A stretch of DNA of 64,000 nt from Eledone cirrhosa (Eukaryota). The translations under genes and the position numbers were made by a program. A model generated the notes under the pieces. The model was not told where the DNA came from. It saw nothing but the letters and a program-made list of their open reading frames with translations, and made no database searches. The stretch is taken from NCBI GenBank assembly GCA_964016885.1, contig OZ024743.1, forward strand, positions 103,726,001 to 103,790,000, given 5' to 3'. This document shows, one piece after another, positions 1 to 64,000 of this stretch (position 1 is its first letter; each line of letters starts with the position of its first letter).

Positions 1-74
1 TGATGCTTATGATTAAAGAAAAAGGAATTAAGAATACTATTTATTTAAGGTTTATATATTGAAGGGTTTAATAA

Positions 75-260
75 TTGTTTCTACTTTTTGGCACAAGGCC
101 AGCAATTACCCAGTACATTACTGGTACTTTATTTTATCGACCCCGTAAGGATGAAAGGCAAAGTTAACCTCGGCGGGATTTGAACTCAGATCATAAAGGG
201 ACATAACTATGCTAGAAAGCATGGCGTCTGACCCTCTACCAATACTGCCAATTCACCACC
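75..260 (-). mobile_element. tRNA-derived SINE (octopod-type), full length with TSD
   Basis: Minus strand reads GGTGGTGAATTGGCAGTATTGG (A box) ... GAGTTCAAATCC (B box). The direct repeat attgaagggtttaataat flanks it at 58-75 and 265-282. The same sequence recurs six more times in the window. Confidence 0.9.
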
Positions 261-638
261 CTTCATTGAAGGGTTTAATAATATGTGCGAAAAGGAATTT
301 ATTAAAATGTATTATTAAAATAAAAAATATTAAGGAGATAAGGTGAATGAAGAAAAGGTTAAATGAATTATGAACTTAGAGGAATTAGTTAGGGTCCAAG
401 TTTGTTTCTATGTATTGTAATAGGAAAAAGTAAATAATGGGTTTAATACGAGCACGGAAGGAGAGAAGAAAGAAAAAATTCAAGGATGAAAAAATATATA
501 ACGTTAAAAAAATATGTTTACAAAATTTCTCTAATGGTAATATTAGTATATATTAAAAATAAAAATGTATATATATACGTCATCTTACAGTTCATTTTAC
601 ATTGTTTAGCCTTCTATCTCTTTCCACGTTATATATTA

Positions 639-1070
639 CTAGCAGAGGTACCCGGCGTTGCTCGGGTATTAAATAGCAGTTATGTATACCATTTATGTCA
701 ATACTTCAGTGCTTCTTCGAAAACTATACTTTTACAAAATCATCGGCTTTTTCCCAAAGGGGGTTCCTGCTCCCAGGGGTCCCCTACTCAATATGTGCCA
801 ATCCACATTCATCTGAAGAACAAACGTAGCCCATGTGTCAAGTTTTGAGAAAATTGGTTGCGAACTCCAGAAGTTATGTCGTTTTCTTGCATTGCACTGC
901 AGTGCTTCAGTCGACTACAAGGAAGCGTTTGAAGGGGGTTATGTGCCAGGAGGCCCTATAATCAATATCTGGAAAAATGAAAGTGCCCATGACCATCCGG
1001 AGTAAATAAGTAATCTATGTCTTAAGTTTGGTGAAAATACTGTAGAAATACATAAGGTTTACACACACAC
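639..1070 (-). mobile_element. Non-autonomous Helitron, 3' end
   Basis: Minus strand ends in hairpin cccgagcaacgccggg followed by ...ctgCTAG-t at 639-642, the canonical Helitron 3' terminus. The right boundary is approximate. Confidence 0.6.
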
Positions 1071-1095
1071 ACGCGCGTGCGTGCGTGTGTGTGTA

Positions 1096-1165
<70 letters not shown>

Positions 1166-1628
1166 TGTGTGTGTATGTATTTGTGTGTGCGTATGTATGT
1201 GTATGTCCGTCGGTGTATACGTATGTACTGGCCTAAATCTTCGCTATTTACTTTTACTATTTTAATAACATCTGTCATTTTCGTTTGCAATTTTATTTAC
1301 ATCATTCTTAAACTCTGGGGCTGAAAATCATTCTGTTATTTTAAATAGAATATTAGTCTAACGACTCCATTTATACCATAGACTTGGTCTTGTCTTTGCA
1401 TGAAATTGTTCTTCTCGGCCCACATAACGACGTATTATCCTCGCTTTTTTTCCGTTCATTGCCAGGGAACGTCTTCACGAACCAAAATATCGTCTTCCTG
1501 TTTTCGTTCGGTTACAAGGTTTCTCGAAATATTTACTTCTGCGTTCACAGATTAAATTTTTTAGTTTCAGAAGATCCCGTTAATGTTGAAATCAGCGAAT
1601 ATTTGCTTAAACTTTAATCTGTTCTTAT

Positions 1629-1729
<101 letters not shown>

Positions 1730-1938
1730 TTGCTTTGTACGGCTTTTGGAGGAAGGAGTGACCAGCAGTACGTTGTTCGGTATTATTACGAAAAGGTGTA
1801 GCAGAGAATCCCGCATGAACTAACAGCTCAGGAGGAAACTGCTTACCTCGAAGATTCATTCGCCATCGTTCTTGTCAACGCTCCGTTTACTTGGTATTTG
1901 TTGGTCTACAGTTAGATGAATGGCGCACAAAGGGTTAA
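1730..1938 (-). mobile_element. Possible piggyBac terminal fragment
   Basis: Minus strand begins TTAA-CCCTTTGTGCGCC, a piggyBac-type end. I found no matching second TIR. Confidence 0.35.
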
Positions 1939-2005
1939 TGTTTATTGGCAAGAAGTTTTTTTAATAATAAAAGACGGGTTAAAGCAACCTATAATGTAGC
2001 TGTGC

Positions 2006-2037
<32 letters not shown>

Positions 2038-2080
2038 ATACGTATATTTTTATGTGTATATCTATATATGTGTATATGTT

Positions 2081-2143
<63 letters not shown>

Positions 2144-2179
2144 GTGTATATACATATATATGTATATATAAGTATATAT

Positions 2180-2243
<64 letters not shown>

Positions 2244-2359
2244 CGAAGAGAATACGTCAACAATGACGTGTTCGTCAGAGTCTCGTTATGCAGACACCAG
2301 ACATACAGACAGATATTATAAGGGCTCGACGGAGATCGATCATCGGCGCCTCACAACTC

Positions 2360-2512
2360 AAAATTAAAAAATAAAGCGGCAGTTAGTATCTTTAGACTGC
2401 AAGGAATATATAAATGCAAGTTTGAAGTCAATCGGAGTAGAAATGTGGATTTGTATAGACTTTGCAAAAATGAGGACACACACACAGACAACATCAGTTT
2501 TATATATATAGA
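2360..2512 (-). mobile_element. Helitron-like 5' terminal fragment
   Basis: Minus strand starts TCTATATATATAAAACTGATGTTGTCTGTGTG, closely resembling the Helitron 5' end at about 41179. Confidence 0.45.
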
Positions 2513-2591
2513 TATACAATGATTCAAACAAACTACAACATTTTGTTATATATATATATATATAAATAATAAACAACACATCGAATCTTCC

Positions 2592-2643
<52 letters not shown>

Positions 2644-3959
2644 AACGAGTAGGACCCCGACGGCTGAGCTCAAGCCGTTTCGACGGCTAATTCTGGACTA
2701 AATGAAAATTTTTATCCTGGTATATGAATAGCCGAGCTTCTCAGGGGGTAATTCCATATATGGTAAAAGTGATTGTCACAAGGATTGGTCAAAAGTTTGT
2801 TGTTGAGACTCATAATTCTATCATGGCAATTTGTGGAAGGAAGGGGTAGCTGAACCTTCCAGTAGAAGAGGGTGAGGGGGTGGAGGAAACCCAGTCGTGC
2901 GTTGATAGTGCCAACTACAGCAGGGCAGGAGGTCAAGGAAGTATACTAGGGAGGGGGAGGGGGAGTCAAAACAACAAGTAAAACAATATGGGGTAAATAT
3001 ATAGAAAAATACCGAGAATGTTAAAAAAACAATTAAATGTAAAAAAAAAACAATTTCTGGTTACTATTCCCTAAGGACAGCTATCAAGTCTCTCACTGGT
3101 ACTGCTAGACTTAAGAAAGGTTTACTAGGTGGGACGGAATTATAATGAGACCCTTTTAAGAGGTAGTAGTAATCAACCGAGTATATCTTACGGTGACGGG
3201 TCAACAAGTGGGGGGGCCAAAATACTAAAGAAACTACCACGAAATAATAATTCAGAGTCCCGAGACTAATACGAAATAACTGTTTCCACCCCAGGCACAA
3301 GGCCAGCAACCACCCAGTGCAAAAAATAAACTAATACAAAATAATAATTCAGAACCCCGAAAAAGAATACTAATACTATCTCTAGGGTGCCGCTACGATA
3401 CAAAAATTCTAGTGCAAACTACATAAATGCTCGTACGAAGTATATGAAAAATTTGATACGGAAAATTAATTCAGAATCCCCCCACCCACCCCACCCCCCA
3501 CCCACCCACAAAAAAATACTGATATACGAGAAATTAAAGCAAAGATACCACTAAGAAATGTAGAAAGCACGGAAAAGGAGCAGCCATCGGATAAGAAGGC
3601 AAGTATCCGGGGTCTATCACATCTGCTATAAAAAGCGGAGTCGGCCAATTCTATCATAGAATATGGGAAGGGGTGGGGGTACTGAGGCTACAAAGGACCG
3701 AGAGGCTGCCTCGGGTGGGCGAGAAAGTGAAAGGAACGACGACAAAGAAAGAGGACTGGGGTGGAAGGACTAGGTAGGGATGGGGGGAAGAAGGAAATAT
3801 AGAGGAAGCGATAAAAAGATATAAAAGAAGATCTTACGTCTACCCTTGCAAGCAGAGGTTACCCATTACAAAGTCGGCAAGCGGGGTGTTACAGCCCTTG
3901 TCTAACCCCCCCCCCCCCCCCCCGGGTCATTATGGGGTTTGAGGGCGAGGTAAGTCCTA

Positions 3960-5294
3960 CGCAATCTGTGTTTGCATGCAGTTACCAGTTCATCTTTTTT
4001 GTTTAGGAGTTGGTTCGTCGAAAACAGCATTTGTAAAGTTTCCTCCGAGCATAAATTGCACGGACGGCGTCCTCCCGTGTAAGAGTTGGCTCTGGACAGT
4101 AAGCTCCAAGTGAGATCATAGGTAATATTGTTATCCTTGAGGTCCCAGATGTGGCCCGAAAGTGTGGTGGCGTGACGCCGGGCCGGGTTTCGGAAGGTAT
4201 GTCTGTGTTAGTATAGCCGGGTCTTGAAGTCACATGCGGTTAATCCTATATAAGTCTTGTTGGAAGTGTCCGTCCTCACGTTGCACTGGTAGATCACATT
4301 ACGATCTCTGCATCTGTTGTCGAGGGGGAAAATGGATCCATCAGGACAGTTGCACCTCCTGGTCGGCTCTCCACTACTATTTAGGTTATTTCTTCCATAG
4401 GGGTTGAGTTTTTTGTTGTTAGAGGAGACGATGTTTTGTGCAAAGTTTGGTGTGGTGCTGTAGGAGAGTTTGATGGTATTTTTGTTAATTATGTTGTGGT
4501 AGCGGTGTTGTAGTGGGAAGTGTTTTTCAATGAGCCTAAAGAAGATTTTCCCGATAGGAGTTGTCACCTCGGCGTTGTGGGGAGGATTGAACCATGTTAC
4601 ATTGCGTGAGCGGCGGTGTCGCCTGCTGGTTCCGCTAATGGAAGCTGGACAGTAGGATATTTCCTCTCGGAAACCACTCCGATTGAGGGCCTGGTTGTAA
4701 TAAGGCGCATGTTCCTCGAATATCTGCTCATTAGCGGACAAACGAGATATGCGGAGGGAGATGTTTTTAACCAGGTTATTGATGTTCCTAGAATGGTTTG
4801 ACCGGCGGTGGATGTAGTGCAGGTTGTCGTTGGGTTTCCTGTATGGGTAGTACAGATCATTATCGAGGTCATGGGTAACGTCCAGGAAGTTTACTCGGGT
4901 CAGGGACGTTTGTGGGGTTATTTTAAATCCCCAGTCGCAGAAGAAGCTGATTAATTGTTTACAGACCCGGTCTGTACTACTGGGGTTGTACCCTTTAAGG
5001 GTAAGGAGCCCATCATCACGGTACAATCCAACGCCGAATGCAGGAAACATATCGGTGAGTTTAGCTAGTAGGAATAATCCTATAAGATCTGTGACCTCAG
5101 CCGAATCCGTCGCGCCCATGCTGACGTCGAAGGGTGAGTCGGGAGCTCTCTTTATCCATTTGGAGTTGTCGAAGAGTAGGACTGTCTTCCTGGCGTGGAG
5201 GATGATGTTTCTTTCCTGGTTGGTGATGGGCGCAAGTGTTTCGGCGAAGTCCAAGGCAGCCGTAAGTAGCGGTAAGGTAATTGAAGCATAGTAA
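3960..5294 (-). mobile_element. Penelope-like element (Neptune-like), RT C-half + GIY-YIG endonuclease, frameshifted
   Basis: ORF 4208-5323 has SMGATDSAE, GLYRDDGL, VNFLDV, WFNPP, a CNC..PL...C linker and a VIYQC...TYIGLT GIY-YIG motif. The 3' UTR probably extends leftward toward about 2700. Confidence 0.9.
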
Positions 5295-5877
5295 CATAGA
5301 ACATTAAATTCAAATCCAGACACAACCGATTCCTACAAAAACTCCGTAGCAACTTAACAGAGTATGATAACACCAATGACATCATGGTGCACTCGGATAA
5401 AACTGGTAACCTCTACTTCGTCAACCCCGACAGATACCACACACGGATCAGGAGCAGCCTAAACTCCACCTATAAAAAGGCTAACCACTCATGCATCGAG
5501 GTCATAAATCGATATGGACAACAAATTACCTCCAGCCTCGGGGTCGCCGACCGCACGGAACCCCTAGATCCACGGACACCCTACTTCACACTGAAGGACC
5601 ACAAATCCGATTTCGACCGTAAACCTTCTATCAGGCTTATAAACCCAACGAAGTCCGACATAGGGAGAATCAGCAAAAAAATCCTAGACCGCGTTATACC
5701 AAAAGTTAAGCAACACGCCAGACTTAGCCTATGGGTCAACACCCAGGAAGTAATCTCATGGTTCAGCAATATGGAGGACAAACGAGACACTAAATTCATC
5801 CAGTTTGACATAGAGAATTACTATGCTTCAATTACCTTACCGCTACTTACGGCTGCCTTGAACTTTGCCGAAACACA
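5295..5877 (+). mobile_element. Inverted 5' part of the same Penelope-like element (RT N-half)
   Basis: ORF 5384-5893 has DKTGNLY, TLKDHK, RLINPTKSDIG and QFDIENYY. Its end, YYASITLPLLTAAL, duplicates the start of the minus-strand piece. Confidence 0.88.
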
Positions 5878-5972
5878 AGATAAAGTAAAATGAAGAAATA
5901 AAATATAAAAAAAATAAAAAAATAATAACATTGACAGTTGAAAATTGCAAACTTGACTGTCACCACAGAATA

Positions 5973-6011
5973 TGAACCTGAAGATTGCGAAAGCATGAAA
6001 GTACTTGTTCA
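5973..6011 (+). ncRNA. Minimal type I hammerhead ribozyme motif
   Basis: Reads tgaac-CTGAAGA-t-tgc gaaa gca-t-GAAA-gtac-TT-gttca. Stem I is tgaac/gttca and stem III is the palindrome AGTACT. The same family recurs at 6295-6380 and 32760-33110. Confidence 0.7.
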
Positions 6012-6240
6012 ATTAACACTTAACATTTAATATTCTACCATACTATTTCATTCTAATAACATTATAATTTTAAAGGATTGTAAATAAAACGAGTAAATCA
6101 GACAAAGTTGGAATATATATATAAATATATAAATATAAATTATCGAGAATCGCATTTCGGCCCACGAAATAACGAAAAACAACCTCTGAGATGTGTGGCA
6201 AGTGCTCAATGATTCAGATGAACCAGACCTATAACAAACG

Positions 6241-6298
<58 letters not shown>

Positions 6299-6792
6299 TA
6301 AAAGGAATTCCAACTTTGTCTGATTTACTCGTTTTATTTACAATCCTTTAAAATTATAATGGTATTAGAATGAAATAGTACAAAGGTACAAAGTGTCTTA
6401 TTAATTTCACGCTTTATATGGAAAATTCAAAGTGTCGGGCTTAAGCCCTTTTTCAGGAGTACAAAATAGATACAGGAATACAATGGAGAAACAAATAAAA
6501 TAAAATCGAAAATGAAGTGTGTAAACAATACAAAGCAGTTTTGGTAAAGAGGTGGAACCCAAAGTATAGTGTCTGTGTCGATATTATGTGTGAGTGTAGG
6601 TGGATGTTTAAACGTGTGGTATGTGGTATGTGGTAGTGGACTTATATGTGTGAGTGAATGCAAGTTTGAATGTGTGTACTATATATGTGAGTTAAAGTGA
6701 TTTTGTGTGTGTGTAAAGTATCTGGCAGTGATTGGGTATATCCATGAGACGTATGGATTTGTATGTACGTATGTATGTATGTATATATGTAT

Positions 6793-8746
6793 GTTCTTCT
6801 GGTTATATAATTTCACAATTTTTTACGAATAGAGAGAGAGTCGGTTTCTAACATAGACACAAGACTCTCTCATTGGAATTTACACAACATCAACTAGGTA
6901 GATAATGTACCTAGTATGTATGTGTGGATATGGATGTTATTGTATGTGTGGATGTGTATGTATTGAGTTGTAAGTGTGCATTTGTATCTGTACATGTGTA
7001 TATGCAGTTATTAGATTCAGAATTTTTGGAATGTTTTACATATTTTTACTGTTCCATTAATGGATTGTACTTGTAATTTCCTAACTAGTCATGTTCGTTC
7101 TGTTCCTGTGAAGCCCAGCTTCTCAAGATTTGTATTTAGGCAGTTACTAACATATCCCAGTGTCCCAATAATCACAGGCATAAATCTGAATGTGTAATTA
7201 GGGTGGAGTATCTGCAGATTTCTCATCTGTTCTGCATAAATATTCTCCTTTTCGCCAATCTTTGATATTATATTGGCATCTGCTGGGCAGCTAACTTCCA
7301 CTACTCTGCATGCTTTCATCTCCCTGTCCCATATCATAATATCTGGTCTGTTATGCCTGTATTTTATTGGGGTTTTTACTGGAACATTCCACCAGTACTC
7401 TTTCATATTATGTACATGGATGTCTTCCACATTGCTGTAGCTTTTAACGTGTTTATTATCGGGGCTATCTTTTCTACGGATTGCATTGTACAGTGTTTTG
7501 GCCACTACATCATGCCTCATAGGTAGATAGTACCGCGATGACATCTTTGCACAGCTGCTGATGAGACGGGTGACATCTTCGATGTTAATTCTGCAGAGTC
7601 TGCACTTGTTATCACATCTAGGTGTTTTGCCTGCATCCCTATCTCTTTTGTGAATCAGGTATTTCGTGTTAATTTCCTGTTGTTGGATTGCAAAAGCGTA
7701 TCCTTCAAGGTGGGAGCCAATATAGCGGTTGTTGGTCCAAGATAGACTACTTTCCTCATCTATATTACTCTCACTCTGGAACTTCCTGGCCACATATCCA
7801 TGCATGATTTTTTGCTGATAAGCATGCAGTTTTTCATCCATGGATTCACTGCGATACTGCTGAGCGACTTCCCTGGGTGTGAGTTTTTGATAATCACACC
7901 GGGAATATCTCTCGAGAAGTTCCTTCCCAACTCTCATGATCTTATCTGTTTCATGCAGATAGACTTGCTCGAGTGACGGGCTCCTACGCTTCGAGGTTCG
8001 TAGATGTTGTTGGAGGGATATGATGCGACATTCAAATGCTGTCTGGACTGATGTTAGGCCTCTGCCTCCCTGCTTACGTTTCAAGTAAAGGCGGTTTACG
8101 TCATTGTTGATGTGGAAGTTTCCGGTGTTGTTTAGTATTTTTCGAGTTCCAACATCAACTGCTCGGATTTCGTCTATCGTCCAATTGAGTATTCCAAACG
8201 TTCGTGTTAGGACAGGCACAGCAAACACATTGTGAGCCACTGTTTTTTTTTGCGCAGAGAGTTCCGATGACCAAATCTTTCTTAATCGGGTGTAGTATTC
8301 CCTGTTTGCGCGTTCTTTATTACAGATACCATTATAGGATATGTTCTTATCTATCCCCAGGTATCTGTAGCAGTCCTCATCAGATATCGGTGAAACAGTT
8401 AGGCCATTGATGACAATGTTGCTAGATTGGTTTGTTTTTCCCTACTTTACAGTAATATATGAGCATTTATCTTGGCCAAACTCCATTCCTATATCCTTTG
8501 AGAACGTTGTAACGAGGTCAAGATTTTTCTTCATCCCATCCATGTTCTTGACATAGAGTTTTAGATCATCCATAAAGAAATTATGGGTTAGGTTCTAATT
8601 TCTGTCCTCCTGTGAGCCAGTGATGTATCCTTCACATTTCTTGAGCAGAAAGTACAAGGAGTTTAATGACAGGATGAATAATATCACAGAGAGACTGTCT
8701 CCCTGAAATATACCCCTGTGATATTTTATTTAATCAGTGAAAATAG

Positions 8747-8818
<72 letters not shown>

Positions 8819-10822
8819 TTAACCTTAGGATAGTAGCCCAAGAAGACAGCTTCTCTATGGCTCTGATAAAAATGTCTGGGACTCTAGCAAATTGGAGGGC
8901 CTCTATCGAAAGCTTTCCTGTAGTTCAGCCAGACTGTAGTCATATTCCTCCTAAGTTGTCGCACCTCCGACATCGCAGTTTTGTTGATTAGGAGTTGTTC
9001 AGCACATCCACAAATCCTTTCTTTCCAGCTGCTTGTTCATCTGTGATGATGTTATTATTTTCACAGTGATCTTGGAGGAATAGGTTCAGGCAGGCTGTAT
9101 ACATCTTATACATCAGGTTCTGGCATACAATGGATCGGTAGATTTTTGCCAAGTGGGTGTCTTTGTTCTTGGGGACCAGTAATGTTTGTGCTAATGTCAA
9201 CCATTCTGGTATAAGTGTATCTCCCTTAAGAACTTGTTGGTAGAGGTCAGTAAATACCTCCGATAGGATATCAGTTTTTTGTAACAGTAGCCGACAATCA
9301 TGTCTCTTCCTGATGTTTTCTTATCTTGGAGTTTTCCTATCACAGTCTCAAGAGTACCCTCACTTATTTCGTATGTTTTTGTTGTAGTGTAGGAGCAATA
9401 GTTCTTTTGGATTTCTTTTAGCCACACTGCATCTTGGTTGAAATTCTTCTTTTCACCCCATATTTTTCTCCAAAAGGAATCTATGTCTCTGCTATGAGGC
9501 CTCAGTGACACTTATTATTTTGTCCTTCCTATCTCTATAGACTGATGTTTGGTTTCGTCTGAATCTTTTATTAAGCACTTTTCGTTCATCTACCTTCTTC
9601 GGGTATCGGCGCTTTTCGCTAACAGCTCTCAATTCTTGTTTGAGGGTGATCAGCTTATATTGAAGAGTTCTGGTTCTACTGTTACCAAACATCGTCTCTA
9701 TTTTATTTTTTCACTCTTTGTTGGTGAGGAGTGAGGTTTTTTTGGTGTTTGTTTGCATGTAAGGAGCATTGTCACATATCCTATGGTTTTTCGTAGGTCA
9801 GCAATCTTTTTTTCTATTTTAGTTATATATGATGGTATTTTTGATGGTGTTTTGTTCTTGTTAATATCTCTGCTATCACCAAGATAATGCTTCACTGTCG
9901 TTGCTAAGGCATATATACAGGCGTTGATTTTGTTGGGGTTTTTATCCGTCGTAAATATCCATCCTCTATTTCGTCAATAACACGTAATATTTCATTATTT
10001 GTTTTTTTTAATTAAACATTGTCGTTTTAATACGTTCAGCAAGAGAGATATTTATACATGAATTAATTTCTCTCTGGAATGTTTCGTTGAGGGAAATTTT
10101 CAATTGTTTTTACTTTTGATTATTATCATTATCGATAGTATTTTCCACAATAGTCGAGGTATACTCGGATGGTACACGTGGTGTCAAATTTCTTACAGAC
10201 AGTTGTTTCAAGGCACTTTTCCACCTGGCTGCTAGGAAGTCTAGTACCATGGCGACCTGTAGCACGTGTTGTTGATAACATGTTTGTTGTGGAGGATTTA
10301 CAATTAATAATATTTATCGTATTTTTACGTTCAACAAACGTCGCTTGTTGGCGTAATTGTTTCGCTGTGAAATAATTTAGCTCTGGGTGCATTTCGTCCC
10401 AGTTTAGCTTCATTCTGTTCATATAGCCAATGGAGGGATTGTTTTTTGCCATTTTTTAACAATTAAATAAATCATCATTAAGGTCGCGACTCCAAGAGAA
10501 ATGCGATTTATAATTTCGATTTCTTCTGTAGCTACAACTGAATAAAGTTTGTTTACCTTTCTCGTTGTTTATCTTCGATACTTCCTTAATGTTGTTGTTG
10601 ATGCTGTGTTCAGCTATGCTGTTTGTAGCAAATCCTTGTAAAATGAATTATGTATTTAGTAGGATATCTCTACGAATTCGAATAAAAGGTGTCTTCAGAA
10701 GATATAGTTAGAAGAATAACCAGTTATTCAACATGACTGTAGTTGTGGCATTACTGTTGGAGATAGTATTCATCTTAAATTTAATAGTCTCCCACGCCAA
10801 AATATGCGACTGATCGCTGTGT
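6793..10822 (-). mobile_element. R4/Dong-like RLE non-LTR retrotransposon, near full length, pseudogenised
   Basis: Fragmented ORF carries TLLVPK, IVCQNLMYK, RLYLKRKQGGRGL, a CRLC...LISSC knuckle, RHDVVA and the RPDIMIWD...VEVSCP RLE motif. (CATA)n lies on both sides. Confidence 0.88.
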
Positions 10823-10848
10823 ATGTATGTAAGTATGTACGTATGTAT

Positions 10849-12145
10849 GTTTTTCTGGTTTTATAATTTCACAATTTTTTTTTTACTTATAGAGAGAGAG
10901 TCGGTTCCTAACATAGACACAAGACTCTCTCGTTGGAATTTACACATCAACTAGGTAGATATGTATGCATGTCTGCATGCCTGCATGTATGTGCAACTAT
11001 GGATGTTATTGTATGTGTGGATGTTTATGTTTTGAGTTGAATGTGTGCATGTGTATATGCTTTGTATCTGTACATGTTTATATGCAGTTATTAGATGCAG
11101 AATATTTGGAATGTTTTACATATTTTTACTGTTCCATTAATAATGGATTGTACTTGTAGTTTCCTAACTAGTTGTGTTCTTTCTGTTCCTGTGAAGCCTA
11201 GCTTCTCAAGATTTGTATTGAGGCAGTTACTAACATACCCCAGGGCCCCAATAATCACAGGCATAAATCTGAAGGTATAGTCAGGGTGGAGTATCTGTAG
11301 ATTTTCATTAGTTCTGCATAGATATTTTCCTTTTCGCTAATCTTTGATATTATATTGGCATCTACTAGTGGGCAGACTTCCACTACTATACCTGTCTTCT
11401 TTCCCCTGTCCCATATCATTATATCTGGTCTGTTATATCTGAATTTTATTTGGGTTTTACTGGAACATTCCACCAGTACTTTTTCATATTATGTATGTGT
11501 ATGTCTTCCACATTGCTGTAGCTTTTAATGTGTTTATAATCGGGGCTATCTTTCTACGGATTGCATTGTACAGTGTTTTGGCAACTACATCATGCCTCAT
11601 AGGTAGATAGTACCACGATGACATCTTTGGACAGCTGCTTATGACACGGGTGACATCTTCGATGTTAATTCTGCAGAGTCTGCACTTGTTCTCAGATCTA
11701 GGTGTTTTGCCTGCATCTCTGTCTCTCTTGTGAATCAGGTATTTTGTGTTGATTTCCTGTTCTTGGATTGCAAAAGCGTATCCTTCAAAGAGGGAGCCAA
11801 TATAGCGGTTGTTGGTTCAAGATAGGCTACATTGTTAATCTATAATATTCTCACATTGATGCCTCCTGGCAACATATCCATGCATGATTTTTTGCTGATA
11901 AGCATGTAGTTGTTCATCCATGGATTCACTGAGGTACTGCTAGGCAGTTTCCTTGGGTGTGAGTTTTTGATTATCATGTAGGGAATATCTTTCAAGGGGT
12001 TCCATCCCAACTCTCATGATCTTATCTGTCTCATGCAGATATATGGGCTCCTACGCTTCGAGGTTCATAAATGTTGTCAGAGGAATATGATGCGACACTC
12101 AAATGCTGTCCGGACTGATGTTAGGCCTCTGCCTTCTTGCTTACG
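10849..12145 (-). mobile_element. R4/Dong-like LINE, 5'-truncated second copy, head-to-tail with the first
   Basis: Highly similar to 6793-8080, including the 3' UTR and RPDIMIWD. Confidence 0.88.
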
Positions 12146-12522
12146 CACACAAACTAAACAACATCTCATACAAAAAGGAAAATTGATTTCGTGAAATACT
12201 ACATAGGCAATTGACGTCATTCTCGTGAATAGCGAAATAACCATCAAAAGACGCTTGAAAACGACTTTAAAAATGTTTAATCAAAATTTTATCCCAAAGA
12301 GAGGAAATTGGAACATTATCCTCTGAAAGTTCCTTAAACCCTGAAGAAGGGGCTTTTAGGTCCTGAAATATTGGACAGGAAAAGAACTACAAAAAACAAA
12401 ACAAAGAACCAGGTAACTTCATTTTCATTACCTCATCTTACAGTTCATTTTGTATTGTTTAGCCTTCTATCTCTTTCAACGTTTTATATTGTATACAATG
12501 ATTCAAGCACACTACAACATTT

Positions 12523-12571
<49 letters not shown>

Positions 12572-12574
<3 letters not shown>

Positions 12575-13815
12575 GGTACGGATGGTATTTGAGGACATAT
12601 TTATCGTTTTAAAAAAACGCTTATTTAATAACAGAAAAAAACTGTATTCTTATAAAAATAACGTAAACATAAAGCTAAATTATCAATTTAATAATTTCAT
12701 TCAATAAAACCGCCATAAGCAACAATAACTACTTCTACGTGTGGTTGAAATCGTTTACAGGTTCGGATTAAGTGGTCCTTGTTCATATCGGACAGACTCG
12801 AATTATTGAAGCTTTCAAAGAATCTTTGGTGCTATGGGGGGTGTTCATTGATATTTTTCTCAACGATGCTCCAGATATAGTAGTCCAGTGGATTGAGATC
12901 TGGAGAATTAGGAGGCCAAATGTTGGGGGTGATGTGATCATGCAATTTTACGGCCATCCATTCTTGTGTCATTTGAACCTTGTGTGATGGTGCAGAATCT
13001 TGTTGAATGACATAAGGCCTTCCATTGCATACATTGTTAATCGAAGGCTTAACACCTTTATCCAGAACCTCAATATACGCAGCAGCATTCACCCTAAGGC
13101 CTTGTGGAAAATAGTGAGGAGGATCACATGTCCTTCATTGTTAACAACACCCAAAACCATGACACTTGCAGGAAATTTTGTGTGCATTACGCTTAGAACC
13201 TCAGAAGGGTCTGCACATAGCCACCTGTCATTTCTTCTGTTAGTTTTCTGATCCTGGTCAAAGTTTTTCTCATCTGAGAAAAACCAAATCACATCAACTT
13301 CTGGTGCATTTTTAAGTTTGTTCAAAAGTCTTTTGGATCTGATTAAACGGTTTTCTTTTGTTTTATCTGACATGAATTGACCTCTCCTCATCACGTAAGA
13401 TGTGTATCTGATGTCTTCATGCACAACATTTCTGATTCTTTTTTCTGACACACAAACGTTTTTTGCAATTGATCTCATTGATTTTCCTGGATAGTCATCA
13501 ATGTTTTGCTTAACTTCCTGAATAAATTCAGGTGTCCTGATAGAATCAGAGCATTTGGAATGTTTTTTACGTTTTGATACAGGTAATATGCTTCCATCTT
13601 CTTTCTCTAACTCAAAAGATCTTGCAACTTTCAGAAAAAGAGAAATTTCTAAATCCCCATGATTAGCCTTCAAAGCCACAATCACAGCAAGCCATTTCAT
13701 TTCATTAGTAAGCATAGTTATTTTCATTGTTATTTTCTGAAATAGAAGTTCAATAAAAATTAGTCAAATAAAATAATGACTAAAAATGCATGTGTCCTCA
13801 AATACTGTCCGCGCC

Positions 13816-13818
<3 letters not shown>
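12572..13818 (-). mobile_element. Tc1/mariner DNA transposon, maT (DD37D) family, complete ends, frameshifted transposase
   Basis: TIRs are cagggtacggatggtatttgaggaca and tgtcctcaaatactgtccgcgccctg, with TA flanks. Motifs are FSDEKNF, QQDSAPSH and WPPNSPDLNPLD, with 37 residues between the 2nd and 3rd D. Confidence 0.93.
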
Positions 13819-13888
<70 letters not shown>

Positions 13889-14034
13889 ACGAAGGAGGTG
13901 TGGTAAGGAACCAGATGGACACCATAAATGAGTCCAGAAATAGCCGTCGAAACGGCTTGAGCTCTGCCGTCAGGGTTAAACATTTTCCTACATATATATA
14001 TATTATATATACATAATAGACAACACAATATAAT

Positions 14035-44100: not shown

Positions 44101-44432
44101 TCTTGAGAAGCTAGAAAGAACACCACTAGTTAGGAAATTACAAGTACAATCCATTAATGGAACAGTAAAATAGGTAAAACATTCCAAAAATTGTGCATCT
44201 AATAACTGCATATACACATGTACAGATGCAAAGCATATACACATGCACACATACAACTCAAAACATACACATCCACACATACAATAGCATCCATATCTGC
44301 ACATGCATGCATACATACATATCTACCTAGTTGATGTTGTGTAAATTCCAATGAGAGAGTCTTGTGTCTATGTTAGAAACCGACTCTCTCTCTATTGGGA
44401 AAACTTTGTGAAATTATAAAATCAGAAGAACA
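41181..44432 (+). mobile_element. R4/Dong-like LINE, third copy, with internal deletions
   Basis: Motifs are NYRPIAC, WLDYRKAFDSVPHSW, GIFQGDSLS, LFVDDLKLY and VEISCP. It has the same 3' UTR as the other copies, followed by (CATA)n. Confidence 0.9.
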
Positions 44433-44489
44433 TACATACATACATACATACATACATACATACATACATACATACATACATACATACAT

Positions 44490-45094
44490 GGTGGCTGCCA
44501 ACTCGTTTTCGAGTACGGCCACTACTTTATATCCATGTAGGAGAATCCCTACCGATGCGCTGAACGAGTGTGACTTTTTAGTCCAGCCAGCGACTTGAAA
44601 ACTCTGGTACAAACACTACACCTGCGACAATTATTGACACAGTGCTGGGCCCATGGTACCATGTGACGACAAGTGCAGAGAGATCTCCAGATATAAAGCA
44701 ATGCCTGTGCCGTGAAGCTTTTATAGTGAGCAAAGGCACTGCCCAAAGCCAGTCCCACTCTCTTAACCAAGATGATATTTACCAAAAAGCAGAACAAGTC
44801 AACATCATTGGACACCATCAGGGTTGCAGGTGTTATATCAGAGTTTTCCCTCTCCTAGAATTCTGCCTTGACAAAGGCTAAGGGGTCATCTCTCCCGGTG
44901 ATTTTGGATGGCCATTGACTCTTAAGAGCTCCTTTGCCCTTTGACAGGTTTTGTTTTTAGTCCTGCAGGATGTCTAAAGTCACTCTCCTCACCAAGAAAC
45001 CTTGGTGGGGTTGCCAGTTTAGTCGCCAACGACCCGACCATGAGACAGGTTGTACTGGGATACATGTTACCAGTAGCACCAACTGGTGACCTGA
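44490..45094 (-). mobile_element. Internally deleted RTE-derived non-autonomous element, copy 1
   Basis: An RTE-like 5' leader is joined to a C-terminal C2H2 finger (CSVCTRVFKSLAGLKSHTRSAH*), a short 3' UTR and a (TATG)n tail. Confidence 0.75.
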
Positions 45095-45165
45095 CATACA
45101 TACATACATACATACATACATACATACATACATACATACATACATACATACATACATACATACAT

Positions 45166-45772
45166 GGTGGCTGCCAACTCGTCTTCGAGTACGGCCACTA
45201 CTTTATATCCATGTAGGAGAACCCCTACCGATGCGCTGAACGAGTGTGACTTTTTAGTCCAGCCAGCGACTTGAAAACTCTGGTACAAACACTACACTTG
45301 TGACAATTATTGACACATAGTGCTGGGCCCATGGTACCATGTGAGGACAAGTGCAGAGAGATCTCCAGATATAAAGCAATGCCTGTGCCGTGAAGCTTTT
45401 ATAGTGAGCAAAGGCACTGCGCAAAGCCAGTCCCACTCTCTTAACCAAGATGATATTTACCAAAAAGAAGAACAAGTCAACATCATTGGATACCATCAGA
45501 GTTGCAGGTGTTATATCAGAGTTTTCCTTCTCATAGAATTCTGCCTTGACAAAGGCTAAGGGGTCATCTCTCCCGGTGATTTTGGATGGCCATTGACTCT
45601 TAAGAGCTCCTTTGCCCTTTGACAGGTTTTGTTTTTAGTCCTGCAGGATGTCCAAAGTCACCCTCCTCACCAAGAAACCTTGGTGGGGTTGCCAGTTTAG
45701 TCGCCAACGACCCGACCATGAGACAGGTTGCACTGGGATACATGTTACCAGTAGCACCAACTGGTGACCTGA
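45166..45772 (-). mobile_element. Internally deleted RTE-derived element, copy 2 (tandem)
   Basis: Near-identical to 44490-45094 and separated from it by (CATA)n. Confidence 0.75.
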
Positions 45773-46479
45773 ATACATACATACATACATACATACATAC
45801 ATACATACATACATACATACATACATACATACATACATACATACATACATACATTCAGAGCCACAGACACTCACACACATACATTGTACTATTTAACAAA
45901 CTTTGCCTTATTGTGTTTATCAAAGTATATCATTAAACTGAATTATGATTCTCCCACCATATGTATATCCTCGTTAAACAAGAAATCATAACTTTCAAGT
46001 ATTCATTACGGCAAGGTAAATAACCACTACGAGAATTATAGAGTATTCTCCCTTGAATATGAAATAATTCTATATAAATTTTTCATTAAGATTTTGTAGT
46101 ACTTATTTTTGTACAACAAAATAAGTCAGATGATGTTATTATCTGAGACAAAACTGAGAGCTTAAATATAGAAAGATACGTTGGATTAAATAGTGATTGG
46201 TACACTTAGCCTGAAATAAAAAATATGTAAAGAGATGAACATCCTTTCACCGTGGGTTTGCTCGATATGGTCTGGCAATAATATTTGAAGTTGGCATTGC
46301 TGGAATTTAAAATTCGTATTATAAAATCAGAAAATAAGAAACTGTTGATTGTGTAATAGGAGTCTTTGTCTTTGGTATTTAGTGTTTGCGGTGGCGATGG
46401 TGGATGTTTATATCATGTAAAGATCGTTGGTTGATAAGTGAGAAATTTACCTTGCGTTATTGCACTTACGTTGAAAATT

Positions 46480-48100
46480 GAAACAGCCACATACCCCAAT
46501 GGTATAATCAATTTAATCATCAATGAAACATGGAGTGTAATACATGAAATAGTGCTAAACTTATTTAATACTATAATTAAATTCCAACACCATCCAGATG
46601 TATGGAAATTTACTTATACGTTAGTAATACCAAAACCAAATAAGGATAACTACCACTCTACCGGATCATACTGTCCAATAGCTTTACTAAGCATTCTTTC
46701 TAAAATGCTAGAAAAAATGATCAGCAATAGATTATCTTAGGAGAGTCAACGAACATTTTCCAAAAATCCCAGTTCGGATTTCGAGTGAATAAAAACACTG
46801 AGAACTGTGTACATGAAATAACCACAGTCATCAGAAACTCAAAACTCTGAGAAAAGTCGACCAGTTTGATCTCACTAGACATAAAGGGAGCTTATGACAA
46901 TGTGGTCCATGACACTTTAGTCAAAATACTACACCAATTTGAAATCTCCGAATATCTTTTTAACTTGATTGAAAGCTTTTTCACTCATCGTAGCACAAAT
47001 CTGATTCTGGGAAACGAGTAAAGCAAAAGTATTTACCGTTTAAATTGTACCCCCACAGTCTTCACTATTCTTTTTATATATAACCAACATACTTGTTTAC
47101 ATCTCTAAATAAAATTATAGACGTGTCAGGTTTTGCAGATGATATCAACTAATATTCTCCATCTAGTATCATCAAAAACAACAAAACTAAATCACGCACA
47201 ATTTGTTCAGTTTAAATGCAAAAGGAAACAGCAGAATGATGGGAAATTACATTATCCATAGATTCAGTTAAGGAATTGCCCCGGAAAATGGTTTTCTATT
47301 TACTGATAGTCTATCGAACCTAGAACTGCTTCAGTCAAGAAAAAGGGATCGGGTTAGAGATATTGAAAACTTTCTGCAACCTATCAGAAAATAATAATGA
47401 ATAACAGTGATTTGTATACTGGGCCATACTGATATTAGAGGAAATAGGAATGCAGACGAATTAGCAAAAGAAGGAGCACAAAGGGAAATAATTGTTTCTA
47501 CTTTAGGCACAAGGCCAGCAAGTAACCAGTACATTACTGGTACTTTATTTTATCGACCCCGTAAGGATGAAAGGCAAAGTTAACCTTGGCGGGATTTGAA
47601 CTCAGACCGTAAAGGGATGTAACTATGCTAGAAAGTATGGCGTCCAACCCTCTACCGATACTGCCAATTCACCGCCGAGCACAAAGGGAAATAATAGAGA
47701 TAGACTACATCCCAAATCTTTCGCAGGTAAAACCATTAAGCAAACATAGTCAAGGGTGGGAAACATTTTGGGAAGAATCCAGAGATAAGCTCACAAATTT
47801 CAATCCACAACTTTCTCAACCAGATTTGACAACATTCAAAACTTATCGATCATTGAGTAATGCAAGTAAAAACGACTATGCTGGCTTCGAATTGGATAGA
47901 TACCTTTGAACTACATTCTATCAAAAACAGGTCGTAGTAATTCATCTCTATGTTCTTGTCGTGACTCATCGGAAACTCTTTGACACTATTTGTTCCAATG
48001 TAGAAACTATCAGTCTGAGAGAGAGGCCATGTTGAAACCAATCTTTAAAAAATCTAATAAGATTGGAAGTTCAATATTTGATTACAGGTCTACCAAATTA
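46480..48100 (+). pseudogene. Highly degraded I/R1-group LINE with RT and RNase H remnants
   Basis: Motifs are VIPKPNK..YCPIALLSILSKMLEK, SLDIKGAYDNV, GFADDI and GHTDIRGNRNADELAK (RNase H C-terminal motif). Confidence 0.7.
47491..47676 (-). mobile_element. tRNA-derived SINE with 19-bp TSD
   Basis: gagcacaaagggaaataat occurs at 47474-47492 and 47677-47695. Confidence 0.92.
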
Positions 48101-48211
48101 TAAACAAAATCTTTGAGTACATGGAAGCTACGAAAAGATTCAAGAGAAACTTCTAGCTGCTTTACAGCTTCCCTTGTTTCCTATTTTCCTTTTCTTTTTC
48201 GTTTATATAGC

Positions 48212-48310
48212 ACAGAGGTTCAAAAGTGGGCGCAACTGCCCACGGGGGGCGTTGAGAAGGTCCAGGGGGCGCTGAGGCTTCAGGGGAAAGTAGAGAAAAA
48301 GGGGGAATAG
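48212..48310 (+). mobile_element. Possible hAT (Charlie-like) terminal fragment
   Basis: cagaggttcaaaagtgggcgcaactgcccacggggggcg resembles hAT termini. I did not locate a partner TIR. Confidence 0.35.
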
Positions 48311-49011
48311 AGAGGGTCGGAGAGGCTGTAAGTACCATTCCGCCTATGCAAGTGAACGAGTCCGTAAGTGTAAAAACTTGTCTTGCGTTCTTTCTTCTAC
48401 TTAACAATATGGCCAGGGCCAGATTCCTCTAAATGTTGCAACTTTAGAGACATTTATTGCTATCAGAACACTTGTGGCATTTGTGTGTGTGTATCTTTCT
48501 CTCCTTTTCTGCCACTGTCAACCAGTGCTCTAGGAATTGAAGTGTCTTTGAAGAGAGACAGTGACCAGGAATGTGGAGGGAGAGGGGGTGAGTAACAGGT
48601 CAGTTGTAACTTCCAGCTGTTATAAAAATGTTACTCTTTCTATTTCTCTTTCCTAACTTTCTTACTCTCCCCCCCCCCCTCTCTTTCTCTCTTTGTATAT
48701 TTCTTTCTTTTTGGTGTATGTGTGTGTATGTGTGTATATGTGTGTGTGTGCGTGTGTGTGTGATATGACCTTTCGACCTATTCAAAGAAGAATCTCTCTC
48801 CTGAATTCTTTCACTCACATTTAAAGTCTAAGGAACAACATTGTGCTTTGAAGGTAAGTTCTATATCTTAATTCTTTAAAAAATATATTCTAGCTAATTT
48901 TGTCATCATAAATATTATAAACATTTTAATTGATGTTAATATTTTCCTTTACCAAAATACAGGGAATAACATTTAAACGTTTAAGCACATGCGTGTGTGT
49001 GCATCTATCTA

Positions 49012-49075
<64 letters not shown>

Positions 49076-49232
49076 GATGGACACACACACACGTGTGTGT
49101 GCTGAAACGTTTAAATCCTATTCCTTGTGTTTTGGTAAATGAAAATATTAACATCCATATATACTTCGTTTATATATATATTTCCAATTCCACCCCCACC
49201 CGTCCCTTCATTCTATCTAATTTCTCATTCTT

Positions 49233-49268
49233 TCTTCTGATGAAGGACTAGCGTCTGAAACGTGAAGA
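49233..49268 (+). ncRNA. Minimal hammerhead motif (this copy probably inactive)
   Basis: Reads tctt-CTGATGA-a-ggac tagc gtct-GAAA-cg-TG-aaga. GUG is not a cleavable NUH triplet, but the sister fragment at about 61230-61328 (minus) has GAAACGTTAAGA. Confidence 0.6.
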
Positions 49269-49357
49269 CCCTCTTCCAGCTATTTCAAGCGTTAACCTAA
49301 TATATTCCTTCCATATACTATACCGATTGTGTTGTTATTTCAGTTTACCTTTTACAT

Positions 49358-49401
<44 letters not shown>

Positions 49402-49469
49402 GTGAGGTTATTTTTACAAAATGAAAAATAACCGAGGTGTCCTACACGAGTGAAAATATAAAGAAAAAA

Positions 49470-51685
49470 AGATGAAATCGAAAATGCAACTGGAGTCTTA
49501 TTTTTTTTTAAATATATATATTTATTTGGTTCCTTTACCGGTTTCGCAGTTCTTCTGCTTTTCAAAAGTAGAGTTGAGATGGAGGGTCTGTGGTTTTTCT
49601 CACATCTGGTTGGTCTCTGACTGTTACTTGTTTTATATAGAAAAAAGTGGCTCGAAATGCCAGGTTTTTAAAGAACTAATTTGATTGGTTGGTCAATAAT
49701 TATAATAAATTTCGTGCCAGTTCGCGTAACAAAGTTCTTCAAACAAAGGGGGGGGAGCACAGGGTGTTTTTTTCATATATGAGTGTTTGAATTTCTTTTT
49801 ACTTAAAAAAAAGGGGGCCTCACGAAGGCTATTTTTTAATAAACGTAATTTGAATGATTATAAATGAAATTATGGTCACGTGAACAAGTTTTCATTAAAT
49901 TTTCGCGCCCTTATTTGGAAATCTATTCTGTAGCCTTTTTAGAGAATGTTATGACAAGCGAAAGATAATGGTCAAGAGAAATGGGATGGGAGAATTGTTC
50001 TGATTCAGTGAATATGGTTAGTTCGCTGGGTTGTCAGAATTCAGATTTTCTATTAAAATAAAGAAAGTAAAGATATGTATGTTTATTTGTGTGCTTGTGT
50101 GTGTGTGTGTGTGTGTTTGAATTTCTTTTTACTTTAAAAAAGGGGCTCACGAAGGCTTATTTTTAATAAACGTAATTTGATTGGTTATAAATGAAATTAT
50201 GGCTGTCACGTGAACAAGTTTTCATTAAAGAAAGTAAAGATGTGTATATTTATTTGTGTTTGTGTGTGTGTGTGTGTATATTGGAAGATGATTCCATTAG
50301 TAGAAATGGGGGAGGGAGTTGTGTGTGTATATGGGTGTTATGTGTGTGTGTATGGGAGTATGTTAAGATGGAGAGAATATATATATTTTGTGTGTGTGTA
50401 TATATGTGTGTAGGAAAGTTATTCTATTAGTATAAATGGCGGAGGGAGTTGTGTGTGTTAGGGGGTGGGGGTTATTATGTGTGTGTGTATGGGTGTTATG
50501 TGTGTGGGAGTATGGTTAGTATGTTAAGATGAAGAGAATATATATATATTGTGTGTGTGTGTGTGTGTGTAGGAAAATGATTCTTTTAGTAGGAATATTT
50601 TTGAATGAACATATTTTCCTTACTTATTCGTATTTGTTCTAAAAGAATATGTTCATTCAAAAATATTCCTACTAAAAGAATCATTTTCCTACACACACAC
50701 ACAATATATATATATATATATTCTCTTCATCTTAACATGCTAACCATACTCCCACGCACATAACACCCATACACACACATAACAACCCCCTAACACACAC
50801 ACACACAACTCCCTTCCCCATTTCTACTAATAGAATCACTTTCCTACACACATATACACACACACACAAAATATATATATTCTCTCCCTCTTAACATACT
50901 CCCACACACAACTCCCTCCCCCATTTCTACTAATAGAATCACTTTCCTACACACATATACACACACACACAAAATATATATATTCTCTCCATCTTAACAT
51001 ACTCCCACACACAACTCCCTCCCACATTTCTACTAATAGAATCATCTTCCAATATACACACACAAGCACACAAATAAACATACATATCTTTACTTTCTTT
51101 ACTTCCATAGAAAATCTGAATTCTGACAACCCAGCGAACTAACCATATTCACTAAACCAGAACAAATTCTCCCATCCCATTTCTCTTGACCATTATCTTT
51201 TGCTTGTCATAACATTCTCTAAAAAGGCTACAGAATAGATTTCCAAATAAGGGCGCAAAAATTTAATGAAAACTTATTCACGTAACAGCCATAATTTCAT
51301 TTATAACCAATCAAATTACGTTTATTAAAAAAAAAGCCTTCATAAGTAAAAAGAAATTCAAACACTCATATATGAAAAAACAACCTGCCCCCCCCCCCCC
51401 CCCCCGCCCCTTTTTTGAAGAACTTTGTAACGCGAACTGGCACGAAATTTATTATAATAATTGACCAACCAATCAAATTACTTCTCTAAAAACCTGGCAT
51501 TTCGCGCCACTTTTTTCCATATAAAACAAGTAACATTCAGAGACCAACCAGATGTGAGAAAAACCACAGACCCTCCATCTCAACTCTACTTTTGAAAAGC
51601 AGAAGAACTGTGAAACCGGTAAAGGAACCAAATAAATATATACATATATTTTTTAAATAAGTCTCCAGTTGCATTTTCGATTTTA
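49470..51685. repeat. ~2.2-kb imperfect palindrome
   Basis: The centre is at about 50617-50635. The arms are reverse complements apart from indels and local duplications. The same family forms a small palindrome at 32105-32362. Confidence 0.88.
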
Positions 51686-51770
51686 TCTTTATTTCTATAT
51701 ATATATATAAAACGAAGGAAGTGTGGTAACGCACCAGAGTACTCAAAACTTAGGGTAGTAGAATGGGTAA

Positions 51771-51903
51771 TAGGAAAATGTTTAACCCCGATGGCAGAGC
51801 TCAAGCCGTTTCGACGGCTATTTCTGGACTAAATTCTAATTTAGTCCAGAAATAGCCCTCGAAACGGCTTGAGCTCTGTTGTCGGGGTTAAACATTTTCC
51901 TAT
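51771..51903. repeat. Short palindrome of a dispersed repeat family
   Basis: taggaaaatgtttaaccccga...ctggactaaatt is mirrored. The family also occurs at about 2642-2705, 13890-13990 and 34593-34700. Confidence 0.8.
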
Positions 51904-52029
51904 ATATATATGAAAATGTTTATATATATATATATATAAACGAAGACGCTTTGCAGTGTTTTTCAAATTAGTTCCAAAGTATTTTAAAGAATTCCAAAAC
52001 ATTTTTTATTCAAATATTCAATATTCAGC

Positions 52030-52430
52030 TGAACTGAACTGTCCGAAGATATTGAGCGACGGTTTCATGATCTCTTTGTTCTTCGAGTCTCTGAATGGAT
52101 TGTCGACCCCTTCATTGACATAGTTGGAGAAGAGAGTGGAGAGTTAGAAGAGGAACTGATAACTCTTCAAAATGACATTCCTAAATTCTTCAAGTTCTAT
52201 CAAGTATTTCGGTTTCAAAAGTCTATCCGTGACTGCTATCCGGAACTTTGGAAGAAGGTCAAATTATTCAACGTTGCCTTTCAAACATCATATCTGGTTG
52301 AGAGAGGATCCAGTGCGGTCACTCACCTTCTTACGAAGCAGCCAAGGAAGCTCTGAATTACAGAGCGAGGAGATCTTAGACTTATTCTTAGTATAATTCA
52401 GCCTGAGATAGAAAGGCTATCTGGATACAA
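52030..52430 (+). pseudogene. hAT (Charlie/Buster-like) transposase C-terminal dimerisation-domain fragment
   Basis: Manual translation gives RRFHDL...WIVDPF...LEEELITLQND...YPELW...AFQTSYLVERGSSAVTHLLTK...RGDLRLILSIIQPEI. Confidence 0.8.
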
Positions 52431-53371
52431 TATGTATTGTAAATTTGTGCATTATTTTATTGAGTAAGAATATATTTGCGTATGTAGAAAGGTCTCTTTT
52501 TTTAGAGGTGGATTGGGGGATGTTATGAATTTATTATTAAATATCAAAAGATACATATTATATATAAATCTAGTAAAATAAAAGAATTAGATTTATTTAT
52601 ACATAGTATATATTAAATTATAACCTCTGATATAGCATATTCTGCCTCCCATATTTTATTTTTCCCCTTTTTTAATTTATCTTAATTTTTTTATTACTTG
52701 TCTCACTAGCTCTTTTTGATTACCAACTGTCAGGAGTACTCAATACTTCCCTAGTCCATCACGACTTACTAGCTCTATGTGGGCGTTTAAATTGAATAAA
52801 TAAATAAATACGTTGTAAGGGAAGTAACTCCTGTCATAGTAAATATCTATTTAAAATGATATTTCTCGCGGAAAATTACTCTCAGCGGACACGTCAGGTT
52901 GACATGTTGCCAGATGGGGGCTCATGGTAGTATTTTAGGAGCCCATGTAAAAGTTTTGCTTTTCAAAGAAACTATCTGAAGCCTTTGAGAAAGAATACAC
53001 ATTTTTAAATAACTAATAAAACAATTAATCAAAGCAGTTAATCAATAGAGTGTGACTAAATATATACATGTTCATACATACATACATACATACATACATA
53101 CATACATACATACATACATACATACATACATACATACATACATGTTCATACATACACACATCCATATATATATGCCTATACATATATATGTGTGTGTGTA
53201 TAAGCTCACACATACACACAGGAAGACTGTCGCCTGCTCATTTTCCGAGGGGACTTTGTCTAGCATTGAGTTGAACCTATCAGATATTAGACCCCACACA
53301 ATAAGCAATGAAAACAAAAGCAGTGGTAATATGTAAACACACACACACACACATGCATACACGCGCGCATA

Positions 53372-53561
53372 ATGGCTGTATCGGTAGAAGGTCTGACGCC
53401 ATGCTATGCATCATAGAGTTACACCCCTTTACGGTCTGAGTTCAAATCCCGTCGAGATTAACTTTGCCTTTCATCCTTACGGGGTCGATAAAATAAAGTA
53501 CCAGTAATGCACTGGGATAATTGCTGACCTTGTGCCAAAAATAGAAACAATTATTATTATT
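53372..53561 (+). mobile_element. tRNA-derived SINE copy
   Basis: Reads TGGCTGTATCGG ... GAGTTCAAATCC, with an (ATT)n tail. Confidence 0.88.
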
Positions 53562-53880
53562 CGCCCACTTATTCCTGACAGGGTCGTGTGGGCAGAGTCC
53601 TCAAACATTCCTTCCAGCGGGTCCTATCAGAAGCAACTGTCTCTACTTGATCTGGTTGGATCCATAAGCGAGACCAACCAAGCTCATGAATGTTATCTAA
53701 CTATCTTGCTTGGGGTCTACCCCTGGGTCTCCTGTCGGTTGGTCTTACCTGTAAAATCTGTCCAGTGATTCTTTCCTAAGACATTCTAACCACATACCCA
53801 TAGTATCAGAGCTGTGATCTCACAATTCGAAGTAGCGGCTCTACCTAGAATTATTTTCTGATCTCCGAGCTACATACTCT
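53562..53880 (-). mobile_element. RTE-type LINE 3' fragment
   Basis: Minus translation gives RSQL*YYGYVVRM...RRPRGRP...DRTRWK. Confidence 0.7.
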
Positions 53881-54298
53881 ATTGAGTAACACTACACCCA
53901 ACACCTTTATTCAACAGAGTACTCAATACTTGGGATAGTAGAGTACAACTATAGAGATAAAAGAGAAAATGACTGTATTGGATGTGTTGTCTGGTATGAG
54001 ATGAGACGTAATGTGTGTGTGAGATGGGGAGACATAACAAAAAAAAAACAATCATAAAACTTCCTTATTAGGCTGGGAGAGTAAACTGTCGATTAGTAGC
54101 ATTGGCCTTGGATTTTAAATGTTGGGAAATACCCATAGTCAGTATGATCTTTTTCAACTCCAAAAGATGTTATCTGAAACGCAGCAATATACCGCATAAC
54201 ATTGCTTCTGAAGTGTTGCTTCGTTAGTACGGCCTGTAAGTAGTGTATGGGTAAAAGCTGGAGGGTAGATTAATCATTAGCTATCGTCAGCACCGTAT

Positions 54299-54725
54299 TT
54301 TCATTTATCGTTTTCGGTGCGCCCGGCCGATTAACTCACTCGATATGCAAATTAGGCTGCTCAGCCGTTAATATGCATAAGGAAAGTATATACTTTCAGA
54401 CGTTCAATCATCTGGCAGGAAGGTATACGGTGCTGACGATAGCTAATAAGCTTGAAACTAGTACATCGTTCCTTTGTCAGTGTTGAACAAAAGGGCAACG
54501 ATGGTTACTAAACACTGTACGGCTTAATTCGGGATGTTTGTTTACAAACAAACCGAGCATTATAATAAATCTTCGGTAAATCCATACGTACATATATATA
54601 TGTGTGCATGTATGTATATATATACATACTACTGTACGTCTGTATACATATATGTATCTACGTAAACATACTTATATTTAAGTAACAGTCGTACTAAGAG
54701 TGAGAAATTAAATTTCGTTTCATTT
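54299..54725 (+). mobile_element. Retrozyme-like single unit (419 bp + terminal redundancy), diverged relative of the 466-bp repeat
   Basis: It begins and ends with tttcattt. It shares ordered motifs with the 20-kb unit: atttatcgt, actcac, tatgcaaattag, aggta, the hammerhead, gtttaca, agtc.tac, agtgag and aatttcgtttc. Confidence 0.75.
54402..54488 (+). ncRNA. Type I hammerhead ribozyme
   Basis: Reads cggtg-CTGACGA-t-agct aata agct-t-GAAA-ctag-TA-catcg. The extended stem I pairs gttcaa..ctggcagga with cctttgtcag..ttgaac. Confidence 0.8.
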
Positions 54726-55354
54726 TTTCCACATATGTATATATATACAGTTTATAATATGAGATAAAGAGGATAATAAATAAAAGCCCCCCTCCTTTCA
54801 TTTACTTGAAGAAAAGAAGAGGCTCCTATCAGAAGAAACCGAATTATCATTTTTCTTACCTGTTGTACAAACCTGGCTGGACACATAACACTGCACATTC
54901 TAAACGTTCTAAACGTTCTATAGAGTTATGAAATAATACATATGAATAAGCCATAGATGACGAACATCATTAAGTAATGTCAGTTTCATGAGGAGATAAA
55001 ACGCCTCCATCCTTTTGAAGTAAAAATAAACACAAATGAGTCTATAAATCCTGGAAAACTGTAAGTCCGGTATTGGGAAAAAAAAAAAAAAAAAAAAAAA
55101 AACACAAGGGATTGACACTCCAAATTCACTATTCTCCTTTTACTTTGCTCCACTTTTCAAGTTAAATGACACGACGGTTCAGTTATATTCAAATGTAAGC
55201 GCGTCCATTGAGAATATCGTTACGATGTTTGCGAAAATGTAAAACAAATATTTATATCCCATACAGAAATGTTGACTTTTATTTCTATATACTTTATTTA
55301 TATAATTGTCTGTTGATGGATTTTGTATTTCACTCTATATCTTCACCATTAACA

Positions 55355-57915
55355 AGAGGAAGGCAACGACGACAACAGTGTCATTAACAACAACAACTCA
55401 GCCATTAACAAGAGGAAGCCAGCCTCAGCATCAGTGTCTCACCTCCAGCGCCCGTTCTTTTCTCTTGTTTTCTGGCACCTCCATATATATATAGGTGAGC
55501 TATGAGGTCCTCTTACCAGCACTTTCCCTTCCACCCACACACGCCAGCCACCCACCCCTGATGCCGCTCGGTGCCCCACACCCCATCCCCCACCCCTCCA
55601 AGCCGACACCTGCAGCACTTGCAGCACCACTAACAAACGGAAGAGGGGCCGGAACTGTTTGGGGTGCAGCTGCTTCCACCACCTCACCTGCGTTGACCTG
55701 ACTCGTCGAGCTGCCAATGCCCTCGCAGCGTGGAGGTGCAGGAGCTGCCTCTTCCCCACGTCTTCCCAGCCACGGCCGTCTGGCACACCACCGGATGGGA
55801 CAGCGTGCTTGCCTGACGCCCGAGCCTCGCTGGTCAACATCGCTCGGCTCAGGCGGCTCCGGAAGATCTCACTCAGGATCCCGAGAGCGGCACGGGTGCC
55901 GGTAGCCGATGCCCTCGCTTCCTCGATTGAGAGCGCCCTGGACTTCAATCGAGCCAGTGACTGGGAGCGGCTGTTCTATTTCGCCCCACTCACCCTCGGC
56001 CTCCCCAGCTCTGGCGCTGACCGGGGCGGCCGGTCAACAGCAGCCTTCGTCAAGGCCAATGTCTCGTCCTTTGGGCGAGCGCCCATTCCAAGCGTGCCCA
56101 GGGACGCCACACACCCCACCCTCAGGTACCTCCATCCTCCACCTGCAACCAGGCAGTTCTTCAACAGCTGCCCATCGGAACCGGCATCCAGGGACTCCAG
56201 GCACCTCATTGTCAAGCTTGACATGAGGAATGCCTTCAACTCTTTACGCCGGGATCATCTGCTCGAGGCCTGCCTCAGCCGAGCCCCCTCTGCCTACCTT
56301 CTGGCCTACCTGTCATATGGAGCCCCGAGCATGCTCCTTGCTGCTGATACGGTCATACCCTAGGCTACTGGGGTCCAACAGGGCGACCCTTTGGGACCCC
56401 TCCTGATCGCCCTTGGTATTGACGACATCGCCCGGAGTATCACGGCCCCTCTCAACGTTTGGTATCTGGATGATGCTACGTTGGGCGGGCCCGTATGGAC
56501 GGTCTGCTATGACCTTCAATCGGTGGTTCCTGCCCTGGCGGGAATCGGCCTCCAGGTCAACTCGGCCAAGTCGGAGGTGGTGAACGTCAACCTCGATGCT
56601 GCGAGCTTTGCAGTCTCCGTCTGGGACGTGCGGTCCATTCTCCGCCAGGTTCAGGTGACCCCCAAAGAGGATGTCCTCATCCTCGCGTCACTGATCCACC
56701 CGCCGGCCATCCGCTCCACCATCAGGTCCAGGCTTCAACAGCTCCAGACTCTCACGAGCCGACTGGGCTTGATTGACGGCCACCCAGCTCTCTTTCTGCT
56801 GAGGAACTGCTTCGCCATGCTGAATCTCTTCTATACACTCCGCAGCGCTCCATACTACACCCAGACATCTCTCCTCGCTGACCTCGATACTTGTATCCGA
56901 GCAGCAGCCGAGGGGATATGCAACGTCAAGTTTGACGACATAAGGCGGCAACAGGCCACTTTACCGGTCAGGTATAGCGGCCTTGGCCTCCGGTTCCCGA
57001 TCTCACTAGCTTTTCCGGCGTATCTTTCGTCGGTAACCTCGTGCCGCGTCCTCGTCAGCAGGGTTCTTCAAAACACAACAGAACCCTCTGTGTTCAGACA
57101 ACGTGAGGCCGCCTGTGAGACGTGGGGCCGGCTGGGACTTAGTCCAGTAGACGTCCCTCCTTCATCTCCCCTATTGACGTCAAGTCCCCCCAACGCACTT
57201 GGGATGACACCCAGTGCAGCCTGGCCTCAGGCAGGCTCACGGGCCAGCTCGACCAGCACCGTCTTGTTTGTTTTCGTGCGGCCTCCAAATCCCACGGTGG
57301 TGCCTGGCTCCATGCCCTGCCCTCCTTCTCCACTGGCACGCAGCTAGACAACCATAGCCTGCGAATCGGCGTTTCCCTGAGGCTCGGCCTCCGGATCTTC
57401 CAGCCACACCAATGTCGCTGCGGTTCCACCGTGGACTCTTTTGGCCTCCACCCGCTTTTCTGTCTCCACAGTGCCTGCCGCATTCCACGCCATGCTTCCT
57501 TCAACGAGGTCATTAAGCATGTGGAGGCACTGTGGAGAGCCGGTGGGGCTGGATCGAGGGGACGGCAAAAGACCAGATGGCATGACCATCTTCCCGTTCC
57601 GCAGTGGCAAACCCCTCGTCTGGGATGCCACTTGCACCGACACTTTCTGCAGCCGCAACCTGATGCAGTCTGAGACTGACCCTGGTTCTGCTGCACGTCG
57701 GGTGGAGGTGGCCAAACTCCTCAAATACCAGTCGTTCTCCGACATGTTTGCGGTCGTACACCTGGCAGTGGAGACTTCTGGTGTCCTCGACCCCAGGGCT
57801 ACCTCCTTACTCACACCATAGGCGCTGAGCTGGCCAGCTGCGGGCGTGAGTGGCTTTTCCAGCGCGTCTCTCTTGCCGTCTTCCGGGGAAACGCCTTCTC
57901 CATTCTGTCCACCGG
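55355..57915 (+). mobile_element. CRE-clade RLE non-LTR retrotransposon, internally deleted and frameshifted
   Basis: This GC-rich island has an N-terminal PHD-like C..FHHLTC...WRCRSC. RT motifs are KLDMRNAFNS, GVQQGDPLGP, WYLDDATL and QATLP..GLG. RLE motifs are RH..FN, KRPDG and WDATC. Confidence 0.85.
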
Positions 57916-57984
57916 TGGACCCTCTCGCGTACTGTTGTAGTTGTTGTATACAGATATTAACTCATCAATACCATTGTCCTAATA

Positions 57985-58170
57985 ATTGTTTCTACTTTAG
58001 GCACAAGGCCACCAAATATCCAGTGCATTACTGGTACTTTATTTTATCTACCCCATAAGGATGAAAGGCAAAGTCAACCTCGGCGGGATTTGAACTCAGA
58101 TCGTAAAGGGACGTAACTATGCTGGAAAGCATGGCGTCCGACCCTCTACCGATACTGCCAATCCATCGCC
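57985..58170 (-). mobile_element. tRNA-derived SINE with 16-bp TSD
   Basis: ccattgtcctaataat occurs at 57971-57986 and 58171-58186. Confidence 0.92.
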
Positions 58171-58677
58171 CCATTGTCCTAATAATATATATATGTATAC
58201 ATATCTAAGGTCTGTTACATTTATTAGGAAATTCTTTGAACAGTTTAACATAGGAGAAGAAAATCAAACTTGAGATATAAGGAAAAGTATTTACTTTTAA
58301 TGTGCTATTTCTGGCGTAATTATTTCATCAGTAATAATTTATTAGTGTATTTAAATATAGAGAGCTGGTAAAAGCTATCATTGGAGAGATTTATGTTTGT
58401 TGAAGCAACTTAATTGTAAATAAATGATGAGCTACAAGGAATGCGTGTTATATAGTTAAATGCATTACCCCGTATAATACATGTAACGTGTATAGTTTTT
58501 TGTTTAAAACATCGAAAGTCCTGTTGTAAATATTTATAAATTGTAAATTGCAGTTCTTACAAATAGTTTTCCAGTTGAACAGTCAACTTGTGAAATTAAC
58601 GTGTAAGTGACCATATGTTCCTCGGGCGCGTGTAGCGTTACCATACGTGCATATTTATAAATATATATATATATATA

Positions 58678-59679
58678 TACATTATGAAGAGAGAAGAAAC
58701 ATTTAGATATAATTAGTAATAAAATGTATCATACCTAAACTGTTCCTAAATTCCTCGACTACGTAGTTTCGTGGCATAAACAAAAACAATATATCAAAGA
58801 TATAGAGTCCTTGCGAGGTCTGCCGACTTATCAAGAGGATACCTCATTTTACTAGTCTCAAGAACGCGTCTACACGACGTGAGAAAGAATCCCAAAAGGC
58901 GGAGGGGGAGATAGTCACGCGATATAACGGTCGAGAAACAGAGCTAAGCCTCCTATAACCACGAAGAAAATACCACGGAGGCGGAGGGGGTATTCATATC
59001 GAGGCCGTAGAAGAGGTAGTGAAGAAGGCGAGAAGTATGAGTAATGGAAGCTTTCCAGTTGTCCCCACACTTCAAAGATTGCTCGACCAGAGGGAGTTAT
59101 TAATATATTTGGAAACACACAGATACATGCGGACACACACATATATATATACATGAATGCATCCGCACGCAACTGTAAGTTAAGGGTGCCAACTTCACCG
59201 ATGTTGCTCAATGAATGACTGGGACAGACCAATTCAGTTTGAACTAGACTGAACCAGTATCAGAGTTAAAAATACATTATGAAGAGAGAAGAAACATTTA
59301 GATATAATTAGTAATAAAATGTATCATACCTAAACTGTTCCTAAATTCCTCGACTACGTAGTTTCGTGGCATAAACAAAAACAATATATCAAAGATATAG
59401 AGTCCTTGCGAGGTCTGCCGACTTATCAAGAGGATACCTCATTTTACTAGTCTCAAGAACGCGTCTACACGACGTGAGAAAGAATCCCAAAAGGCGGAGG
59501 GGGAGATAGTCACGCGATATAACGGTCGAGAAACAGAGCTAAGCCTCCTATAACCACGAAGAAAATACCACGGAGGCGGAGGGGGTATTCATATCGAGGC
59601 CGTAGAAGAGGTAGTGAAGAAGGCGAGAAGTATGAGTAATGGAAGCTTTCCAGTTGTCCCCACACTTCAAAGATTGCTC
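58678..59679 (-). repeat. ~405-bp identical direct repeat (offset 595 bp) with degenerate hammerhead; pseudo-LTR-like
   Basis: 58678-59084 equals 59273-59679. The minus strand reads tcctc-tTGATaA-gtcggca...tgccac-GAAA-ctacgtag-TC-gagga at 58752-58839 and 59347-59434. Confidence 0.8.
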
Positions 59680-60032
59680 CCGATGATTCCGAAGTTCTGG
59701 ACATTCCCTGTTGACGGATGTCTTAAAATACGGATGAAACCATGGTAGAGGTAATTAGGTATGTACGCAATTCTTCTAAGTTCAATTTTACACCTAATTG
59801 TGTTTAGTTGACTGTATATCTGGTCGATTTCTACATGCTGTCGAAATGTTAGATAAATACTCTATCGTAACCGCCGCGAAGAGGCTGCTTTCGGTTATTT
59901 GTCGGAGATTGCTTCATAGGAGCCTTTATTCTTATAGCTTGGTCTAATTGATTTTTTTATATGGTTAATTATGCTAATTGGGAGAGGAAATGGTATATAT
60001 TATATCTAGTGATTCTAAAGACATATTTTATG

Positions 60033-60122
<90 letters not shown>

Positions 60123-60190
60123 TATATATATATATATATTATATATATATATATTATATATATATATATTATATATATATATATTATATA

Positions 60191-60707
60191 TATTGTTACA
60201 CTTTGGGAGGGTCATGTTGCCAATAAGAAACACACGCACCAGTTGCTTTCACTTCAATTTAATTTATTATATATTTATAAATTTACAAATTTATAAATTT
60301 CTGGTTGGTTGGTTGGTTCCACAACCAGATAGTTGTTTATATATATATATAGTCATAGTTTTTTCGTCACACACTCTGTGACCTCTTCAGTGACTGGGGA
60401 TTTCTTTCTTCGTTTCTGTGCCTTTCCTTTCTTCTATCCTACGCCATTTTGTTTGGCGTAGGATAGAAGAAAGGAAAGGCACAGAAACGAAGAAAGAAAT
60501 CCCCAGTCACTGAAGAGGTCACAGAGTGTGTGACGAAAGAACTATGACTATATATATATAAACAACTATCTGGTTGTGGAACCAACCAACCAACCAGAAA
60601 TTTATAAATTTGTAAATTTATAAATATATAATAAATTAAATTGAAGTGAAAGCAACTGGTGCGTGTGTTTCTTATTGGCAACATGACCCTCCCAAAGTGT
60701 AACAATA
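60191..60707. repeat. ~515-bp near-perfect palindrome with hammerhead in each arm
   Basis: The central loop ttttgtt is at about 60447-60453. The plus copy at 60505-60549 reads agtca-CTGAAGA-g-gtcaca gagtg tgtgac-GAAA-gaac-TA-tgact. Confidence 0.85.
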
Positions 60708-60960
60708 TCGGTTTCAACACACGATTTCAGATAAAGAATCTTGCTAAACAAATTCAGAAACGAAATATTATATATATATTATATATATATATATTATATA
60801 TATATATATATTATATATATATATATATTATATATATATATATATTATATATATATATATATTATATTATATATATATATATATTATATATATATATATA
60901 TTATATATATATATTATATGTATGTATGTATACATTTTATGGATGTTAGTCTTAATTATA

Positions 60961-61141
60961 TTGGCAGTATCGGTAGAGGGTCGGACGCCATGCTTTGACG
61001 CATGGAGTTACGGCTCTTGCCATTCTGAGTACAAATCCCGCCGAGGTTAACTTTGCCTTTCATCCTTATGGGGTCGATAAAATAAAGTACCAGTAATACA
61101 CTGGGTAATTGCTGGCCTTGTGCCAAAAGTAGAAACAATTA
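60961..61141 (+). mobile_element. tRNA-derived SINE copy
   Basis: Same family as 75-260. Confidence 0.88.
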
Positions 61142-61157
61142 ATTATATATATATATA

Positions 61158-61233
<76 letters not shown>

Positions 61234-61328
61234 GTAAACAGAAATAACAACACAATCAGTACAGTATATGGAAGGTATATATTAGGTTAACGCTTGATAT
61301 AGCAGGAAGAGGGTCTTAACGTTTCGGG

Positions 61329-61396
<68 letters not shown>

Positions 61397-61712
61397 CACA
61401 CGCACACATACATACACACACAAACATACATATAGTTTAGCGTTGGAAAACAGAACAGCAGTAATAACCAAATCAACATAACACTCAATTTCAGCTATGT
61501 GCAGCAAGTCACGGTAATAGTAAGTTCTATATATTTTTCTATATTATTTCGCTGTTTTTAAAATCAATTATGATATACCATACATAAATGTGTCGATGTA
61601 TTTGTAAGTGTATAAAAATAAGATAAGACTTTGAACATATAGCAATAGGGCATAAATCATTATGTCGGTAAACATACGCACACATACTTACACTCGTAAG
61701 TATGTGTGTGTA

Positions 61713-62147
61713 TGTTCTTCTGGTTTTATAATTTCACAAATGCTTACCAATAGAGAGAGAGTCGGTTTCTAACATAGACACAAGACTCTCTCATTGGAAT
61801 TTACACATCAACTAGGTAGATATGTATGCATGTCTGTATGCATGCGTGTGTAGATATGGATGTTATTGTATGTGTGGATGTGTATGTTTTGAGTTGTATG
61901 TCTACATGTGCATACACTTTGTATCTGTATATGTTTATATGCAGTTATTAGATGCAAAATCTTTGGAATGTTTTACACATTTTTACTGTTCCATTAATGG
62001 ATTGTACTTGTAATTTCCTAACTAGTTGTGTTCTTTCTGTTCCTGTGAAGCCCAGGTTTTCAAGATTTGTATTGGGGCAGTCACTAACATACCCCAGTGC
62101 CCCAATAATCACAGGTATAAATCTGAAGGTGTAATCAGGTTGGAGTA
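61713..62147 (-). mobile_element. R4/Dong-like LINE 3' fragment (fourth copy)
   Basis: Encodes FIPVIIGALGYV...VQSINGTVK, followed by the shared 3' UTR. Confidence 0.85.
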
Positions 62148-62170
62148 TGTGTGTATGTATGTATGTATCT

Positions 62171-62203
<33 letters not shown>

Positions 62204-62505
62204 CATGTATGTATGTATATATGTGTGTGTATATGCATGTATGTATGTGGGTATGTATGCGTGTATGTATGTGTTCATGTCCGCATCCATGCGTGTACGT
62301 CTGTATGTATGTATGTGTGTATATGTAAGTATGTGTGTATACGTGTATGTATGAATGTATGCATGCTGCGTGCCTCTGTGTGTGTGTATGTATGCATGTA
62401 TATATGTGTATATGTATGCATTTGTATGTGAATGTATGTATTTATGTATGTATATATTTATATATATAAGTATATATATGTACGTATGTGCTCATGTATA
62501 TATAA

Positions 62506-62536
<31 letters not shown>

Positions 62537-62538
62537 AA

Positions 62539-62576
<38 letters not shown>

Positions 62577-62659
62577 CATATACATATATATATATATATA
62601 CATATACACATATATATACATATACATAAATATATATATATACATACATATACATATAC

Positions 62660-62690
<31 letters not shown>

Positions 62691-62724
62691 CATATACATA
62701 TATATACACACACACACACATATA

Positions 62725-62806
<82 letters not shown>

Positions 62807-63513
62807 ACACACACACACCCACATATATATATATGCATGTATGAGTGTTTATTTGTGTGTGTGTGTATAGCATTAAATATACCACTCGCCATCGATAATG
62901 ACTTGGTAGTGCGTGCAGTGCTGGACTTACCTAAAAGAAAAATAATCTATAGCTTAGGGTCACACCATTTTTTTTTTTTATATATTTTAATTTTATCATT
63001 AGATTTCATTCTTTAACACAAAATCCACAAAAATGATATCTATATATACTATTTAGTCTTTATCATCAACCTTAATATGAAAAATAAGAATAATTATGTG
63101 TAATAATTTAAAGATGTTTTTCCCGAAAATTTTTAGAGAGGGTCTCAAATTTCATATAGCTAGAGGGTCTTAGCGGGTGAAAGTCCCGGGGTGAACGCCT
63201 TATGCCGTTGCAGTGGAAAAGCAAGCAGTGGACCTCTCCCACGTGGCCAAATGGAACATCCGGGATGGGATATCTGAATGAAGACAGTTACTTTTTTTTC
63301 AACCCGAAAGAGGAAAATGTGGAATAGAATTCTAAGTGTATGAGTGTGTTGGGCGGATAAACACAACAAACAACGCGCCTCATTTTAACTAACATATATG
63401 TATGTCTATATATAGATAAATAAATATAAATAAATATGTATATTGGTTCGTCAAGTATGAAATTTGTAGAAATTTGGGGTTTTTTCTACAAATTTCATAT
63501 TTACGTATACATT

Positions 63514-63600
63514 CAGGGCCGGATTTAATGAGGGACAAAAGGGTGCAATTGCCCCGAACCCCCTGCAGTGGTGTGGCGCACCAACGACGGCCGTAGCAAT
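63514..63600 (+). mobile_element. Possible MITE/hAT-type terminus
   Basis: cagggccggattta...gggtgcaattgcccc is a common DNA-transposon end motif. The other end is not seen. Confidence 0.3.
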
Positions 63601-64000
63601 TTATTTGTGCTCTCAGCTGGGCTTTTTAGTTTTAGGATGGTTAGAATTTTTTAATTTAATACCTGTATTTATAACTTTTCAGTTCCAATTACTTGCGCCA
63701 AGCTAAATTTGATATCTAAAATTGGGGAGTTTGCTGTGTATTCTAAAATTGGAGAGTTTGCTGTGTATTCGATTTTTTTCAAACTTTACATATGTATTAC
63801 TTATGTTTCAGGGAGTGTTATGCACATAAAAAAAATTCAACTTTTTCATCCCCTAGGGCCCACATTAGGTGAAAAACTGATTAACAAGGAAGGTTAATCA
63901 TACTTAAAGGTATAAATTTAATTTTTACCCAAACTAGCCATGCGTGGTTACACGCTTGTAAAAATTATCTCCTGTGATTATTCATGTATATTTATATGTT

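Follow-up and report, generated by a model that had tools for sequence, protein, structure and literature searches.

What is the repeat around 54299..54731, and how did it reach its place in the genome? The 64,000-nt stretch of Eledone cirrhosa DNA analysed here (the window) is part of a 3.0-Gb animal genome and rich in TA microsatellites, and it holds, besides this repeat, a 466-bp unit whose motifs follow the same order but with low overall identity. We refer to the flagged family as A (the window copy belonging to subfamily A1) and to its 466-bp sister as B. A sequence-only reading had taken the two for members of a family with subfamilies rather than a local duplication, and both units are indeed high-copy: a first look at the genome gave 1,169 candidates for A and 941 for B (40 scored each), and the exact A-type ribozyme pattern matched 13,890 times genome-wide versus 0 for a reversed control. 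Judged from its sequence, the window feature belongs to a small non-coding repeat that carries a hammerhead motif and is present thousands of times; A is low in GC (~35% by base counts), and no ORF of at least 120 aa was found across the window copy, whose parts are as follows.

54276..54298, minus strand: ribozyme region 54425-54447 in a second, inverted copy next to the 5' junction (100% over 23 nt)
54299..54731, plus strand: 5'-truncated putative retrozyme copy of subfamily A1 (locus L001), a 428-nt unit plus ~5 nt of overlap, its 3' end being the family's 'long' site
54344..54355, plus strand: TATGCAAATTAG, which matches the proximal element of host U6/MRP promoters and doubles as the 5' arm of a hairpin
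54386..54394, plus strand: TATA-like box, 41 nt 3' of the proximal-like element (45-47 in U6/MRP genes), within a small hairpin
54427..54469, plus strand: predicted type I hammerhead of family A (motif scan and folding)
54517..54524, plus strand: long-range helix, 5' strand (motif position, folding and covariation)
54584..54666, plus strand: long TA-rich hairpin, its length varying between subfamilies
54673..54680, plus strand: 'short' 3' end site TTTA/AG (the slash marks the end), internal in this copy and 6 nt before the helix 3' strand in A and B
54687..54694, plus strand: long-range helix, 3' strand (motif position and covariation)
54698..54704, plus strand: GAGTGAG, forming a local helix with CTCACTC 54335-54341 (the next unit's copy)
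54723..54731, plus strand: T6 run and 'long' 3' end of the window copy (end mapping)
54732..54750, no strand: TA-rich remnant of the target microsatellite (sequence)

The unit had been given as 419 bp, a length refuted by the tandem period of A1 copies, 428-431 bp (464-538 in A2, 466-470 in B and C), and by the window copy proper, which spans 428 nt (54304-54731) plus the overlap. The 'terminal redundancy' seen in the word tttcattt proved to be off register by 9 nt, because the unit contains two near-identical words, tttcattt and ttccattt, at a distance of about 9 nt. The inverted 23-nt piece at the 5' junction is either filler or the leftover of a second arm.

Stems I and II, listed earlier among the covarying pairs, correspond in A and B to the motif of a predicted type I hammerhead ribozyme, which the sequence-only reading had missed. 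Both families have stem I, CUGANGA, stem II, GAAA, a palindromic 2-bp stem III and an NUH cut site. In A, stem I (54427-54432/54464-54469) leads into the catalytic core CUGACGA (54433-54439), stem II (54441-54444/54449-54452) has a U.U closing pair and is followed by GAAA (54454-54457), stem III is palindromic (ACUAGU), and the cut is predicted after GUA, between 54463 and 54464. Cleavage after GUU, as in B, and with a U.U pair closing stem II, as in A, is in both cases likely to be slower, and an Rfam scan of the window returned no hammerhead at gathering score. Stem III being palindromic, the hammerheads probably act as dimers. The arrangement is that given for animal type I hammerheads in the available text of PMC4209133, with a helix I of 6 bp, a helix II of 4 bp, a short palindromic helix III and activity as a dimer, and for the U.U pair that closes stem II in A there is a precedent in the axolotl hammerhead HHR_Amex2. 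Since the covarying stems form this motif, the element can be assigned to a known class, the non-LTR retrozymes, all of whose sequence hallmarks are displayed by A and B. As a separate observation, two families of Penelope-like elements (PLEs; L111, L122 and L135, at ~2200-2250, downstream of GIY-YIG, and L125, L132 and L172) have a hammerhead-like core with U3-A8 replacing C3-G8, and this core (TTGANAA...GAAACCGGTA) escapes standard CUGANGA scans.

Family B is present in the window as a tandem array with the following parts.

20107..21231, plus strand: family B array, 2.4 tandem copies of a 466-nt unit (99% alike), truncated at the 5' end, with its 3' end at the 'short' site and (TA)n following at 21232-21333
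20401..20412 (second copy 20867-20878), plus strand: TATGCAAATTAG in family B, a promoter-profile match
20495..20539 (second copy 20961-21005), plus strand: predicted hammerhead of family B, with a predicted cut after GUU, between 20532 and 20533

When cut at the ribozyme, A and B/C monomers are collinear with 60-64% identity, versus 43-48% for the unrelated family E, and a sensitive local A-B alignment extends over 435 columns (61.6% identity, E 7.6e-22), with all motifs named earlier at the places given for them. The alignment thus identifies A and B as homologous sister families (61-62% identity). The ribozyme pattern of the B-like family C gave 4,331 matches versus 1 for the control, nearly all of those listed being C, that of E, an unrelated 310-bp repeat, gave 4,611 versus 191, and the additional subfamilies A2 and D were recognised in fetched loci. 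E is a very young 310/311-nt hammerhead repeat (L091, L092, L093, L019) with ends at unit positions 140 and 166. A different hammerhead element (CTGATGA...cagttctagtcctg) is present as a short inverted insertion at 21400-21505, in the TA run 3' of family B, and also on both flanks of a 31-unit C array (L094:1067, L095:7711-7729); TA runs are collectors of nested insertions. Another two-armed, TA-flanked hammerhead element (L180:930-1500, minus strand) has an octamer-TATA-GGCAGG-ribozyme layout with extra upstream octamer-like repeats.

Circular folding, the check proposed for both units, returned one common branched structure for A, B and C, with minimum free energies well below those of shuffled sequences (z -5.6 to -10.3, 25 shuffles each; -5.6 for A and -9.7 for B); the re-phased window A copy used for it lacks 2 nt at the join. 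Antisense strands scored likewise low (z -3.9 to -10.6), so energy alone cannot pick the strand. We scored covariation on 14 monomers, one per locus, chosen out of ~120 extracted to span the subfamilies. RNAalifold predicted 72 pairs on this alignment, 15 of them with changes on both sides versus 0-3 for slid partners, which bears out the claim that paired regions change together. Double changes affected three of the six pairs of stem I (cggtg 54428/catcg 54464 in A, aatattg 20495/caatatt 20533 in B), three of four in stem II and three of eight in the long-range helix (gtacggct 54517/agtcgtac 54687 in A, gtatgact 20590/agtcatac 20772 in B). The covariation score lay above all 500 shuffles and the pair count was reached in 19 of 500, controls that overstate significance since the sequences are related and the structure was drawn from the same alignment, and the independent events are few (two clades plus subclades). 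For stems I and II, which the core sets a priori, all six A-versus-B one-strand changes (three per stem) are matched at the partner (chance ~5e-5 by a hand estimate), and the double changes of the long-range helix do not all divide the subfamilies in one way, two of them varying inside the A group, which points to more than one event. G.U pairs are tolerated on one strand of the 14-unit alignment. The ATGCAAAT hairpin, by contrast with these helices, showed 0 double changes over nine pairs, its 5' strand being nearly invariant and its partner mismatched, which suggests sequence constraint. The compensatory changes between A and B support the earlier proposal of selection on the RNA fold, which, when maintained while the sequence drifts, leaves covariation. 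The pairing of gagtgag (54698) with ctcactc (54335) had been read as closing a circle; in the monomer phased at the ribozyme it is a local helix and thus no evidence of closure. Its core is by eye invariant, without covariation, and it was left out of the count because MAFFT misaligned A versus B there.

The way in which copies end was mapped on the arms of 30 A1 and 26 non-overlapping B loci (four overlapping ones dropped), taken as best matches to the window copies. The 3' ends of 58 A1 arms fell at the short site in 26 cases, at the long site in 24 and elsewhere in 8, and those of 45 B arms at the short site in 23, at the long site in 21 and at the ribozyme cut in 1. Both kinds of end lead into (TA)n, i.e. 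microsatellite insertion. In both families the short site (TTTA/AG) precedes the 3' strand of the long-range helix by 6 nt and the long site (TTTAT/CG) follows the next hairpin (unit positions 217 and 273 in A, 233 and 302 in B), and by this placement the two sites are homologous between A and B. They are 56 nt apart in A1 versus 69 in B because the intervening hairpin differs in length, indicating that structure, not a ruler, places them. A long end was combined with a short one in 13 of 18 A1 and 18 of 19 B head-to-head pairs (31 of 37 together), never two alike, each of the remaining pairs including an unclassified end; likewise, 20 loci were chosen by position only, and of the 10 where an end could be called on each strand, 9 had short plus long and the other was ambiguous. 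The 5' ends are scattered; at up to 6 nt from the cut we counted 1 of 50 (A1) and 1 of 44 (B), against expectations of 1.4 and 1.1. In A1 one tenth of the unit holds an excess of 5' ends (12 of 50), which misalignment at the TA-rich hairpin probably explains. At L039, two B segments (1113-1137 and 1184-2093) stop at the ribozyme cut, as if primed on the 3' end of cleaved RNA.

These ends bear on the suggestion that insertions begin at different points of the unit. Phases do differ, but not by random permutation: 5' truncation varies and 3' ends are fixed at two homologous sites, and the two window insertions are out of phase because their 5' truncation varies and A ended long, B short. The geometry is that of Penelope-type insertion, with the enzyme itself presumably of that kind; PLE traits reported in the available text of 10.1101/2021.04.23.441226 and PMC8557442 include truncation, an inverted 5' copy, a one-sided tail and (TA)n bias.

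What template was copied can be approached through the arms themselves. They cross the cut site 50 times in A1, 49 in B and 37 in E, counts partly forced by locus selection, and each arm can hold sequence absent from the other, so that both must go back to a template, neither being a copy of the other. B variants present in at least four loci were carried by every unit in 25 of 26 cases and were common to the two arms in 20 of 20, while locus-private B variants were single-unit in 62 of 65, as expected of later mutation. Among 30 units of family E at four loci, with arms of up to 9.4 units, we found 0 within-locus differences, each locus having its own haplotype, carried by both arms where both were extracted. 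Cut-site read-through and shared haplotypes are most simply accounted for by one circle and two primers. They are also better evidence for a circle than that first offered: the view that copies arise by reverse transcription of circles stands as regards reverse transcription, and probably as regards circles, while its proof was wrong (a local helix, an off-register redundancy, and 3' ends that are in fact fixed). A 31-unit C array with repeating variant patterns indicates that long arrays also grow at the DNA level. A-to-I editing, considered separately, was not confirmed by array-wide A>G versus T>C counts (5 vs 3, 0 vs 2 and 11 vs 7).

Read-through and shared haplotypes are, however, also predicted if the same element, inserted in the same Penelope-type manner, were copied from a linear multimer, transcribed from tandem source arrays of uniform sequence and left uncleaved, with the ribozyme cutting rarely and circles being by-products. 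The hammerheads, with their 2-bp palindromic stem III, do look weak as monomers, eight of nine Xenopus dimers are reported without in vitro cleavage, and uncleaved oligomers are, in the accessible part of a review, able to serve PLE insertion. We nonetheless regard this template as unlikely, as the zero-difference arms of E (9.4 units) and its four haplotypes would require a separate, perfectly homogenised source array per locus, and coral, mussel and axolotl retrozymes are, in the portions of the reports available, predominantly circles. It is highly improbable that a LINE-type (L1/R2-like) enzyme moves the element as a SINE, the inversions reflecting twin priming on a single linear RNA with its end at the T run: the long end does lie at or just past a T5-T7 run, like a Pol III terminator, and LINE reverse transcriptases occur in the window, but arms overlap in sequence, may exceed one unit and may carry sequence that the other lacks (e.g. 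L056), they traverse the cut site and contain the promoter region, which would be missing from a terminated RNA, and the copies are without a poly(A) tail. Least credible of all is a DNA-level satellite or rolling-circle DNA element whose stems are DNA hairpins and whose copies open at arbitrary phase, as might be suggested by arrays that reach 31 units and bear marks of duplication at the DNA level, given a catalytic core intact across 61%-identical families, G.U pairs tolerated on one strand, and 3' ends that are fixed and polar while 5' ends scatter.

Transcription of the RNA precursor probably starts within the unit itself, in which a block upstream of the ribozyme resembles in sequence the proximal element of host type 3 Pol III (U6/MRP) promoters and may be used as such. 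Three distinct host U6 promoters and the single RNase MRP gene have TATGC(A/T)AAT(T/G)AG in common, located at -76 to -78, together with a TATA box at -31. TATGCAAATTAG of A and B is identical over 12 nt to one host U6 promoter and scores 18.6 bits, versus 17.3-19.5 for the four host promoters that built the profile and at most 9.0 for seven U1/U2 promoters; the word occurs unaltered in 86 of 94 monomers, which do not count as independent. A weak TATA (4.7-5.6 bits) follows the proximal element at 40-41 nt in A and B versus 45-47 in host genes. Transcription is predicted to begin immediately 5' of stem I, 42 nt ahead of the cut in A and 54 nt in B. A third hammerhead element, otherwise dissimilar (L180), has the same promoter-ribozyme layout, and singleton hammerheads had at least 10 bits upstream in 4 of 23 cases versus 14 of 1,000 background windows. 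Against promoter function stand the short spacing, the position of TATGCAAATTAG within an RNA hairpin, the missing distal element (no convincing match ~260 nt upstream in A-D, with a best nominal p of 0.01 across 14 scans) and the T6-T7 runs within A1 units, which should stop Pol III; the longest T run is 6-7 in A1, 5 in B and 4 or 7-8 in A2, and host U6 terminators are T7-T10. A Pol II snRNA-type promoter for A-D was unsupported by the U1/U2 profile (7 distinct promoters), and host U1/U2 promoters have no octamer at the position of the proximal element.

The host genes vary in these elements as well. Among six U6 loci viewed, the proximal element is at -76 to -78 in three, displaced by an insertion in one and absent there in two, and twelve weaker U6 matches without it look like retrocopies. 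Family E is without the U6-type proximal element but has the distal element of snRNA genes (0 of 100 shuffles); its first 13 nt agree with the distal element found in host U1/U2/U6 promoters. Host snRNA promoters (L231, L232, L233, L288; L141-L148, L191, L193) share a distal TTAY(C/T)TCCCTT near -260, absent at MRP and L233; U1/U2 promoters have TCAGT at -56 to -58, and U6/MRP promoters an octamer-like word at -77 plus TATA at -31. This promoter grammar is possibly useful for guide-RNA expression in this animal.

A search for the partner enzyme covered PLEs of the same genome, in which we counted 10,596 GIY-YIG candidates (150 scored). Sampled elements are ordered reverse transcriptase then GIY-YIG (the former found in four of four, the latter in two of four), and sampled GIY-YIG elements carry the CX2-5CxxC linker of Neptune/Nematis types; several sampled PLEs have hammerheads in the 3' region and two end sites in (TA)n. 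An nhmmer search with three unit profiles against 50 of the 10,596 GIY-YIG loci, Naiad-type excluded, found no autonomous A/B homologue and no pLTR or 3'-end homology, the matches being nested retrozyme copies plus two weak ones (E 0.17 and 0.42), and no autonomous A/B relative appeared among 16 singleton hammerheads with the same stem III and four A-like loci. The shared short word TTTCGTTT in the 3' UTR of one PLE family was rejected as a link, its distance from the ends being different. The window itself contains, at 5880-6400, the 3' end of a Neptune-type PLE with its own hammerhead (core 5978) that runs into (TA)n and then an inverted copy (family of L140, L174, L175), and, at 4208-5893, two oppositely oriented RT-like fragments that by eye resemble those of PLEs (no Pfam hit). 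LINE reverse transcriptase remnants (RVT_1) lie at 29239-31460 and 42270-43334, a GC-rich LINE remnant with RT-like motifs by eye (no Pfam hit) at 55509-57347, a 40-bp x 15 minisatellite at 38133-38733 and a 2.1-kb TA array at 27079-29173.

Taken together, A and B are high-copy, protein-free repeats with a hammerhead motif, i.e. non-LTR retrozymes, whose RNA is likely cut to unit length, circularised and copied into (TA)n by a Penelope-like enzyme priming at two fixed sites of the fold. Transcription of a tandem copy would probably begin ~42 nt ahead of the cut in A and 54 nt in B, with the U6-type element of the upstream unit serving as promoter. Two successive hammerheads would then free a 428-nt (A) or 466-nt (B) monomer, to be closed by a host ligase, a step modelled on the available accounts in PMC7229834 and PMC4209133. 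A GIY-YIG endonuclease would cut (TA)n, and each DNA end would prime reverse transcription at one of two AU-rich sites that flank the structured module, matching the fixed ends observed. The cDNAs would run variable distances round the presumed circle, through the ribozyme junction, in line with the arm geometry, and would join head to head, or one arm would survive, as in both window copies.

More tentatively, A and B may form a self-promoted circular-RNA retroelement in which the fold instructs the Penelope-type enzyme, the two priming sites let both ends of one (TA)n cut copy the same circle by rolling reverse transcription, and circularisation internalises the U6-type promoter. If so, a normally external promoter would come to lie inside the unit and render each tandem copy live, and the covarying sister families would map the RNA determinants of the PLE tail-and-inversion mechanism. 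How PLEs come to insert in tandem and inverted form with a tail on one side is an open question according to the accessible part of PMC8557442, and in the literature as far as available the spread of retrozymes through circles copied by PLE enzymes is proposed, no demonstration having been found. A and B provide a small, defined template of ~430 nt that can be mutated as RNA; its two priming sites are mapped, and the families, at 61% identity, keep them at the same place with respect to a covarying helix. The U6-type element would account for constitutive expression, though a review expects no promoter. Literature on octopus/cephalopod hammerheads, on retrozyme or mollusc U6/type 3 promoters and on PLE both-end priming (few subscription papers covered) leaves the A/B families, the paired ends and the promoter undescribed. 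What is added here is the cross-family comparison, i.e. covariation together with two ends at homologous structural positions.

Compared with known systems, A and B are closest in kind to metazoan non-LTR retrozymes, which, in the accessible text of PMC7229834 (Cervera and de la Pena 2020), the review PMC7761336 and 10.64898/2026.07.22.740005 (Li, Clavereau and Pollet 2026), likewise form short tandem repeats of low GC with a type I hammerhead per unit, number thousands of copies without coding capacity and fold into a highly paired predicted circle, with co-existing PLEs proposed as partners. The units here (428-540 nt) are at or above the size range given for them (~150-450 nt). Two fixed priming sites, paired short and long ends and a fold kept across 61%-identical sister families are not described in the parts of the retrozyme papers available; retrozymes are, according to the accessible text of the review PMC7761336, apparently without promoters or conserved motifs pointing to a partner, and those of Xenopus are reported to have pLTR homology, unlike A and B, for which none was found among the 50 GIY-YIG loci sampled. 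The invertebrates named in the available text of 10.64898/2026.07.22.740005 are insects and a coral only, and the word 'ribozyme' does not occur in that of PMC13282606. Newt satellite 2 and Schistosoma Sm-alpha, as cited in the available parts of PMC2220036 and PMC6765202, likewise consist of hammerhead repeats with an in-unit promoter from which an upstream unit transcribes the next; the newt promoter is of the Pol II snRNA type and the Schistosoma one Pol III, whereas the motif of A and B, as a sequence match, is to the host U6/MRP (type 3 Pol III) proximal element and not to the U1/U2 element. With PLEs of the Neptune and Naiad types (Craig et al. 2021, PMC8557442, available text), A and B share 5' truncation, partial tandems, an inverted 5' copy, a tail at one end and (TA)n targeting, from which they differ in having no ORF, a tail of 56-69 nt rather than 30-40 and an entire element that equals one repeat unit.
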